Positions 1 through 64,000 of a stretch of 64,000 nt of DNA are shown here, piece after piece (positions within the stretch are counted from its first letter, which is position 1; each line of letters starts with the position of its first letter). Origin of the DNA: an uncultured Clostridia bacterium (lineage in GTDB: Bacteria; Bacillota; Clostridia; TANB77; CAG-508). Position numbers and translations under genes: made by a program. The notes under the pieces were generated by a model. That model did no database searches. It saw only the letters and a program-made list of their open reading frames with translations, and was not told where the DNA came from. The DNA lies in contig CANQTX010000006.1 of assembly GCA_947626885.1 (NCBI GenBank), positions 7,025 through 71,024 of the forward strand. Reading direction: 5' to 3'.

Positions 1-2494
1 TTTCACACATATCTGCTATTAAATTGGTATTCGTTACCACAACTTCATAAGCTTTTTCTTCTCCTAAATATGTAAACTCTTTTAACATTTCTTCCGTTGT
101 TCTTAAATATAGAGGTGCTTGCATATCAGCATCATCATACTTCTGCCCTGCTTGCAATATTCTTCTATAAATTTCATCTTGTGGGTCCATAAAATGTACA
201 TCACAAGTAGCCACTACTGGTTTATGTAATTTTTCTCCTAAATCTACAATTTTTTGATTGAATTTCTCTAAATCTTTTCTACTATTTACCAATCCTTCTC
301 TTAGCATATATTCATTATTGCCTAAAGGTTGTATTTCTAAATAATCATAATAATTTGCTATCTCTTCTATTTCTTCTGTTGATTTATCTGCTACAATAGA
401 TCGATATAATTCTCCTGCTTCACAAGCACTTCCTAAAATAAGTCCCTCACGATACTTATTTAGCATACTTTTTAAGATTCTAGGTTTTTTATAAAAATAA
501 TGTAAATGTGAGTAAGAAATCAGTTTATATAAATTTTTTAAACCTACATAATTTTTAGCTAAAATAATAGCATGATAAGATGGTAATTTTTTAAAGTCTG
601 TTTCAAATACATTATCAAAATCATCAATTGTCTTAGCATTTTTATCTTTTGCTTTTTCTATCATTACTTTAAAAACAGAAACAAGCGTTTTTACATCATC
701 TAAAGCACGGTGTGCTACATCTACTCTAATACCTAACTTATCAGCAATCATTCCTAATTTATATTTTGAAAATTCTGGAAAAACTGATTTTGCTAAACGC
801 AATGTATCAATATAAGTTTTCTCAAATGGTAATCCTAATTGTTCGCAGTTATATTTCAAAAACCCAATATCAAAATCAGCATTATGTGCTACTAATACAG
901 AATCTCCCATAAATGCTAATATCTTGGGCATAACTTGATCAATTGTTTCCGCATCTTTTACCATATCATCTGTAATATGTGTTACTTCTACTACCTTAGA
1001 TGGAATCGGTTTTTCTGGATTTACAAAACATTCAAATGTATCAATAATTTCTCCATTTCTTATTTTTATCATGCCTACTTCTGTTATTTTTTCTGTCAGA
1101 TGTGATAATCCCGTTGTTTCTAAATCAAATACGCAATATTCTGTATCTATTAATTGATTTTTAGACAAAAAAACACACGGATCTTTATCTGGAACGAAGT
1201 ATGCTTCTACGCCATAGATAACTTTTAAATCTGCCTTTGTGTTCTCTAGAAATTTATGAGCTTCTGGAAAAGATTGTACAACACCATGATCTGTTATAGC
1301 AATCGATTTCCATCCCCACTCTATTGCTCTTTTTAGTAAGTCTTGGCAAGGTGTAATACCATCCATTTGGCTCATTTGTGTATGCATATGCAACTCTACT
1401 CTTTTTTGTACAGCATCATCCATGCGTTTTTCTACTTCAATGCCAATAGATTCTATCATGGTTTTTATCATCACTTCTACTTCTTTGGAATAAATATTAT
1501 ATTTTGCTATACCTTCTATTTTTAGGCCTTTTGCTTTTGCTATTCTATTTTGCATCTTTTTAACTTCTTCTTTTTCTAAAAAAGCTTTGCAAGCAATTGT
1601 ACTTGTTCCATCAAACAAATGAAACATTAAAATAACTTTTTCATTTTTGATATCTCTCGTTTCTAAAGAACCTGATAAAACTTCTCCATCTATACAAACT
1701 TTCATTTCCGTACTTTGTAACATAGGAATATCTTGAATTTTTATGAGATCTGTTTTTATGTGCAAGCTTCTTCCATAAATAAGAGGAGAATTTTCTCCCA
1801 ATATTTTAGAAGCTTTTTTCTGTTTTGTCTCTAGTTTTTCTTCTAAATCTGAATTTTGTGCTATTAACTCTGCCTTTTCTCTCTCTTTCTCTTCTTTTAA
1901 TTTATCTTTTTCTTTCTCTAATTTTCTTGCCAAAGCTTCTTTTTGTGCTTGTTCTTGCAATAATAATAAAGCTTCTTTTTCTTCAGCTTGTTTCTTTTCT
2001 TTTAACAATGCATCATAATTTTCAGCAATATTTTCAATAAATATTACTTGGTATTGTTTATTATATAGATTTTCTAATAAATGTGACAATGCTTTATCAA
2101 ATTTTTGCACAGTTAAAAAAGAAGCACCCTTCATTGCCAACATAACTTCTAGTGTTTCTTCTTTAATTTTTATTTTACTTCCTGTCAAAATAGCTTTACT
2201 AAATGGCTCTTTTTTAGCAATATAAGCAAGAATATTATCCCAATTATCTTCTATATTTTGCTGAATGTCTACCTCTTGATATTCAATATCAAGAGAAGCT
2301 TTACATACGTTAAATCTATTGACTAAATACTGTTCAAAATTTTCAATTTCTTCCAAATCAATGGGATGTTTTGCTATTACTTTTACTTGTAATTTATTGG
2401 TTTTTTTGTATAAATTGATTTTTTCTATTTGCGTATTTCCTAATGAATGACCCATTGGATAATCTATAAAAACTTCTTTGACATACTTTTGCAT
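1..2494 (-). CDS. polC: DNA polymerase III PolC-type alpha subunit, N-terminal ~830 aa (C-terminus lies beyond the left window edge)
   Basis: My own translation of the minus strand from the ATG at 2494-2492 gives MQKYVKEVFIDYPMGHSLGN... It contains the PHP motif VELHMHTQMSQMDG and DEDD exonuclease motifs (CVFDLETTGL, AHNADFDIGFL, AHRALDDV). The frame stays open to position 1. It is absent from the ORF track because it runs off the edge. Confidence 0.9.
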   Translation of the reverse strand, partial: MQKYVKEVFIDYPMGHSLGNTQIEKINLYKKTNKLQVKVIAKHPIDLEEIENFEQYLVNRFNVCKASLDIEYQEVDIQQNIEDNWDNILAYIAKKEPFSKAILTGSKIKIKEETLEVMLAMKGASFLTVQKFDKALSHLLENLYNKQYQVIFIENIAENYDALLKEKKQAEEKEALLLLQEQAQKEALARKLEKEKDKLKEEKEREKAELIAQNSDLEEKLETKQKKASKILGENSPLIYGRSLHIKTDLIKIQDIPMLQSTEMKVCIDGEVLSGSLETRDIKNEKVILMFHLFDGTSTIACKAFLEKEEVKKMQNRIAKAKGLKIEGIAKYNIYSKEVEVMIKTMIESIGIEVEKRMDDAVQKRVELHMHTQMSQMDGITPCQDLLKRAIEWGWKSIAITDHGVVQSFPEAHKFLENTKADLKVIYGVEAYFVPDKDPCVFLSKNQLIDTEYCVFDLETTGLSHLTEKITEVGMIKIRNGEIIDTFECFVNPEKPIPSKVVEVTHITDDMVKDAETIDQVMPKILAFMGDSVLVAHNADFDIGFLKYNCEQLGLPFEKTYIDTLRLAKSVFPEFSKYKLGMIADKLGIRVDVAHRALDDVKTLVSVFKVMIEKAKDKNAKTIDDFDNVFETDFKKLPSYHAIILAKNYVGLKNLYKLISYSHLHYFYKKPRILKSMLNKYREGLILGSACEAGELYRSIVADKSTEEIEEIANYYDYLEIQPLGNNEYMLREGLVNSRKDLEKFNQKIVDLGEKLHKPVVATCDVHFMDPQDEIYRRILQAGQKYDDADMQAPLYLRTTEEMLKEFTYLGEEKAYEVVVTNTNLIADMCE

Positions 2495-2504
2495 GTTTCG
2501 CCCC

Positions 2505-3077
2505 TTAATTTTCGTTTGTTTGTAACATTTCTTTTAATGTTTGTAATACCTCTTTTACATTTTCTACATTTTTTACTTGAAATCCATTTAACAAAGTAGC
2601 ACCAGGAATATTGCCTCTTGCATAAATACATAAATCCCCATATCCCATTCGCTTTTGTCTAAATGTCTGGTAATACGAGATATCTGTGATGTCTTTATAT
2701 TTAACAATCTTTTCCCTTTTTAAAAACCAAAAATGAAAACGATATACAACTTTCTTTTCATAAAAGGTGGCTTGAGTTCCTACAGCAATTCTTTTATCTA
2801 AAAACAATAGAACACCTAAAGTAATTAAAAACAAGAGTATCGTTAAAACTCCTTCTAAAAAAGCTTTTCCAAAGAAAAATACAATAATACAAATGAAAAA
2901 GATAAGAATTAATCCCATATATTTCAATAATTCATAAGCAATAGAATATTTTCTCTTTAGTTTGTAAATTTCTTTCACATCTTTTTTTAAATTTTCATCT
3001 TCTTGATATTCTTTATAGCAATTACTACAAATATCTCCTGGTTTTTTTAATGGTGCACCACAAATACGACATCTCAT
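2505..3077 (-). CDS. membrane protein with an N-terminal zinc ribbon and a C-terminal bacterial PH-like (bPH_2/YdbS-like) domain
   Basis: 190-aa ORF with CxxC...CxxC (MRCRICGAPLKKPGDICSNCY), two hydrophobic helices, and a ~90-aa tail resembling bPH_2/DUF304. Confidence 0.55.
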   Translation of the reverse strand: MRCRICGAPLKKPGDICSNCYKEYQEDENLKKDVKEIYKLKRKYSIAYELLKYMGLILIFFICIIVFFFGKAFLEGVLTILLFLITLGVLLFLDKRIAVGTQATFYEKKVVYRFHFWFLKREKIVKYKDITDISYYQTFRQKRMGYGDLCIYARGNIPGATLLNGFQVKNVENVKEVLQTLKEMLQTNEN

Positions 3078-3092
3078 TCTTCTTTTGCTCCT

Positions 3093-4094
3093 TTAAAATA
3101 TTCTTAATATATCATTATACGATACATATAATGACAACAACATGAGTAGTGTAAAACCTGCAGATTGAATTCCTATTTCTACTTCTTCTTTTAAAGCCTT
3201 GCCACGCATTCCCTCTATAATTAATAACAATATCTTTCCACCATCCAATGCAGGAATTGGCAATAAATTAGTTACACCTAAAGATAAAGATACAAGGCTC
3301 AATAAATATAAGAAATGGTAGACACCGTTGGTTTGTACAGCCATCTCAGAAATTCCAATCGGCCCCATCATTTGGTTTGGTTTAACATTGCCTGTTACTA
3401 ATAATTTTAGGCTGTCTCCTATAGAAGTAACAAAATCTACTGTTTCCCAAAAAGCATAGTATATATTGTTTTTTAACGTTTTTTCTTTTAATTGTACACT
3501 AATACCTAATAAATAGGTTCCATCAAAATTTGTAGGTTCTACTTCTACTTCTTTTTTCTTTCCTTCTCTTTCAATTTGTAATATGATCTTTGAACCATCT
3601 GATGTTCGCATCACTTTATCGATATCTGATTTTAATCTTGTATTTTCTCCATTAATGGCTACTATTGTATCTCCTACTTGAATACCTGCTAACTTTTCTT
3701 TACATTCTGGTAGAATTTCTCCTATTGTGGTAGATACATTAATACCTGTTATAGCTGTTAAAGTAAAGTACACAAGTACAGCAAAAATAATATTGACAAT
3801 TGAACCAGCTGCCACTATAGCAATTCTTGGTAAAACTTTGGCTTGACTGAAAGATCCTTCTTCCTCTATTCTTTCTGCTTCTCCCAACATATCCACATAG
3901 CCACCAAAAGGTATCGCTCTCAACGTATATTTGGTTTCTTTTGTTTGTTTTGTTATTATTTTCGGCCCAAATCCAATAGAAAATTCATTCACTTTTATTT
4001 TGAATGCCTTTGCCACTAAAAAATGACCGCCCTCATGAATAAATACTAAAAATCCTAATAAAAATATAATTTTAAGTGCACTTACTAAAATCAA
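3093..4094 (-). CDS. rseP: RIP site-2 metalloprotease (M50 family, RseP/RasP)
   Basis: HEGGH (HExxH) in the first TM helix, a PDZ-like central segment and the NLLPIPALDGG motif. The position after cdsA is conserved. Confidence 0.85.
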   Translation of the reverse strand: MILVSALKIIFLLGFLVFIHEGGHFLVAKAFKIKVNEFSIGFGPKIITKQTKETKYTLRAIPFGGYVDMLGEAERIEEEGSFSQAKVLPRIAIVAAGSIVNIIFAVLVYFTLTAITGINVSTTIGEILPECKEKLAGIQVGDTIVAINGENTRLKSDIDKVMRTSDGSKIILQIEREGKKKEVEVEPTNFDGTYLLGISVQLKEKTLKNNIYYAFWETVDFVTSIGDSLKLLVTGNVKPNQMMGPIGISEMAVQTNGVYHFLYLLSLVSLSLGVTNLLPIPALDGGKILLLIIEGMRGKALKEEVEIGIQSAGFTLLMLLSLYVSYNDILRIF

Positions 4095-4104
4095 TGATTT
4101 CCTC

Positions 4105-4920
4105 CTATAAAAACATCGTTAGTAAACAGTATGCAAATGGTGCTATAAACATGACACTATCAATGCGATCCATCATACCACCATGACCTGGAAACAATTT
4201 ACTAAAATCTTTTATGTTAAAATATCGTTTCACAACAGAGGCTGAAAAATCTCCAATTTGACCTATGATACTTAATACAAATCCTATAATTGCAATTGTA
4301 CTATAAGAAATGTGATATCCTAAATATTGGTTAAGAAAATATGTAAAACCAATATTAATAGCCACAGAAGCTATTGTACCTGCTATACACCCTTCTACTG
4401 TTTTATTCGGACTAATTTTGCTCAATTTTCTCTTTCCAAAGTTTTTACCAATCAGATAAGCAAAAGTATCTGTTCCCCAAGCCGCAAAAATAATATACCA
4501 TATCAATATTTTCCCTGAAATAGCCCCTTCTATTCCATAAGTAAGTGGTAAAAATGCTGTAAAACAAATAATGTAAGTAATTCCTACTAGAGTAAACGCC
4601 ATATCTTCAAATGTTATTTTCATATCTGTTATGATAACATGTAAAAATAAAACAAAGAGTAAACATGGTATAGACAACATCAGAATATAGAATAAAATTT
4701 TTATAGGTACCATGTGCAGGCAGGCCAAACTTGCAGCACAAATATATCCTACCCATGAAATAATATGCACCTTATGGGATGCACATTTACTATATTCATA
4801 AAATCCTACTATAGCTATCATTGCAAAAATAAAGTCCATCATATATTTATTGCCTATAATAAACAGAATGATAACAATTGGCAATCCAATTATAGCTGTT
4901 AATAATCTTTTTAAATTCAT
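4105..4920 (-). CDS. cdsA: phosphatidate cytidylyltransferase
   Basis: Polytopic 271-aa protein with the CdsA signature SPNKTVEG...FPGHGGMMDRIDS. Shows uppS-cdsA synteny. Confidence 0.85.
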   Translation of the reverse strand: MNLKRLLTAIIGLPIVIILFIIGNKYMMDFIFAMIAIVGFYEYSKCASHKVHIISWVGYICAASLACLHMVPIKILFYILMLSIPCLLFVLFLHVIITDMKITFEDMAFTLVGITYIICFTAFLPLTYGIEGAISGKILIWYIIFAAWGTDTFAYLIGKNFGKRKLSKISPNKTVEGCIAGTIASVAINIGFTYFLNQYLGYHISYSTIAIIGFVLSIIGQIGDFSASVVKRYFNIKDFSKLFPGHGGMMDRIDSVMFIAPFAYCLLTMFL

Positions 4921-4941
4921 TTCTTTTTTCCTTCTATGTTA

Positions 4942-5649
4942 TTAATTTGCTCCAAATTTTCTATTTCTTTTTTTATACACAGTAATAGCTTCTTCTAAAT
5001 CGTTTTCTGTAAAATCTGGCCAATATTTTTCTAAAAATAGAAACTCTGTATAAACAGATTGCCAAGTTAAAAAATTACTTAATCGCATTTCATTACTTGT
5101 GCGAATAATGAAATCTGGATCTGGTATATCCTTTGTATAAAGATGATTTTTTATCGTTTCTTCTGTAATGTTTTCTATATCTGTTTTTCCTTCTTTTACT
5201 TCTTGTGCTATTTCTTTCACTGCCTTTAATATTTCTGCTCTACCGCCATAGTTTAAAGCAATACTAAATACTGTTCCTGTATTATTTTTTGTTCTTTCAA
5301 CAGCATTTTTGATACTTTTTTGCAAACCTGGTGCCAATATAGTAGTATCTCCTAAAACTTTTATTTTTATATTTTCTGTATCAGCCTTTTTAGCATAATC
5401 ATTCAAATAATTCTCTAATAAAAGCATTAAAGCGCTTATTTCTTCTTCACTTCTTTTCCAATTTTCTGTTGAAAAAGCATACACTGTTATGTATGCTAAC
5501 CCTATTTGATTAGCATATCTTACAATTTTCTCTAATGTTTTAGCACCTTCTTTATGCCCAGAATTAACTGATATCTTTTTTTGTTTTGCCCATCTTCTAT
5601 TACCATCCATAATAATAGCAATATGTTGTGGCAGAAATTGTTCTTTCAT
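4942..5649 (-). CDS. uppS: undecaprenyl-diphosphate synthase (cis-prenyltransferase)
   Basis: Motifs HIAIIMDGNRRWA and RTSNEMRLSNFLTWQ; 235 aa. Confidence 0.9.
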   Translation of the reverse strand: MKEQFLPQHIAIIMDGNRRWAKQKKISVNSGHKEGAKTLEKIVRYANQIGLAYITVYAFSTENWKRSEEEISALMLLLENYLNDYAKKADTENIKIKVLGDTTILAPGLQKSIKNAVERTKNNTGTVFSIALNYGGRAEILKAVKEIAQEVKEGKTDIENITEETIKNHLYTKDIPDPDFIIRTSNEMRLSNFLTWQSVYTEFLFLEKYWPDFTENDLEEAITVYKKRNRKFGAN

Positions 5650-5722
5650 ATGATTATATCCTATCTTTTTTATCTATAATGATTGTTTTATTAAAAATAA
5701 TTCATCTATCCATATATTTTTA

Positions 5723-6265
5723 CTATATGTTCATAATATCTTTTTCTTTGTTTTCTAAAATTTTATCAATCTCTGCAATATATTTATCTGTTAATTTTTG
5801 AATTTTATCCTCATTAGACTTTTCTTCATCTTCCGTAATTTCAGATTTTTTCAATGCTAATTTTTGGCTATCCATTCCGTCTCTTCGAATGGCTCTAATA
5901 CTCACTCTTGTTTCTTCTGCCATTTTTTTAATGTCTTTGACAATTTCTTTTCTTCTTTCTTCTGTTAATTCAGGAAAGTTTAAACGAATAACGCTTCCAT
6001 CATTATTGGGATGAATGCCAATATCAGATGCTAAAATTGCTTTTTCAATTTCTTTTAAAATACTAGCATCCCATGGTTGTATAACAATCATTCTAGCCTC
6101 TGGAACTGATATGCCAGCTACTTGATGAATTGGTGTTGGAACACCATAATACTCTACTGATATTTTATTTAATATTGCTGGGTTTGCCCTTCCAGCTCTT
6201 ATTTCTGATAAATTTTCTTCAAAAACACTTACTGTTTTTTGCATTCTTGTTTCTAATTCTTCCAT
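5723..6265 (-). CDS. frr: ribosome recycling factor
   Basis: 180-aa protein typical of RRF (ISVEYYG.PTP..QVA, RRDG...KK). Shows pyrH-frr synteny. Confidence 0.95.
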   Translation of the reverse strand: MEELETRMQKTVSVFEENLSEIRAGRANPAILNKISVEYYGVPTPIHQVAGISVPEARMIVIQPWDASILKEIEKAILASDIGIHPNNDGSVIRLNFPELTEERRKEIVKDIKKMAEETRVSIRAIRRDGMDSQKLALKKSEITEDEEKSNEDKIQKLTDKYIAEIDKILENKEKDIMNI

Positions 6266-6329
6266 TTTTTTACATCCTTATATCATATTTAGGTTTTAAA
6301 ATGGGTTAACCTATAAACCATTTACTTAA

Positions 6330-7037
6330 TTATTTTACAATCGTTCCTATTTTTTCACCTTGAATGGCTTTTACAATATTTTCTGGTTCACTAATAGCAA
6401 AAACTAATAGTGGAATATTGTTGTCTTTGCATAATGCAGTTGCTGTTGAATCCATAACTTTTAAATCTTGTGCTAACACATCTTTATAAGAAATTTCATC
6501 ATATTTAATTGCATGTGAATCAACTTTAGGATCTGCAGAATATACACCGTCTATTGTTTTTGCAAGTAAAATTACCTCTGCATCCATCTCTGCTGCTCTT
6601 AAAGCTGCTGCCGTATCTGTTGAGAAAAATGGATGTCCTGTTCCGCCAGCAAATATTACAACTCTCCCTCTTTCTAGATGCTTAGCAGCTTTTCTTCGAA
6701 TATATGGCTCTGCTATTTCCTTCATCTCAATAGCTGTTTGTAATCTTGTAAATATGCCTTTTGCTTCTAAAGAATCTTGTAGTGCTAATCCATTCATTAC
6801 AGTTGCAAGCATTCCCATGTAATCTGCTGTTGCTCTATCTGTCATTTTCTTACCATTTTTTAGTCCTCTCCAGAAGTTGCCTCCACCAATAACGATAGAT
6901 ACTTGCACACCCATTTCTACAATTTCTTTTACTTTAATACATATCGCATCTACAACATCTGGGTCAATTCCATGTTTTTCTTTTCCTGCTAGGGCTTCCC
7001 CACTCAACTTTAGTAAAACTCTCTTATAAGCTATCAT
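6330..7037 (-). CDS. pyrH: UMP kinase
   Basis: [13 protein letters not shown]-terminus and an amino-acid-kinase fold; 235 aa; lies upstream of frr. Confidence 0.95.
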
Positions 7038-7217
7038 ATTGATTCTCCTCTTATTATAATAATATTTTTTTCTCTTTATTTTTCTAATATCATTTATATT
7101 TTTTACTTTTCACATTTTATCATAAAAACTTTCTTTTGACACTACTTTTTTAAAATTATTTTAAAAAAATTATTAATAAAAAATAAAAAAGAAATGATAT
7201 ACTTTTTTTATAATAGC

Positions 7218-7253
7218 AAAAAACCTCTACTGATTCCTCAGCAAAGGTTTTTT
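7218..7253 (-). terminator. rho-independent terminator of greA
   Basis: The minus-strand RNA CCUUUGCUGA-ggaa-UCAGUAGAGG forms 10 bp, two of them G-U, followed by UUUUUU. The same positions are C-A mismatches on the plus strand, so the hairpin is strand-specific. Confidence 0.7.
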
Positions 7254-7255
7254 GT

Positions 7256-7732
7256 TTATTTTTTAATTGTTTTTATTTTTAATTTGATCATTCCTACAGG
7301 TGCTTGCACTTCTACAATATTGTTTCTCTTTTTCCCTAATAATGCTTTTCCAATTGGAGATTCATTGGAAATTTTATTTTGTGATAGGTCTACTTCTGTT
7401 GAACCTACTATTGTATATTCTAATTCTTCATTTAGTTCCATATCTAATACTTTTACTTTATTACCCACTTGAACAACTTCTGTGTCTATTTCTGATTCAT
7501 CAATAATTTTAGCATACTTTATTTTTTCTTCCAATTCAGCAATCTTCATTTCATTAGCTGCTTGAGCATTTTTAGCTTCATCATATTCAGAATTTTCAGA
7601 TAGATCTCCAAAACCTAATGCTACCTTTATTCTATCTGCTATTTCATATCTTACTTCTGTTTTTAATCTTTCTAATTCTTTCTCTAAATTATCATATCCT
7701 TCTTGTGTTAGTAAAAATTCTTTTTCTCCCAT
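7256..7732 (-). CDS. greA: transcription elongation factor GreA
   Basis: 158 aa with an N-terminal coiled coil and a C-terminal GreA/B globular domain (typical [17 protein letters not shown] start). Confidence 0.9.
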
Positions 7733-7817
7733 ACGTAAGACCCCCCTCTTTGTTTATTCTATCTCACATATCATAAAATTTATTTATACATTTGTCAAGA
7801 TAATTTTTAAAATTGTT

Positions 7818-8759
7818 TTATTTTATCATTTTTTTAGATAGATTGCTATATTCTTGTTTTCTAATTTTTCCGCTTTTTCCACTAAGAAAAATTATATTTA
7901 ACCCATCCTCTTCTATTTCTTTTTTTATATTTTGTGTGGTCGTATGCTTATAGATAAAACTTTCATATAACTCAGATGTATTAAAATTTCGAAAATACAT
8001 TAAATATTTAATATATTTTCTTGGCATAGATACCTCATAAAAACAAGCATTAACACCACGAAAACTTTTGGAAGTCATTTTTATATCTTCCTTTAAATGC
8101 ACCAAACAGGCTTTTTTAGGAATATCATATTTATTTATTTCTTCTTCACTAAAATCTACATTGATAATGATATCTGATTTTTGTAAACTCTTTTTATAAT
8201 TATGATGAATATTTAATAATATACCATTTTCTTCATATAAAGTTTGTTCTATTTTTTTAAATTTTGCTTCTTTCATAGTAACAATATTTAGTAATTTTAC
8301 TCTATTTGCGATTTCCATAATATGATCGACTAATATCTCATCAATATCATTTGTTAAAATAGAAACTTCTTGATAAGCTAATAATTCCTTTTTATTCTGT
8401 GCAATATATTCAATGACTTTCATCATAAGCTGCTTAAACAGCCATCTACCATCCAATATTTTGACAGCTTGTCCTTTCAAAAAAACATTGAAATCTTCAT
8501 GCATTTTTAATGTTTTATCTATACATACAGATTTAACACATTTTACTTTTATGTAATGTTCCAGTTTATTTAATATTTTTTTGTTAATTTTCGGTAATAC
8601 CACCAATGTTTTTCCCTCAATTTTTTGTTCTAATAAACATCCCCTCTTACTTCTTACAAAATATATAAAATCTTTTATAATTTGGGGGAAATTTCTATAA
8701 TTTTCTGGAATTGCCTCATCTTTATCATTAGCTAAAGAAATATAAATCAAATCTATCAC
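7818..8759 (-). CDS. hypothetical cytoplasmic protein (313 aa), no family recognised
   Basis: Long ORF in the same orientation as its neighbours, with AT-rich codon usage like the flanks. I recognise no motif. Confidence 0.5.
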   Translation of the reverse strand: MIDLIYISLANDKDEAIPENYRNFPQIIKDFIYFVRSKRGCLLEQKIEGKTLVVLPKINKKILNKLEHYIKVKCVKSVCIDKTLKMHEDFNVFLKGQAVKILDGRWLFKQLMMKVIEYIAQNKKELLAYQEVSILTNDIDEILVDHIMEIANRVKLLNIVTMKEAKFKKIEQTLYEENGILLNIHHNYKKSLQKSDIIINVDFSEEEINKYDIPKKACLVHLKEDIKMTSKSFRGVNACFYEVSMPRKYIKYLMYFRNFNTSELYESFIYKHTTTQNIKKEIEEDGLNIIFLSGKSGKIRKQEYSNLSKKMIK

Positions 8760-8848
8760 CTCTATATGTATATATGAAGCAATTCATTTTTTAGAACAAG
8801 ACTAGACAATATATTATCTGTATGGTATTATCCTATATCTCACTTTTA

Positions 8849-10618
8849 CTATTTTTTTATATCCAATTTTATATGAATATCTGCCAATTGTCTATCTGTA
8901 ACCTTTCCAGGTGCTCTCATAAGTAAATCTTGTGCTTTACTATTCATAGGAAAAGCAATAACTTCTCTTATACTCTCTTCATCTGTTAGAAGCATTAACA
9001 TTCTATCTATTCCTGGTGCAATACCTGCATGAGGTGGTGCTCCATAATGAAAAGCGTTATATAAGGCAGAAAAACGATTCATGATTTCCTCTTCTGTATA
9101 TCCTGCAATAGAAAATGCTTTCATCATAATTTCTGGATCATGATTTCTTACCGCTCCTGATGAAAGTTCTATACCATTACATACAATATCGTATTGATAT
9201 GCATATATTTCCAATGGATCTTTTGATAATAATGCTTCCATACCACCTTGTGGCATAGAAAAAGGATTATGTGAAAAAGTTAATTTTTCATTATCACCTA
9301 TTTCAAACATAGGAAAATCTACTATCCAACAAAATTGAAATATATCTGAATCCACTAAATTTTGTTGAATTCCAATTTCTTTTCTAATTTCTCCTGCTAA
9401 TTTTTCAACAATGCCTTTACGTTCTGCTATAAAGAAAATGCTATCTCCTTCTTTTGTACCAGTTTGGTTTAATAATGCTTCCTTTGCTTCATCTGGTATC
9501 AATTTTGCAATAGGACCTTGCAATGTTCTATCATCATTTACTTTTAACCACGCTAATCCTTTTGCTTTGCAATGATGAATAGCAAAGTTTTCCATTTCAT
9601 CATAAAAATGTCTTGTTGCTTTTGCACCATCGGGAAGTGTAATGGTTCTTATTATCTTCCCGTTAAATACTTTTATATCTAATGTTTCAAAAATATTAGT
9701 CACATCTTTTATTTCAAGAGGATTCCTTAAATCTGGTTTATCTGTACCATATTTTAACATAGCTTCTTCATACGGGATTCTTGGAAAGGGATATTTTGCT
9801 ACTTTCTTGTTAGAAAATTTTGTAAATGTATTGTAAATTACCTTTTCCATAACAGCAAATACATCCTCTTGTGTGGCAAAAGCCATTTCCATATCCAACT
9901 GATAAAATTCTCCTGGTGATCGATCTGCTCTGGCATCTTCATCTCTAAAGCATGGTGCTATTTGAAAATATTTATCAATGCCTGCTACCATTAACAGTTG
10001 TTTAAATTGTTGTGGTGCTTGTGGTAAGGCATAAAATTTTCCCGGATATACTCTGCTGGGCACTAAATAATCTCTTGCTCCTTCTGGGGAAGAGCTTGTA
10101 AGAATTGGTGTTTGTACTTCTAAAAAACCTTGTTCTATCATTTGGTTCCTTAAAAATTGTAGTAATTTTGCTCTTAATACTAAATTTTCTACATTTTTTC
10201 TTGCTCTTAAATCTAAATAACGATATTCTAATCGTAAATCTTCTCTTACTTGTTTATGATTTTCTATTTCAAATGGTAATGGTTTACTTCTTTTACCTAA
10301 TATCTTTATTTCATTTGCTAATAATTCAACAGTACCTGTTTCTATATTGGTATTAATTGTTTCCTTATCTCTTAATCGAATTTTTCCTGAAACAGTAATA
10401 GTAGATTCTAATGGAATTTTGGAAGCAAAATCTACTTTTTGTTCATCTCCTGAAACAACAACTTGTGTAATACCATATTGATCTCTTAAATCAATAAATA
10501 ATACACCTCCTAAATCTCTAATGGTATCTACCCATCCTGCTAAACGAATCTCTTCACCAACATTGTTTTCTCTTATTTGTGAACAATTATAAGTCCTATA
10601 AATATTCATTTTTTTCAC
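8849..10618 (-). CDS. aspS: aspartyl-tRNA synthetase (bacterial type; discriminating versus non-discriminating cannot be decided)
   Basis: 589 aa with an OB anticodon-binding N-domain and class II motifs (FRDEDARADR, GAPPHAGIAPGIDR). Confidence 0.95.
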   Translation of the reverse strand: MKKMNIYRTYNCSQIRENNVGEEIRLAGWVDTIRDLGGVLFIDLRDQYGITQVVVSGDEQKVDFASKIPLESTITVSGKIRLRDKETINTNIETGTVELLANEIKILGKRSKPLPFEIENHKQVREDLRLEYRYLDLRARKNVENLVLRAKLLQFLRNQMIEQGFLEVQTPILTSSSPEGARDYLVPSRVYPGKFYALPQAPQQFKQLLMVAGIDKYFQIAPCFRDEDARADRSPGEFYQLDMEMAFATQEDVFAVMEKVIYNTFTKFSNKKVAKYPFPRIPYEEAMLKYGTDKPDLRNPLEIKDVTNIFETLDIKVFNGKIIRTITLPDGAKATRHFYDEMENFAIHHCKAKGLAWLKVNDDRTLQGPIAKLIPDEAKEALLNQTGTKEGDSIFFIAERKGIVEKLAGEIRKEIGIQQNLVDSDIFQFCWIVDFPMFEIGDNEKLTFSHNPFSMPQGGMEALLSKDPLEIYAYQYDIVCNGIELSSGAVRNHDPEIMMKAFSIAGYTEEEIMNRFSALYNAFHYGAPPHAGIAPGIDRMLMLLTDEESIREVIAFPMNSKAQDLLMRAPGKVTDRQLADIHIKLDIKK

Positions 10619-10681
10619 ACTCCTTTTTTTATGCTACTATAGGGACGGAATCCATTTAATATCCAACATATAAAGATATAC

Positions 10682-10893
10682 AAAAAAGCTTTCTTCTCTG
10701 TAGCTATAACTACAGGGACGAAAGCTATGGTTCCGCGGTGCCACCCTATTTGAAAACAAATTCCTTTGTTTTCCTCTTTTTACAAGATTGCTCCCATGTG
10801 TTTCACAAATTGAACTTTATTTAAAATGCTCTCAGCTAATAGCATTTTTTCTCTGTAAAATGTTTTTCAATTGCTTTCATGTTCATCGCAAAT
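10682..10893 (-). promoter_or_regulatory. T-box riboswitch leader of aspS (glyQS-like, no Stem II)
   Basis: The minus strand shows the K-turn UGCGAUGAA...GGAGCA, the distal loop GCUGAGAG and Stem III AAACAAA-ggaa-UUUGUUU. The T-box sequence AAUAGGGUGGCACCGCGG lies at 10733-10750. The terminator AGCUUUC..CUGUAG-uuau-CUACAG..GAAAGCU (10687-10726) is followed by UUUUUU. Confidence 0.85.
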
Positions 10894-10910
10894 ATATCTA
10901 TAATGTATTT

Positions 10911-10940
10911 ATCTTACTATATTTATATACAATTTGTCAA
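10911..10940 (-). promoter_or_regulatory. possible sigma-A promoter for the aspS leader
   Basis: Minus strand TTGACA (10940-10935), an 18-nt spacer, then TAAGAT (10916-10911), about 20 nt upstream of the T-box K-turn. Confidence 0.4.
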
Positions 10941-10954
10941 TATTTTATACAAAT

Positions 10955-12091
10955 TTATTTATCATATGTATACCAAAGGCCATCACTTTTTAATGCTTCT
11001 ATCATTTTTTGGTGTTCTTTCTCTGTTTTAGTAAAATATACTTTTCCAGTTTTATCAGTTACAAAATAATAAGCATCTGTTTTTGTATAATGAATTGTAG
11101 CAGATATAGATAAAGCACTTGGATTACAAATTGGTCCAACTGGAATTTTTCCTGCCATATTAGGCCCTCTTGTATTATATGGATTTTCTGCATCAAGCTC
11201 TTTGGCAGTTAAATCTCCTTCTGCCATTTCCTTCTTAGCAGCATAATAAGTGGTTACATCACTTCCTAAATTCATTTTACTATAAATTCTATTATAAAAT
11301 ACACCAATAATTTGTGCTCTATCTTCAACTGATTTTCCTTCTAATTCCGTCATAGAAGCCAAGGTTAATAATTGGTGAATCGTAAGATTTTCAGGTAATT
11401 CTTTTTCTTCTTTATAGTTTGCTAATAGCTTATCCATATAATTTAAAATTGTTTCAAAAATCGTTTCCACAGATACTTCTTTGCTAGCAAAATTGTAAGT
11501 ATCTGGTAATAAATATCCTTCTAATGGATAATAAATTCTATCGTCTTTTATTTCGTCTGTGATAAACCAATATTTTTCAATTAATGAATTAATATATGTT
11601 TCATCTTCTAGTAAAGCAAATACATCTTCTTCCGTATTTGTTGTATTCTCCGCTATTGTTTTGGCAATCCATCGCATATTTTTTCCTTCAATAAAAGTAA
11701 TTTTTATTTCATCAGACGCTATTTCTCCTTTTGCAATATGTGCTAAAATAGTGGGCATAGTTTCACTGTTATTTAATTGATACTTACCTGCCTGAAGTCC
11801 TTCAATACGATTAATTTTTGCATAAATTTTCATAACATCTGCGCTTTTTATAACCTGATTTTGTTCTAATAACTCTGCAATTTGTGTTATTCCCATTCCT
11901 TCTTTTATTTCAATAGAAATAAAGGCATCTTCTGAAACAGGTTCTGTACTAACTGGCTTTAATCCTCCCTGATACCAAACTACTAACCCTATTCCTAAAA
12001 TTACTAAACCAATACCTATGCCAATTAATAAGACGAATACAATTTTTAATTTACTAGATTTCATCTTTACTATCATTCCTCCTTTATACAT
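10955..12091 (-). CDS. mltG: endolytic murein transglycosylase MltG (YceG family)
   Basis: 378 aa with an N-terminal TM anchor and a YceG-like domain (LPEGYLLPDTY-type EGYLLPDTYNF, NTRGPNMAGKIPVGPICNPS). Confidence 0.85.
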   Translation of the reverse strand: MYKGGMIVKMKSSKLKIVFVLLIGIGIGLVILGIGLVVWYQGGLKPVSTEPVSEDAFISIEIKEGMGITQIAELLEQNQVIKSADVMKIYAKINRIEGLQAGKYQLNNSETMPTILAHIAKGEIASDEIKITFIEGKNMRWIAKTIAENTTNTEEDVFALLEDETYINSLIEKYWFITDEIKDDRIYYPLEGYLLPDTYNFASKEVSVETIFETILNYMDKLLANYKEEKELPENLTIHQLLTLASMTELEGKSVEDRAQIIGVFYNRIYSKMNLGSDVTTYYAAKKEMAEGDLTAKELDAENPYNTRGPNMAGKIPVGPICNPSALSISATIHYTKTDAYYFVTDKTGKVYFTKTEKEHQKMIEALKSDGLWYTYDK

Positions 12092-13322
12092 CTATCACAT
12101 AATCCACTATCTTAGCTAACTTTTCTTTTTCTAAATTATCATTCATGGTAACAGCCACTACTAATCCTGATTCTTTAAATTTAGGTGTTAGTTCAATAAT
12201 AAATCGATAAAAACTATTAATATCATCAATTGTTTCAAAATTGATATTAATACCTTTAAATTGATATTTCACAATTTGTGCATATAAAGCATTAATAACT
12301 ACATTTCTTTGCTCATACGTTAATAATGTAGCAGAAACACTTTGGTTATTTTCCAGAGTAGGTAATACAACCAAACGATTTTCATTTACCCAATTCATAT
12401 AGTTAGCATACGCTGCCGTGTTACTCATTGTTTTATCTAAAACTTTGTTATTTTTATCTATCCTAAAAAATATTGGTACAACAACATTTAGCAAGTTTTC
12501 ATCGATACTGACACTATCGTAAATGCCAGAAATATTGGAATAATTATGAAATACTTTTATGTCTCGTTTTTCTTCCTGTAAATTTTCTCTTAGCGTTATT
12601 TCATTGGTTAATTTTTCTTTTGAAATATAACCAATATTTCCTAATGGCGTTCTAATTTTTTTCTTATTTCCTAGTGTTTCTAATACAATAACTGTATCTC
12701 CAGAATCTAATTTTTCTACAGTTTTACCCCAAAAGCCTTTTTTATTTTTTACTTTTGCTTTTTTTATAATAGTAGCTTGTATTTTTTCTTTACTTGTTGC
12801 ATCCATAATAATTCTATTGTTTTCTGCAATATAGTCTATTTCTAAATCATACACAATAGCAAAATCTTTTATGGGAAGGTAAATCTTCCCCTCTATCTCT
12901 TTCATAGGTGCTTCTAATGCTATTTCTGCATCATTAATTATCACATTAGGCTCGTCCATTTTAATAAGAGCCGTATGTTTATTATATGTTGTAATTAGTT
13001 CCTTTTCTGCCTCATTGTAGCACATTGTTTCATCAAATAAAGATTGTATGTCTTCTTTTGAAAAAAATATATTTTTATTTTCATCTACATATACTGGCTC
13101 TATTGTATGAATCAGTTCATTATTCAATAGTACTGTTAAAGGTATTTCTTTATTATGATTTGTGATAAGATGCATCATAAACCTTACAAATAATATTACA
13201 AAAATGAATAATAAGATTGCCAATACTCTTCTTAACAGATATTTATTTAACTTTTTTTTGCGTTTTCTAACCATTCTTTTACTTTTCATAACGGCATCCC
13301 TCTTTTTTATATTACCTGCCAT
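12084..13322 (-). CDS. membrane-anchored protein with a copper-amine-oxidase-N-like stalk, an SH3b-like domain and a truncated GH18-like (YaaH/SleL-like) domain
   Basis: 412 aa with a polybasic N-terminus plus TM helix. It carries a GKIYLPIKDFAIVYDLEIDY stalk motif and a KVKNKKGFWGK...GNIGYISKEKL SH3b-like segment. The C-terminal part has KGININFE where GH18 has DGxDxDWE. Its stop overlaps the mltG start by 8 nt. Confidence 0.55.
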   Translation of the reverse strand: MAGNIKKRDAVMKSKRMVRKRKKKLNKYLLRRVLAILLFIFVILFVRFMMHLITNHNKEIPLTVLLNNELIHTIEPVYVDENKNIFFSKEDIQSLFDETMCYNEAEKELITTYNKHTALIKMDEPNVIINDAEIALEAPMKEIEGKIYLPIKDFAIVYDLEIDYIAENNRIIMDATSKEKIQATIIKKAKVKNKKGFWGKTVEKLDSGDTVIVLETLGNKKKIRTPLGNIGYISKEKLTNEITLRENLQEEKRDIKVFHNYSNISGIYDSVSIDENLLNVVVPIFFRIDKNNKVLDKTMSNTAAYANYMNWVNENRLVVLPTLENNQSVSATLLTYEQRNVVINALYAQIVKYQFKGININFETIDDINSFYRFIIELTPKFKESGLVVAVTMNDNLEKEKLAKIVDYVIDV

Positions 13323-13526
13323 ATTTACAAAAATAAAGCGAATTTTTAATTTACAATCTAAAGTTTACATGTATAGGTTATTCTATTTTGCATTATATAA
13401 TAAGATAGTAAAAAAAGCTATATATTTTAAAAATATTTAAAAAATATATTTCTTTTTGTCATAAAATGTAGTATAATAAAATTGTATTGTAAATATACTC
13501 ATTACTTGAGTGGAATGGAGGATATT

Positions 13527-13976
13527 ATGTGGCAAGCTTGGTTAATTATTTCAGGATTATTCTTTATTTTGGAAATTGCAACAGTTGGCTTTCTTGTTTT
13601 TTGGTTCGCCATTGGTGCTTTAATTGCTATGGTTACCAGTTTTTTTATCGATAGTATTATTGTACAAACCATTGTATTTCTTGTTTCTTCAACAATACTT
13701 CTTTTTGCAACCAAACCTTTTATTACAAGAGTCACTAAAAAAGATACTGTTATTCAAACAAATGCTTACTCTGTACAAGGAAAAGTAGGAAGGGTTATTA
13801 CAGAAATTGAACCTATTGAAGGAAAAGGACAAATTAAAGTTAATGGTGAAGTTTGGTCAGCTAAGTCTTATAACAATACCTTTATTCCAAAAGATACTGA
13901 AGTTATTATTGAAAAAATTAATGGTGTAAAAGCCATTGTAAAACCTTTAAAAGAAAACATAAAAACAAAAATATAA
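13527..13976 (+). CDS. NfeD-family membrane protein
   Basis: Two or three TM helices and a C-terminal OB-like NfeD domain (GKVGRVITEIEPIEGKGQIKVNGEVWSAKS). I chose the start at 13527 because of GGAGG 5 nt upstream; the track ORF begins at a TTG at 13482. It is paired with the SPFH gene. Confidence 0.7.
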   Translation: MWQAWLIISGLFFILEIATVGFLVFWFAIGALIAMVTSFFIDSIIVQTIVFLVSSTILLFATKPFITRVTKKDTVIQTNAYSVQGKVGRVITEIEPIEGKGQIKVNGEVWSAKSYNNTFIPKDTEVIIEKINGVKAIVKPLKENIKTKI

Positions 13977-14007
13977 AATAAAATTATTATGAGGAGGATA
14001 AAAAAAA

Positions 14008-14919
14008 ATGATCGTTTTATGCATATTATTCATCATCGTTTGTATTATCGCATATAAAACAATTAAAGTAGTTAGACAATCAGAAGTTTATATTATCGAA
14101 AGATTAGGTAGATTTCATAAAGTTGCAGACGCAGGACTTACAATTATTATACCTTTTTTAGACAAAGTTCGTTCTGTCGTTAGTTTAAAACAACAAACTA
14201 TGGATATACCACCACAAAGTGTTATCACATCTGATAACGTTACCATCACAATAGATACAGTTGTATTCTATAAAATTACAGATCCTGCAAAAGCTGTTTA
14301 TGAAATTCAAAGCTTAAAAAAAGGTATTGAGTATTTGGCACTTACAACCATTCGTGATATTGTTGGTAAAATGGAATTAGACCAAACCTTTAGTTCTAGA
14401 GAAGAAATTAATGATAAATTACGAGTTATCCTAGATGAGGCAACCGATGCATGGGGTTGTAAAATTGATAGAGTAGAAATAAAAGATATTACTCCACCTG
14501 CTGATATTAGAGATGCTATGGAAAAACAAATGAATGCTGAAAGAAATAAAAGAGCTTTAATCTTAGAGGCTGAAGGTGAAAGGCAATCTGCTATTACACT
14601 TGCTGAAGGTAGAAAACAAGCTGCCATATTAGATGCAGAAGCTGATAAAGAATCTAAAATTAGAAGAGCTGCCGGTGAAGCTGAAGCAATCAAACAAGTA
14701 GCCGATGCAAAAGCAAAAGAAATTCACATGGTTTATGAGGCAATTAAAAATGCTAATCCAGATGAAAAATTAGTACAGATTAAATCTTTAGAAGCCTTAC
14801 AAGAAGTTGCCAAAGGAGAAGCTAATAAAATCTTCATTCCTTTTGAAGCAACATCTGCCTTAAGTAGTTTAGGGGCTTTAACAGATGTCATAAAAGATAA
14901 GAAAAAATCAAATTCATAA
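14008..14919 (+). CDS. SPFH/Band-7 (stomatin/prohibitin-like) protein
   Basis: 303 aa with an N-terminal TM helix, an SPFH domain and an Ala/Glu/Lys-rich coiled coil. AGGAGG RBS; classic nfeD-SPFH operon. Confidence 0.85.
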   Translation: MIVLCILFIIVCIIAYKTIKVVRQSEVYIIERLGRFHKVADAGLTIIIPFLDKVRSVVSLKQQTMDIPPQSVITSDNVTITIDTVVFYKITDPAKAVYEIQSLKKGIEYLALTTIRDIVGKMELDQTFSSREEINDKLRVILDEATDAWGCKIDRVEIKDITPPADIRDAMEKQMNAERNKRALILEAEGERQSAITLAEGRKQAAILDAEADKESKIRRAAGEAEAIKQVADAKAKEIHMVYEAIKNANPDEKLVQIKSLEALQEVAKGEANKIFIPFEATSALSSLGALTDVIKDKKKSNS

Positions 14920-14928
14920 AAATTACAT

Positions 14929-14971
14929 AAAAATAGGTCTTTTCTCTCAAAATGAAAAAGACCTATTTTTT
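14929..14971. terminator. bidirectional rho-independent terminator between the convergent SPFH and nifS genes
   Basis: Perfect 15-bp arms AAAAATAGGTCTTTT / AAAAGACCTATTTTT, with A/T tracts on both sides. Confidence 0.75.
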
Positions 14972-14985
14972 ATTACACATATTTT

Positions 14986-16122
14986 TCATCGTAGTTTCTT
15001 TACAATTTCTTCTAAACTATCTATTAAATAATTGACATCATCTAGCGTATTATCCTTTCCAAAAGTAACTCTTAGACTTCCTCTTGCTAGATAACTTGGC
15101 ACTCCAATTGCTAGTAATACATGCGAAGGGCTCAAAAGTCCTGCACTACAAGCAGATCCACTAGAAGTACAAATTCCCTTTTTATCCAACTCACTTAAAA
15201 GTTTTCCTCCATTAATTCCTCTAAAAGAGATATTTGCATTACCTGGAAGTCGTTTCTCTAAGTCACCATTAATTTTAATATAAGGAATTCTTTTCTGAAT
15301 TTCCTCTATATAATAGTCTCTTAAACTTCTTAAATGATCATTATAGGCAACAAGATTTTTATCTGCTAATTCTATTGCTTTTCCTAATCCTACTATTCCC
15401 GGTACATTTTCTGTTCCAGCTCTTTTTTCTCTTTCTTGATGACCACCATCTTGCATAGTGATAAAAGGAACTCTTTCATTAATATACGCTACACCAACTC
15501 CCTTAGGTCCATAAAATTTATGTGCCGATAAAGAAAGTGCATCAATTTCTAATGCTTTAACATCTATATCAATATTACCAATTGCTTGAACAGCATCTGT
15601 ATGAAAATAAACGCCATATTTCTTAGCAATTTTTCCAATTTCTTCTAATGGCTCTATAGTTCCAATTTCATTATTTGCTGCCATAATACTAATTAAAATT
15701 GTATTCTTATTAATGCTTCTTTCTAACTCTTTTAAATCTATCATTCCTTTAGCATCTGTGTTAATATACGTCACTCTAAAGCCAAAATTTTCTAAAAATC
15801 TACAAGTGTTTAAAATGGCAGGATGCTCTATTTTACTTGTAATAATATGATTACCTCTATTTTTATTAGCAAATGCAATTCCTTTTAAAATTAGATTATC
15901 ACTTTCTGTTCCACAGCCTGTAAAATAAATTTCATTTACTTTACAATTAAGAACTGTTGCTACCTTCATTCTTGCAATGTTAATTACTTCCTTATTATTT
16001 TTTCCAATACTATATACGGAAGAAGGATTTCCATAATTCTCTTTAAAAAAAGGAAGCATTGCTTCCAGCACTCGTTCATCAACAGGCGTTGTTGCCGAAT
16101 GGTCAAAATATCTAATTTTCAT
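14986..16122 (-). CDS. nifS: cysteine desulfurase (NifS/IscS class V aminotransferase)
   Basis: PLP-lysine motif SLSAHKFYGPKG and active-site loop SSGSACS. Start taken at the ATG at 16122, which has GGAAGGGG 5 nt upstream; the track ORF extends 21 codons further. Confidence 0.85.
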   Translation of the reverse strand: MKIRYFDHSATTPVDERVLEAMLPFFKENYGNPSSVYSIGKNNKEVINIARMKVATVLNCKVNEIYFTGCGTESDNLILKGIAFANKNRGNHIITSKIEHPAILNTCRFLENFGFRVTYINTDAKGMIDLKELERSINKNTILISIMAANNEIGTIEPLEEIGKIAKKYGVYFHTDAVQAIGNIDIDVKALEIDALSLSAHKFYGPKGVGVAYINERVPFITMQDGGHQEREKRAGTENVPGIVGLGKAIELADKNLVAYNDHLRSLRDYYIEEIQKRIPYIKINGDLEKRLPGNANISFRGINGGKLLSELDKKGICTSSGSACSAGLLSPSHVLLAIGVPSYLARGSLRVTFGKDNTLDDVNYLIDSLEEIVKKLR

Positions 16123-16240
16123 ACTACCCCTTCCTTTGGATTTTCTTATCGCTTCATTAAATTTTTTAACTGTATACCATATCATTTTAGTCTCTTATAT
16201 TGTATGAAAATTAAATATTGATTGTGAATGGATTTTTGAA

Positions 16241-16999
16241 TTATCTCGCTAGCCAACCTCCGTCAACAGCTAGTGTATGCCCTGTTACATAATTTGATGC
16301 ATTAGAAGATAAAAACACAACAGCACCGCTGATATCTTCTGGTGTTCCCCATCTACCCATGGGAATTCTCGATAAAATTTCATCATTTCTGTTTTTATCA
16401 TCACGAATTTGTTTAGTATTATCTGTGGCCATATAGCCTGGCGCTATAGCATTTACATTAATGCCATATGGTGCTAATTCGTTTGCTAGTGCTTTTGTTA
16501 ACCCCATAACAGCACTTTTACTAGCTGTATATGCAGGAACACGAATACCACCCTGAAAAGATAACATAGAAGCAATATTAATAATTTTACCTTTACTATT
16601 TTGTTTCATAAATTCCTTGGCTACTCTTTGTGATAAAAAAAACAAAGTCCTTAAATTGACATTTATCGTATCATCCCAGTCCTTTTCAGTATATGCTATA
16701 GCATTTTCTCTACGTATCATACCTGCATTATTTACTAAGATATCTACATGTCCCAATGCATTAACAGCTGTTTCTACAATTTCTTCTATTTTATCCGTAT
16801 ATCTTAAATCTGCCTGTATTTCTACAAACTGTTTGTTTCGCTTTTCTACTTCTATTTTAGTTGCCTCACTAGAAGAAGAACTAACACCTACAATATTCGC
16901 ACCCGCTTCTGCTAAAGCCAAGCACATTCCTCTTCCTAATCCTCTACTAGATCCTGTAACAATTGCCGTTTTTCCCGTTAAATCAAACATATTTATCAT
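16241..16999 (-). CDS. kduD: 2-dehydro-3-deoxy-D-gluconate 5-dehydrogenase (SDR family, KduD-like)
   Basis: TGSSRGLG Rossmann motif, IINIASMLSFQGGIRVPAYTASKSAV and a C-terminal AVDGGWLAR. This closely matches E. coli KduD as I remember it. Confidence 0.75.
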   Translation of the reverse strand: MINMFDLTGKTAIVTGSSRGLGRGMCLALAEAGANIVGVSSSSSEATKIEVEKRNKQFVEIQADLRYTDKIEEIVETAVNALGHVDILVNNAGMIRRENAIAYTEKDWDDTINVNLRTLFFLSQRVAKEFMKQNSKGKIINIASMLSFQGGIRVPAYTASKSAVMGLTKALANELAPYGINVNAIAPGYMATDNTKQIRDDKNRNDEILSRIPMGRWGTPEDISGAVVFLSSNASNYVTGHTLAVDGGWLAR

Positions 17000-17038
17000 T
17001 TTTATTCCTCCGTATTACCACATCTACTTTCTCTGTTG

Positions 17039-17371
17039 TTATCTAGACTCCCAGCGTGTCATTTTGATCTCTTGATATTTATTTAAAATTTCCATATATT
17101 TTTGATATTCTTCTTCCCATAGTGCATCTGGAACTTTATCAAATGCAGAAAAAATTTTATCTGCTTCTTGCAAAAATATTACTTGTTGTTGTGGGCTTAA
17201 TTTTTCATATTTTAAAGAAAACGCGTATAATTTGTCTAAAATATCATTTGCCTGTATAAAAGAAAAAAAATCTTTTACATTCATACCGGCCATTTTTATT
17301 TGCGCTACTGCCAATACTGTTAAAAATAATATTACCATAAGTAATATAAATACTACTGCTAAAAATTCCAA
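17039..17371 (-). CDS. small membrane-anchored hypothetical protein (110 aa)
   Basis: N-terminal TM helix and a helical charged tail. Lies 39 nt upstream of kduD on the same strand. Confidence 0.45.
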   Translation of the reverse strand: MEFLAVVFILLMVILFLTVLAVAQIKMAGMNVKDFFSFIQANDILDKLYAFSLKYEKLSPQQQVIFLQEADKIFSAFDKVPDALWEEEYQKYMEILNKYQEIKMTRWESR

Positions 17372-17584
17372 AATACTACACCTATCCTTCTTTTGTTAAA
17401 ACTAATGGTATTATATCATATTGATTTTTTTTAATCAACATATTGTAAAATTTTTATCATGTGGTATCATATACTATGTTAAATAATAATATGTTTTATG
17501 TTTCATACATATATAAATTCCTTAATTTTTAAGAAAATATATTATTATCATGGTAAAATTACTATTTTTATAGGAGTACCTTTT

Positions 17585-18445
17585 ATGGAAGATAAATTTA
17601 AAAGTATTAAAAAAGCTGGTTTATTGGGTATTATAGGAAATATATTCTTACTTGTTATAAAAGCTTCCATTGGTTTTATCACACAAAGTCAATCAATGAT
17701 TGCAGATAGTGTTAACAGTGCATCTGACATTTTAGCATCTTTAATGACATTTATTGGAAACAGAATTTCTAGTGAACCATGTGATTATGATCATAATTTT
17801 GGACATGGAAAAGCAGAATATATTTTCTCACTTTTGATAAGTATTATTATGATTTTATTATCTTGTAAACTTGCTTTAGATACACTTAAACACTTTGTTC
17901 AAAAAGCACATTTTCATTTTTCAATGATATTAATTGTAGTTTGTATTGTTACTATTATTACCAAATTAGCCTTATTCCTTTATACCAAAAAATTATATCA
18001 AAAGTATCATAATATTTTATTAAAATCGAATTATATAGATCATAGAAATGATTGTGTTATTACCTCTTTTACTTTAATTTCTATCCTATTAGGATTACAT
18101 GAAATTTATTGGGTTGATTCCGTGGTTGGTATTGGTATTTCTATTTGGATACTATTATCTGGATTTGGAATTTTTATGGAAAGCTATCGTATTTTAATGG
18201 ATGTTTCTTTAGATGACAAAACAAAAAAAGTAATCATGAATTTAGTAAAAGAGCATGAAGCAATTAAAGCCTGCTACAACCTTTATTCTACGCCTGTTGG
18301 ATATAATTATTTAGTGGTATTTACTATTGCAGTAGATGGTAATATGTCAACATATGAAAGCCATGAACTTGCCAATCATCTTGAAAAAGATGTTGAAGCT
18401 TTAGATAAAATTGATAAAGCAATTGTACATGTACATCCCTACTGA
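17585..18445 (+). CDS. cation diffusion facilitator (CDF) family metal efflux transporter
   Basis: Six TM helices, SMIADSVNSASD in TM2, HNFGHGKAEY, and a C-terminal cytoplasmic domain ending VHVHP. Start chosen at 17585 (AGGAG upstream). Confidence 0.8.
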   Translation: MEDKFKSIKKAGLLGIIGNIFLLVIKASIGFITQSQSMIADSVNSASDILASLMTFIGNRISSEPCDYDHNFGHGKAEYIFSLLISIIMILLSCKLALDTLKHFVQKAHFHFSMILIVVCIVTIITKLALFLYTKKLYQKYHNILLKSNYIDHRNDCVITSFTLISILLGLHEIYWVDSVVGIGISIWILLSGFGIFMESYRILMDVSLDDKTKKVIMNLVKEHEAIKACYNLYSTPVGYNYLVVFTIAVDGNMSTYESHELANHLEKDVEALDKIDKAIVHVHPY

Positions 18446-18597
18446 TGTTGAGAATATCTAATATTACAATTTCTGCAAGAATTCTTATTGCTCTTTTTTA
18501 TAAAATGTGATAAAATTTTATGTATATAACTGATTAAAGCCTTTTAAAGGCATACCATTTCTGCTATTTAATATTAAGAAAGGAAAGGTGATTCAAA

Positions 18598-19497
18598 ATG
18601 AAAGAAAATCTTGTCAAAGAACGAAATTGCTTTCGTGGTAATTTCGTCAATCCCTTAACAGGGAAAGTTGACCCTAAGTTAGTACGATCAAACCGGTACC
18701 TTCTTAAGATCATTGAAGGTGAGAAAAGCTTTTTTTACCATGTAAACGATCGTGGCGACATTTATTCACATGTATGGGCTACTGAACCTCAGAGTTTTAC
18801 CACTACTTGCGTGCGTACGGATTGGGAAAAACTTAACAAAAAAATTCATAAAATTCATACCAAGCATTCTCAGCGTAACGCTCTTAACACACACAATTGT
18901 ATTTCTGATAAAAACACCAATTTTTTAAACATTCGGAACATTGCGGATCTAGCTGATGATTTATCATTGTCTCAGGAAATTATACTACAACTTCTTAAAG
19001 AGTATTCATTTGAAACTTTGAAAACTTTAAAGAATTTAAAAACATCTAATTTTGCGGCACTTCCTGAAGTAAGAGGTTTTTATGCATCGAATGAAATCCA
19101 GGTGGATGAATTCCAAATACAAGAATACGGTAATTTTTATCATGTGTTTATATGCCAAGGATATAGATACGACGAATACAACCATGGGTTAAGAATTACT
19201 GGTTCAAACCGTTTTGAATATTTTGTCAAAACAAGAAACACAATCCAGAAAGAATATAAAGGATTTCAAAATTTAAAGGATTCATATCCTACTCTGCCGG
19301 AATGGATCATTTCGGAACTCTTTAAAGGAGATACTAGTAATGAACTCTATAAATCTATGATAGAGAAAATAATCAGTGTTCGAAATTCTGATAGCCATAC
19401 TTCATCTGAGATTATGGAAGTTATGGATTATTTCAGTCTTTCTCCCATAAGAGTAAAAAGTAAAATTCTCTCTTTTTTGCAGAGAATTGGAGCTTAA
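18598..19497 (+). CDS. hypothetical protein (299 aa), orphan, compositionally atypical
   Basis: Clean ORF with an AAGGAAAGG RBS region. Visibly richer in G/C and in CGN/GCG codons than its neighbours. No motif recognised. Confidence 0.55.
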   Translation: MKENLVKERNCFRGNFVNPLTGKVDPKLVRSNRYLLKIIEGEKSFFYHVNDRGDIYSHVWATEPQSFTTTCVRTDWEKLNKKIHKIHTKHSQRNALNTHNCISDKNTNFLNIRNIADLADDLSLSQEIILQLLKEYSFETLKTLKNLKTSNFAALPEVRGFYASNEIQVDEFQIQEYGNFYHVFICQGYRYDEYNHGLRITGSNRFEYFVKTRNTIQKEYKGFQNLKDSYPTLPEWIISELFKGDTSNELYKSMIEKIISVRNSDSHTSSEIMEVMDYFSLSPIRVKSKILSFLQRIGA

Positions 19498-19546
19498 TTT
19501 CTTTCTTCTGATGTATTTCTTGTATTTAGTGTTTTTTACTTTCATA

Positions 19547-19587
19547 CCAGAAACAGAGGACTTTTTCTCCTCTGTTTCTGGTTTTTA
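19547..19587. terminator. strong rho-independent terminator between the convergent orphan ORF and clpC
   Basis: Perfect 14-bp GC-containing arms CCAGAAACAGAGGA / TCCTCTGTTTCTGG, followed by TTTTT. Confidence 0.8.
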
Positions 19588-19674
19588 TTAAAATTGTGGA
19601 AAATGGTACTGAATACTATTACAAAGTATGTGTGATAATTTTTGTGCACTATCTAAACGGTTAATTATCAGACT

Positions 19675-22128
19675 CTATGAAGAAATAGGAACTTTTAAAA
19701 CTACTTTTTCCTCTTCAACTGTTAATACTATATGATCTCCTTTTTTAATTGCCCCCTCTAAAATTTTTTCAGCAATGACATCCTCTACCAAGTTTTGTAT
19801 TGCTCTTCTTAATGGTCTTGCACCATAAGATACATCCGTTCCCTTGTTTTGAATAAGCTCCTCTACACTATCCTCTATTACAATATCTAATTCATATGCT
19901 TTTAACCTTTTCTTTACTTTTTCTAGCATTAATGCGATAATATTTTTTATTTCTCGATGCGTCAATTTATGAAAAACTATCATCTCATCAATTCTATTTA
20001 AAAATTCTGGTTTAAAATCTCGTTTGACCTCTACCATAACCGATTTCTTTATCGTCTCATATGCTTTTTCTACACTTTCATTAGCTTCTGAAAATCCTAA
20101 CGTTTTCTTATCTGTAATCATTCTAGCTCCTACATTAGATGTCATAATAATTACAGAATTTTTAAAGCTTACAACTCTTCCTTGATTATCTGTTAATCTA
20201 CCATCTTCTAATATTTGTAAAAGTATATTCATTACATCCGGATGTGCCTTTTCAATTTCATCAAATAATAAAACAGCGTATGGCTTTCTTCTTATTTTTT
20301 CTGTTAATCCTGATGGCTCATCATAACCTACATAACCCGGAGGAGATCCTATCATTTTAGAAACAGAATGACTTTCCATATATTCAGACATATCTACTCT
20401 TATTAAAGCATTTTCATCTCCAAAAAGACTTTCAGCTAAAGCTTTACTAAGTTCTGTTTTTCCCACACCTGTTGGTCCTAAAAATAAAAAGGAACCTATT
20501 GGTCTATTGGGATCTTTTAATCCTACTCTACTTCTTCTAATGGCCTTTGATACTGCTGTAACAGCTTCATCTTGACCAACCACTCTTTTATGCAAGTTAT
20601 TTTCTAGATTTTTTAATTTTTCATTTTCACTTTCTGTAATTTTATATACTGGAATTCCTGTCCATTTAGCAATTACAATAGCTATATCTTCTTTCTCAAT
20701 TTGAATAACTTTTTTATTGGTTCTATTATGCCATTTATCATTTTCTTCATCTAATGATTCTAGCAATTCTTTTTCCCTATCACGAAGCTTGGCAGCTCTT
20801 TCAAAATTTTGTGTGTTTATGGCTTCTTCCTTTTCTTTAATAACTTTATCTAAGTCTTTTTCCATTGTTTTTAAATACTCTGGTTCTACAAATGATGTTA
20901 GCTTTACTTTTGCTGCTGCCTCATCAATTAAATCTATTGCCTTATCTGGCAAAAATCTATCATTGATATAACGCATAGAAAGTTGCGTTGCAGCTTTTAA
21001 AGCTTCATCTGTAATTTTTACATTATGATGTGCTTCATATTTATCTCTTAGTCCTTTTAAAATAGCTAATGTTTCTTCTTCACTTGGTTCTTCTACATTT
21101 ACTGGCTGAAATCGTCTTTCTAAAGCAGAATCTTTCTCAATATATTTTCTATATTCTTTTAAAGTGGTTGCCCCGACTAACTGAATTTCTCCTCTTGCTA
21201 AAAGTGGTTTTAGAATATTAGCTGCATCAATGGCTCCTTCTGCTGCTCCCGCTCCCACTATCGTGTGTATTTCATCTATAAATAAAATAATATCTTGTGC
21301 CTTTTTTACTTCATTTAAGCACTTTTTTATGCGCTCTTCAAAATCTCCTCTATATTTTGCTCCTGCTACCATAGAAGTAATGTCTAAAGTTACAACACGT
21401 TTATTTTTTAAATTTTCTGGTATATTGCCATTTATGATTCGTTGGGCCAATCCCTCTATAACTGCTGTTTTCCCTACACCTGGTTCTCCTATTAAACAAG
21501 GATTATTTTTTGTTCTCCTTGATAATATTTCAATAACTCTATCCGTTTCATCATTTCTTCCAATTACGGGATCTAATTTTCCTTCTCGTGCCTGTTTTGT
21601 TAAATCTGTACCAAATTGATTTAATGTTTGTGTTGTATTATAGCTACCTAAAGTTTGATTTATATTACTTGTGTTCGCATTAACTTCACTTTCAAATTCA
21701 TTTAATGTTTTGGCAATATCACTATATAATTCTTCTGGGTTTACTTCTAGTTCTACTAAAATTCGAATAGCAATACTATCTCCTTCTTTCATAATGCCAA
21801 TTAATATATGCTCTGTTCCAATATAATTAGATCCTAGTTTTTTTGCCTCTAAATAAGCATTTTCAATAATTTTTTTGGTTCTCGGTGTAAAACCTAAAAT
21901 ATTGTTTTTGGCATCTAAATTACTTCCTATTAAATCTTCAATTTTTTCTAATATATCTTCTGACGTAATATTTTGATTTTCTAATACTTTACTTGCAACA
22001 CCATTTTCCTCTTCTGCTAATCCATATAAAATATGTTCTGTTCCTATATAAGCATGACCTAATTCCAAAGCAATTTCATTAGCAATTTCTAATACTTTCT
22101 CTCCACTTTTTGTGAATTTGTATATCAT
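19675..22128 (-). CDS. clpC: ATP-dependent Clp protease ATP-binding subunit ClpC
   Basis: 817 aa with two Clp_N repeats, two AAA+ modules (GEPGVGKT, GPTGVGKT) and a UVR-like linker (FERAAKLRDRE). Confidence 0.9.
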   Translation of the reverse strand: MIYKFTKSGEKVLEIANEIALELGHAYIGTEHILYGLAEEENGVASKVLENQNITSEDILEKIEDLIGSNLDAKNNILGFTPRTKKIIENAYLEAKKLGSNYIGTEHILIGIMKEGDSIAIRILVELEVNPEELYSDIAKTLNEFESEVNANTSNINQTLGSYNTTQTLNQFGTDLTKQAREGKLDPVIGRNDETDRVIEILSRRTKNNPCLIGEPGVGKTAVIEGLAQRIINGNIPENLKNKRVVTLDITSMVAGAKYRGDFEERIKKCLNEVKKAQDIILFIDEIHTIVGAGAAEGAIDAANILKPLLARGEIQLVGATTLKEYRKYIEKDSALERRFQPVNVEEPSEEETLAILKGLRDKYEAHHNVKITDEALKAATQLSMRYINDRFLPDKAIDLIDEAAAKVKLTSFVEPEYLKTMEKDLDKVIKEKEEAINTQNFERAAKLRDREKELLESLDEENDKWHNRTNKKVIQIEKEDIAIVIAKWTGIPVYKITESENEKLKNLENNLHKRVVGQDEAVTAVSKAIRRSRVGLKDPNRPIGSFLFLGPTGVGKTELSKALAESLFGDENALIRVDMSEYMESHSVSKMIGSPPGYVGYDEPSGLTEKIRRKPYAVLLFDEIEKAHPDVMNILLQILEDGRLTDNQGRVVSFKNSVIIMTSNVGARMITDKKTLGFSEANESVEKAYETIKKSVMVEVKRDFKPEFLNRIDEMIVFHKLTHREIKNIIALMLEKVKKRLKAYELDIVIEDSVEELIQNKGTDVSYGARPLRRAIQNLVEDVIAEKILEGAIKKGDHIVLTVEEEKVVLKVPISS

Positions 22129-22284
22129 AAAACGCCTCCTGCTTTTTCTTTTATATTTTTATTGATACTATTTTATAATATACACATTAATTGGAAAAAT
22201 TAAACATAAAATTAAAAAAATGGCTCGTTTTAGCAATTCTTAATGCATTTAAAAATTCGTTTATGAAGAAATTGGGGACATTAC

Positions 22285-23839
22285 TTAATTAGCTGTCTGA
22301 AGTACAACCTGTGTATATTCGGACTTACAATCCTTTCCTTCAATTAAATTTTTTGTAGCTTCATCTTGCACATAAATCGTTGACGATTTCGCTAATCCTT
22401 CAAATGCACCAGACTCTGCCTTTGTAAGTTTACCTTGAATAGTTATTGAACTAAGTCTTGAACATTCAATAAATGCAGCGCTTTCAATGGCATAAACTGC
22501 ACTCGGTATCGTAATACTCTCCAATCCAGAACAGTGTGAAAAAGCATACTCCCCCAAAACTTCCAACTTATCAGGTAATTGAATACTCTTTAATTTTTCA
22601 CAACCTACGAATAGACCATCCGGAATAGTTTTCCATTCGTTTGGTAGAGTTATATTTTCCAGATTTACGCAATACTTAAACGCTCTATGCTCCACTGTTT
22701 TAACTGAGTCAGGTAGATCAATGGTACTCAAGTTAGAACATCTAAAAAATGCGTAGAATCCAATTTTTACCACTGACTCAGGAATACTGATTTCTTTCAG
22801 GTTTGTACAACCTTGAAAAGAATATGCACAAATTTCTTCTACTCCATAAGGTATCGAAAATGTTTCTAAATGAGATGAAGAAGGAAATTTAATCAGTTTT
22901 TTCCTGTCATGACTAAATAGAACACCGATCAATATCAACAAAATTGTGATTGTTACTTCCCACACTGATATACTCCAATCCAGCACATTCATCAAAACAA
23001 TATTTTCCCAAAGATTCTAATGATTCAGGAAGAACCACACGTTTAAGAGTGGAGCACCCCAGAAAACAATAGTCACCTAGTTGAACTAGACCTGACGGCA
23101 AAACTATACTTTCAAGTCTGTAACAATCTTGGAAGCTTCGCTCCCCTATGCTTTTCACCGAGTTTGGTAAAGCAATTGTCTTAAGTTTCCCAAAATCGTA
23201 AAAAGCACTCGCCTCGATTTTCTCAAGGTGAGTAGGAAGAATCACTGTATCTATATCATTTTTTAACCAATCTATCGGACTACTGCTCCCAATTTTAATT
23301 GACCTAACCACATGACCATTTATTTTATCAGGTATGATTAGATATTTTGTAATTTCTCCAAGAAAAAATCCTCCTGCCTCCTTTTCATAATATACACCAA
23401 TATTCTTATCTTCTACAAAGCCTTTAATTTCGCCAGTCGAAATGTCAAAATTAAAATAATTTTCTGGCGCGCATGTTACTATTTCTGTTTCCGTAACATT
23501 TCCACTATTATCATAGTGATATAATTTCACATTTTTACCATCTGCATCATATTCTGCAGCTAAATAACCATTCTCTGTTGCTGTTACAGATAACCCTTTT
23601 TGTTGTAGTGCTCTTGCATAAGCATCTCCACCTTCATAATTTGCCATAAAGTTATCCATTTGCCATTGTTCATTTGCTTCTGCTTCTTTATATTTTGTTA
23701 CTGCATCTTGTGCTCTTGTGATAATTCCATTGTCTCCTAATACTAAACTTAAACTCACCCCTGCTAAAATTAGTAAAACAATAATCGTTACTACTAATGC
23801 TACCAATGTGATACCTTTTTCATTTGCATTGTTTTTCAT
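22285..23839 (-). pseudogene. surface protein with a prepilin-type N-terminal signal and BspA-type leucine-rich repeats, interrupted by a 1-nt frameshift near 22927
   Basis: Track ORFs 22913..23899 and 22285..22995 overlap in different frames. Frame A ends NFVDIDRCSI*, while frame B reads LILIGVLFSHDRKKLIKFP. Removing one base in GAT-C-GGT restores NFVDIDGVLFSHDRKKLIKFP, the canonical dGvLfskDkkkLi.yP unit of this repeat family. The likely start is the ATG at 23839 (AGGAGG RBS), giving MKNNANEKG/ITLVALVVTIIVLLILAGVS. Confidence 0.65.
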
Positions 23840-23865
23840 CTTTTTCCTCCTATTTTTTATCGACT

Positions 23866-23896
23866 TTTTTCGTAAAGTATAAAACTTTACGAAAAA
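23866..23896. repeat. 31-nt hairpin repeat, copy 1 (13-bp perfect arms, loop ATAAA on the plus strand)
   Basis: TTTTTCGTAAAGT-ATAAA-ACTTTACGAAAAA. The reverse complement of its 25-nt core (23869-23893) matches 24023-24047 at 24 of 25 positions. Confidence 0.8.
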
Positions 23897-23981
23897 CAAA
23901 AAAGATAAAAAAGCTTAATTTATTAACTTTTTTATCTTTTTCGTTTAAAAAATTTTTCATCAAATTTTTATTCTAAAATCC

Positions 23982-24010
23982 TTGACTATTATAAGAATTA
24001 TAGATATCAT
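23982..24010 (+). promoter_or_regulatory. sigma-A-like promoter pointing away from the LRR gene
   Basis: TTGACT (23982-23987), a 17-nt spacer, then TATCAT (24005-24010). There is no plus-strand gene downstream. It runs straight into repeat copy 2 followed by a T-tract. Confidence 0.5.
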
Positions 24011-24019
24011 AAATGTAGT

Positions 24020-24050
24020 AAATTCGTAAAGTTTTATACTTTATGAAATT
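24020..24050. repeat. 31-nt hairpin repeat, copy 2 (loop TTTAT on the plus strand, opposite orientation to copy 1)
   Basis: AAATTCGTAAAGT-TTTAT-ACTTTATGAAATT, followed by TTTTTTATTTT. It lies 2 nt after the histidine kinase stop codon. Confidence 0.8.
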
Positions 24051-24052
24051 TT

Positions 24053-25393
24053 TTATTTTGGCAAACGAATGGTAAAAATTGTTCCTTTGGGTGTATTATG
24101 ACTTGCTTTAATCGTTCCTCCATGGGCACTAACAATAAAACTTGCTATCGAAAGTCCTAAACCACTACCACCTGTTTCTCTATTTCTTGCTTCATCTTCT
24201 CTATAAAATCTTTCAAAAATACGTTTTAATCCTTCATTACTTATACCAATCCCGGTATCCTTTATTTCTATCACACATTTATTGTCCTTCATCCATGTGT
24301 TAATTTCTATACTATCTCCCTCTTCCGTATATTTAATAGCATTATCTAACAAAATAATCATCAATTGATATATTCTATTGGTATCAATTTGAATATCTCC
24401 TTTACACGCTAAATTTTGTATCATCTTCTTGTTCTGCAATTCTGCTATTTCTATATATGGCTTTACCAGTTCTTCTATAAAATTATCTATATTAACAATT
24501 TCTTTTTGTAGTTTCATTGTTTTGCTATCTGCCCTTGTTAACAGCATTAAATCTTTTGTTAATTTTGTTAGACGTTTTGTTTCATTTAAAGTAAGCATAA
24601 TTTCTTCTGATTTATCGATAATTTTTGCATTAGGTTCTTGCAATAACAATTCTTGTTTTGCTTGAATAATAGTCAATGGCGTTCTTATTTCATGCGATAC
24701 ATTTTGCACAAATTCCATTTGCTTTTCCATGTTTTCTTGTAAAGGCTTTAAGGTGTGCTTAGATAAAATAAAGCTTGCTATAATAGATAATACAATACCT
24801 ATTATCACTGCATAAGCAATAATACTCTCATAATTTTCAATCAGTTTTTTCTCACTATCAACATTAATTAATAGTTGTACAAACCTATCAGTACTATCAC
24901 CATCATAATCCAATTTGAAATTAATTCCCCTATAATGATAAGTTTCTCCAATTTCTAAATGATAAATCTTACGAAATGTTTTTTCTTCTCTATTAAAGTT
25001 TTTGTTAAAATCTGCTATATAATCTTCTAGTTTTCCTAATTCATCTTGATTTACTATATTTTGATTTTCATCTCTTAAAATCATCACAATTTTTGGATTT
25101 TTTATTTGCCTTGTTAAAACAAAATCTTGATATCCTCTTATTCCTTGAGTCAAAATATTATCACTATTCCTTTGATTTTCCGTTGGAAATGAAAAGAAAA
25201 AAGTCGTCTTTAAATCTAGTTGCTCTAAAAGTTGCATATTTTCTTTTAATTCTGTATCAACAGAACGATACGTGATATGTCTCACCATAAAAAATACAAA
25301 AATGCCAAATACAAAAAATATTATTGCAAAAACAACAATATGATAAATAGCATGCAATATTAACTTTCTATTAAACATTTCTTTTTCTTCCAT
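24053..25393 (-). CDS. sensor histidine kinase (two TM helices, ~150-aa extracytoplasmic loop)
   Basis: H-box VSHEIRTPLT, N/G boxes (LLDNAIKYT, DTGIGI, GGSGLGLSI); 446 aa. Confidence 0.85.
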   Translation of the reverse strand: MEEKEMFNRKLILHAIYHIVVFAIIFFVFGIFVFFMVRHITYRSVDTELKENMQLLEQLDLKTTFFFSFPTENQRNSDNILTQGIRGYQDFVLTRQIKNPKIVMILRDENQNIVNQDELGKLEDYIADFNKNFNREEKTFRKIYHLEIGETYHYRGINFKLDYDGDSTDRFVQLLINVDSEKKLIENYESIIAYAVIIGIVLSIIASFILSKHTLKPLQENMEKQMEFVQNVSHEIRTPLTIIQAKQELLLQEPNAKIIDKSEEIMLTLNETKRLTKLTKDLMLLTRADSKTMKLQKEIVNIDNFIEELVKPYIEIAELQNKKMIQNLACKGDIQIDTNRIYQLMIILLDNAIKYTEEGDSIEINTWMKDNKCVIEIKDTGIGISNEGLKRIFERFYREDEARNRETGGSGLGLSIASFIVSAHGGTIKASHNTPKGTIFTIRLPK

Positions 25394-25537
25394 TTTCCAC
25401 CTTACTTTGTTACATTTTATCCTTTTGTACTTAACATGATTATACGATAATTGGCTTAAATTTATCTTAAGAATTCATTTACTATGTGGTTTTCTTATTC
25501 TTACTTCCTTATAAGAATATAGTAGGATAACCGGTGT

Positions 25538-26203
25538 TTATCCCCAGATATATCCTACTCCCCTAATCGTTTTAAGATAATGATCATATCCCACTTTTTT
25601 TAGTTCTTTTCTTAGTCCACTCGCATAAACCTCGACAACATTCGTCGTGGTTTCACTATCGAACCCCCAAATCTTATCAAATATTTGATCCTTTGTAATA
25701 ATAGTATTCTTTGAATTAATTAAATACTCTAACATATCAAATTGCTTCCCTTGTAATAGAATTTCTATTCCATTGGCTGTAGCTTTTCTACTATTTAAAT
25801 CTAATACCAGTCCCTTAAATTCTATTATTTTTTCTCCATAATTTCCTGAAGCTCTTCTAATAAGTGCGCCTATTCTTGCTAATAATTCTTCTCGATTAAA
25901 TGGCTTTGTCAAATAATCATCTGCTCCCATTTTAAATCCTTTTAATTTATCTTCTAAGCCATCTTTAGCTGTTAGAATTAATACCGGTGTAAATATTTTT
26001 TCATTTCTTAATGTCGATAAAACCTCATACCCATTCATAATAGGTATCATTAAATCTAATATAATAGCATCATAAATTTCCTGCTTAGCATATAAAATAC
26101 CTTCTTCTCCATCATAAGCTTTATCGACGTCATATTCATTTTTAATACACTGTTCTATCGTTCTGGCTAAAATTTTATCATCTTCTATTATTAAAATTTT
26201 CAT
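25538..26203 (-). CDS. OmpR/PhoB-family response regulator
   Basis: Receiver domain (MKILIIEDD...DLMIP...K) and a winged-helix C-terminus (LRKELKK...YLKTIRGVGY). Confidence 0.9.
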   Translation of the reverse strand: MKILIIEDDKILARTIEQCIKNEYDVDKAYDGEEGILYAKQEIYDAIILDLMIPIMNGYEVLSTLRNEKIFTPVLILTAKDGLEDKLKGFKMGADDYLTKPFNREELLARIGALIRRASGNYGEKIIEFKGLVLDLNSRKATANGIEILLQGKQFDMLEYLINSKNTIITKDQIFDKIWGFDSETTTNVVEVYASGLRKELKKVGYDHYLKTIRGVGYIWG

Positions 26204-26206
26204 GTT

Positions 26207-26743
26207 TTATCCTCTACTAGCTTTATTATATTCTCTTAATAAACCTTTGTAAATTAATGTTGTATTTTTTAAATTTTTAAAGTTTTCTGGTCTAATAATC
26301 TTAGGTAATTTTTCTGTATCAACATTTCCCTTTTCCAAAGCATATTTTACAAATTGCGCACAATAAAAACAATTTCCTTTCGTTCTTTCTATATTGATAC
26401 CCGCTAAAAACATACCTAAAATATTAAATTTATACTGTTTCCTATTTTCTTTAACATACTGAATCGTTTTATAAATTTTTCCATATTGTTTTTCTGTAAT
26501 TTGCAATTCATAAATACTTACTTGTGTATTTTGGAAACGTTTAAAAGTACCAAATGTTACTCCTTCTCTTACAAAACCACCAATAAAAGCTATATGTGGA
26601 TAAATTCTTCCAAAGGAGTACATTTGATTTAAATGAATATCCAATGCTATAGAAACATGTGTATACTCCGCTCCCGTTTTGAATCGAATTAATCTGGATA
26701 ATAAAGTGCCTGTATGTGCTAAAATGATATAAATATTTTTCAT
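26207..26743 (-). CDS. permuted papain-like (NlpC/P60 superfamily, YiiX/COG3863-like) protein
   Basis: 178 aa. His precedes Cys (EYTHVSIAL ... CFYCAQFV), as in permuted C92/YiiX-type enzymes. Its stop is 3 nt from the response regulator start. Confidence 0.45.
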   Translation of the reverse strand: MKNIYIILAHTGTLLSRLIRFKTGAEYTHVSIALDIHLNQMYSFGRIYPHIAFIGGFVREGVTFGTFKRFQNTQVSIYELQITEKQYGKIYKTIQYVKENRKQYKFNILGMFLAGINIERTKGNCFYCAQFVKYALEKGNVDTEKLPKIIRPENFKNLKNTTLIYKGLLREYNKASRG

Positions 26744-26859
26744 AAACTTTTCCCACTTAAAATATTTCTATTTGTAATACATATTATTATAACCGAAAAT
26801 TTTACATATGGCAACGATCTTTATAAAATGTTCATTTTTACATTTCATTCATTGTCTGT

Positions 26860-28719
26860 TTATGCAATATCCTCTTCTTCAAATTGACTATTGTATAATT
26901 TTTCATAAAAACCGCCCTTTGCTAATAATTCTTCATGATTTCCTTGTTCAATAATATCTCCTTCATTCATCACTAATATTAAATCTGCATCTCTAATGGT
27001 AGATAATCTATGGGCTATAATAAAACATGTTCTACCTTGCATTAAGGTTTTCATAGCTTTTTGAATTTGCATTTCTGTTCTTGTATCAACAGAAGATGTT
27101 GCCTCATCTAATATGAGCAATTTTGGATCTGCTAAAAATGCTCTTGCAATAGTCAATAGCTGTTTTTGTCCCTGTGAAATATTCGTTGAATCTTCATTTA
27201 ATAAAGTTTGATAACCTTCTGAAAATGTTCTAACAAAATGATCAACTTGTGCTTTTTTGGCTGCTTCTATTACTGCTTCATCTGTTGCCTCTAAATTTCC
27301 ATAACGAATATTTTCCATAATACTTCCACTAAATGCCCATGTATCTTGTAATACCATAGCAAATAAACTTCTTAAATCATCTCTTTTAAAATCTTTTATA
27401 TTAATACCATCAATTTCTATAGCTCCATCTGTTACATCATAATAACGCATCAGTAATTTTACAATAGTTGTTTTACCAGCACCTGTTGGACCAACAATTG
27501 CAATTTTTTTACCAGCTTTTATTTCTGCTGAAAAATTTCTTATAGTAGGTTGATTATTATCATCATATTGAAATTTAACATGTTTAAAGGTAACTTCTCC
27601 TTTTATATTTTCAATACTGGTAGCATCTGTTTTATCTGCTATTTCTTCTGGTTCTTCTAAAAAAGCAAATACTCTTTCACATGCTGCTAACATAGCTTGT
27701 AACATGTTACTAACATTCGCTAGTTGCGTAATCGGTTGTGTAAATCTTCTCATATATTGTATAAAACTTTGAATGTTTCCTACTGTTATAACACCTTGGT
27801 TAGCATAAAATCCACCTAATATACATATAGCAACATATCCTAAATTTCCTACTAAATTCATAGCTGGCTGCATCATACCTGAGAAAAATTGAGATTTCCA
27901 TGCTGCATGATATAAAGTTTCATTATAGGTATGAAATTCTTGAATAGATTTCTCTTCTCCATTAAACACTTTTATTAAATCATGATTAGAATACATTTCT
28001 TCTATGTGTCCATTCACATGACCTAAATTTTCTTGTTGTGCCACAAAAAACTTTTGGGAATTTTTTACAATAACTATAACAAATATCATAGAAACAGGTA
28101 ATACTAATACTGCTACTAACGCCATTTGCCATGAAATAGATACCATCATAATAAAAATACCAATCACTGTAGTTAAAGAAGTAATAAACTGCGTAATACT
28201 TTGATTAAGATTTTGCGCAATTGTATCAACATCATTTGTAATATATGATAAAACTTCTCCATGGTTTTTCTTATCGAAATAACGTAATGGCAATTTATTA
28301 ATTTTCTCACTAATACCTTTTCTTAATGAATATGTAAATTTTTGTCCTACACCAACCATTAAATACGATTGTAAATAACCAAATGCAGCACTTGCTATAT
28401 ATAAGACAAATAGCAAAATAGCAATGTTTCTAATAGCCTCAAAATCGATACCACCTGTACCAGTTAATTGGCGCATAACACCCTCATAAATTTCTGTTGT
28501 TACATTTCCTAAGATTTTAGGACCTACAATATTAAAAATAGTAGAAGCAATGGCACAAAAAAGAACAATTGCTATGATAAATTTAAAATTTCCTAAATAA
28601 TGGAATAATTTTTTTAACGTTCCTCGAAAATCTTTTGCTTTTTCTACTGGTCTTCCTGCTGCACCTCTTCTCATACCGCGTCCCATAGGTGGTCTTACTT
28701 CTTTTCTATTTTCTTCCAT
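26860..28719 (-). CDS. ABC exporter, fused permease/ATPase (type I exporter half-transporter)
   Basis: 619 aa with six TM helices, Walker A GPTGAGKTT, signature ISQGQKQ and Walker B LILDEATSS. Confidence 0.85.
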   Translation of the reverse strand: MEENRKEVRPPMGRGMRRGAAGRPVEKAKDFRGTLKKLFHYLGNFKFIIAIVLFCAIASTIFNIVGPKILGNVTTEIYEGVMRQLTGTGGIDFEAIRNIAILLFVLYIASAAFGYLQSYLMVGVGQKFTYSLRKGISEKINKLPLRYFDKKNHGEVLSYITNDVDTIAQNLNQSITQFITSLTTVIGIFIMMVSISWQMALVAVLVLPVSMIFVIVIVKNSQKFFVAQQENLGHVNGHIEEMYSNHDLIKVFNGEEKSIQEFHTYNETLYHAAWKSQFFSGMMQPAMNLVGNLGYVAICILGGFYANQGVITVGNIQSFIQYMRRFTQPITQLANVSNMLQAMLAACERVFAFLEEPEEIADKTDATSIENIKGEVTFKHVKFQYDDNNQPTIRNFSAEIKAGKKIAIVGPTGAGKTTIVKLLMRYYDVTDGAIEIDGINIKDFKRDDLRSLFAMVLQDTWAFSGSIMENIRYGNLEATDEAVIEAAKKAQVDHFVRTFSEGYQTLLNEDSTNISQGQKQLLTIARAFLADPKLLILDEATSSVDTRTEMQIQKAMKTLMQGRTCFIIAHRLSTIRDADLILVMNEGDIIEQGNHEELLAKGGFYEKLYNSQFEEEDIA

Positions 28720-30976
28720 GTTCTAATTCCTCCTTGCTTAACTGAGATGATGCGATTTCATAATAAGTAGGACAATTCTTTAATAATTCTTCATGTGTTC
28801 CTTTTCCTACAATTTTTCCTTCTTCTAATACAATAATTTGTTCTGCCTGCATAATGGTATTTACTCTTTGAGCAACAATAATTAATGTTTTATCAGAAGC
28901 AAAATCTTTTAAAGCCTTTCTTAAATTACGATCTGTTTTAAAATCTAATGCAGAAAAACTATCATCAAATATATAAATAGGGCTGTTTTTTACTAATGCT
29001 CTAGCAATAGATAATCTTTGCTTTTGTCCTCCTGATACATTTTTGGCACCTTGTGAGATAGGCGCATCATATTGTTGCTCTTTATTTTCAATAAATTCTT
29101 TTGCTTGTGCTACTTGCGCACATTTTTTTATAAATTCATAAGAAGCTTCTTCATTGCCATATATTAAATTGGATTTAATGGTACCAGAAAGTAAGCTTCC
29201 TTTTTGAGGAATATAAGCAATTTGATTATGTAAATCATTTTGTTTCACATCTTTTATATTAACACCATTTACAAAAATTTCCCCTGATGTTACATCAAAT
29301 AAGCGTGGAATTAAATTCACAATTGTTGACTTACCACTACCAGTTGCTCCAATAATAGCAGTTGTTTCTCCTGGTTTTGCTGTAAATGTAATATCTTCTA
29401 ATATTTTTTCGTCTGCTCCAGGATAATGAAATCCTACATGCTTAAATTCCACATAACCCTGTTTTTCTTTTTTAAATGGTTTTGGAGTTTCAGGATCATG
29501 AATCGTTGCTGACATTTTTAATACTTCATCAATACGTCCAGCAGAAACACTTGCTCTTGGTAACATTACAAATATCATTGAAATAAATAAAAAACTCATA
29601 ACCACTTCTATACCATATTGCATAACAGCCATTAAATCACCTACTTGTATAGATGCTTTTTCTATTAAGTTTGCTCCAAACCATAAAATTAATAAATTTA
29701 ACCCATTCATAATAAACATCATAAATGGCATCATTGCTCCTAATGAGCGATTAATAAATCGATTGGTTTTCATCACTTCTGTATTAACAGCATTAAATCG
29801 ATTTTCCTCATATTTTTGTGTTCCAAAAGCTCTAACAACCATAACACCTGATAAATTTTCCTTGGCCACTAAATTAATTTTATCTGTTAATTTCTGTACA
29901 ATTTTAATTTTAGGAAATACTGTTTTAAATAAAATAATAATTAATACAACAATACAAGCACAAGCTACTACAATTGTCCATAATAAACTTGTTGTTTTTT
30001 GTGACATCATAATTAATGCTCCTATACCCATAATTGGTGCATAAGCTAGCATTCTAATCATCATCGTCGTTACCATTTGAATTTGTGTAATATCATTTGT
30101 TGTTCTTGTAATTAAAGAAGCAGTTGAAAAGCGATTAAATTCTGTACTAGAAAAACTTTGCACTTTTTCAAATACATCTTTTCTTAAATTTCTAGCTATA
30201 CCTGCTCCTATTTTGGATGCTAAAAATCCAACAATAATAGCAGATGCAACACTAAATAGACATACGCCAATCATTCTTATACCAATATGAATCATATAAT
30301 TCATCTGAATATCTGCTATATCTAAACCAACTTCTTGATAAAAGGTTTTTGTAAAAATTTTTCCTATGGATAATAATGTTGCTTTATCTGTTTGTAAAGC
30401 ATTTTGTCTTGCCTTCACTAAAATTTCATTTGGAAGACGATCCAGCACTGGTAATATGTGGTACAATTGCTCTATATCTAGATTAATAGAATTTGCATTT
30501 ACATTTTCTGTAGCTAGTGCTTTATTTTCTTGATTTAATATTGATTCGTCCACTCCTTGTATAGAAGCCATTTCCGGTATAAGATTCATCATTGTTCTAG
30601 CCGACACTGAAAAATATATATCTAAATTTTCTAATTCTTCTTCCGAAACAGTATCTTTCAAAATATAAATATCTCGACTTTCTAAAATCGGATAAATATT
30701 TTTATATTCTGTATTATCTTTTGTCATTTTTTGATAAGCATTATTGACTAATGTTTGTTCTTCTTTCTCCATAAACTGTTCCATAAAATGTAAGCCATTT
30801 TCTGATATCACAGATGGGGCAACCCTTTGTATACCACTTGCTTGAATACCAATATTCACAATATCTGACATATAGTCAGGTAGTTTCAAATCACACATGG
30901 CTTGTATAAACAAAAACAAAACAGCAACTATAATAAGTATCATAAAAGGCACATAATATTTTCCTAATTTATGCAT
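28706..30976 (-). CDS. ABC exporter half-transporter with a ~200-aa insertion between TM1 and TM2
   Basis: 756 aa with Walker A GATGSGKST, signature VSGGQKQR and Walker B IYIFDDSFSA. It overlaps the next ABC gene by 14 nt. Confidence 0.85.
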   Translation of the reverse strand: MHKLGKYYVPFMILIIVAVLFLFIQAMCDLKLPDYMSDIVNIGIQASGIQRVAPSVISENGLHFMEQFMEKEEQTLVNNAYQKMTKDNTEYKNIYPILESRDIYILKDTVSEEELENLDIYFSVSARTMMNLIPEMASIQGVDESILNQENKALATENVNANSINLDIEQLYHILPVLDRLPNEILVKARQNALQTDKATLLSIGKIFTKTFYQEVGLDIADIQMNYMIHIGIRMIGVCLFSVASAIIVGFLASKIGAGIARNLRKDVFEKVQSFSSTEFNRFSTASLITRTTNDITQIQMVTTMMIRMLAYAPIMGIGALIMMSQKTTSLLWTIVVACACIVVLIIILFKTVFPKIKIVQKLTDKINLVAKENLSGVMVVRAFGTQKYEENRFNAVNTEVMKTNRFINRSLGAMMPFMMFIMNGLNLLILWFGANLIEKASIQVGDLMAVMQYGIEVVMSFLFISMIFVMLPRASVSAGRIDEVLKMSATIHDPETPKPFKKEKQGYVEFKHVGFHYPGADEKILEDITFTAKPGETTAIIGATGSGKSTIVNLIPRLFDVTSGEIFVNGVNIKDVKQNDLHNQIAYIPQKGSLLSGTIKSNLIYGNEEASYEFIKKCAQVAQAKEFIENKEQQYDAPISQGAKNVSGGQKQRLSIARALVKNSPIYIFDDSFSALDFKTDRNLRKALKDFASDKTLIIVAQRVNTIMQAEQIIVLEEGKIVGKGTHEELLKNCPTYYEIASSQLSKEELEHGRK

Positions 30977-31013
30977 TTTAGCTCATTCCTCCTTTTTCCA
31001 TTCTTTTAGCAAC

Positions 31014-32423
31014 TTATCCATTGATATTTATAGAAGCCATTAAGGCTGTATTCGCTGCTACTATTACTAAAATTACTATAATTAATGTCACAATACATAT
31101 AAAATATTTTATAATTTTCCTAAGTGTGTCTTTCTTAATCCACTGATTGCATAATTCCCATATATATTGAATGCCTAACGATACAAATATTAATAAACAA
31201 ATCCAAATAGGATATACATATCTTCCTTGTGGTTGGTAATCTGTTGCATAACTATATTGAATACTTAATAAAATTGTAATTATAGAAGATAGAAATAATG
31301 CTAAATAAAATAAAAGAAGTCGTGTATTTTTTTTCTCTTTTTTCCCTATACGTATTAACATTCCTATTAAACCAATACAAAATATGCCTTCATAAAAATA
31401 ATAGTATTGGTCAGCAATAAAAACATCAAAGCTACCTAATATGCAAATAAAACTTCTAAAAGTATACCATATCCAATTATGTCCATACCAACGTGTTGAT
31501 AAAATTAATTCTAGATAATTCATTCCAAGATTTTTACCAGTTTCTCGATTGCTTGGCTTCTGCTCCTCCGATCCACCTTCTTCACAAGCTGATAAAAAAG
31601 ATTTCATGCCTAACATATCCCCATGATTGACCACATAACTTCTGATAAAAAAATAAGAAATACAACTAATAACTAATATAGAAATTATAATCCCATAGCG
31701 AAATAAGTTTTTATAATCTATACGTATACGCTTATCTTGTCTTCGTATAAAACCTGAAATAAATATAAGAATACTCATAAGTATCCAACCATAGGCATTA
31801 TAGTAAGATAAGGCACATATTACAATACCTATCGCTAATATAATAGCATTCTTCAAATGCCATCCATCCTCTAAAGCAAGTATCCATGCATATACCATAA
31901 TAGTAGATGCCAAAACAGCAATTATGTCATTATTAATATAAGAAGATAAATATACAAATTGCGGTAGAAAGCAACCTAATAAAACAATCCCATATCGAAT
32001 CAAACTATTTTTTTTGATTAATTTCTTTGTAATTTTTAAAAGGAAAAATACTGATATGGTGCCACATAACACACTAACCATTCTACCCGCAATTCTCAAT
32101 TGTACTTCTGAGGTAAATCCAAGAATTGCTGCTATTTTCATAAACATAGCTCCCACTATAGAACCTAATAATAGTGGATAATAGGCATAAGATGCATTAA
32201 ATGGTTTCGCCACTACTTCTGTATCTGTTGGCAACGGTAGTTTATGATGTCGAAAAATATACTCCGGTATCCATTCTCTCATTAATTCGTCTGGAGCCGA
32301 TGCTCTAGGTATTGAAACAGCCCAATAAACAGCTAATAAGAAAAAACTAATTAAAATAATACAATCGATTATTTTTTCTAAATGCATTTTTCTAATTTGC
32401 TCTTGACTCATATTTTCCTCCAT
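31014..32423 (-). CDS. polytopic membrane protein, GT-C-fold glycosyltransferase-like (PMT_2/ArnT-like); function putative
   Basis: 469 aa with at least 11 predicted TM helices and an acidic SAPDE motif in the first extracytoplasmic loop, as in GT39/GT83 enzymes. The family assignment is from memory only. Confidence 0.45.
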   Translation of the reverse strand: MEENMSQEQIRKMHLEKIIDCIILISFFLLAVYWAVSIPRASAPDELMREWIPEYIFRHHKLPLPTDTEVVAKPFNASYAYYPLLLGSIVGAMFMKIAAILGFTSEVQLRIAGRMVSVLCGTISVFFLLKITKKLIKKNSLIRYGIVLLGCFLPQFVYLSSYINNDIIAVLASTIMVYAWILALEDGWHLKNAIILAIGIVICALSYYNAYGWILMSILIFISGFIRRQDKRIRIDYKNLFRYGIIISILVISCISYFFIRSYVVNHGDMLGMKSFLSACEEGGSEEQKPSNRETGKNLGMNYLELILSTRWYGHNWIWYTFRSFICILGSFDVFIADQYYYFYEGIFCIGLIGMLIRIGKKEKKNTRLLLFYLALFLSSIITILLSIQYSYATDYQPQGRYVYPIWICLLIFVSLGIQYIWELCNQWIKKDTLRKIIKYFICIVTLIIVILVIVAANTALMASINING

Positions 32424-32451
32424 AAAAAAATTATATACAAAAAATATACTA

Positions 32452-34320
32452 TTATTCTAATTCAAAAGCACCTGTATACAATTGATAATATGTGCCTTTC
32501 TTTTCTATTAGATCTTGATGATTTCCTCTCTCAATAATATTTCCATGATCTAATACAACAATTGCTTCTGAATTTCTTACAGTGGAAAGTCTATGCGCTA
32601 TTACGAAAACCGTTCTTCCTTCCATCAATTTATCCATACCATCTTGTACAATTTTTTCTGTTCTTGTATCAATACTTGAAGTTGCTTCATCTAAAATCAT
32701 CACTGGTGGATCATTTAAAGCTGCCCTAGCAATAGATAATAATTGTCTCTGTCCTTGCGAAATACTTGTTCCGTTTCCTACCAAAAAAGTATCATATCCA
32801 TGTGGCAATCGCATGATAAAATCATGTGCATTTGCTAATTTTGCTGCACGAATTACTTCTTCATCTGTGGCATTATCATTTCCATATTTAATATTTTCTT
32901 TAATTGTTCCGGTAAAAAGACTCGTATCTTGTAGTACCATTCCTAAAGATAATCTTAAGTCTTGTTTTTTTATTTTATTAATATTAATACCATCATATCT
33001 AATTTTTCCATCTTCTATGTCATAAAAACGATTTAATAAATTTGTAATAGTTGTCTTTCCTGCACCTGTAGCACCAACAAAAGCAATTTTTTGACCTGGT
33101 TTTGCATATAAATTAATGTTATGTAATACTAAATGATTTTCCTCATATCCAAAATCAACATTTTTCATTTCAATATTTCCCTTCAAAGGAATATATTCTA
33201 CTCTACCATCATGATGTGGATGTTTCCAAGCCCAAAGCCCTGTTTTTTGATTTGTTTCTATTAATGTATGATTTTCATATTGGGCATTCACTAATGTTAC
33301 ATATCCTTCATCCTGTTCTGGCTCTTCATCCATAAGTATAAATATTCTTTTAGCTCCTGCTAAAGCCATAATAACTGAATTTAATTGTTGAGAAATCTGA
33401 CTAATTGGTCTAATAAAAGTTTTACTAAGTTGTAAAAAAGACACAATTAATCCTACTGTAATATTACCAAATCCATTAACAGCAAATATGCCTCCCACAA
33501 TTGCTAAAATAATATATTGTATGTTCCCCAATGCTCCTAATGTAGGCATTAAAATATTAGCAAATCGATTTGCTTCATAAGCATGCATACACAATGCATC
33601 ATTAATAGCATCAAATTCTTTTTTAGCAGCTTCCTCATGACAGAATACCTTTATCACTTTTTGACCGTTAATCATTTCCTCAATATAACCATTTACTTTT
33701 CCCACAAATTCTTGTTGCTTGATAAAATACTTTGCACTCTTCATAGCAATCACTTTAGTTACACTTAACATAATTATTAAAGAGCATATAACAACTAGCG
33801 TTAAATAGATATTCGTTACTAGCATTGCAAAAAATACAGCAATAATGGTCATTGCTGAAGAAAACACCTGTGGTACGCCTTGCGATATCATTTGATTTAA
33901 TGTATCAATATCATTTGTATAATGGCTCATAATATCTCCATGTGTGTGCGTATCAAAATACTTTATTGGTAATCTCTGCATTTTTTCAAACATTTCATCA
34001 CGAATTTTTTTTAATATGCCTTGTGCTACATTAACCATCAATCTGCTATATAATAAACCTGCAAGAACACCAATAAGATATATTATTATCATAATACCTA
34101 TCGCATATATTAGTCCCGTATAAACTGGATTAGGCATACCGATGAGAGGTGTAATATATTTATCTATTAATACTTCTAAAAATAATGAACCGGCTACGCC
34201 AGAAACTGTTGTTAGAATAATACTAATACAAACAATAATAAACGTACCTTTATAATACTTTGTAATATATTGTAATAATCGTTTAACTACTTTCATATCT
34301 ACAGGAAATTTATGCTTCAT
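32452..34320 (-). CDS. ABC exporter half-transporter
   Basis: 622 aa with Walker A GATGAGKTT, signature ISQGQRQ and Walker B MILDEATSS. Confidence 0.85.
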   Translation of the reverse strand: MKHKFPVDMKVVKRLLQYITKYYKGTFIIVCISIILTTVSGVAGSLFLEVLIDKYITPLIGMPNPVYTGLIYAIGIMIIIYLIGVLAGLLYSRLMVNVAQGILKKIRDEMFEKMQRLPIKYFDTHTHGDIMSHYTNDIDTLNQMISQGVPQVFSSAMTIIAVFFAMLVTNIYLTLVVICSLIIMLSVTKVIAMKSAKYFIKQQEFVGKVNGYIEEMINGQKVIKVFCHEEAAKKEFDAINDALCMHAYEANRFANILMPTLGALGNIQYIILAIVGGIFAVNGFGNITVGLIVSFLQLSKTFIRPISQISQQLNSVIMALAGAKRIFILMDEEPEQDEGYVTLVNAQYENHTLIETNQKTGLWAWKHPHHDGRVEYIPLKGNIEMKNVDFGYEENHLVLHNINLYAKPGQKIAFVGATGAGKTTITNLLNRFYDIEDGKIRYDGININKIKKQDLRLSLGMVLQDTSLFTGTIKENIKYGNDNATDEEVIRAAKLANAHDFIMRLPHGYDTFLVGNGTSISQGQRQLLSIARAALNDPPVMILDEATSSIDTRTEKIVQDGMDKLMEGRTVFVIAHRLSTVRNSEAIVVLDHGNIIERGNHQDLIEKKGTYYQLYTGAFELE

Positions 34321-36046
34321 ATGGCTCTTCTCCTTTCATTTGTGATATATAAACTTCACGATAAATATGATTATTTTTTAGCAACTCCTCATGTGTACCT
34401 ATACCGTTAATTTCTCCGTTTTCTAAAACAACAATTTTATCTGCCTCTTGCACAGAAGAAATTCTTTGTGCAATCAATAATTTAGTAGTATTAGGTATTT
34501 CTTCTTGGAATGCTTTTCTAATCAAACAATCGGTTTTAGTATCAACAGCACTTGTAGAATCATCTAATATTAAAATTTTAGGTTTTTTTAAAAGAGCCCT
34601 TGCTATACAAAGTCTTTGTTTTTGACCACCAGACAAATTGGTTCCTCCTTCTTCAATATAGGTATCATACTTTTCAGGAAACTGATTGATAAATTCATCT
34701 GCTTGTGCCTGTTTACAAGCTTTTATCATTTCTTCTTCTGTCGCATTTTCATTTCCCCAACGTAAATTTTCTTTAATTGTTCCAGAAAATAATACATTTT
34801 TCTGTAAAACCATAGAAACTTGATTCCTTAACACTGTTAAATCATAGTCTTTTACATCCACACCTCCTATTTTTACGCATCCAGTTGTTACATCATATAA
34901 CCTTGGAATAAGTTGTACTAGTGTCGATTTTGAACTACCTGTTCCACCAATAATCCCAATTGTTTCTCCGGAACGTATAGAAAGATTAATATTTTTTAAA
35001 CAAAGTTTATTTTTATCATTTACATAACTAAAACTAACATTTTCAAAAACGATTGAACCATTTTTAACTTCTGTTACGGGATTTTTCTTATTTTGTAAGT
35101 CACTTTTTTCTTCTAGAATTTCTACTATTCTTTCCACTGATGCTCTTGATATCATAATCATCACAAGTACCATGGATAACATCATTAATGAAGTTAATAT
35201 CTGCATAGCATAAGATATTAAACTAGTAAGTTCACCTGTTGTTAACGTATTTTGAACAATGGCTACTCCTCCAAACCATGAAAGTAATATAATAACAACA
35301 CTTATTGAAAATTGCATTAACGGATTATTCAAGGCTACTATTTTTTCTGCTTTAGAAAAGTTATGATAAATATCATTCGATATTGTGTCAAATTTCTGAA
35401 TCTCTTTTTCCTCTTTTACAAATGATTTTACCACTCTAATACCACTAACATTTTCTTCTACAACAGCATTTAGTTGATCATATGTTTTAAATACCTTTTC
35501 AAAAATAGGATGTGCTTTTGTAGCAATTAGAAAGAGTCCTATTGCTAAAAATGGTATTACTATTAAAAATATAAGTGCTAGTTTGGGATTCACAACAAAA
35601 GCCATAATGAGGGAAAACATAAGCATAATCGGTGCTCTCACTGCTACACGAATAATCATTTGAAATGCCATTTGAACATTCATGATATCTGTTGTATGTC
35701 GTGTCACAATACTAGCAGATGAAAATTTATCTATATTAGAAAAAGAAAAATCTTGTACATGATAAAACATATCTTTTCGTAAATTTCTTGCAAATCCTGT
35801 AGCAGCTTTAGCAGCATACTTTCCTGATAATACACCAAAAATTAAAGCTAACACTGCACAAATGATTAAAATAAATCCCACTCGATAAATAACAGCTGTA
35901 TTATTTTGATGAATGCCATTATCTATTATATAAGCCATAAAAAAAGGAATTAAAACGTCCAAAATAGACTCTATAGTTACTAATATTGGTGTTGCTATTG
36001 TGGCTTTCCTATTTTCTCTAATACTTTTTATTAATTGCTTTATCAT
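34310..36046 (-). CDS. ABC exporter half-transporter
   Basis: Walker A GGTGSSKST, signature LSGGQKQR and Walker B LILDDSTSA. Start taken at 36046 (AGGAG 5 nt upstream); the track ORF starts 5 codons earlier at 36061. It overlaps the next gene by 11 nt. Confidence 0.85.
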   Translation of the reverse strand: MIKQLIKSIRENRKATIATPILVTIESILDVLIPFFMAYIIDNGIHQNNTAVIYRVGFILIICAVLALIFGVLSGKYAAKAATGFARNLRKDMFYHVQDFSFSNIDKFSSASIVTRHTTDIMNVQMAFQMIIRVAVRAPIMLMFSLIMAFVVNPKLALIFLIVIPFLAIGLFLIATKAHPIFEKVFKTYDQLNAVVEENVSGIRVVKSFVKEEKEIQKFDTISNDIYHNFSKAEKIVALNNPLMQFSISVVIILLSWFGGVAIVQNTLTTGELTSLISYAMQILTSLMMLSMVLVMIMISRASVERIVEILEEKSDLQNKKNPVTEVKNGSIVFENVSFSYVNDKNKLCLKNINLSIRSGETIGIIGGTGSSKSTLVQLIPRLYDVTTGCVKIGGVDVKDYDLTVLRNQVSMVLQKNVLFSGTIKENLRWGNENATEEEMIKACKQAQADEFINQFPEKYDTYIEEGGTNLSGGQKQRLCIARALLKKPKILILDDSTSAVDTKTDCLIRKAFQEEIPNTTKLLIAQRISSVQEADKIVVLENGEINGIGTHEELLKNNHIYREVYISQMKGEEPYEA

Positions 36047-36108
36047 TTTTTCTCCTATCATGGTTTATTTATAATTGTTACGATATAATATACAATATAT
36101 ATTTTTAT

Positions 36109-36136
36109 ATTATATCATAACTTTATACTTTTTCAA
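36109..36136 (-). promoter_or_regulatory. sigma-A promoter of the ABC/GT-C operon
   Basis: Minus strand TTGAAA (36136-36131), a 16-nt spacer ending in TGA, then TATAAT (36114-36109), which gives an extended -10 (TGaTATAAT). Confidence 0.55.
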
Positions 36137-36210
36137 TTATTTTTTAGCTACTTAAGTCACTTTTATAAAAAGTTGTCTAGGATTCTATTGAAACATGAAT
36201 ATATCAATTA

Positions 36211-36777
36211 TTAATTTATGAACTCGTTTATTGGTTTAATTACTCTACAAGGATTTCCTACTGCTACAACATTTGATGGAATATCTTTATTAACGATACT
36301 ACCCGCTCCTATCACAACATTATCTCCAATTGTTACTCCAGGCAGTACAACAACATTTCCACCAATCCATACATTGTTTCCCACTTTAATTGGCTTGGCA
36401 TATTCTAATCCTTGATTTCTTCTTTTTGCATCTATTGGATGTCCTGCTGTATAAAAAGCACAATTGGGTGCAACAAATACATTATCTCCAAATACAACTT
36501 TATTACCATCAAGTATGATTAAATTATGATTAGCATAAAAATTTTCTCCAATTTCAATATTGTATCCATAATCACACATAAAAGGTTGTTCAATTGTAAA
36601 TGTATTTCCTACTTTTCCTAATAGATTTTCTATTAATTTCTTTTTTTCTATATGATTTGATGGTTTTAATTGATTATATTCATAACATTTATCTTTGGCC
36701 ATATATCTTTCTTTTATTAAGTCCTTATTATTAGCATCATATAATGCTTCAGATAACATTCTTTCTTCTTCATTCAT
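36211..36777 (-). CDS. maa: sugar O-acetyltransferase (maltose/galactoside acetyltransferase-like, left-handed beta-helix)
   Basis: 188 aa with hexapeptide repeats (VWIGGNVVVLPGVTIGDNVVIGAGSIV) and a Mac-type N-terminus. Confidence 0.8.
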   Translation of the reverse strand: MNEEERMLSEALYDANNKDLIKERYMAKDKCYEYNQLKPSNHIEKKKLIENLLGKVGNTFTIEQPFMCDYGYNIEIGENFYANHNLIILDGNKVVFGDNVFVAPNCAFYTAGHPIDAKRRNQGLEYAKPIKVGNNVWIGGNVVVLPGVTIGDNVVIGAGSIVNKDIPSNVVAVGNPCRVIKPINEFIN

Positions 36778-36917
36778 GCTATATTGTTTCCTCCTAATTT
36801 TTTTATTTTACTGGATTTTAATATCTATATTATACAATGTTTTATATAAAAGTACAAATTCTATCAAATTGTTTTTATAAAAAAATTATGTAAAATTATA
36901 TGATACGCTTTACAATC

Positions 36918-36949
36918 AAAAAAGAAACCTTTGCAAAGGTTTCTTTTTT
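36918..36949. terminator. rho-independent terminator
   Basis: AAAAAAGAAACCTTT-GC-AAAGGTTTCTTTTTT, a perfect 15-bp palindrome with flanking A/T tracts, just downstream of the small membrane protein genes. Confidence 0.75.
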
Positions 36950-36962
36950 GAACGGATTCTAC

Positions 36963-37229
36963 CTACAAAATCATATCGACGATAACAGAAAAAGCTATGA
37001 ACAAAAGGAAAAAAGCGATTTTATGTAGTTGTGTAAAATCTCCATAAGTATTGTTCTCCAAGCTTATTCCAAAAGCAATTGCATACGCAACTACTCCTAT
37101 TACTGCAAGTAAAAATACAGGCCGACTCTTCCAAGGAAGATAACTGGGGTGTTCATGAATCCATAAATTAACATAAAATGTAATGCCTCCTACAAACTGG
37201 CAAGCACTGTAAATACTACGCCTTTTCAT
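36963..37229 (-). CDS. small membrane protein (88 aa), paralog A of a tandem pair
   Basis: MKRRSIYSACQFVGG...WIHEHPSY...LLAVIGVVAYAIAFGI. Start at 37229 with GAGGAGG upstream; the track ORF is extended 22 codons upstream. Confidence 0.6.
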   Translation of the reverse strand: MKRRSIYSACQFVGGITFYVNLWIHEHPSYLPWKSRPVFLLAVIGVVAYAIAFGISLENNTYGDFTQLHKIAFFLLFIAFSVIVDMIL

Positions 37230-37243
37230 TTGATTTCCTCCTC

Positions 37244-37510
37244 TTAAAAAATCATACTGATGCAAACAGAAAAAGCTATGAACATATAGAGACAAGAGAG
37301 TCTAAGTTGTTGTGTAACCTTTTCAGGAGTATCGCTCTCCAGGTTAATCCCAAAAGCAATTGCATACGCAACTGCTCCTATTACTGCAAGTAAAAATGTA
37401 AGCCGTCCCTCCAAAGGATGATAAGTTGGGTGTTCATGAATCCATACATTAAGCATTATTGTAGTACTTCCTACAACATTACAAGCACCGTAAATACTAC
37501 GTCTTTTCAT
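37244..37510 (-). CDS. small membrane protein (88 aa), paralog B of a tandem pair
   Basis: MKRRSIYGACNVVGS...WIHEHPTY...LLAVIGAVAYAIAFGI. Same length and same RBS context as paralog A, 281 nt apart. Confidence 0.6.
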   Translation of the reverse strand: MKRRSIYGACNVVGSTTIMLNVWIHEHPTYHPLEGRLTFLLAVIGAVAYAIAFGINLESDTPEKVTQQLRLSCLYMFIAFSVCISMIF

Positions 37511-37568
37511 TTGATTTCCTCCTCATTAATTAATGAACTTTAATGGTTGTTGATACAATACATTATAT

Positions 37569-37597
37569 ATTATACATTATTTTATATAAAATGTAAA
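37569..37597 (-). promoter_or_regulatory. sigma-A promoter for the small-membrane-protein pair
   Basis: Minus strand TTTACA (37597-37592), a 17-nt spacer, then TATAAT (37574-37569). Confidence 0.5.
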
Positions 37598-37700
37598 GAT
37601 TTTTACTTCTTCTGTATGTTGATTAGGAATACTGCCATTTACAAACTAGTGATTATTTGTAAAAAATAGCATATACATTGTCTTTCATTATCTCCAGTTT

Positions 37701-38621
37701 TTACTTCTCGTCTCGACCATAATTACCTTTTATTTCGTCAATTTTTTCAGGTATATCTTTTAATACTTTGGTGTATAAAGCCATACCTACCATCCACATA
37801 ACTAAAGCAGGGCTATTTCTTATTCTAGTTTTTATATCTTTTTCATACTGAACATCTATTTTTCCTTCTGAAATTAATTGTGCACATTTTCTATGTAATT
37901 CTATCAATGACTTTAATTTATCAATTGTGGGTGTAGTTCCTATACTTTTTCCAGGTCTAACATTATATTTATGAGTAGAATAACCACAAATTTTTATTTT
38001 ATCAGCTTCAGCAACATTAAATAATTCTAATTTAGGTATTAAATCTTCCCATACAGTGTTTTCCGGAAATCTTATTTTATTGTTATCAAATAAAGTTTTT
38101 TTCCAACAACCAGACCATATTGTCCCTTCATTATTTTTTCCTATTTGATAATGTTTATCTGTGTGTTTTTCTTTTGGTTTAAAAGTACTAGTTAGTAACA
38201 CATTATCATGTCTATCTCTCCATTTTCGTTGAAAACCTAATATTAGAATTTCTACTAATTCATTTTTATCAATAGCATTACTAATATTTTTTAAAGAATT
38301 TTCATTATTCAATTCATCATCTGCGTCTAAAAACACAACATATTCACCAATACCATTATCTAATCCAATATTTCTTGCTGTACCAGGTCCCCATTTTTCA
38401 ATAGGTGTCTCATATAAAGTAAATTTAACATTTGGATTACTTTCAATATATTTTTCTACTAGTTCTTTGCTCTTATCTTGAGAATGGTCATCTATTATAA
38501 TGCACTCAAAATCTTTAAAATTCTGATTTTTTACACTTTCTAATGCTTTTAATATAAATTCTTCTGCATTATGCATTGGAATGATAATAGAAAATCTTTT
38601 TCTTTGTTCTTCTTTTTCCAT
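37701..38621 (-). CDS. family 2 glycosyltransferase
   Basis: FSIIIPMHNAEEF...IIIDDHSQD...FLDADDE (GT-A DxD motif). Start at 38621 behind GGGAGGG; the track ORF is 10 codons longer. Confidence 0.8.
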   Translation of the reverse strand: MEKEEQRKRFSIIIPMHNAEEFILKALESVKNQNFKDFECIIIDDHSQDKSKELVEKYIESNPNVKFTLYETPIEKWGPGTARNIGLDNGIGEYVVFLDADDELNNENSLKNISNAIDKNELVEILILGFQRKWRDRHDNVLLTSTFKPKEKHTDKHYQIGKNNEGTIWSGCWKKTLFDNNKIRFPENTVWEDLIPKLELFNVAEADKIKICGYSTHKYNVRPGKSIGTTPTIDKLKSLIELHRKCAQLISEGKIDVQYEKDIKTRIRNSPALVMWMVGMALYTKVLKDIPEKIDEIKGNYGRDEK

Positions 38622-38786
38622 AATTTTACCCTCCCATTTATATATTATCACATTTTACATAAATTAAAAATCTTTTGAAAATAATCAACTCTACAATAAC
38701 ATAAAAAAGAAACAAATAAATAATTTATCTTTGTTTCTTTTTTTTCGTATTAAGTTTAAGATTGAAATAAGTTTAATAAAAAACTT

Positions 38787-39416
38787 TTATTTGACTTTTA
38801 TCTTAATGTTTCCATCCACAACTAAGAACCATTCTCCTTGACCGTAATTTTCTTTAGAAATTTCGTATACTTTACAGTCTTTAGTAGTAATTCCAGGATT
38901 TAAGTCGCTTAATACTTTTCTATCTGGATCTGTTTCTGTTGCATAATATGAACTAGCACTTATATCACTAGAATATTTAACGTCATTGGAATCAACTAAA
39001 TCTAGGCTAGGAAATTCCCAAGAATTTAAAGGTTTACTTGAAATATTTTTATAACTCAAATCAACACATACATAAGTTCCTCCTTCTGATGGTTGAGAAT
39101 TAACATATTGAGTTCCAACTTTTGAAGCTTCTTTTACACTTAAAATTGTTATTTCATAATCTCCATTTTGAATTGCGTCTCCTATATTATAAATTTTCTC
39201 TTGAGTAGAACCGGATGATGATGTTGTTGTTGTTTTAGTTGTTTGATTTGAACTTTTACCTGAACTAGCAACAACTACAATTATAACCAAAATAATAATT
39301 GTGTATAAAACAGGGTGTTTCATAAAAAAGTTCCTTTGGTCCTTTCCACATTTTGGACATTTTTTTGCAGAAGAACTAATTTCTTCGCCACATTCCTTAC
39401 ATTTTTTCATTGCCAT
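38787..39416 (-). CDS. zinc-ribbon / TM / DUF4352-like extracytoplasmic protein
   Basis: CKECG...CPKCG zinc ribbon, one TM helix, a Ser/Thr-rich linker and a beta-rich domain resembling DUF4352. Start at 39416 behind GGAGG. Confidence 0.6.
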   Translation of the reverse strand: MAMKKCKECGEEISSSAKKCPKCGKDQRNFFMKHPVLYTIIILVIIVVVASSGKSSNQTTKTTTTSSSGSTQEKIYNIGDAIQNGDYEITILSVKEASKVGTQYVNSQPSEGGTYVCVDLSYKNISSKPLNSWEFPSLDLVDSNDVKYSSDISASSYYATETDPDRKVLSDLNPGITTKDCKVYEISKENYGQGEWFLVVDGNIKIKVK

Positions 39417-39557
39417 AATAAAATCCTCCATTTTTTACAAATTTATATAAAGATATTATCACAAATAAATTTTATTTGCAATACATTTGTTATGCATATT
39501 AAATATTTTTTTTTGTTTATACTATGTATATATAAATGCATTGCGGAGATAAAAACT

Positions 39558-39731
39558 ATGAAAAAATTTAAAATTCCAACAACCCCATCAACTACAAATA
39601 AATGCATACGATTTCCTAATAATGTTATTGAAGATGTTGAAAAAGCAATTCAAGGAAAAGATTGTACTTTTACTGCGTTTGTTGTAGAAGCTGTAAGAAC
39701 AGCATTAGAAAATTTAAAAGAAGATAGTTAA
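39558..39731 (+). CDS. small ribbon-helix-helix (Arc/CopG-like) DNA-binding protein, 57 aa
   Basis: ATG at 39558 behind GGAGA. KCIRFPNNVIEDVEKAI...FTAFVVEAVRTALENL fits a beta-strand plus two helices. This is only the C-terminal part of track ORF 39315..39731, whose 5' part overlaps the divergent gene. Confidence 0.5.
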   Translation: MKKFKIPTTPSTTNKCIRFPNNVIEDVEKAIQGKDCTFTAFVVEAVRTALENLKEDS

Positions 39732-39749
39732 GTTTTTAAAAAACTTTAT

Positions 39750-40964
39750 TTATCTTTTTAATTTCATAAAAGATTTATTAATGAAATTTTCCAAATATTC
39801 TTCCGTATTTTTCAAGTAAATGGTTGATATTATCAAAGAAAACATTAATATTGAAACCGATATTGCCAGTATATTTACATCATAGAAATAATTATATAAT
39901 ATATATATTAGACTATAACTAATTATTTGTCCTAGTGTCATATAAATATTATAGGTAAGTATATGTTCTTTCTTGTATTCTATTAAATCTTCTGTTCTTA
40001 TTGCTGAATATACTATGCTACATGATTCTGACTCAATTATTGTTCCTAGAGAATTCATTAAAATATAGTATATTAGCAATGTGATAAAGCTTGAATTATA
40101 TACCACTAGTAATGAGGATAAAAATATTATAATTGCTAAGTATGGATAAAAATCCTTTTTTATATTTTTCTTATTTAGTATTTTTAATATTTGCAATGAT
40201 ATTATTGAAAGTATTGCGAATGCTGAATTATAAACACCTAAATTCATTTCTGTCCTTAATCTTAAAAATAATATTATTGGCAATAATTCTGTCATAGCTC
40301 CTTGAGATGATATTCTTCTGTAAAACATGCATTTATAAATATCTTGTATATGCTTTTTATCTTTACTTATTTTAAAGAATTTTCTCAATTCTAATTTTTT
40401 GTCACTAACTGTAAAGTCTTTTATTTTGAACGATATTGCTATAATAATTAATGTTTCTAATATTAATATAATAAATAATATATAATAAGAAAATCTTTGT
40501 ATTATAAAACCTGAAAAAATAGGAGTTAATATTGTTGCAATACTTGAAAGTATATTTATATTTGCCATAAAACTACTCATAGTATCATTATTATTTGATC
40601 CGATTACTATTAATTCATACGGCATCGAATAACATACTTCTGCTAGTCTTTCCAATATTTTAAATAAAAAAATATATTTAACTATATTTTCTTTAAATAC
40701 TAATAATGCTAAAATATTTAATATTAATAAGGGAAAACTCAATTTATATATAGCTTTGGCATTTCTTGAGTTAATCAATTTTAATATAGTATAACAAATT
40801 ATAAATTCTACAATTACTCCAAATAGTGTATATTTTATTATAAAACTTAAATCATTATTTACTATTTTTAATATATATATATTAAAAAATAAATTAAAGA
40901 AAACTCTTATAAATTTTCTAAAAAACGATATTATTGCTATGTATCTTCTATTTTCTTGTTCCAT
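39750..40964 (-). CDS. polytopic membrane protein (MFS-like transporter?), extremely AT-rich
   Basis: 404 aa with about 10-12 hydrophobic helices. The codon usage is dominated by AT-rich codons, even more than the neighbours. No diagnostic motif recognised. Confidence 0.45.
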   Translation of the reverse strand: MEQENRRYIAIISFFRKFIRVFFNLFFNIYILKIVNNDLSFIIKYTLFGVIVEFIICYTILKLINSRNAKAIYKLSFPLLILNILALLVFKENIVKYIFLFKILERLAEVCYSMPYELIVIGSNNNDTMSSFMANINILSSIATILTPIFSGFIIQRFSYYILFIILILETLIIIAISFKIKDFTVSDKKLELRKFFKISKDKKHIQDIYKCMFYRRISSQGAMTELLPIILFLRLRTEMNLGVYNSAFAILSIISLQILKILNKKNIKKDFYPYLAIIIFLSSLLVVYNSSFITLLIYYILMNSLGTIIESESCSIVYSAIRTEDLIEYKKEHILTYNIYMTLGQIISYSLIYILYNYFYDVNILAISVSILMFSLIISTIYLKNTEEYLENFINKSFMKLKR

Positions 40965-41135
40965 CTTTTCTCCTATTCTTATTGCTTAAGAAATGTATCA
41001 TAGCATCTCTTCTATTTTTGTTTACAATTTCAAGAAATTTTATAGCTAAATTATAACAATATTTTCTACATACTACAACAAAAATGGAATATTTCTTAAT
41101 TTTCCAAATTTTTTTGTTTTCACTATATAATTATA

Positions 41136-41167
41136 ACAAAAGAAACCTCTTTCGAGGTTTCTTTTGT
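41136..41167. terminator. rho-independent terminator
   Basis: ACAAAAGAAACCTC-TTTC-GAGGTTTCTTTTGT, 14-bp perfect arms, downstream of the HAD gene. Confidence 0.7.
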
Positions 41168-41217
41168 ACTTTTTTTAGTATATTATGTACACATTATTTT
41201 TTACTCTTTTTTAAATA

Positions 41218-41808
41218 TTATCTTTCCATTTCTATATTATCTTTTTTAGAACATATTTGATTTATTAATTCTAATAAGTTAATCCATGTACTAACACTTC
41301 TAATATTATTTCTTATCAGTTCTTCTCTAGTAATGTCAGATTCAAATCCAATTACTGGAATTTTAAGTTTCTGTTGCACTTCTAAACAATTTTTTGGAGA
41401 ATCATCAACAAATAAGTTGACATTATTCTTTCTACAATCTTCAACTTTATCTTTACTATTATATATTATTGCATCATATTCAATTTCATTTTCCCTTAAA
41501 GTTTCTATAGTAACTTTCTCTGACCCTGGAAAAGTAATATTACCTCTTGCAGTAATTAAAATGATTTTGTTAGATTGTTCTCTTAATTTTTTGATTGATT
41601 CAGTAACATTTTCCATTGGTTTTGCTTTTTTCATTGCTGGAACTCCATGATCTTTTAAAAATTGTCCAACTTTACTATTAATAGCATCTCCTCGCATAAT
41701 ATCTAATTTATGACTCAATATTTCTTCATCTTCACATTCATCTAATATAGTTTTTAGTGCTTCACTAGTTTTAAAAATAACATCATCAATGTCTAATCCT
41801 ATAATCAT
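41218..41808 (-). CDS. HAD-superfamily hydrolase (5'(3')-deoxyribonucleotidase-like)
   Basis: Motif I IIGLDIDDVIF, motif III/IV ...K...FVDDSPKN. Start at 41808 behind GGAGG. Confidence 0.6.
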   Translation of the reverse strand: MIIGLDIDDVIFKTSEALKTILDECEDEEILSHKLDIMRGDAINSKVGQFLKDHGVPAMKKAKPMENVTESIKKLREQSNKIILITARGNITFPGSEKVTIETLRENEIEYDAIIYNSKDKVEDCRKNNVNLFVDDSPKNCLEVQQKLKIPVIGFESDITREELIRNNIRSVSTWINLLELINQICSKKDNIEMER

Positions 41809-41939
41809 TTTTTTCCTCCAAATTTCCATTTAATTAATATAATTTTACTAGATATAGTTTAAGTTTATCATAATTTTCAGTATTTTCAACAAAAAAGCTA
41901 AAAAAATACCAGCCTTTTCAGAATGGTATTTAATATATC

Positions 41940-41968
41940 TGTTCTGTTAGTTCGAACAGATACGTCGT
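41940..41968 (-). repeat. conserved 3' trailer, copy downstream of tRNA-Leu
   Basis: Plus strand TGTTCTGTTAGTTCGAACAGATACGTCGT. Together with the adjoining TGGTG of the tRNA 3' end, it matches 50676-50709 at 32 of 34 positions (23 contiguous identical nt). It contains the hairpin TCTGTTC/GAACAGA. Confidence 0.85.
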
Positions 41969-42051
41969 TGGTGCGGATGAGAGGACTTGAACCCCCACGG
42001 TTTCCCACTAGATCCTAAGTCTAGCGCGTCTGCCAGTTTCGCCACATCCGC
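41969..42051 (-). tRNA. tRNA-Leu (anticodon UAG), CCA encoded
   Basis: Reverse complement: GCGGATGTGGCGAAACTGGCAGACGCGCTAGACTTAGGATCTAGTGGGAAACCGTGGGGGTTCAAGTCCTCTCATCCGCACCA. Acceptor GCGGATG/CATCCGC, anticodon loop CTTAGGA, long variable arm. Confidence 0.9.
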
Positions 42052-42071
42052 ATTCGTCAATAACAATATTA

Positions 42072-42101
42072 ATCATAGCATAAAAGCAACAAAATTGTCA
42101 A
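42072..42101 (-). promoter_or_regulatory. sigma-A promoter of tRNA-Leu
   Basis: Minus strand TTGACA (42101-42096), an 18-nt spacer, then TGcTATGAT (extended -10; TATGAT at 42077-42072), about 20 nt upstream of the tRNA 5' end. Confidence 0.55.
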
Positions 42102-42227
42102 TACTTTAGAAAAAAATTGTTAAGTGTACTTTAATATTTAAAACTTACATGTTCACATGTATTTTATTTTCTTTATTCACTCATCATATGCTATTTTCTA
42201 TTGTCTCATGATATCTTTTATATTTGC

Positions 42228-43214
42228 TTAAAATATTTCATAAAAATTTTTAAAAGTATATCCTTCATTTTTAAAATACTGTATAATATCTGGAAGTGCT
42301 TCTACCGTTTGCGTTTTATCATTGGCATCATGCATTAAAAGTATAATACTATTTTGATTCTCCTTCGTAGAAATCATTTCATTCATACATGCTTCCTTTG
42401 TAGTATTTCCTGCAGCATCTCCTGTTAAGCAATTCCAATTGGTATAAGCAACACCATAATTACTAAATAACTCTCTTGCTTTTTGCTTTACTTCTGAATA
42501 ATATCCCCCTGTAGAGCCTCCTGGAAATCTAAACAAATAAGAGTTATATTTCTGATTATTCAAGGCTTTTTTTATTGCATTTTCACAATCTACATATTCT
42601 TGAAAAGTTTTATCCTCATTTTCGTATACTGATGAATATTGATGAGAATATCCATGGTTCGCAATATAATGTCCCTCTTCAAATTCTCTTTTTAGCATAT
42701 CTGGATACAATTCTACTCTAGCTCCCAAAACAAAAAATGTCGCTTTAATATTGTTTTCTTTTAATATATCTAATATTTGTGGTGTTATGTCCTTTGATGG
42801 TCCATCATCAAATGTTAAATAAACTTGCTTCTCATCTGAAAAATAAATATCTTTTATCATTTGCTGTGCATTGGGATTAGCTTGTGGAATAAAGTTGTTT
42901 TGAATCATTTCTATATCATGGTTAGCAATTTGCATATGATTTCCTTCATACATTGCTAAATGTTTATCTTTTTTATTAACTTTTTTTTGCGTAATAACAT
43001 GTTTTTCATTTGTATTCGAATTGATTGCTGACTCCATTTCTTGATTTTGTGAAGCCATAACTAGTTTCTGATAAGAAATATAAAAACTACCAAACATAAT
43101 TAAAAAACATGCAAATACGATTGCAATAAATAAAATTACTTTTTTAATATTTAATTTTTCTTTCTTAATAAGACCTACTTCCCTGTTTTCATTATCATAT
43201 AACATTTTATGCAT
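42228..43214 (-). CDS. membrane-anchored polysaccharide deacetylase (NodB homology domain, CE4)
   Basis: N-terminal TM helix, YLTFDDGP, HGYSH and LLMHD motifs; 328 aa. Confidence 0.8.
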   Translation of the reverse strand: MHKMLYDNENREVGLIKKEKLNIKKVILFIAIVFACFLIMFGSFYISYQKLVMASQNQEMESAINSNTNEKHVITQKKVNKKDKHLAMYEGNHMQIANHDIEMIQNNFIPQANPNAQQMIKDIYFSDEKQVYLTFDDGPSKDITPQILDILKENNIKATFFVLGARVELYPDMLKREFEEGHYIANHGYSHQYSSVYENEDKTFQEYVDCENAIKKALNNQKYNSYLFRFPGGSTGGYYSEVKQKARELFSNYGVAYTNWNCLTGDAAGNTTKEACMNEMISTKENQNSIILLMHDANDKTQTVEALPDIIQYFKNEGYTFKNFYEIF

Positions 43215-43483
43215 TCCCTCTTTTATGAATTTATCAGAATTTTATTTATCTTTCAATTGAATCTACATTGATTATTCCCATAAAATCAAATATTACTTTT
43301 ATTATATAGTATTTTATTAAAAATTCAAGTATTATATTACAGTTTTCGACATTTTTTTACTATATTTCATATAAAATGATTTTTTCTATTACATGCAGAA
43401 AAAAGTCACATTTCTACACTATATGATATTAGTAAAAACAATGTGACTTTTAACTACTTTTTTAACATTTCTATCCAATTATA

Positions 43484-46183
43484 TTATTCATCTTTTGTTG
43501 TATTCCATTTTAAAAACTTCATAATTTCAACTATAATTAATGGTGCTATTATCAATATGATTGTTTCTCCCAATTTTTCTAATGGTAGCGAAACAATTCC
43601 AAATAATTGTTGTAATGCTGGCACCAATAAAACTATTAACATTAATGCTGCTGAGACCACAATTGCTAAGATTAATTTTCCATTATTAAATGGATTTGAT
43701 TTAAAAATTGATTCTTTGTTATTTCTAATGTTAAATACATGAACCAATTCTGATAATGCTAATACTGTAAATGCCATTGTTTCTCCTATTGCTATTTTCT
43801 CAGGAATTGTTACACCCTTTGTTGCTAATCCTAACATGAATGCAATTAACGTTAATAAGCCTACCATAATACCTTGATAAATAATTCTAAATGTCATTCC
43901 CTTTGTAAAAATTCCTTTTTTATTTTTTAAAGGTTTTCTTTTCATAATTCCATTCTCAGCAGGATCTACTGCTAAAGCTAATGCTGGAAGAGAGTCTGTT
44001 ACTAAATTAATCCACAAAATTTGTACGGGTAATAAAATATCTAAATCATTGATATATTCTGAAGTAATCCCAAATTGGTTTGAGAAAAAAGGTGTTAATA
44101 ATATTGCTAAAAACAGTACTACAATTTCTCCTACATTACTTGATAACAGAAAAGCAATGGCTTTTAAGATATTATCATAAATTCTTCTTCCCTCTTCAAC
44201 AGCTGAGACTACTGTTGCAAAATTATCATCTGTTAAAATAACATCTGCTGCTTCTTTTGCCACATCAGTTCCTACTACTCCCATAGCACATCCAATATCT
44301 GCTTTTTTTAGTGCTGGTGCATCGTTAACGCCATCCCCAGTCATAGCTACAATCTCTCCATTAGCTTGCCAAGCTCTTACAATACGTACTTTATGTTCTG
44401 GTGATACTCTTGCATAAACAGATATATTTTTTACTTTTTCTATCAGCTCATCATCTGTTATTTTTTCCAACTCTGCTCCCGTTATAGCTTCACTTTCATT
44501 TTTTAAAATACCCAATTCTTTAGCAATAGCAGTTGCTGTAATTTTGTGATCTCCTGTAATCATAACTGTTTTAATACCTGCTGATATACATTTCTTAACA
44601 GCCTCTTTAGCCTCTTCTCTTGGTGGATCTATCATACCAACCATACCTACAAAAATTAGTTCTGACTCTAATTTTTGTATATCTTCTTCTGATAGTGTGT
44701 GATTAATAATTTTATAACCTGCTGCCAAAACTCTTAAAGCGCCTTCTGCCATTTTCTGATTGCATTCTTGAATCCTTTGTTTATAATTTCCTAAGTCAGA
44801 CTGTATTTCTCCATTTTTTTGATATGATGTGCAGCATTTTAATAATTCATCTACACCACCTTTTGTATAAACTACAAATGTATCTCCCACTTTATGCACA
44901 GTCGTCATTAATTTTCTATCAGAATCAAAAGGAATTTCTGCTATTCTAGGATAATTTTCTAATTGAAATCCAATTTTATTTCCCATATCAATTAAAGCTG
45001 TTTCTGTTGGATCTCCTGTTAATGTACCATCATCTGCAATTTTTGTATCATTACAAAGCATATTGGCTTCTAATAACAATTTTACTTCTTCATCTATATC
45101 TTTTACTTTGTCTAAATCTGTTAAAATACCATTGGTAAATATCTTTTGCACTGTCATTTTATTTTGCGTTAATGTACCTGTTTTATCAGAACAAATGACT
45201 GACGCACTTCCTAAGGTTTCTACAGCTGGAAGTCTTTTTACAATAGCATTTCTTCTAACCATTCTCTGAACACCAATAGCAAGAACAATAGTAGATACAG
45301 CAGCTAATCCTTCTGGAATAGCTGCTACAGCTAAAGATACTGCTGTCATAAACATATTAAGTGGTGCTTTTCCATAAAGCATTCCTACTACAAATATAAT
45401 AAAACAAATCATTAAAGCAACAATACCTAATGTTTTTCCTAAATTATTTAATTTCATTTGCAATGGAGTTTGTGTTTCTTCTGTTTCATTTATCATCTCT
45501 GCTATTTTTCCAACTTCCGTTTTCATAGCTGTTTCAACTACAATTCCTTTTCCCCTACCATAAGTAATTAAACTTGAGGAAAATAATAAATTTTTTCTAT
45601 CTCCTATTCCTATATTTTCATCTTCAATGGTATTAGATGATTTTTCTACTGGAACAGACTCTCCTGTTAATGCTGACTCCTGTGCTTTTAAATTCACAGC
45701 CTCTGTAATTCTAATATCTGCTGGTACAAAATCTCCTGTATCTAATACAACTATATCGCCTGGTACTAAATCTGCTGACTGTACCACTGATAAATTTCCA
45801 TCTCTTATAACTTTAGCAACATGACTACTTAATTTTTGTAATGCTTCTAATGATTTTTCAGCTTTATTTTCTTGTGCTACTCCAATGATAGCATTTACAA
45901 TAATAACAACAAGTATAATAAAAGTATCTGCTATTCCCTCTCCTTGCTGAATTCCAACAATTCCAGAAACAATTGCTGCAATAATCAATACAATAATCAT
46001 AAAATCTTTAAATTGTTCTAAAAATTTTTGTAATAAGCTTTTTTTCGCTTTACCTTTTAATTCATTTTTCCCATATTTTTCATAACGCTTTATTACTTCT
46101 TGTGATGATAATCCATTTTGTAAATCTGTTTCTAGTTTTTTAACTGTTTCTTTCACTGATATATGAAACCATTTTTCTTCCAT
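43484..46183 (-). CDS. P-type cation-transporting ATPase (type IIA, Ca2+/Mn2+-ATPase-like)
   Basis: CSDKTGTLT phosphorylation site, IPEGL in TM4, TGDGVNDAPALKKADIG, TGES. Start at 46183 behind AGGAGG; the track ORF is 20 codons longer. Confidence 0.9.
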   Translation of the reverse strand: MEEKWFHISVKETVKKLETDLQNGLSSQEVIKRYEKYGKNELKGKAKKSLLQKFLEQFKDFMIIVLIIAAIVSGIVGIQQGEGIADTFIILVVIIVNAIIGVAQENKAEKSLEALQKLSSHVAKVIRDGNLSVVQSADLVPGDIVVLDTGDFVPADIRITEAVNLKAQESALTGESVPVEKSSNTIEDENIGIGDRKNLLFSSSLITYGRGKGIVVETAMKTEVGKIAEMINETEETQTPLQMKLNNLGKTLGIVALMICFIIFVVGMLYGKAPLNMFMTAVSLAVAAIPEGLAAVSTIVLAIGVQRMVRRNAIVKRLPAVETLGSASVICSDKTGTLTQNKMTVQKIFTNGILTDLDKVKDIDEEVKLLLEANMLCNDTKIADDGTLTGDPTETALIDMGNKIGFQLENYPRIAEIPFDSDRKLMTTVHKVGDTFVVYTKGGVDELLKCCTSYQKNGEIQSDLGNYKQRIQECNQKMAEGALRVLAAGYKIINHTLSEEDIQKLESELIFVGMVGMIDPPREEAKEAVKKCISAGIKTVMITGDHKITATAIAKELGILKNESEAITGAELEKITDDELIEKVKNISVYARVSPEHKVRIVRAWQANGEIVAMTGDGVNDAPALKKADIGCAMGVVGTDVAKEAADVILTDDNFATVVSAVEEGRRIYDNILKAIAFLLSSNVGEIVVLFLAILLTPFFSNQFGITSEYINDLDILLPVQILWINLVTDSLPALALAVDPAENGIMKRKPLKNKKGIFTKGMTFRIIYQGIMVGLLTLIAFMLGLATKGVTIPEKIAIGETMAFTVLALSELVHVFNIRNNKESIFKSNPFNNGKLILAIVVSAALMLIVLLVPALQQLFGIVSLPLEKLGETIILIIAPLIIVEIMKFLKWNTTKDE

Positions 46184-46278
46184 TTTCTCCTCCTGATTTT
46201 TCTTTTTTATTATTTCCTTATTTTTATAAAATTCTTCTTTCAATTTTCATTTTTTAAATTTTTTACTATCTCAGAAAT

Positions 46279-47169
46279 TTAATCATCATATTGCTTTAAA
46301 AAATTTAAGATTTCTTTTGCCAAAATATTTTCTTTATCTGTATAATTATGATTTGCCCCATCAATAAAACAAATATCTTTATCTTTCTTGTTTATTTTGG
46401 TATTTAGCATTTGAGTTAATATTTCAACACGCTGTTCTACCATTTCATTTACATTTCCCCATCTCATAAATAATGGAACAGATATATTATTTAGTGCATT
46501 AAAAGTAAAATTGCTATTACTATATTGTGCAAAATCAAATGTTTTATAATATTTTGCATATTTTAAAAATGTTTTTACAGAAATAGGATATATAAAGCTT
46601 TCATTAGGCATAATATCATATTCCCTACCTGTTTTTTCTTTTTCTTCTGCTAATTGTAAAAAAGTAGGGAAATTTTTACCCAGATGAACACGTAATACTC
46701 TTGGAATATCTACCAATGATAATAATAGCATTCCTTTAATATAGGATAGTATTTCCGAATTTTCTTTTTGCAACTTATGATATGTATATAGTGTTTTTGT
46801 ACTGCCTAAACTATGCCCTTGTAAATAGATTTCTGTATACCCCATTTCAATTGACTTCATTATAGCACCTTTTATATCATAATATCCTTCTTCAACATCT
46901 TCATAAGTTGTACCTGCTAATATTTTTGTTATTTCTCCATTTTGCTCTTTTTTTAAAGTTCTTACAAGCTCACTTCCTCTATTATTATAAATAAAAAAAT
47001 CTATATGACCTTCTGCTATTTTTTGTGCAATTATTTTATCTCTTTCTCTAAAGCAATTACCATTCATCCCATGTGTTGCGATTACTACTCTTTTAGTATG
47101 ATTTTTATGAAGAAAACCATCTAACATAACACCATCTGCTGCTTTAAATTTTATGATTTCTACTTGCAT
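46279..47169 (-). CDS. alpha/beta-fold hydrolase
   Basis: 296 aa with nucleophile elbow GHSLG. Lies 35 nt upstream of the ATPase gene, so they are probably co-transcribed. Confidence 0.6.
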   Translation of the reverse strand: MQVEIIKFKAADGVMLDGFLHKNHTKRVVIATHGMNGNCFRERDKIIAQKIAEGHIDFFIYNNRGSELVRTLKKEQNGEITKILAGTTYEDVEEGYYDIKGAIMKSIEMGYTEIYLQGHSLGSTKTLYTYHKLQKENSEILSYIKGMLLLSLVDIPRVLRVHLGKNFPTFLQLAEEKEKTGREYDIMPNESFIYPISVKTFLKYAKYYKTFDFAQYSNSNFTFNALNNISVPLFMRWGNVNEMVEQRVEILTQMLNTKINKKDKDICFIDGANHNYTDKENILAKEILNFLKQYDD

Positions 47170-47194
47170 ATTAAATTCCTTTCCCTCGATAAGA

Positions 47195-47325
47195 AAAAAG
47201 ACTTTTAAAGAAACAACATTACTGTTATTGTTTCTTTAAAAGTCTCACTCCTTTACAGGTTACTAACCAGATAAAATATCGAGATTGTTGATTAGTAATT
47301 TTCAAGCTACTCCCTTTTAAATACA
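47195..47325 (-). promoter_or_regulatory. structured 5' leader with an intrinsic terminator (candidate riboswitch/attenuator, or a small RNA)
   Basis: Minus-strand RNA UUUAAAAGGGAGUAGCUUGAAAAUUACUAAUCAACAAUCUCGAUAUUUUAUCUGGUUAGUAACCUGUAAAGGAGUGA. It is followed by a 17-bp perfect hairpin GACUUUUAAAGAAACAA / UUGUUUCUUUAAAAGUC (47244-47200) and UUUUUU, then the RBS and ATG of the hydrolase gene at 47169. Confidence 0.55.
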
Positions 47326-47330
47326 TTTGC

Positions 47331-47359
47331 ATTATACTAAAAAGAAATAACTTTTTCAA
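47331..47359 (-). promoter_or_regulatory. sigma-A promoter driving the leader
   Basis: Minus strand TTGAAA (47359-47354), a 17-nt spacer, then TATAAT (47336-47331). Confidence 0.6.
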
Positions 47360-47392
47360 GTATTTTTTGATTTCTTTTTTGAAAAGAAAAAT

Positions 47393-47432
47393 AAAAAAAT
47401 TAATTCTCAATTTTTTAAGAATTAATTTTTTT
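47393..47432 (-). terminator. rho-independent terminator of the DUF5684-like gene
   Basis: 15-bp perfect arms AAAAAAATTAATTCT / AGAATTAATTTTTTT, 11 nt after the stop codon. Confidence 0.65.
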
Positions 47433-47443
47433 ATTTTAGCCTT

Positions 47444-47860
47444 TTATTGTCCACCTGGACCTAGATATTCAGCTTTTCCTAAACCTAGGTATATATGAGT
47501 AATACCTGGGAAGAAGATTAAAGCTAATGTACAACCTATTCCTTTACCAAATGATTTGGCAAGTTTGTATGGTTGATGGATTATTGGATAAAGATTCACT
47601 ATCGGTATAAAACATAATAAAATTAACCAAGGTGATTCACCACTCATTTTGAAAAGTAAGACTGCATTATAAATAGGGATAATTGATTTCCATCCAGCTA
47701 TACCAGCCTTAGTAAACATTTTCCACATGCCAATTATTTCAAGTATATAAATGATTGCTAGAATAGTATATAGAACAGTTAAAACTCCACCTGTAATTTG
47801 TCCAACCGTGTAAATCTCGCTATTTGATAACCCAGAAAAATCTAAATTACTACCATCCAC
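47444..47860 (-). CDS. small multi-TM protein resembling DUF5684
   Basis: WKMFTKAGIAGWKSIIPIYNAVLLFKMSGESPW matches my memory of the DUF5684 core. GTG start with AGGAG 9 nt upstream. Confidence 0.55.
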   Translation of the reverse strand: MDGSNLDFSGLSNSEIYTVGQITGGVLTVLYTILAIIYILEIIGMWKMFTKAGIAGWKSIIPIYNAVLLFKMSGESPWLILLCFIPIVNLYPIIHQPYKLAKSFGKGIGCTLALIFFPGITHIYLGLGKAEYLGPGGQ

Positions 47861-47986
47861 AAGAATCTGCTCCTTTCTATTTTTTTTATTAACTCTATTT
47901 CTCCATGTTTATACAATTTTGTTAATGTTGATTTTCCCTTTTTCATTTTTTGCTATGGTAAGAACAGAAATATTGTTGATGTACTT

Positions 47987-48073
47987 TTACTTCTTTCTTA
48001 TTTTTATTCTTATAGCATTAATGATTGCTAAAACAATCCAGAAAACTCCTGCACCAAAAAGAGAACTAATCAT
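47987..48073 (-). CDS. mini-ORF 2 (27 aa): hydrophobic helix plus polybasic tail
   Basis: MISSLFGAGVFWIVLAIINAIRIKIRKK*. Its ATG sits inside the TATGATTAG that ends mini-ORF 1. It is too short for the ORF track. Confidence 0.3.
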   Translation of the reverse strand: MISSLFGAGVFWIVLAIINAIRIKIRKK

Positions 48074-48155
48074 ATTCTACAAAGAACCAAATTGCTGCAG
48101 CTACTTGCCATAAAGGTGCTTCATATTTTTCGCAAAACTCATTAAATTTTTCCAT
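48066..48155 (-). CDS. mini-ORF 1 (29 aa)
   Basis: MEKFNEFCEKYEAPLWQVAAAIWFFVEYD*, preceded by GGAAGGAG 7 nt upstream of the ATG at 48155. Confidence 0.35.
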   Translation of the reverse strand: MEKFNEFCEKYEAPLWQVAAAIWFFVEYD

Positions 48156-48265
48156 TTCTATACTCCTTCCATTACATTTTATATGCTAGTACTTGAGTTA
48201 ATGTGAATATCTTTTTTTTAATATTTTTCTATGCAATACATTACTCATTAACTAATCTCAGTTGT

Positions 48266-48294
48266 ATTATAGCTAATTAAATTAGTTTTGTCAA
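48266..48294 (-). promoter_or_regulatory. consensus sigma-A promoter upstream of the mini-ORFs
   Basis: Minus strand TTGACA (48294-48289), exactly 17 nt, then TATAAT (48271-48266). Confidence 0.65.
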
Positions 48295-48387
48295 TAAAAA
48301 TCAAAATATCTACGTTGAATATTTTAAATACACTTTATTAAAAAATTAATATATTGCCAATTATAAAAGAACATTAAAAACAAAAAT

Positions 48388-48416
48388 TTGCAATTTTATG
48401 TAAAATGATGTATAAT
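48388..48416 (+). promoter_or_regulatory. sigma-A promoter of the 96-aa ORF
   Basis: TTGCAA (48388-48393), a 17-nt spacer, then TATAAT (48411-48416). It is followed by the 17-bp palindrome TGTATAAT-T-ATTATACA (48422-48438). Confidence 0.55.
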
Positions 48417-48516
48417 AACGATGTATAATTATTATACAAGTGTGGTTTCCTATCTTCTCATCTTAGGCAAAACTACACATAGTAAAAATATTTTTTTATA
48501 GATAGGAGGACGTAGT

Positions 48517-48807
48517 ATGTTTTATCCAGAAGATTTCAAAAACAGAGTAAAGGAAGTCTATCCTAATTGGGAGGAATTACACCGGGGACTGGACATTGGA
48601 GAGTCACTTGTAGGTGAACGCTTGTACAATAGTGCACTTCAAGCATCTAACTCAATTTCCATTAATACTGTTCTGGCAGCAACTTCTCTCGAGGAATTAA
48701 AGAAAGAGGCAGAAGCTGCAGATGTAAAAATGAATCTTTATAGAGAATGGCGTAAGTTGTTTGAAAGCAACGAGAAAACAATGAGAAAACCCCGCTCTAA
48801 CGGATAA
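48517..48807 (+). CDS. hypothetical protein (96 aa), GC-richer than its surroundings
   Basis: AGGAGG RBS and a hydrophilic sequence with no signal peptide. No family recognised. Confidence 0.5.
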   Translation: MFYPEDFKNRVKEVYPNWEELHRGLDIGESLVGERLYNSALQASNSISINTVLAATSLEELKKEAEAADVKMNLYREWRKLFESNEKTMRKPRSNG

Positions 48808-48808
48808 A

Positions 48809-48842
48809 ACAATGGCACACATGTGAACATGTGTGCCATTGT
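48809..48842 (+). terminator. rho-independent terminator
   Basis: 15-bp perfect arms ACAATGGCACACATG / CATGTGTGCCATTGT with loop TGAA. It begins 2 nt after the stop codon. Confidence 0.7.
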
Positions 48843-48884
48843 CTATTTTAATGTTTATGGTAAAATTGTAAAGAGGTGTTATTT

Positions 48885-50477
48885 ATGATGTATCCATTTA
48901 AAGTCTTAAACAAGAAAAAATATGCATTATGTTTTATAAATGCATTTTTAGAAAATATATGTTTATATATTATGCCTGTTATATTATCAATGTTTTTAAC
49001 TGTACCTTTTAGTTTAGAAAAGTTTAAATGGTTAATTATCTTTACAATAGTAATAAAAACATTAGAGATATTTTTTGATGTTTTATGGAATATTAAAGTA
49101 GATCCATTTCTCGAAGTAAGTAAAAAAGATTTACAGATATCTTACTTTAAAAGAATTTGTAATATGAATATTTCTAGAATAAATAATACACACACTGGTT
49201 ATCTAAAAAAACAATTAGATATAATCAGTGAAGAAACCGTCTCACTTTTAGATGAAATAATGATGACAATAAATGGTTTTTGTGTTGCAATTACTATTTT
49301 CTTAATTCAAATATGGACACAAAGTTATATTATGTTTATTGTTTGTTTAATTTTTACAATCATCATTGTTATTTATAATGTCATAATCACAAAATCAAAT
49401 GTTAAAATACAAGAAGAATATAATGATAAAAATGCAAAATATAATGCAACTTCTGTTGATTTCCTTCAAAATGTAAAAATTGTCAAAAATTTTGACGCAT
49501 TAAATTATGCAACAAATACAATGAATAATAAGTTTGAATTGGTAAAGAAACCTTTAAAAAGATCTCACATATTTCATTCAATGAGATCTGACGGTATTAA
49601 TGCATTAGTTTATATAATGTATGCAATCATATTAGTAAGTTTATTTTTTAGAATGAAAAGTGGTGAAGATGTATTCAGATATTTAGTTTTTTATTCATCT
49701 ATGTTTAGTGGTTTGAATGTTGAATTGAGAGGAGTTGCATCTTTATTTATACATTATAATAAATTCAAATCAGCAAACAATCAAATCGAAAAAATGATCA
49801 TAGAGGGAGAACCACAAAATAAAATTAGAAACTGGAAAAATATAACTATGAAAGATATTGAGTTCAAATATAATAATGAAAGTAATACTGTTATTAAAAT
49901 TCCTAACTTCGTTTTAAATAAGAAAGATAAAATCAGTATTATTGGTGAATCTGGTCAAGGAAAGTCTACCTTTCTATCATTATTTTGTAGATTTTATAAT
50001 GTTGATGATAGTAATTATTTAACTGATAATACTCCTACTTCAAAAGTCCCTGATGTTGCATATATTTCACAAGAATCTGACTTATTTGATTTAACTATTA
50101 AAGAAAATCTATGTCTAGGAAAAAAGCTTTCAAATGAAACCTTAAGTGAATATTTAAAAGATGCTGGATTATATGAATGGATTAATAATTTAGAAAAGGG
50201 ATTAGATACTCTTGTTGGTGAAAAAGGAATTAAATTATCAGCTGGTCAAAAGCAAAGATTAAATATAATCAGAGGAATCTTGTTAGACAAAGAAATTTAT
50301 ATTTTAGATGAACCTACTTCTAATTTAGATAATTTATCAGAAACTAAAATCTATGATATGATAAATAAATATTTAAGAGATAAAACTTGCCTTATTGTTA
50401 CACATAGACCCAAATTAACAGAAATATGTAATAAGCATTATTATTTTGATAAACGAGTAATGCTAGAAAGGAAATAA
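48885..50477 (+). CDS. orphan ABC exporter half-transporter (fused permease/ATPase), very AT-rich
   Basis: Six TM helices, Walker A GESGQGKST, signature LSAGQKQR, Walker B IYILDEPTS, H-loop VTHR. ATG at 48885 behind AGAGG. Confidence 0.8.
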   Translation: MMYPFKVLNKKKYALCFINAFLENICLYIMPVILSMFLTVPFSLEKFKWLIIFTIVIKTLEIFFDVLWNIKVDPFLEVSKKDLQISYFKRICNMNISRINNTHTGYLKKQLDIISEETVSLLDEIMMTINGFCVAITIFLIQIWTQSYIMFIVCLIFTIIIVIYNVIITKSNVKIQEEYNDKNAKYNATSVDFLQNVKIVKNFDALNYATNTMNNKFELVKKPLKRSHIFHSMRSDGINALVYIMYAIILVSLFFRMKSGEDVFRYLVFYSSMFSGLNVELRGVASLFIHYNKFKSANNQIEKMIIEGEPQNKIRNWKNITMKDIEFKYNNESNTVIKIPNFVLNKKDKISIIGESGQGKSTFLSLFCRFYNVDDSNYLTDNTPTSKVPDVAYISQESDLFDLTIKENLCLGKKLSNETLSEYLKDAGLYEWINNLEKGLDTLVGEKGIKLSAGQKQRLNIIRGILLDKEIYILDEPTSNLDNLSETKIYDMINKYLRDKTCLIVTHRPKLTEICNKHYYFDKRVMLERK

Positions 50478-50675
50478 CCTTTTCGTTAAAATTAGTGTTA
50501 TTTTATAGGGTTTCCAAAGGTATCCTTATAGGAAAAGCCGACGCTTCCTTCGTGAATCTGTCTTGAATATACAAATTCTTGGACTGCTCTGGGGTCAAAT
50601 TTCCTTCCGTTCCATTTGAGTAAACAACTTTCATAGAGATACTTCCTTAGAATTTCTTGGAGGTTTTACCCTCCA

Positions 50676-50704
50676 TGTTCTATTATTTCGAACAGATACG
50701 TCGT
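50676..50704 (-). repeat. conserved 3' trailer, copy downstream of tmRNA
   Basis: Plus strand TGTTCTATTATTTCGAACAGATACGTCGT, adjoining the TGGTG of the tmRNA 3' end. See the copy at 41940-41968. Confidence 0.85.
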
Positions 50705-51057
50705 TGGTGGAGGTGGTGGGAGTTGAACCCACGTCCAATAACCCTTCCCAATAAATTTCTCCGAGTGCAGTTTGTTAATAAATTTCCTTCCAATCTCCTT
50801 AACAAACAAAGTTTATTGAAAGTAGCCTTCATAGAATCCCATTAGTATAGAAAGCATATACTAACTTCGTTTCCTACTAATCATCGCCTTATCTTAAGCC
50901 GTAGGTTGCAAAAGTAAGACGTCACTGCAATTAGGCAGCGAAAGCTAATTCTTCGTTATTAGCGTTTATTTTTAGTTTATGCCTTTTAAAGTGGCCAGGC
51001 ATCTCCACTACTCGCTATTTATCTTTCTAGATTACTGTCGAAGCCAAATACACCCCC
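50705..51057 (-). ncRNA. ssrA: tmRNA (SsrA)
   Basis: Reverse complement starts GGGGGTGTATTTGGCTTCGACAG and ends GGACGTGGGTTCAACTCCCACCACCTCCACCA. The tag ORF GCT AAT AAC GAA GAA TTA GCT TTC GCT GCC TAA (50963-50931) encodes ANNEELAFAA. Confidence 0.9.
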
Positions 51058-51230
51058 ATATCTAACACTTTTTATTATACTATGTTTTCTTTATTTCTTC
51101 AATACCATTTGGGATAAATCTTACTTCTAAAATTAGGAAATTGCTTCTTTGTTTTCATATTGTTCGCCTCAGTTATTTTCTCACATCATTCATAAAAATA
51201 AAAGTTTCTCTTTCAATTCATTATTTTTTA

Positions 51231-51259
51231 TTGATTTTTTACTAACGATTGCATATAAT
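51231..51259 (+). promoter_or_regulatory. possible sigma-A promoter of dapA
   Basis: TTGATT (51231-51236), a 17-nt spacer, then TATAAT (51254-51259). Confidence 0.45.
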
Positions 51260-51322
51260 AATAACATAAAAGATATCATGATATTGTTTTAAGTTTCTCT
51301 TTTAAAGAAAGGTTTTAAAATA

Positions 51323-52210
51323 ATGAAAAGAATAATTTTTAAAGGTTGTGGAACAGCCATTGTTACTCCTTTTTCAGAAACTGGCATTAATTTTGAAGAA
51401 TTTAAAAAATTAATAGAATTTCAAATTCAGCATCAAGCTGATAGTATTATCGTTTGTGGCACAACAGGAGAATCTTCCACTATGACATTAGAAGAGAAAA
51501 AACAAACTATTAAATTTGCTATTGACACAGTTAATAAAAGAATTCCTGTTATTGCTGGTACTGGCGGAAATTGCACAGCATCTGTTATTGAAATGACTAA
51601 ATATGCAGAAAGCGTTGGTGTTGATGCAGCTTTAATTGTTACTCCTTATTATAATAAAACAACACAAGAAGGATTAATTAAACATTATGAAGCTATTGCT
51701 AAAGAAACAAAGCTTCCTATTATTTTGTATAGCGTTCCCAGTAGAACTGGTGTTAATATCACACCAGAAACTTGTAAAAAATTATCTGAAATAGAAAATA
51801 TCGTTGCAATTAAGGAAGCCAGTGGTAATCTTTCTCAAGTTGCAGAAATTGCAAATTTATGTAAAGATAATTTACATATTTATTCTGGAAATGATGATCA
51901 AATTACACCAATTTTATCTGTTGGAGGAATCGGTGTTATTTCAGTACTTTCTAATATTGCTCCTACATATACACATGCAATTGTAACTGATTTTCTTAAT
52001 GGTAATATTACCAAAGCGATTCATTCTCAAATTAAAGCAATCCCTTTAATAAAATCATTATTTAGTGAAGTGAATCCTATTCCTGTAAAAGCTGCTCTAA
52101 ATATGCTTGGTTATCAATGTGGAACACCACGTTTACCACTAATAGAAATGAGTGAAATTGGAAAAGAAAAACTAAAAAGTGAACTTTTAACATTTGGATT
52201 ATTACAATAA
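51323..52210 (+). CDS. dapA: 4-hydroxy-tetrahydrodipicolinate synthase
   Basis: 295 aa with GTTGES, YNKT, and the Schiff-base lysine context VAIKEASG. Confidence 0.9.
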   Translation: MKRIIFKGCGTAIVTPFSETGINFEEFKKLIEFQIQHQADSIIVCGTTGESSTMTLEEKKQTIKFAIDTVNKRIPVIAGTGGNCTASVIEMTKYAESVGVDAALIVTPYYNKTTQEGLIKHYEAIAKETKLPIILYSVPSRTGVNITPETCKKLSEIENIVAIKEASGNLSQVAEIANLCKDNLHIYSGNDDQITPILSVGGIGVISVLSNIAPTYTHAIVTDFLNGNITKAIHSQIKAIPLIKSLFSEVNPIPVKAALNMLGYQCGTPRLPLIEMSEIGKEKLKSELLTFGLLQ

Positions 52211-52284
52211 TATGATATAATAAATTATATCTTATCCATTTGATACAGATATTTAAAGTATTATAATACAAAGGAGTTTTTATA

Positions 52285-52815
52285 TTGAGTATTACAAATG
52301 AAAATTCTGAAACTGCTTTAATTGTTTCAGAACCTACCGTTACAGAATTTAAAAGTATTATTAAAGATATTGCCAATAATGCTAATGTATTAGCCTTAAA
52401 AGAACATGTGCAACATGTTAATAACTCTCGTTACTCCCATTGTTTAAGCGTTGCATTTCACACATATGTAATATGCAAGAAATTAAAATTAGATTATATC
52501 TCTGCCACACGAGGTGCTATGCTACATGATTTCTACTTCTATGATTGGCGCAATAAGCATGTAGAAGGGCAAAAAAAGCTACATGCTTTTAGACATCCAC
52601 GTATTGCCTTAACAAATGCTTGTGATATTTTCGATTTAAATGAAATAGAAAAAGATGTTATTTTAAAACATATGTGGCCTTTAACAATTCGATTACCCAA
52701 ACATAAAGAAAGTTATATTGTCACATTTGTAGATAAATATTGTGCTACGTATGAAATGTTTCGCTTTTTAAAGAAAAATAAACATAAAAATTTTCATAGA
52801 CATTACGGTTTATAG
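52285..52815 (+). CDS. HD-domain phosphohydrolase-like protein
   Basis: RYSHCLSVA...GAMLHDFYFYDW (H...HD). TTG start with AAGGAG 8 nt upstream. Confidence 0.6.
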   Translation: MSITNENSETALIVSEPTVTEFKSIIKDIANNANVLALKEHVQHVNNSRYSHCLSVAFHTYVICKKLKLDYISATRGAMLHDFYFYDWRNKHVEGQKKLHAFRHPRIALTNACDIFDLNEIEKDVILKHMWPLTIRLPKHKESYIVTFVDKYCATYEMFRFLKKNKHKNFHRHYGL

Positions 52816-52861
52816 GTACTTCCCCACAAAAACCTAAATATATTTCATAAAGGTAAAAAAA

Positions 52862-53608
52862 ATGATAAAAGTTTTAATTAATGGTTGCAATGGAAAAATG
52901 GGACAAGAAGTTGCAAAAGAAATCAAAGTAACACAAGATATTGAAGTCTTATGCGGACTGGATATCAAAGATACTGGTGATAATGACTTCCCTGTTTTTA
53001 CCAATATAGAAGAAATAAATTTAATACCAGATGTTATTATAGACTTTTCTATTCCAGAATCTACTTTTCGCGTCTTAGAATTTGCAAAAAAGTATCATAT
53101 TCCCATTGTTATTGCTACAACAGGATTTTCTGATAAAGAATTAGAAAAAATACAAAAATATGCAGAAAATTTGCCCATTTTTAAATCTTCTAACATGTCT
53201 TACGAAGTCAATCTAATGGCTAAAATTGTTGCCGAAGTTGCTCAAAAATTAACAAATGCGGATATTGAAATTATTGAAACACATCATAATAGAAAAATTG
53301 ACGCTCCTAGTGGAACCGCCATTATTCTTGCAAATAGTATAAATCATGCCTTAAATAATGAAATGGTATATACTTATGATAGACACAGTAGACGTGAAAA
53401 AAGAAATAAAAAAGAAATTGGTATTCATTCTATTCGAGGTGGAAATGAAGTTGGTAAACATAGCGTTATCTTCTTCGGAGACCATGAAAGTTTTGAAATT
53501 ACACATAATGTTAATTCAAGAGCTGTATTTGCTTCTGGAGCTATTAAAGCAGCACAATTTATTCTTCATAAAGATAATGGATTATACAATATGAATCATA
53601 TGTGCTAG
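52862..53608 (+). CDS. dapB: 4-hydroxy-tetrahydrodipicolinate reductase
   Basis: 248 aa with an N-terminal Rossmann GCNGKMG and the motif ETHHNRKIDAPSGTA. Confidence 0.9.
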   Translation: MIKVLINGCNGKMGQEVAKEIKVTQDIEVLCGLDIKDTGDNDFPVFTNIEEINLIPDVIIDFSIPESTFRVLEFAKKYHIPIVIATTGFSDKELEKIQKYAENLPIFKSSNMSYEVNLMAKIVAEVAQKLTNADIEIIETHHNRKIDAPSGTAIILANSINHALNNEMVYTYDRHSRREKRNKKEIGIHSIRGGNEVGKHSVIFFGDHESFEITHNVNSRAVFASGAIKAAQFILHKDNGLYNMNHMC

Positions 53609-53632
53609 GTTTATACTCTCATATTTATGCAA

Positions 53633-53695
53633 ACTGCCCTAAAATAAAGAAAACATGTTTCGTATATTTTCCTTATTATAGGGCAGTTTTAGTTT
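53633..53695 (+). terminator. probable terminator of dapB
   Basis: AACTGCCCTA ... TAGGGCAGTT: a 10-bp outer stem with a long, partly paired interior, followed by TTTAGTTTT. Confidence 0.45.
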
Positions 53696-53813
53696 TATCA
53701 TTTATTCAACATGAAATAAATATATCTAATAGGCACCACTCCTTTAAAAATGTATTATTCTAATCAAAACATTCAATAATGAAATAAGATAAGTAATGTT
53801 TGATTGCATTACA

Positions 53814-53871
53814 GAAAAAAAATAGAGGCAACTACTATATTTGTTTTATTTCTTACAAATATAGTTTTGCC
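53814..53871 (-). terminator. probable terminator of spoIVA
   Basis: The minus-strand hairpin has a perfect 10-bp core CTATATTTGT/ACAAATATAG plus an outer GGCAA/TTGCC stem, followed by UAUUUUUUUU. Confidence 0.55.
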
Positions 53872-54005
53872 CCTTGATAATATCTTAAATAAAAAGAATT
53901 TTTTTTGAATTAATTTATTGAACCTTTGATTTTAGAATAGATTTATTATAATATCATATTTCTAAAAAATCAAGTATTTTTTCACTTCTTTATCTATATT
54001 TTTTA

Positions 54006-55484
54006 TTATAAAATAATACAAATTAGTCCTCCACTTCCCTCATTGACAATTCTTTGTAACGTTTCTTGTAATTTGCACTGTGCATCTTCTGGCATACGTG
54101 CTAATTTGTTTTGTAAACCTTCGTTAACTAATTCATGTAAACTTTTACCAAAGATATTAGAATTCCACAATTGCTTTGGATCGTTCTCAAATTCAGATAA
54201 AAGATATTTTACTAATTCTTCCGATTGCTTTTCACTACCTACTAAAGGAGAAATTTCCGTTTCTGTATCAATTTTAATCATATGAATTGACGGTGCTTTT
54301 GCTTTTAATTTTACACCGTATTTTTGCCCTTGTTTTACAATTTCTGGTTCTTCTAAAATTAAATCATCAATTCCTGGAGAAACAATACCATATCCTTTTT
54401 CTTGTACTTCATGTAATGCATATTCCATCTTGTCATACTCTTTTTTGATTTTAGCAAAAGAAGAAATACATGAAAATAGTTCTCCTTCATTTTTTATTTC
54501 TACCCCTGTTATTTGTGTTAGCATATGATAAAATAGGCTTTCTTTCAACTCAACATTAACTGTAACTACACCTGTTCCTAAATTAACTTCTTCTACCACA
54601 GCTCTTTTTATTTCTTCCCCCTCTTGCAATTTTAAGTAATTCTCATTAACATCTTTTAATCTTCGTGTTTCAGAAAAACAATCTTTTACTTGATTAAATA
54701 AACTTAATTTTAATTCGTTATTACTATCTAATCCATCAATCCATCTTGGAAACTTTATATCAATTTTATCTATCATAAATTCATATAACAATTTGGAAAA
54801 AATCAAATTAATATCATCCAAATTCAAATCCAAACAACTTACAGGAAGTACCGGTGTACCATACTTTTCAGACATATTTTTTGCCATATCCATACTATAA
54901 CCATCATTAGGATTTTGACAATTCATTAAAATAATAAAAGGTTTATTTAATTCTTTCAACTCTTGAATTACTCTTTCTTCTGCAGCTACATATTCATCCC
55001 TTGGAATGTCTGTAATTGTCCCATCAGTTGTAACTACAATTCCAACAGTAGAATGCTCTACTATCACTTTTCTTGTTCCTAATTCTGCTGCTGTTTCGAA
55101 TGGCATTTCATTTTCAGACCATGGCGTTTTAACCATTCTTGGCGTATCATCTTCTAAGTATCCCAAAGCATTGTTCACCAAATATCCTACACAATCCACT
55201 AATCTTGTTTTCATTTTAATATTACCATCTAAATTAATTTCAACAGCTTCATTTGGAATAAATTTCGGTTCAGTTGTCATAATTGTTCTTCCACCTGCAC
55301 TTTGTGGAAGCTCATCTATTGCACGTTCTTTTTTATATACATTCTCAATATTAGGTAAAACCAACAGTTCCATGAATCGTTTAATAAATGTTGACTTACC
55401 AGTTCTTACAGGTCCTACTACACCAATATAAATATCTCCTTCTGTTCTTGATGCAATATCTTGATATATCTCAAAATTTTCCAT
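54006..55484 (-). CDS. spoIVA: stage IV sporulation protein A (spore-coat morphogenetic ATPase)
   Basis: MENFEIYQDIASRTEGDIYIGVVGPVRTGKSTFIKRFME (Walker A); 492 aa. Start at 55484 behind GGGGG; the track ORF is 10 codons longer. Confidence 0.9.
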   Translation of the reverse strand: MENFEIYQDIASRTEGDIYIGVVGPVRTGKSTFIKRFMELLVLPNIENVYKKERAIDELPQSAGGRTIMTTEPKFIPNEAVEINLDGNIKMKTRLVDCVGYLVNNALGYLEDDTPRMVKTPWSENEMPFETAAELGTRKVIVEHSTVGIVVTTDGTITDIPRDEYVAAEERVIQELKELNKPFIILMNCQNPNDGYSMDMAKNMSEKYGTPVLPVSCLDLNLDDINLIFSKLLYEFMIDKIDIKFPRWIDGLDSNNELKLSLFNQVKDCFSETRRLKDVNENYLKLQEGEEIKRAVVEEVNLGTGVVTVNVELKESLFYHMLTQITGVEIKNEGELFSCISSFAKIKKEYDKMEYALHEVQEKGYGIVSPGIDDLILEEPEIVKQGQKYGVKLKAKAPSIHMIKIDTETEISPLVGSEKQSEELVKYLLSEFENDPKQLWNSNIFGKSLHELVNEGLQNKLARMPEDAQCKLQETLQRIVNEGSGGLICIIL

Positions 55485-55576
55485 ATAAAAAATACCCCCT
55501 ATAAATTTGTACATCTTTTTACTTAATTTATATTAAGGGTATTTTAATTTATGACTATTTTTTTAATAGATTTGTT

Positions 55577-56323
55577 TTATTCCTGCCCTTCTGATACAGG
55601 AATAGCACTATTGGATTCTCCCCATAAAAACTCATTTTGATTGCTATCTTCAACAAAAATTCCTTCATCAATATTTTCAGGAGTAAGAATATTTAAATAT
55701 TGTATTGGTTCTGTTACAGCACTTTCAACCTGTTTTGTATCCATAATACGATATCCCTTTGGTATTGTTATAGATGTATGATTATCCACATTTAAAGTGT
55801 AATCACTCTCTAAAATATAACCATTTTCATCCAATTTGGGAATAGGCAATACATTAAAATTTGTTTGATCTATGGTATAAATATCTGGGTATGTTACTAA
55901 CTCTTCCCCTTCAATCACCATTGTACCATCATTCGTTTGTACTTCATATTCCTCTAACGGAACAATAATATCACTTTTTAATACATAGGAGCTTTCTTCG
56001 TTTAATGTATACACTTTTCCATTGATTTGAGCAGCATTACCTGTTCCAATTAATTCATATTGTTCTAGAGTATAAATAGGTATTATTTCATCACCACTAG
56101 CATATCTAATAGTTTTTAAACTTTCCATATCTTTTTGATATATACTTTGTAACTCTGTCAAAGTCATCGTTTGTATTTGCGCCCTATTCGATACGAAAGA
56201 AAACACACTTAATACAAACAGTAAAAAAAACATCATAGAAAGTAATACAAAAAGTGAAATAGCCCCTGTTTGATTCATTATTTTTTTATTTTTCATTTTT
56301 CCTTTTATAATGTATTTTTTCAT
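55577..56323 (-). CDS. hypothetical exported/anchored protein with a pseudopilin-like hydrophobic N-terminus
   Basis: 248 aa with a basic N-terminus, then GAISLFVLLSMMFFLLFVLSVFSFV, and an acidic beta-rich remainder. No family recognised. Confidence 0.45.
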   Translation of the reverse strand: MKKYIIKGKMKNKKIMNQTGAISLFVLLSMMFFLLFVLSVFSFVSNRAQIQTMTLTELQSIYQKDMESLKTIRYASGDEIIPIYTLEQYELIGTGNAAQINGKVYTLNEESSYVLKSDIIVPLEEYEVQTNDGTMVIEGEELVTYPDIYTIDQTNFNVLPIPKLDENGYILESDYTLNVDNHTSITIPKGYRIMDTKQVESAVTEPIQYLNILTPENIDEGIFVEDSNQNEFLWGESNSAIPVSEGQE

Positions 56324-56513
56324 TTTCTCTCTTCTGGGAAAATGCTACATTATAACTCCTTATATTATATTTAGATTTTTATAGGCCAAAATCTATAAAA
56401 CCAATACACTTCATCGTTATATTTTCCCACTTTCTTTTATATTACCTAAAATTCATTAATTTATCAATAGATTTTTCATTACATTTTTATTACAAGAAGC
56501 CAATTCATTTAGT

Positions 56514-56542
56514 GAATATTATTTGATTTTTTACAAATACTA
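56514..56542 (+). promoter_or_regulatory. possible forespore (sigma-G/F-type) promoter of the ger operon
   Basis: GAATA (56514-56518), a 17-nt spacer, then AATACTA (56536-56542). The Bacillus sigma-G consensus as I recall it is GHATR-N17/18-CATxxTA. This is a weak match. Confidence 0.3.
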
Positions 56543-56571
56543 TCAAAAATTGAAAGTTATAGGAGTCAAAC

Positions 56572-58248
56572 ATGATAAAAGAATTTTTTCATAAAATATT
56601 TTCTTATACAGATAGTGAAAAATACGAATTTATTTTATCAAATACGAATAACAACATTCCAAAAGAAGAATACGAAAAAAAAGATACCACTACTGTATAT
56701 CCAACGTTATCCGTCAATCTTGAATATATAAAAACAAAATACAATTTATTAATTAATACTGATATAAAAACACGTGAATTCGTTCTACCTATCAAATCTA
56801 AAAATTTCTCTGCTTGTTTACTCTATATTGACGGAATGGTTTCAGAAAATGCTATTAACGAATTTATTTTACAACCGCTTCTTTTACGCAATTCTATTAC
56901 TATGCAAGAAAATTCTAATACTACTGCCATCACAAAAAATATTTCTGTTAAACGTGTTAGAAAATTCAACTTAGAAGATTTTATATATAATAGCTTAATT
57001 CCTCAAAATAGCATTACAAAAGAAACTCGATTTTCTCAAATTGTTTCGAATGTTAATAGTGGTTTTTGTGCACTTATTGTTGATACTTTACCCGTTGTTT
57101 TTTGCATTGAAACAAAAGGATTTAAAGGACGCAGTGTTACAGAACCAATTACAGAATCTGTTATCAAGGGATCTCATGAAGGATTTGTTGAGAATATTAG
57201 AACCAATACTTCTATGATTCGAAAAATTATTAATAATGAAAAATTAATTATCGAAGAAGTTTCTGTGGGAAAAATTAGTCAAACAAAAGTAGCTATATGC
57301 TATATGAAAGATATTACCAACGATGATTTAGTAGCAGAAGCAAAATATCGTATTAATCACTTAGATATTGACTTTCTACTTTCTTCTGGACAGCTAGAAC
57401 AATTTATAAAGGATAATGCTAATATGGCTTTTCCCCAAATGATTTCTACTGAACGACCAGATAGAACTTGTCACTATTTATTATCAGGAAGAGTTGCTGT
57501 TTTAGTAAATGGATCTCCTTTTTCCATTATTCTACCAGCTGTACTCATTGATTTGTTAACTTCTGCTGAAGATGCTAACTTAAATTATCATTATGCTAAT
57601 TTTTTAAGATTTATCCGCGCCCTTGCATTATTTTTTGCTTTAACACTTCCTGGTATGTATATTGCTATTACGACTTATCACCATGAATTAATACCATCTG
57701 AACTGCTTTCTGCTATTATTACAGCAAGAGAAGCTATTCCATTTCCTATTATTTTTGAAATTCTCATTATGGAGCTTTCTTTTGAATTAATACAAGAAGC
57801 CAGTATTCGTGTGTCTTCTTCGTTTAGTACAACGGTTGGTATTATTGGAGCACTTATTCTAGGAGAAGCTGCTGTATCTGCTAATATCGTTAGTCCTATA
57901 CTAATTATTATTGTGGCCTTTACAGGAATATCTGGATTTGCTATAACAGATAACACATTACGTTTTGCCATACGTATGTTTCGTTTTATGTATATTGTAC
58001 TCGGATACGCTGCAGGATTTTTAGGTATTACGTTGGGCTTTTATATACACTTTCTTTTATTAGCAAATACTAGCTCATTTGGTGTACCATATTTTGCGCC
58101 TTACATTCCTTTTAGTAATATTACAGAAAATAATAACTTTCACATGAAACCTGTTTGGAAACGTGAAAGAAGAAGTCAATTTTTAAACACTAAAAAACCA
58201 GAAATGGAGAATTCTATTAGTATGAAATGGAGGAAAAATGGACAATAA
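56572..58248 (+). CDS. spore germinant receptor, GerA-family A subunit
   Basis: 558 aa with a soluble N-domain and a C-terminal multi-TM region typical of GerAA/GerKA. AGGAG RBS. Confidence 0.85.
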   Translation: MIKEFFHKIFSYTDSEKYEFILSNTNNNIPKEEYEKKDTTTVYPTLSVNLEYIKTKYNLLINTDIKTREFVLPIKSKNFSACLLYIDGMVSENAINEFILQPLLLRNSITMQENSNTTAITKNISVKRVRKFNLEDFIYNSLIPQNSITKETRFSQIVSNVNSGFCALIVDTLPVVFCIETKGFKGRSVTEPITESVIKGSHEGFVENIRTNTSMIRKIINNEKLIIEEVSVGKISQTKVAICYMKDITNDDLVAEAKYRINHLDIDFLLSSGQLEQFIKDNANMAFPQMISTERPDRTCHYLLSGRVAVLVNGSPFSIILPAVLIDLLTSAEDANLNYHYANFLRFIRALALFFALTLPGMYIAITTYHHELIPSELLSAIITAREAIPFPIIFEILIMELSFELIQEASIRVSSSFSTTVGIIGALILGEAAVSANIVSPILIIIVAFTGISGFAITDNTLRFAIRMFRFMYIVLGYAAGFLGITLGFYIHFLLLANTSSFGVPYFAPYIPFSNITENNNFHMKPVWKRERRSQFLNTKKPEMENSISMKWRKNGQ

Positions 58249-59341
58249 CAATTATATGTTACAAAAATCTGAAGCTATTTGCATTTTTTTAATTATTATG
58301 GCTAACAAATTAATTTTAAATGTTCCTTACTATATTATTTCTCTTGTAGGAACTGGTGCCATCGTAAATGTCATCTATATTGGATTACTAGATTTTGTTT
58401 TTGTATTTGTACTTATCAAATTGTTTGATAAATTTCAAAACTCTGATATTATTGACATTTCTGAATACTTAGGTGGTAAGCCCTTAAAATGGATAATTGG
58501 TATTATTTTTATCGCTGTATTTTTTATTGTTGCCTTTATTACTTTAGTAGATTTTACTAACATTTTGCAAAGAATTTACTTTTCAGATTTCCCTATTATA
58601 TATATTTTATTATTTTTCATTGCTGCCATTTCTATTGCTAATTTATCAGGATTACGTGCTATTTCCCGCACAACTAGCTTCATCGTAGTCTTAACTCTTA
58701 TTAGTATTATCGTTACATTATTTGGTATTTGGGGAGATGTTACTATAGAAAATTTTACCCCTATTTTAGGACACAACCTTCGTACCACTTTTTTAGTAGG
58801 CGCTTCAAATTGCTTTTCTATGTATTTTATCACATATATTTACTTTATCAAACCAGTTTTAAAAGATCCTGTAGGATTTAAGAAAGTCGTTCTTACATCT
58901 TATGGATTATCATGGTTGTTGTTATTATTAACGATTATACCTATTATGACGTTATTTAACATTGACGTTTCCAATGAACCAATAAATGCTTTATATTTAA
59001 TTGCACGAAAAATAGAATTAGGAAACTTTCTTCAAAGAGTTGATGCTTTATTTATTTTTTTATGGATTCTATCCATATTTGCTTACCTAAGTATTGTCAT
59101 TTACTTTATTAATCGAACCATGAAAAAATTAATCAATGTTTCTAATGAAAAAATGTTAACTTTTTCTAATTGTAGTATTCTATTGGGTCTTGCTTTAATT
59201 CCTATTAATATTTCGCATCTTAGGTTTATTGAAAATACTTTCTATCGCTATATGATTCTGATTATTATATTTGGTTTAGGTATGCTCATTATGCTATTAG
59301 CGAATGTAAAATTTAAGTGGAAAGGTAAGAAAAAAGCATGA
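58238..59341 (+). CDS. spore germinant receptor B subunit (APC-superfamily permease-like)
   Basis: 367 aa with about 10 TM helices. It overlaps the A-subunit gene by 11 nt. Confidence 0.8.
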   Translation: MDNNNYMLQKSEAICIFLIIMANKLILNVPYYIISLVGTGAIVNVIYIGLLDFVFVFVLIKLFDKFQNSDIIDISEYLGGKPLKWIIGIIFIAVFFIVAFITLVDFTNILQRIYFSDFPIIYILLFFIAAISIANLSGLRAISRTTSFIVVLTLISIIVTLFGIWGDVTIENFTPILGHNLRTTFLVGASNCFSMYFITYIYFIKPVLKDPVGFKKVVLTSYGLSWLLLLLTIIPIMTLFNIDVSNEPINALYLIARKIELGNFLQRVDALFIFLWILSIFAYLSIVIYFINRTMKKLINVSNEKMLTFSNCSILLGLALIPINISHLRFIENTFYRYMILIIIFGLGMLIMLLANVKFKWKGKKKA

Positions 59342-60486
59342 AAAAAACGTTATGTTTAATGTTAATTGTAACAGTAGGTCTTTTTTCTCTTACTGGTTGT
59401 CAAACTGCCATGGGAATAGATAAATTTTATTATATTATTGCATTAGGTATTGATTTTTCAGAAAATCATTTACTCAAAGTTAGTATTCAAACTACCGATA
59501 ACGGTAGTGGTGAAAGCAATGGTTCCAGTGGCTCAGGAAGTTCACAATCTAGTAATTATAAAATTTATTCAGTAGAAGCTGAAACAATTGATTCTGCTAT
59601 TACAATTCTTAATAACTATTTAAGCAAAAAAGTTAATTTATCTCATTGCTCGGCTTTGGTATTTTCAGAAGAAGTTGCTAGAAGTGGTATATCCCCTTAT
59701 ATATCTGCTCTTAACAATAATACAGAATTAAGACACAGCTGTGAATTTCTAATTAGCTCTGGTTCTGCAACCGATGTTTTAGATATGGTTTCAAAGTCTG
59801 GAGAATCTTTTACTTCAAGGCTATTCGATTATTTAACGACATCAAGTGACTATACAGGCTATAGTATTATTTCCACTTTTGGAACATTCTTTTCAAGCCT
59901 TCAAAACAGTTATAGACAACCTTGCGCAGTTTATACTGAAGTAAAAGATGATATTATTCAAAATTCTGGAATAGCTGTTTTTCGCGATGATACTATGATT
60001 GGCACTTTAAATGTTCTAGATTCCATCTCTCATCTAATGGTTACTAATGCATTAAATACCTGTCAAATTTCTATTGATAGTCCTTTTAAGGAAAATGAAA
60101 AGGCTGATTTACAGCTAAGACTTTATAAAAATACAGACATCTCTTTTGATATGATTAATCATGCACCTTATATAACACTGGATCTTTACCCAGAAGGAAC
60201 CATTATTAGTTCTGGAGAAAGTTTTGATTATACTGACAATAATCATATTAAGAAAATGGAACAAGCAACCAATGATTATATTGAAAATATTATGAAACAA
60301 TATTTATATCGTATTACGAAAGAATATCAATCTGATATAGCTGGCTTTTCTGGAAAATATTCATCTGAATTTTTAACGAAGGATGAATTTGACAATACAC
60401 ATTTTCAAGAGCTATTTAGAGAATCTTTCTTCGAAGTTCATGTGCATACACAAATTAATTCTAGTAATTTGTTTAATAAACAATAA
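59338..60486 (+). CDS. spore germinant receptor C subunit (lipoprotein)
   Basis: Lipobox LFSLTGC at residues 15-21; 382 aa, Ger(x)C-like. ATGA overlap with the B-subunit gene. Confidence 0.8.
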   Translation: MKKTLCLMLIVTVGLFSLTGCQTAMGIDKFYYIIALGIDFSENHLLKVSIQTTDNGSGESNGSSGSGSSQSSNYKIYSVEAETIDSAITILNNYLSKKVNLSHCSALVFSEEVARSGISPYISALNNNTELRHSCEFLISSGSATDVLDMVSKSGESFTSRLFDYLTTSSDYTGYSIISTFGTFFSSLQNSYRQPCAVYTEVKDDIIQNSGIAVFRDDTMIGTLNVLDSISHLMVTNALNTCQISIDSPFKENEKADLQLRLYKNTDISFDMINHAPYITLDLYPEGTIISSGESFDYTDNNHIKKMEQATNDYIENIMKQYLYRITKEYQSDIAGFSGKYSSEFLTKDEFDNTHFQELFRESFFEVHVHTQINSSNLFNKQ

Positions 60487-60500
60487 TGGAAGGAGTTTTT

Positions 60501-60668
60501 ATGAAATATTTTGCCTTTTTGTTAGTATTGCTTACCTTTATAAAAAGTATGTATTATGGAATTTTTGAGTTAAAAGAAAGGAAAAATAAGTCTGCTGCCA
60601 TTTATGTTTTCTGCATCGCGTCTATTGGACTTATTATTCCTTATGCTGTTTTACTAATTTGGTATTAA
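60501..60668 (+). CDS. small two-TM protein (55 aa), fourth ORF of the ger operon
   Basis: MKYFAFLLVLLTFIKSMYYGIFELKERKNKSAAIYVFCIASIGLIIPYAVLLIWY. GGAAGGAG lies 5 nt upstream of the ATG at 60501, immediately after the gerC stop. Confidence 0.5.
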   Translation: MKYFAFLLVLLTFIKSMYYGIFELKERKNKSAAIYVFCIASIGLIIPYAVLLIWY

Positions 60669-60669
60669 T

Positions 60670-61551
60670 TCAGCTCTTCTTCTCTCTTGCCTTTGTATTC
60701 TTCAAAATACTTGTTATGATAATCCCTATTATACCGCACAAAACAAACCATGTTCCGTAATCTGCTATAGTATATAGTATTTCTTTTATAATCGTAGTTA
60801 TCGAATTACTTAATGAAGCTGTTAATACTATCCTATTATCAATATCTATATGACTAAAAACGAATGATTTTCCAATTTTTAATAAAATGCCAGTTGTTAA
60901 TAAGGAAATACTAACAAAACGAATTCCCATAAGAACATCTTTAATATTAAGTAGTATTATAGAAATAAAAACCATTACTAAAAAAAACAGAGGAGCATAT
61001 TTTAAATGCACATATATGGGGATTATTTTATTTAAGGTATCTTTTGCTATTTTAAGACCTGATTCAGAAACATTAAAATTCTTATAATATTCTTTCATCA
61101 TTAAATCTTCAAATTCTTGAACATTTTTTTCTCCTTGTTTATTTAATATTTTTCCCTCCGATACTAAATAATTTTTTATTTTTGTATCTAATTTCTCTTT
61201 AACTTGTTGCTCACTTATTACAATATCTTTATCTTCATATATATAGTCAACAATAGAATTTACATCCGATTGAATCATTTCCTCAGTATATAAATCCTTT
61301 ATCATTTCCTCAGGTAATCCTGACTGATATCTATAGTTTTCAAATGCATTTTGAATTTCTCTTGAAATTTGCAAATAATATTCCGTTTCCTTTAGTTTCT
61401 TTAAGACATATTCTTTGTTTAATATCGTGGTAGATGCTAGATGAAAAACAATAACAACTATTATAATGATAACTAATAAAAAGGATAGTATTAAATTGCT
61501 TATCATGTTAAGAAACTTCATTTCTACTTTTTCTCCTTTTAAAAGATTCAT
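60670..61551 (-). CDS. hypothetical membrane protein (293 aa)
   Basis: One N-terminal TM helix, a ~150-aa extracytoplasmic charged domain and about four C-terminal TM helices. Its start overlaps the sortase stop (ATGA). Confidence 0.5.
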   Translation of the reverse strand: MNLLKGEKVEMKFLNMISNLILSFLLVIIIIVVIVFHLASTTILNKEYVLKKLKETEYYLQISREIQNAFENYRYQSGLPEEMIKDLYTEEMIQSDVNSIVDYIYEDKDIVISEQQVKEKLDTKIKNYLVSEGKILNKQGEKNVQEFEDLMMKEYYKNFNVSESGLKIAKDTLNKIIPIYVHLKYAPLFFLVMVFISIILLNIKDVLMGIRFVSISLLTTGILLKIGKSFVFSHIDIDNRIVLTASLSNSITTIIKEILYTIADYGTWFVLCGIIGIIITSILKNTKAREKKS

Positions 61552-62162
61552 TCTTCTATTAAATTGGCATATACAACATACCTTTGCGATGCATACCCTA
61601 TATTATGAATAGGATAACAAGTATATATCATTAAAATTTCTTTATCTTTTTGTATTGGTACTTCACTTACTTCTGATTCTTGTATAATCTTGGTATCATA
61701 TATTTTGTAAGTAAAATTTCCATAGGTTGTTTCTATTACTATTTCATCTCCTATTTGAGCTTTTGGTAAATTGGCTAAAAACGTTTTAAAATTATGTCCT
61801 GCTAAAATCACGCTTCCTCCCTCCCCTGGAAAATAAGAAGTATTATCATGTGCAATGCCACTTTTTAAAATTGTGTAAGAAGCCCCATAGTAAATGGGTA
61901 AATTAACATCAACACTATCAATTTTTAACGTAGCATATTTACTTCCATAGGTTGGATAATTTATTAAAACACCGTTTTTTAAAACTGGATTAACTAATTC
62001 TACCTCTTCATTTTGAATGGTTATCCTTTTTATAAGACTTGTTGCCATATCAAATTTTTCTTTGCAAGTCTTCATTACTATATAGCAAATAATGGATACA
62101 AATAAAAAAGCAACTATTGTTGATATAATAGTTGCTTTTAAAATTTCAAATATTCTTCTCAT
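61548..62162 (-). CDS. sortase-family transpeptidase (class uncertain)
   Basis: N-terminal TM anchor, catalytic His context VILAGHN, Cys in LMIYTCYP (TLxTC variant) and a downstream Arg (SQRYVVYA). Confidence 0.75.
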   Translation of the reverse strand: MRRIFEILKATIISTIVAFLFVSIICYIVMKTCKEKFDMATSLIKRITIQNEEVELVNPVLKNGVLINYPTYGSKYATLKIDSVDVNLPIYYGASYTILKSGIAHDNTSYFPGEGGSVILAGHNFKTFLANLPKAQIGDEIVIETTYGNFTYKIYDTKIIQESEVSEVPIQKDKEILMIYTCYPIHNIGYASQRYVVYANLIEE

Positions 62163-62378
62163 TTATTGTACTCTTTTTTACTAAAATAGCAATGGCAACT
62201 ATTGCTGAATTTATAAATTGATTCACTTTTTCTCCTTTTCAACTATCTTTCATAACTATTTATAGTTTACCATTTTTTCTATCGTATTATTAAATTTTTT
62301 TCTTCTATTTTTTGTCTATTTTTATATAAAATTGTTTTAAATTTTTGAAAATTTATCTCGAAATTTTCTTAAAATGAC

Positions 62379-62407
62379 TTGCACTTTTTTGGTTTATATG
62401 GTATCAT
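62379..62407 (+). promoter_or_regulatory. possible promoter of tRNA-Trp
   Basis: TTGCAC (62379-62384), a 17-nt spacer ending in TGG, then TATCAT (62402-62407), giving an extended -10, about 20 nt upstream of the tRNA. Confidence 0.45.
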
Positions 62408-62426
62408 TTTTATTGTTAATTTATCT

Positions 62427-62501
62427 AGGGGTATAGTGTTAATGGTAGCACATCGGTCTCCAAAACCGCCTGTGAGGGTTCGAGTCCTTCTACCCCTGCC
62501 A
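62427..62501 (+). tRNA. tRNA-Trp (anticodon CCA), CCA encoded
   Basis: AGGGGTATAGTGTTAATGGTAGCACATCGGTCTCCAAAACCGCCTGTGAGGGTTCGAGTCCTTCTACCCCTGCCA. Acceptor AGGGGTA/TACCCCT, anticodon loop CTCCAAA, T-loop GGTTCGAGTCC. Confidence 0.9.
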
Positions 62502-62504
62502 CCA

Positions 62505-62536
62505 AAAAGCTAGATTTGAATAGATTTCTAGCTTTT
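62505..62536. terminator. bidirectional terminator between tRNA-Trp and the convergent pilin-signal gene
   Basis: AAAAGCTAGA / TCTAGCTTTT: 10-bp arms, 12-nt loop, A/T tracts on both sides. Confidence 0.65.
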
Positions 62537-62563
62537 ATTTCATTCAAGTAAAGCCTCAGAAGT

Positions 62564-64000
62564 CTATTCATTCTCTATTAACCAGCCTGTTTCCGCATTT
62601 CCTTGAATTAGCTTAGCACTTAAAGAAACTACGGGGCGAAGGGCTCGAGTGTCGTTGCCAATAGTGGTGGAAGAGTAGAACATGTGGCTAGCATTCACAT
62701 TACCAAAATCCACAAAGCGCACGCAAAAGTCACAATGGCTCGAGTACGCATGGATACAGCGTGAAGCAACCCAATAAGAATTAAAAGATGTACTTGGAAA
62801 AATAAACTTATAATTTATGTTTGAATCTCCTGTTCCGTTTCCTTGAAATCCACTCTGTAAATCCTCTTTACTTTTAGTCCAATATGTTTGATATGCTTGG
62901 ATGCTTGTGATTGCTTGTACGTATCCGTCTGTTGCTGTAGTATTTGTTACTCCATCTATTAATGTACTAGTACCGTCTCTTGCTGTTAATTCATGCTGGT
63001 CACTTAAGCCTAATCCTTCTGATTTTTCATTTCCATTAATCACACTCTTGTCCTCTAATTCATATATTAGTGGGTATTTACTGTTACTTTGGTCATATGC
63101 ATTGTTTGCCTTTTCTCCATATTTTATTGTATTAGAATATTCATGTGCTGTTTTTAACGCTTCTTCCGTCATTCTTCCCTCTATGTCTTCTATATTAATA
63201 CTTCTTCCTGTAATACCTTTACTTGTATCTCCATATAAACTATTACATGCTTCATTTAGCAATTTTACTCCATTATTATATCCCTGTGCTTCTCCTAAAT
63301 ATACCTTTCCAGTCGTTGGATTCGTTGAGATTAATTCAACCTTTTTTGTTTTTTCATCTATAGAAAATACCTTCCAGTCTGTTACTGTCATATTGTTATT
63401 AGTATTAATTGCTTCCCCAGTGGCATTGCCTTCTCCGCAATATAAATTTCGATCACTTTGACCTTGTCCCAAAGATGAGCAATATTCCGCTCGCCAGGTG
63501 TATTCTCCACTTGGACTGTATGTTACGGTATCTCCAACTTTTAATCCTTCATCTATTGCTGTTGGCTCTGTTTCTCCTTCTATTGTTACGACTCCATTAG
63601 ATTCTATTATGAAGTCTACGTTTGTATTATTATCATCACTTGTGTATGTTCCTGTTATACTCCCATCTTCTTCTCTACTAATATTACTTGCTTGTCCTCC
63701 TGTTAAGTATTGATTATTAAACTTGTTTGCAATTGTGTCAGGTGATAAATATTCACTTTTTATCAAGCTCGTATTCTTTGTCCACTCGTTTAAATAATCT
63801 GTTTCACAACTCGCCCATGCCATTGCTATATCTTCTTGCGCTGTCGCTTTTCGGTTTTCTGTTACCGCTGTACTTGCTTTGGTTATGACACCATTATTCC
63901 CTAGCACTAAACTTATACTCACACCTGCCAAGATTAATAAAACGATTATGGTTACTACCAATGCTACTAATGTGATACCATCTTCTCTTCCTTCGTTTTT
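62564..64000 (-). CDS. large secreted/anchored protein with a prepilin-type N-terminal signal (the extreme N-terminus lies beyond the right window edge)
   Basis: Reading beyond the track ORF start gives ...KNEGREDG/ITLVALVVTIIVLLILAGVSISLVLGNNGVITKA, paralogous to the N-terminus at 23839. The frame is open to position 64000. Markedly GC-richer than the window average. Confidence 0.65.
   Translation of the reverse strand, partial: KNEGREDGITLVALVVTIIVLLILAGVSISLVLGNNGVITKASTAVTENRKATAQEDIAMAWASCETDYLNEWTKNTSLIKSEYLSPDTIANKFNNQYLTGGQASNISREEDGSITGTYTSDDNNTNVDFIIESNGVVTIEGETEPTAIDEGLKVGDTVTYSPSGEYTWRAEYCSSLGQGQSDRNLYCGEGNATGEAINTNNNMTVTDWKVFSIDEKTKKVELISTNPTTGKVYLGEAQGYNNGVKLLNEACNSLYGDTSKGITGRSINIEDIEGRMTEEALKTAHEYSNTIKYGEKANNAYDQSNSKYPLIYELEDKSVINGNEKSEGLGLSDQHELTARDGTSTLIDGVTNTTATDGYVQAITSIQAYQTYWTKSKEDLQSGFQGNGTGDSNINYKFIFPSTSFNSYWVASRCIHAYSSHCDFCVRFVDFGNVNASHMFYSSTTIGNDTRALRPVVSLSAKLIQGNAETGWLIENE

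Follow-up and report, generated by a model that had tools for sequence, protein, structure and literature searches.

A probable invertible promoter of a widespread Firmicutes site family in front of a pilin-like, leucine-rich-repeat surface-protein gene of an uncultured Clostridia bacterium

The locus considered here raises the question of what two nearly identical 25-nt palindromes, placed in opposite orientation between a histidine-kinase gene and a gene for a leucine-rich-repeat (LRR) protein, are for: whether they are the ends of a promoter segment that can be turned around, or whether they act as structures where they stand. They lie in a stretch of 64,000 nucleotides from an uncultured Clostridia bacterium, referred to as the window, for which a first-pass annotation, made from the letters alone, had proposed a phase-variation switch. 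We conclude that the stretch 23869-24047 is very probably an active invertible promoter (inverton) which belongs to a family widespread in Firmicutes and was sequenced in its OFF orientation. Strand exchange would take place in the centre of each site, the predicted promoter would be functional, and the window copy would still flip. The features on which the argument draws are listed below.

23869-23893, no strand assigned: putative recombination site, copy 1 (gene-proximal), TTCGTAAAGT-ATAAA-ACTTTACGAA, with 0 mismatches to the family consensus
24023-24047, no strand assigned: putative recombination site, copy 2 (gene-distal), TTCGTAAAGT-TTTAT-ACTTTATGAA
23894-24022, no strand assigned: predicted invertible interior of 129 bp
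22285-23839, minus strand: presumed controlled gene, with a pilin-like hydrophobic N-terminal segment and BspA-type leucine-rich repeats
23982-24010, plus strand: sigma-70-like promoter TTGACT-17-TATCAT, a consensus match, predicted to fire away from the gene as sequenced
23894-23946, minus strand: terminator-like hairpin with a 20-bp A/T-rich stem (23894-23913/23927-23946) and a 13-nt loop
23840-23868, minus strand: fixed leader between copy 1 and the ATG, with a ribosome-binding site (RBS), AGGAGG, at 23846-23851
24048-24059, plus strand: T-rich tract 3' of copy 2, overlapping the histidine-kinase stop codon (24053-24055)

Both sites conform to the window consensus TTCGTAAAGT-N5-ACTTTAYGAA. 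In copy 1, an asymmetric centre of 5 nt is flanked by two inverted arms of 10 nt, which agree with the consensus at all 20 arm positions, and copy 2 has a single arm mismatch per 20 positions, a C>T variant in its outer arm; the same G/A (C/T) arm variant is frequent throughout the family. The reverse complement of copy 1 is identical to copy 2 at 24 of 25 positions. Since each copy is otherwise palindromic, its orientation is given by the centre, and the centres ATAAA and TTTAT are reverse complements of each other. The first-pass annotation had described this core with exact positions and had deduced the opposite orientation from the asymmetric loops, and both statements hold; the bracketed segment, which it had given as about 123 bp (23897-24019), has to be corrected to the 129 bp of the interior. 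Counted from start to start, the sites are 154 bp apart, and the site-bounded stretch measures 179 bp with its ends included. A repeat search recovered the pair as 26-nt arms that are 96% complementary and 129 nt apart, as well as each copy alone as a palindrome with 13-bp arms, as had been remarked before. When up to three mismatches were allowed, the whole 64-kb window contained these two sites only, and 100 dinucleotide-preserving shuffles contained none.

The sites are not peculiar to this locus. When one genome was scanned for each GTDB species, the pattern TTCGTAAAGTN5ACTTTAYGAA was present at 33 loci, compared with about 2 expected by chance according to our own arithmetic for uniform base composition, and the perfect-arm pattern TTCGTAAAGTN5ACTTTACGAA was found on 27 metagenome contigs. 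Almost all of the genome loci belong to gut or rumen metagenome-assembled genomes (MAGs) of Clostridia, Bacilli and Selenomonadaceae, and in most of them a partner site with at most four arm mismatches is present. At this threshold the tally comprised 53 pairs with reverse-complementary centres, no direct pair and 15 others, 12 of which are cross-pairs between neighbouring but separate switches (L032, L159). The non-redundant set consists of 45 pairs with 34 different centres, and all partner pairs share the same principle of conserved arms and centres that are locus-specific yet reverse-complementary to each other. They fall into two spacing classes, a short one with 18 pairs at 137-421 bp (137-302 bp plus a single pair at 421 bp) and a long one with 27 pairs at 1113-2973 bp. 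The window pair shows the arms, the reverse-complementary centres and a spacing inside the short class. As a negative control, chance matches of a looser pattern (16 fixed bases) in unrelated phyla were inspected, which had neither a partner site nor a recombinase. A generic single-copy hairpin scattered after many genes, which had been named as a finding that would speak against the switch, is thus not what the scans returned, as there is only one pair in the window and there are partner pairs elsewhere. In Cre/lox, FLP/FRT and lambda Int, the enzyme binds the arms and strand exchange takes place in the centre, which must match. Conserved arms around a free, asymmetric centre that is matched in the partner therefore follow the logic of a tyrosine-recombinase core site, and each end of the segment would be a complete lox-like core site of this kind.

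A candidate enzyme accompanies the family. A gene with a Phage_integrase domain lies beside or between the sites at 19 of the 33 genome loci and at 20 of the 27 metagenome loci. In the long class, it is the single enclosed gene, it encodes Phage_integrase and Phage_int_SAM_3 domains with the usual catalytic motifs, and the order of the cassette is constant (site, 70-200 nt, gene, 50-70 nt, site); a promoter scan of these long recombinase cassettes revealed no consistent internal promoter. The site-associated recombinases score below every curated NCBIfam cut-off, including the Xer, integron and FimB/E-type models. For the FimB/FimE type, 19-28 bits were obtained against cut-offs of 221-222 (PRK09870/PRK09871), and the best Xer score was 98 bits with XerA against a cut-off of 220; the sites, being inverted pairs and several per genome, do not fit Xer/dif either. 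A serine invertase was not indicated, as the linked recombinases carry Phage_integrase and Phage_int_SAM_3 domains only. The closest solved homologue is an 'Int protein' (PDB 6EN0/6EMY/6EMZ; E ~1e-15), which we take to be the integrase of the conjugative transposon Tn1549. In the window itself, no open reading frame of at least 100 aa has a recombinase domain, and a tblastn search of the window with three site-associated recombinases gave no match (best E 0.23), in line with the first-pass annotation, which had seen no recombinase gene there; on short related contigs, a recombinase gene was likewise not evident. The recombinase would accordingly have to be encoded outside the window and act in trans.

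The most direct evidence for inversion comes from loci of the same family that are represented in more than one assembly. One locus, with centres AACGT/ACGTT and a spacing of 153 bp, is present on four human-gut contigs (L052, L048, L049, L054). When L052/L048 are compared with L049/L054, the flanks run colinear at 99% and the bounded segment of 178 bp is 100% identical when reversed; for L054, 126 of 128 positions match in the reversed and 31 of 128 in the forward orientation. A recombinase cassette of 1.4 kb is inverted in the same way between L038/L051 and L044/L057, with flanks that are 100% and 99.96% identical, and inversion differences also exist between related species (L010 and L026; L001 and L006). 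A variant base found at the outer end of the inner arm is turned around along with the interior, and the outer arms remain where they are, which locates the exchange between the arms. Each orientation is backed by independent assemblies, and the 25-bp repeat is presumably shorter than the final assembler k-mers, making an assembly artefact unlikely.

The interior of the human-gut locus contains the promoter TTGACA-17-TATACT, which in L049 is directed at the downstream genes, among them that of a surface protein of 1946 aa, and in L048 at the 3' end of the recombinase gene next to it. Among the 11 short segments there are 9 whose best promoter match lies close to a site, ending 9-34 nt from it, and points outwards across it; in 7 of them, the start of an RBS-bearing gene follows 19-30 nt beyond a site. 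In L008, the promoter faces such a gene, i.e. an ON layout, whereas in the window, in L004 and in all copies of L032, L158 and L159 the promoter points away from the gene and a terminator-like hairpin adjoins the gene-proximal site. The sequenced state of the window had been called OFF on the direction of the promoter; this agrees with the layout of the family, in which an outward promoter and a hairpin take opposite ends and a gene begins 19-30 nt outside a site.

In the region 23600-24300 of the window, scanned on both strands, TTGACT-17-TATCAT is the sole sigma-70-type match, so that the promoter at 23982-24010, its direction away from the gene and the lack of a comparably good promoter on the minus strand, all pointed out before, were recovered here. 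One promoter match alone is not significant, as shuffled sequence yields 4.0 +/- 1.8 per 700 bp; its -35 and -10 elements are kept in the paralogous switches wherever these extend over them. Between the end of the -10 element and copy 2 there are 12 nt. At the other end of the interior, the hairpin with the 20-bp stem, which the first-pass annotation does not mention, stands directly upstream of copy 1 and of the gene as sequenced and leads into a run of T when read on the gene-sense strand; equivalent hairpins occur in the same place in L004, L032, L158 and L159. A terminator scan of 23600-24300 returned 0 terminator-like sites, as the A/T-rich hairpin fails the G+C criterion, and the stems of the sites themselves, with 2 of 10 pairs being G-C, do not qualify as the G+C-rich stem of an intrinsic terminator with its U tract. 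The T-rich tract behind copy 2 may be where OFF-state transcripts of the outward promoter are stopped, judging from its position and composition; of the earlier reading of copy 2 plus T tract as a terminator, the tract has been retained and the terminator was without a match in the scan. The intergenic RNA fold is strong (z = -8.7) because of the inverted repeats, and is therefore no evidence for an RNA element, and a search of the intergenic region against Rfam gave only spurious miRNA matches below the threshold. The gene start at 23839 lies 29 nt beyond copy 1, and the leader in between is nearly identical in two L032 paralogues.

From these elements the following mechanism can be proposed. 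Recombination between the sites would invert the 129-bp interior and not delete it, because the centres are reverse complements of each other. In the tyrosine-recombinase mechanism, full palindromic sites with inverted centres lead to inversion and not to excision. In the OFF state, the promoter would point away from the pilin-like/LRR gene and the hairpin would stand between upstream transcription and the gene. After inversion to the ON state, the promoter would end 12 nt from copy 1 and transcribe through the site and the AGGAGG leader into the gene, with a predicted transcript leader of roughly 65 nt that would hold the site and the ribosome-binding site. The hairpin would now lie upstream of the promoter, where it could insulate the switch from read-through of the kinase operon.

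The gene behind the leader is present as two open reading frames (22913-23839 and 22285-22995), both of which match Pfam LRR_5. The split is caused by a +1 frameshift near 22925-22930, absent from the first-pass annotation, and the intact reading is ...DIDGVLFSHD.... One L032 paralogue is frameshifted as well, at a different position, and the locus could therefore be decaying; the frameshift of the window gene might reflect such decay or a consensus error. The designation as a pilin-signal/LRR gene is confirmed in its LRR part by Pfam LRR_5, and fails in its prepilin part. Type IV prepilins usually carry a Glu at +5 of the cleavage/methylation motif, and direct reading of the sequence shows KGITLVAL without it. 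Nor did the N-terminus match any Pfam or NCBIfam model, the matches being confined to LRR_5, LRR_8 and HupY-type LRR. The protein belongs to a multigene family in which an N-terminus of 60 aa is nearly invariant; another member begins at about 63979 on the minus strand, at the end of the window and adjoining a sortase gene, and two further members are encoded elsewhere on the 77.5-kb contig, beyond the window. On the strand of the gene and upstream of it lie the genes of a response regulator of the OmpR type and of a histidine kinase; the kinase gene is convergent, and its stop codon is 5 nt from copy 2. The presence of frr, pyrH, uppS, aspS, SpoIVA and GerA/B/C marks the window as ordinary chromosomal DNA, its host being a spore former of low GC content.

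Relatives of the window switch are informative as to whether it is still in use. On L032, a contig of a related rabbit-gut MAG, three tandem family genes each lie behind a switch of their own of 153-154 bp; between these paralogous switches and that of the window, the interiors share about 80% identity. In an alignment of six paralogous switches the arms are invariant, all six centres differ and the -35/-10 elements are conserved, and the centre is matched in the partner in four of the four switches for which both sites are present. A promoter conserved despite being useless at present, together with compensated centres, argues that the switches are still used, and the pattern argues for ongoing selection for recombination and promoter use. 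All six related switches seen (three on L032, one on L158, two on L159) have the promoter directed away from the gene. A look-up of the response regulator led to one other assembly of the window locus (ENA contig L034), which differs from it neither in sequence nor in orientation; exact-protein look-ups for the histidine kinase and for the LRR protein gave no match. Look-ups of the paralogues P0007 and P0008 led to two more switches, both OFF, while P0004 and P0002 (the latter searched in NCBI only) were not on record. A scan for the conserved leader had no match in the metagenomes and returned only L032 among the genome contigs, so the window species is absent from that collection. An alignment scan with the pilin-like N-terminus yielded a further 80 genes, more distant ones from other MAGs of Clostridia, and this site was absent from all of them; the association of gene and switch is therefore lineage-specific.

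This uniform picture could also mean that the window carries a relic, i.e. the descendant of an inverton which no longer flips because its recombinase was lost or is silent and which has been fixed OFF in front of a decaying gene. Every copy seen in the lineage is OFF, the gene is frameshifted and the window is without a recombinase, all as would be expected of a relic. We nevertheless regard this as unlikely. Both sites are intact, with 0 and 1 arm mismatches and matching centres, the centres of the paralogues differ and are yet matched wherever both sites are present, and the promoter boxes have been conserved in an orientation that makes no use of them. Moreover, mostly OFF copies are to be expected in the consensus assembly of a large family of silent surface genes, and a frameshift in a MAG-type assembly may be a consensus error.

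Another explanation starts from the long class, which resembles an insertion sequence in that terminal inverted repeats of 25 bp enclose a compact recombinase gene, and which occurs in many taxa. The window segment would then be a MITE-like element derived from such an 'inverted repeat - recombinase - inverted repeat' unit, with an outward promoter, which transposes and does not invert. The short class is of MITE size, and the closest solved homologue, taken to be the Tn1549 integrase, fits a mobile element too. Against this, the ends are not identical within one genome or contig, as each copy has its own centre, a pair of filled and empty sites was not found, and what differs between assemblies is an in situ inversion with unchanged flanks. 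A MITE or insertion sequence, which should show identical ends and filled and empty sites, was rejected for these reasons, and we consider it very improbable for the window. An element of the site family may have been mobile in its evolutionary past. In the A/T-rich flanks, a target-site duplication is unreadable.

Regulators of the OmpR family usually bind direct repeats, which counts against an operator in the present palindromes. That the two copies are merely hairpin terminators or operators of a dimeric regulator such as the adjacent OmpR-type one, without any inversion, had been entered as a caveat in the first-pass annotation and is hardly tenable and rejected here: it is true that each copy is a near-perfect palindrome, that copy 2 follows the histidine-kinase stop codon with a T tract next to it and that a two-component system is adjacent, but at dozens of unrelated loci the consensus is linked to a tyrosine recombinase and not to a two-component system, segments bounded by the same consensus are physically inverted between assemblies with flanks 99-100% colinear, the terminator scan was empty, and neither function gives a reason for centres that are free and yet always reverse-complementary to those of their partners.

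For the active invertible promoter, the variability of the centres leads to a further, tentative idea, namely that the 5-nt centre serves as a natural address code, by which one recombinase family with one arm consensus in Clostridia, Bacilli and Negativicutes would serve many switches, each with its own matched centre. We regard this as possible rather than probable. If true, many promoters and a recombinase cassette could flip independently of each other and the DNA between the switches would be spared; nature would then have its own version of the engineered heterospecific lox sites, including a master recombinase gene that inverts itself. Provided that the centres do make the sites orthogonal, synthetic biology in Gram-positive hosts could draw on the family for natural, mutually non-reactive sites and the enzymes that go with them.

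In terms of function, the switch is a classical invertible promoter and thus a known kind of system; on the domain and cut-off tests, it is placed outside the FimB/E, Xer and serine-invertase systems. Its site logic is that of Cre/loxP, where two inverted arms enclose an asymmetric spacer, the orientation of the spacers decides between inversion and excision, and exchange requires identical spacers. The copy-specific, matched centres mirror the orthogonality of engineered lox511/lox2272-type sites. The geometry is different, with 10-5-10 (or 9-7-9, counting the conserved T and A) compared with 13-8-13 in loxP, and the site-associated recombinases are not Cre-like in sequence and would have a natural regulatory role in the chromosome. 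The fimS switch of E. coli (FimB/FimE), a 314-bp segment with 9-bp repeats, likewise turns a surface structure ON and OFF by tyrosine-recombinase inversion of a short promoter segment; the low scores of the site-associated recombinases with the FimB/FimE models given above set them apart. The long class resembles Salmonella Hin and phage Mu Gin in that the recombinase gene is located inside the segment it inverts. Hin and Gin are, however, serine recombinases which need an enhancer and Fis, in contrast to the tyrosine-recombinase Phage_integrase fold found here.

Clostridioides difficile is similar in host type, a Firmicute, and in its use of a tyrosine recombinase acting in trans. Its switches differ from the present one in acting partly through leader-RNA termination, and we know of no palindromic consensus shared among their repeats, which differ from switch to switch. 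There, one recombinase, RecV, acts on several promoter or leader segments (cwpV, flgB, cmrRST) of surface and motility genes (PMC12282940). The closest family layout is that of the mpl genes of Mycoplasma penetrans, also a multigene family of surface proteins with one switch per paralogue. The mpl elements are said to measure roughly 135 bp and to have 12-bp repeats. The present switches have 25-nt palindromic core sites with a free, partner-matched centre, and the host is a low-GC spore-forming Firmicute and not a mollicute. According to one account (PMC10502178, which cites Horino et al. 2003), every gene of the mpl (P35 lipoprotein) family is equipped with a small invertible promoter of its own, the majority of the copies being silent and the tyrosine recombinases trans-acting.

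A possible experimental counterpart of the site family is contained in a 2025 survey of the hCom2 gut community, whose inverton group 139 is made up of 33 invertons detected by experiment in 17 strains, with Clostridia accounting for 32 (PMC11892184). The article states that nearly all of them have a nearby tyrosine recombinase ('invertase group 35') and gives one example with 25-bp repeats about 230 bp apart (PMC11892184). On these descriptions, the window site family may be identical to group 139; matched variable centres and recombinase genes within the cassettes are not mentioned in PMC11892184. A full-text literature search with the arm sequences returned primers and unrelated matches only, and a search by concept found no dedicated description of the family and none of matched variable centres or of a self-inverting recombinase cassette.

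Taken as an active switch, the locus points to phase variation in a multigene family of pilin-like/LRR surface proteins, with one switch per gene, in an uncultured low-GC spore-forming gut Firmicute. Bacteroides, C. difficile and mycoplasmas are known to hedge their bets in the same way. The 25-nt consensus together with reverse-complementary centres constitutes a signature by which real invertons of Firmicutes MAGs can be found from sequence only, without reads. It also accounts for some contig breaks in metagenome assemblies. In one MAG, the end of one contig and the start of another (L003, L019) coincide exactly with a site, the two centres being complementary, which is what a population of mixed orientation would be expected to leave behind and is only suggestive.

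In a number of loci, the tyrosine recombinase gene is itself enclosed by a pair of the 25-nt recombination sites, as in L012 (3474-4688), L018 (73-1507), L022 (2203-3527), L038 (969-2371) and about 20 others. These recombinase cassettes occur inverted between assemblies, and no consistent internal promoter was detected in them. The cassette of L010 (2043-5040) lies in the opposite orientation to that of L026 (1073-2468) and has gained an additional insert of roughly 1.6 kb, so that the sites are separated by 2973 bp as opposed to 1371 bp in L026. The cassette of contig L001, bounded by sites at 6586 and 7711, is likewise inverted relative to the related L006; here, the centres of the two sites are mismatched (AAAAT versus GATTA), four mismatches mark one of the sites as degenerate, and this cassette may be locked or decayed.

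The centres AGGTT/AACCT are identical on three contigs (L002, L013 and L021) of one Selenomonadaceae MAG, RGIG3549, which form the only apparent exception to the pattern of one centre per switch per genome. The 86% identity between L002 and L013, which includes one flank, makes a mixture of strains the probable explanation. L021 appears to be a derivative of 421 bp that lacks the recombinase gene. Contig ends also coincide with sites: the end of L003 and the start of L019, which belong to the same MAG and have complementary centres, fall exactly at a site, and the overlap between L015 and L027 consists of one 55-mer spanning a site. Assembly breaks of this type are expected when both orientations coexist.

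One identical 25-mer, TCCGTAAAGT-CTGCG-ACTTTACGGA, is repeated in L096, L121, L123, L131, L134, L143 and L153, which represent several non-Firmicutes MAGs (Proteobacteria and Desulfobacterota, among others). Neither a partner site nor a linked recombinase was found at these loci, and the 25-mer probably belongs to a conserved gene or RNA of some kind and has no relation to the inverton family.

The following features of the window concern the pilin-like/LRR genes:

near 22925-22930, within the ORF overlap 22913-22995: frameshift in the LRR gene
start near 63979, minus strand, within 61548-64000: second gene of the pilin-like family
61548-62162: sortase gene, just downstream of the second pilin-like gene

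The LRR gene is broken into two overlapping ORFs by a single additional base (GAT CGG TGT...), and intact reading across the frameshift yields DIDGVLFSHD. A paralogue on the related rabbit-gut MAG contig L032 (3712-5038) is likewise broken, though at another position, and these splits could reflect either real decay or errors in the MAG consensus. Since the second pilin-like gene starts so close to the end of the window, its upstream region, together with any switch located there, is lost beyond that end.

With regard to neighbouring genes, a TnpB/Cas12f-like gene at 955-2184 of L022 (OrfB_IS605, with a Cas12f1-like TNB domain) directly adjoins an inverton. The inverton-adjacent gene in the right flank of L016, from about 2880, resembles it at the N-terminus, as judged by eye only.

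Follow-up and report, generated by a model that had tools for sequence, protein, structure and literature searches.

The leader that precedes the hydrolase and P-type ATPase genes on the minus strand of the analysed window (64,000 nucleotides of DNA from an uncultured Clostridia bacterium) is very probably a yybP-ykoY (Mn2+) riboswitch of the transcriptional ON type, folded as a compact three-way junction that lacks helix P2. A first-pass annotation, made from the sequence alone, had named a minimal Mn2+ variant of this kind as one of several options. This option is now supported by invariant family signatures in the internal loops L1 and L3, and by a model built from Clostridial elements alone (R1) that finds the aptamers of E. 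coli alx and mntP. The window contains exactly one copy of the element, which R1 detects as a single match with 88.4 bits and an E-value of 1.7e-19. The features of this copy and of the genes that follow it are collected in Table 1.

Table 1. Features of the leader and the downstream genes in the window, in 5' to 3' order of the transcript.
Feature	Position	Strand	Evidence
-35 box TTGAAA	47354..47359	-	promoter match
-10 box TATAAT	47331..47336	-	promoter match
Whole aptamer, 89 nt, P2-less three-way-junction yybP-ykoY-type RNA	47234..47322	-	R1 cmsearch and covariation
P1.1 5' strand UUUAAAAG, switch helix	47314..47321	-	pairing and covariation
L1 5' strand GGAGUA	47308..47313	-	invariant columns; alignment with RF00080, alx and mntP
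P1.2 5' strand GCU	47305..47307	-	pair changes among relatives
A-rich linker UGAAAA, at the place of helix P2	47299..47304	-	linker survey, R1 and RF00080 alignments
P3.1 5' strand UUACUAAUCA	47289..47298	-	covariation
L3 loop ACAAUCUC, ACA invariant	47281..47288	-	RF00080 consensus UCAACAU aligns here
P3.2 hairpin GAUA-UUU-UAUC	47270..47280	-	covariation
P3.1 3' strand UGGUUAGUAA, UGG invariant	47260..47269	-	alignments
P4 hairpin CCU-GUAA-AGG	47250..47259	-	end-anchored stem test
P1.2 3' strand AGU	47247..47249	-	alignment and pairing
L1 3' strand GAGA, AGA invariant	47243..47246	-	alignment
P1.1 3' strand CUUUUAAA, also within terminator 5' arm	47235..47242	-	pairing
Intrinsic terminator stem-loop, 20-21 bp stem, 7-nt loop	47199..47245	-	folding
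Terminator U-tract UUUUUC	47193..47198	-	sequence
Putative ribosome-binding region GAGGGAAAGGAA, 6 nt 5' of the ATG at 47169	47176..47187	-	sequence
First gene, 296-aa alpha/beta-hydrolase-like protein	46279..47169	-	weak profile matches
Second gene, PII-type (PMR1/SPCA/LMCA1-like) cation P-type ATPase	43484..46183	-	profile and structure relatives

The promoter noted in the first-pass annotation, TTGAAA-17-TATAAT (47359-47331, minus strand), is present and agrees with the consensus at 11 of 12 positions with a spacer of 17 nt. Promoter-like sites lie ahead of the element in 90 of 158 unique relatives, and the distance from the -10 box to GGGAG has its mode at 15-16 nt among these relatives and measures 16 nt in the window. 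Transcription would start at about 47324-47322, at the 5' edge of P1.1. At the other end of the leader, the hairpin and U-tract that had been described as a perfect 17-bp terminator are indeed there, but the stem is longer than stated, with 20-21 bp between 47245 and 47199. The folding energy of this terminator is -24.1 kcal/mol, with z = -7.5, and is not matched by any of 200 shuffled sequences. As had also been noticed, UUUAAAAG (47321-47314) can pair without a mismatch with CUUUUAAA (47242-47235) inside the 5' arm of the terminator; we could confirm this complementarity, and the pairing, which the first-pass annotation had called an antiterminator, is P1.1, the switch helix of the family. 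The terminator is mutually exclusive with P1.1 and with the 3' strand of L1. This overlap is a general property of the element: 64 of 65 relatives use the 3' strand of the aptamer, together with AGAC, as the base of the terminator, and the upper part of the terminator stem varies freely. The proposed transcription-attenuation layout is supported by the relatives as well as by the window, where the closed-aptamer state has an energy of -13.9 kcal/mol as compared to -33 to -37 kcal/mol for the terminator states.

Related loci were gathered with the ATPase protein as the query; a genome search with the hydrolase protein returned no relatives. The ATPase-ascertained loci contain 65 copies of the element, with 64 related loci that carry it upstream of the orthologous ATPase gene, and 80 further loci with the element were found by the RNA pattern alone. 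In total, this collection holds 159 unique aptamers. Among uncultured gut Clostridia, at least 120 species-level genomes have the RNA ahead of the orthologous ATPase gene. The DNA of the window itself comes from a rabbit-gut metagenome, and a search for RNA-seq or Term-seq runs returned DNA metagenome runs only.

In a MAFFT alignment, 89.6% of the cells are paired and 12 pairs have changed on both sides, a degree of pairing that was reached by none of 500 shuffles and that compares with 28-58% for slid controls. A second, independently gathered set gave 90.5% paired cells and 16 pairs changed on both sides (0/500 shuffles; slid controls 26-58%). The leader is thus conserved and covaries in two separately gathered sets of relatives. 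The individual helices contribute as follows: pairing reaches 93-95% in P1.1 (helix 1), where both partners have changed in 2-3 pairs, P3.1 (helix 3) is 95-96% paired with 4-5 such pairs, and P3.2 (helix 4), which differs in length among relatives, is 78-86% paired with 3/4 pairs changed on both sides. In P1.2, the pair G16:C occurs as G-C in 45, as A-U in 10 and as G-U in 7 sequences, and all 10 A-U cases come from loci outside model building. Ten relatives outside the 52-sequence alignment carry GUAAC, compensated in P1.2. The subclade of the window combines GAGAC with a G-U pair in P1.2, whereas most relatives combine AAGAC with G-C, a difference that was counted as a point against the riboswitch reading.

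Of all the helices, P4 has the least support from the alignments (62-70% paired), and with 3 bp the window copy of it is marginal. This short hairpin varies among relatives, some of which carry up to 66 nt of inserted sequence. Minimum free energy (MFE) folding of isolated P4 segments returned no stem in 109 of 159 cases. In place of MFE folding, P4 was scored against shuffles by an end-anchored stem test, by which 84% of the 159 aptamers, but only 35% of shuffles, contain stems of at least 3 bp. For the aptamer as a whole, single-sequence folding performed no better than for shuffles (z = -0.2 to -0.6) and did not recover the comparative fold; the comparative structure lies within 0.9 kcal/mol of the MFE. 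Single-sequence MFE folding is uninformative for this aptamer, an A/U-rich RNA.

The nucleotides that do not vary are located in the strands of the L1/L3 metal site rather than in the helices. In the 52-sequence alignment GGGAGUAGC, UCAACA, UGG and AGAC are invariant, and RAGAC is found in 159 of 159 parsed aptamers. The 5' strand of L1, together with G47314 and G47307, makes up the invariant GGGAGUAG motif; it aligns to GGGGAGUAGC of RF00080 and to L1 of alx and mntP, and it lies directly 3' of P1.1, as does the conserved L1 strand of the family (GGGGAGUAG). On the opposite side, the invariant AGA that has been described for the yybP-ykoY family (PMC6649816) sits directly 5' of the 3' strand of P1.1. 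The resemblance in L3 likewise holds at the level of sequence, with UCAACA and the opposing UGG corresponding to UCAACAU...UGG in RF00080. The invariant UCA ends in A47289, which by this alignment is a candidate for the Mn2+-contacting adenosine and the probable counterpart of A41 in L. lactis (within UCA) and A48 in X. oryzae (within ACA) (PMC6754395).

These assignments also correct the first-pass annotation, which had taken GGUUAGUAACC (47269-47259), followed by CCUGUAAA, as the second, 3' conserved strand of the family. We reject this placement, since the stretch comprises the 3' strand of P3.1 and the beginning of P4. The 3' strand that is conserved in the family lies instead at 47249-47242 and reads AGU-GAGA-C. 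The same annotation had considered the stretch of ~40 nt between its two strands too short for four helices. It is true that there is no four-way junction, but the shortfall is explained by the absence of helix P2, for which alx provides a precedent (PMC12153347). Instead of P2 the relatives contain a linker of 3-6 nt (AUAAA, UAAA, AAAAA and similar). In the R1 alignment P2 of mntP appears as a 14-nt insertion exactly at this position, and the 19-nt P2 segment of RF00080 shrinks to 3 nt when aligned to one relative, L037.

Searches with the established family model speak against the assignment, but a control weakens this objection. At gathering thresholds, Rfam reports only tmRNA and two tRNAs in the whole window, and RF00080, for which this threshold is 45 bits, does not match the window copy even at E<=10. 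The recommended Rfam scan hence leaves the window copy unreported; it does, however, give RF00080 as the match with the lowest E-value for L037, below threshold at 9.8-11.3 bits, with L1 and P3.1/L3 aligned and the P2 segment collapsed. As a control, RF00080 assigned 41.6 bits to E. coli mntP, also under the threshold, and missed alx at E<=0.01, from which we conclude that this copy of the model under-calls accepted members. Permissive Rfam matches within 47100-47450 (miRNA precursors, bglG-cis-reg, PyrR, plastid 3'UTRs) were rejected as chance matches to a hairpin because all of them fall on the terminator stem. Homology could be established in the reverse direction. Searched over 11 kb of E. 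coli DNA, R1 ranks the alx aptamer first (18.3 bits, E 0.008) and the mntP aptamer second (17.8 bits, E 0.011), each correctly placed upstream of its own gene, and it aligns alx co-linearly, with no P2 insertion.

Canonical four-way members (L. lactis yoaB, X. oryzae, E. coli mntP, B. subtilis) have in common with the Clostridial element the L1 motif, the UCA/ACA adenosine of L3, the AGA strand, a P1.1 that competes with the expression platform and, presumably, the control of Mn2+ efflux genes. The Clostridial element differs from them by its lack of P2, and hence by a length of 82-100 nt and a three-way junction, and by a score far under the RF00080 gathering threshold. Mn2+ riboswitches upstream of P-type ATPases are known from C. 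difficile CD2503 and L. lactis YoaB (PMC11477304). The failure to form a four-way junction was not taken as exclusion from the family because the accepted members alx and S. pneumoniae mgtA are three-way junctions too.

E. coli alx is an accepted family member without P2, and its subclass is reported to be exclusive to Enterobacterales (PMC12153347). It has the same order of parts, with P1.1-L1-P1.2, a short linker for P2, P3.1-L3-P3.2, P4 and the RAGAC strand, and its GGGGAGUAAC...UAAGUGAGACC resembles GUAGC/GUAAC...AGUGAGAC of the window's subclade. In contrast, L3 of alx is divergent (GUCAUUA) where the Clostridial element has the family consensus UCAACA; the P4 segment of alx is long, with 41 nt from P3.1 to the 3' strand and a reported termination site, whereas P4 is tiny here; the alx platform is translational and pH-responsive, whereas here a classical terminator follows the aptamer; and alx controls a TerC-family exporter in Enterobacterales rather than a P-type ATPase in gut Clostridia. 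Membership in the alx subclass was therefore rejected on the basis of L3 sequence, platform, gene and taxon, and the two are only topologically alike. The second comparison, S. pneumoniae mgtA, is a three-way-junction Mn2+ riboswitch with a terminator platform that controls a PII-type Mn2+/Ca2+ ATPase (PMC6649816). Both RNAs consist of a three-way aptamer followed by an intrinsic terminator, act or would act as ON switches for a PII-type ATPase in a Firmicute, and replace the lost helix by a short A-rich turn (an invariant UNAAA in Streptococcus). However, Streptococcus mgtA lost P4, between P3 and the 3' strand, whereas the Clostridial element kept P4 and lost P2, for which a linker UAUAAA/UGAAAA stands between P1.2 and P3.1. 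With a P4 hairpin present and the A-rich replacement at the P2 position, a Streptococcus-type P4-less architecture was rejected.

These similarities suggest how the leader may work. The RNA would begin right at the 5' strand of P1.1, and the aptamer (47322-47234) is built of two legs. The first leg comprises P1.1, the L1 internal loop (GGGAGUAG facing GAGA) and P1.2, the second P3.1, the L3 loop (UCA-ACAAUCUC) and P3.2, with the short P4 hairpin at the junction and the A-rich linker, here taken as 4-6 nt, where canonical members have P2. By analogy with solved structures of the family, L1 may dock on L3 and hold a divalent ion, most likely Mn2+, by way of backbone phosphates and N7 of the L3 adenosine A47289. 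Ligand binding would stabilize P1.1, a weak, A/U-rich helix of 8 bp, and a stable P1.1 would withhold CUUUUAAA and the adjacent AGAC from the terminator base, so that RNA polymerase could read through into the hydrolase and P-type ATPase genes. The PMR1/SPCA-like ATPase would then pump out the surplus cation. When no ligand is bound, the terminator, which is much the more stable structure, would form and transcription would stop at the U-tract near 47193.

The genes 3' of the element agree with this assignment. Among 79 assessable pattern-found loci, the ATPase gene follows in 78, either directly or past the hydrolase gene, and in the remaining locus the hydrolase follows before the contig ends. 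The prediction that the element controls a P-type ATPase is accordingly backed by an association with the ATPase, the hydrolase or both in 79 of 79 loci. The hydrolase, with weak matches to LCAT, Hydrolase_4 and DUF1749 only, lies between riboswitch and ATPase solely in the subclade of the window (~14 relatives) and is absent from most relatives. The P-type ATPase is the constant regulated gene of the element. Alignments to relatives begin at the first residue of the 899-aa form. Among proteins of solved structure, LMCA1, a Ca2+-ATPase of Listeria, is the closest, and the best NCBIfam models are Ca2+-ATPase equivalogs. The element occupies a position typical of this family, upstream of a putative Mn2+ efflux or homeostasis gene, insofar as the pump probably transports Mn2+.

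Given this relationship of the pump, the physiological cation could differ. The same fold and terminator mechanism could respond to Ca2+ or another divalent ion (Fe2+, Co2+, Cd2+) instead of Mn2+, which we consider unlikely. An effector of this kind would suit a pump that is primarily a Ca2+-ATPase. The proximity of the ATPase to LMCA1, a Ca2+ pump, and the top rank of Ca2+-ATPase equivalog models are in line with sensing of Ca2+, but PMR1/SPCA-type pumps also carry Mn2+, which weakens this argument. In vitro, the mgtA aptamer of S. pneumoniae has a higher affinity for Ca2+ than for Mn2+; yet Mn2+, and not Ca2+, drives read-through and in vivo induction in this organism (PMC6649816). Binding of further transition metals has been reported for the family (PMC11477304). 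On the other hand, the L3 adenosine that gives Mn2+ a soft N7 contact lies in the invariant UCAACA (PMC6754395), which argues against Ca2+.

A more far-reaching version of this idea is that the element represents a subclass of Mn2+ riboswitches that evolved independently, is minimal by nature (82-100 nt) and is fixed across a whole order-level lineage of gut Clostridia. In this subclass the A-rich turn in place of P2 would organise the junction, mirroring UNAAA at P4 in Streptococcus, and metal selectivity may have shifted towards Ca2+ in keeping with an LMCA1-like pump. We regard this as a long shot; if the Ca2+-shifted reading were true, this would be the first riboswitch with Ca2+ as its physiological signal.

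It is very improbable that the leader is a ligand-independent or protein- or sRNA-dependent attenuator, or a stand-alone small RNA of ~130 nt, that resembles an Mn2+ aptamer superficially. In favour of this reading, termination would yield a small RNA as a separate product, no Rfam family reaches threshold for the leader, and there are weak, sub-threshold matches to bglG-cis-reg and PyrR leaders. These matches, however, align to the terminator hairpin alone, and further points against are the invariant nucleotides exactly in the metal-site strands, the reciprocal recovery of alx and mntP by R1, and the strict linkage of the element to a cation pump. Finally, we reject the 61-aa open frame at 47225-47410, already suspected to be spurious, as a small protein behind the conservation, since Pfam gives no match, its TTG start sits within the terminator hairpin of the upstream gene, 5' of the promoter, and relatives of the region (aptamers of 82-145 nt) show indels of arbitrary length, compensatory pairs rather than a codon-position pattern, and no conserved frame.

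On this evidence the leader counts as a real and conserved representative, in stripped-down form, of a well-studied riboswitch family, a useful rather than surprising addition that does not overturn current understanding. In at least 120 species-level genomes of uncultured gut Clostridia, a metal riboswitch escapes the current Rfam model, and a real gap in annotation could be filled by including three-way-junction members in the seed of RF00080. Against the implication of the alx literature, the P2-less architecture is not confined to Enterobacterales, and here the loss of P2 goes together with a metal-binding core that follows the consensus and with a simple terminator as platform. With its ~85 nt and tiny P3.2 and P4 hairpins, the aptamer recommends itself as a minimal scaffold, both in structural studies and in the design of Mn2+ biosensors. 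A short A-rich linker can take the place of either peripheral helix, P2 here or P4 in Streptococcus, which suggests that the conserved core of the family is L1/L3 docking rather than the type of junction.

Read on the minus strand, the leader runs from TTGAAA-17-TATAAT through GCAAAUG into UAUUUAAAAGGGAGUAGCUUGAAAAUUACUAAUCAACAAUCUCGAUAUUUUAUCUGGUUAGUAACCUGUAAAGGAGUGAGACUUUUAAAGAAACAAUAACAGUAAUGUUGUUUCUUUAAAAGUCUUUUUUCUUAUCGAGGGAAAGGAAUUUAAUAUG. A consensus scan recovered the near-consensus promoter described in the first-pass annotation (11/12 matches) and the terminator placed before the operon, although the stem of the latter is 20 bp long rather than 17 bp; a T-run follows. Folded in isolation, this hairpin reaches -24.1 kcal/mol (z = -7.5). 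The pairing proposed between the 5' segment and the 5' arm of the terminator also held, since UUUAAAAG is the exact complement of CUUUUAAA within that arm. In relatives, promoter-like sites lie at a modal distance of 15-16 nt upstream of GGGAG, and the transcript is therefore predicted to begin at the P1.1 5' strand. Such a start is typical of kinetically controlled riboswitches.

Directly past the stop codon of the upstream DUF5684 gene we found a very A/U-rich hairpin of about 23 bp followed by a U-run (-21.6 kcal/mol, z = -6.8). This is probably an intrinsic terminator, which the consensus scan missed because it contains fewer than three G-C pairs. Since this strong terminator closes the DUF5684 gene, the leader is a separate transcription unit. 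The ORF overlapping the leader starts inside the same hairpin, upstream of the leader promoter, and has no Pfam match; on these two grounds we rule it out as a real gene, as had been suspected.

The riboswitch-proximal gene encodes a 296-aa alpha/beta-hydrolase-like protein with weak Pfam matches (LCAT, Hydrolase_4, DUF1749) and no NCBIfam match. Used as a genome-search query, the protein returned no relatives; tblastn located copies, 52-59% identical, in about 14 related loci. For the ATPase, the best NCBIfam model is TIGR01522 (PMR1-type Ca2+-ATPase, 753 bits), and the nearest relatives of known structure are Listeria LMCA1 and human SPCA1. The mechanical ORF start is a TTG (919 aa); in relatives, the ATPase alignment begins at residue 1 of the 899-aa form, the ATG of which is more likely the true start. 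The two genes are probably co-transcribed, because the 95-nt gap between the hydrolase stop and the ATPase contains no terminator-like site. The window, from a rabbit-gut metagenome, has a G+C content of 25-31% in 4-kb windows, and Rfam at gathering thresholds reported nothing in it besides a tmRNA and two tRNA genes.

Features of the window and of related loci
Feature	Position	Strand	Remark
Promoter	47359-47331	-	
Aptamer	47322-47234	-	about 89 nt
UUUAAAAG	47321-47314	-	
CUUUUAAA	47242-47235	-	
P2-replacing linker	47299-47304		
Leader terminator	47245-47199	-	
DUF5684 gene	47444-47860		
DUF5684 terminator hairpin	~47438-47385	-	
Overlapping ORF	47225-47410		spurious
Hydrolase gene	46279-47169	-	
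ATPase gene	43484-46183		ATG at 46183; TTG at 46243
tmRNA gene	50705-51057	-	184 bits
tRNA gene	62427-62498	+	
tRNA gene	41972-42051	-	
UMPH-1-type 5'-nucleotidase, L002	2191-2982		PF05822
UMPH-1-type 5'-nucleotidase, L026	2185-2985		PF05822
UMPH-1-type 5'-nucleotidase, L050	2192-2986		PF05822
Aptamer with large P4 insertion, L049	925-1069		
Aptamer with large P4 insertion, L005	2765-2884		
Aptamer with large P4 insertion, L068	2622-2723		
Aptamer with large P4 insertion, L119			
Aptamer with large P4 insertion, L129			

The leader is conserved in relatives. A search with the ATPase gave 80 loci from uncultured gut Clostridia (66-86% identity), most of which carry the same leader according to a simple motif search. 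A MAFFT alignment of 52 leader copies (A1) contains the invariant blocks GGGAGUAGC, UCAACA, UGG and AGACUUUU, with variable hairpins between them. The covariance model built from A1 (R1) detected 65 copies, including 10 loci outside the training set, and exactly one in the window (88.4 bits). A DNA pattern scan that took no account of genes and covered one genome for each GTDB species gave at least 120 stretches; among the matches listed, all belong to Clostridium sp. CAG-type or uncultured Clostridia genomes, and R1 confirmed all 80 listed loci.

We propose that the element consists of helices P1.1, P1.2, P3.1, P3.2 and P4, without P2. Two-sided pair changes occur in both alignments examined for covariation: 12 pairs in A1 (89.6% of cells paired; shuffles reaching this level, 0/500; slid controls, 28-58%) and 16 pairs in the pattern-ascertained alignment A3 of 81 sequences (90.5%; 0/500; 26-58%). 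P1.2 offers the clearest single case, a G:C pair that is G-C in 45, A-U in 10 and G-U in 7 sequences; the A-U cases (GUAAC...AAGU) all come from loci outside R1 training, and the G-U of the window is the intermediate. P3.1 contains 4-5 covarying pairs, and P3.2 varies in sequence and length with pairing kept. Of the helices, P4 is the most weakly paired in the alignments (62-70%), a consequence of its variable length (7-66 nt). When stems were scored independently of register, 84% of 159 unique aptamers had an end-anchored stem of 3 bp or more, versus 35% of shuffles. In a few aptamers, large insertions extend this segment to as much as 66 nt while the rest of the aptamer is fixed, so P4 tolerates expansion. 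For the window, the comparative structure (-13.9 kcal/mol) is 0.9 kcal/mol dearer than the MFE (-14.8 kcal/mol); single-sequence folding of the aptamer is uninformative by itself.

Rfam at gathering thresholds gave no match at the leader site, and RF00080, the yybP-ykoY model, was not found in the window even at E<=10. On the relative L037, which contains GGGGAGUAGC, RF00080 was nevertheless the lowest E-value match (9.8-11.3 bits vs a gathering score of 45). Its L1 (GGGGAGUAGC) and P3.1/L3 block (...UCAACAU [P3.2] UGG...) map exactly onto the L037 element, and its 19-nt P2 segment shrinks to 3 nt. In controls on the alx and mntP regions of E. coli MG1655, RF00080 scored the textbook mntP aptamer at 41.6 bits, under its own gathering score, and missed alx at E<=0.01. 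The lack of an Rfam match thus argues only weakly against membership. In Rfam 15 the model spans 177 positions, of which the mntP alignment deletes roughly positions 96-170; its 3' half seems dominated by a long variable segment, a possible flaw in the model.

In the reciprocal search, the Clostridial-only R1, run with filters off on 11 kb of E. coli DNA, ranked the alx aptamer first (18.3 bits, E 0.008) and the mntP aptamer second (17.8 bits, E 0.011), each directly upstream of its own gene. The P2 hairpin of mntP aligns as a 14-nt insertion exactly at the A-rich linker, and alx is co-linear without insertion (GGGGAGUAACUU-CAUU-P3.1...UAAGUGAGACCUU). In the known family, docking of L1 against L3 creates the Mn2+ site, to which five phosphates and the N7 of an invariant L3 adenosine contribute contacts (UCA41 in L. 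lactis, ACA48 in X. oryzae; PMC6754395); an AGA in the L1 3' strand is likewise invariant (PMC6649816). Because the RF00080 alignment, the reciprocal matches and these literature-defined features agree, we assign the element on sequence grounds to the yybP-ykoY family as a P2-less aptamer, which bears out the earlier suggestion of a minimal or divergent Mn2+-class variant. E. coli alx has the same topology, but the family-consensus L3 belongs to the element and not to alx. In the S. pneumoniae mgtA aptamer, also a three-way junction, UNAAA stands in place of P4 (PMC6649816), whereas the A-rich linker of the Clostridial element replaces P2. This linker is usually UAUAAA, UGAAAA or UAAAAA. Its resemblance to the invariant UNAAA of Streptococcus (PMC6649816) may reflect a recurring junction-turn solution.

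In 64 of the 65 relatives, the aptamer 3' strand (RAGAC + CUUUUAAA) is the base of the intrinsic terminator 5' arm. The upper stem differs freely between species, so the aptamer/terminator overlap itself is the conserved feature. In the window, terminator-containing states (-33 to -37 kcal/mol) are far more stable than the closed aptamer (-13.9 kcal/mol); hence the predicted default is termination near 47193. Mn2+-dependent L1/L3 docking would stabilise the weak 8-bp A/U-rich P1.1 and withhold the terminator base, such that polymerase would read into the operon. By analogy with the L. lactis, X. oryzae and S. pneumoniae members, for which ON-switch logic was shown experimentally (PMC6754395, PMC6649816), we infer that the element is the family's standard ON switch with Mn2+ as ligand. 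The main alternative is that the element physiologically senses Ca2+ or another divalent cation; a hint of this is the affinity for Ca2+ that the S. pneumoniae aptamer shows in vitro (PMC6649816). Mn2+ riboswitches ahead of P-type ATPases are already documented for yoaB of L. lactis, mgtA of S. pneumoniae and CD2503 of C. difficile (PMC6649816, PMC11477304).

The ATPase is the constant target. Among the matches listed, 79 pattern-found loci have enough downstream sequence: the ATPase follows directly in 75, the hydrolase and then the ATPase in 3, and the hydrolase and then the contig end in 1. Among the loci compared, the hydrolase separates riboswitch and ATPase only in the window's subclade. 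A UMPH-1-type HAD pyrimidine 5'-nucleotidase (PF05822, E 1e-41 to 1e-60) lies between them in several relatives; in L002 it comes after the hydrolase.

The riboswitch class, its mechanism, the pairing with P-type ATPases and even the P2-less topology are already known. What is new is a lineage-wide Clostridial form, in at least 120 species and unreported by Rfam, which extends the P2-less architecture beyond Enterobacterales in combination with a metal core that fits the consensus and a simple terminator platform. It also complements the Streptococcus case, in that the A-rich linker replaces P2 instead of P4.
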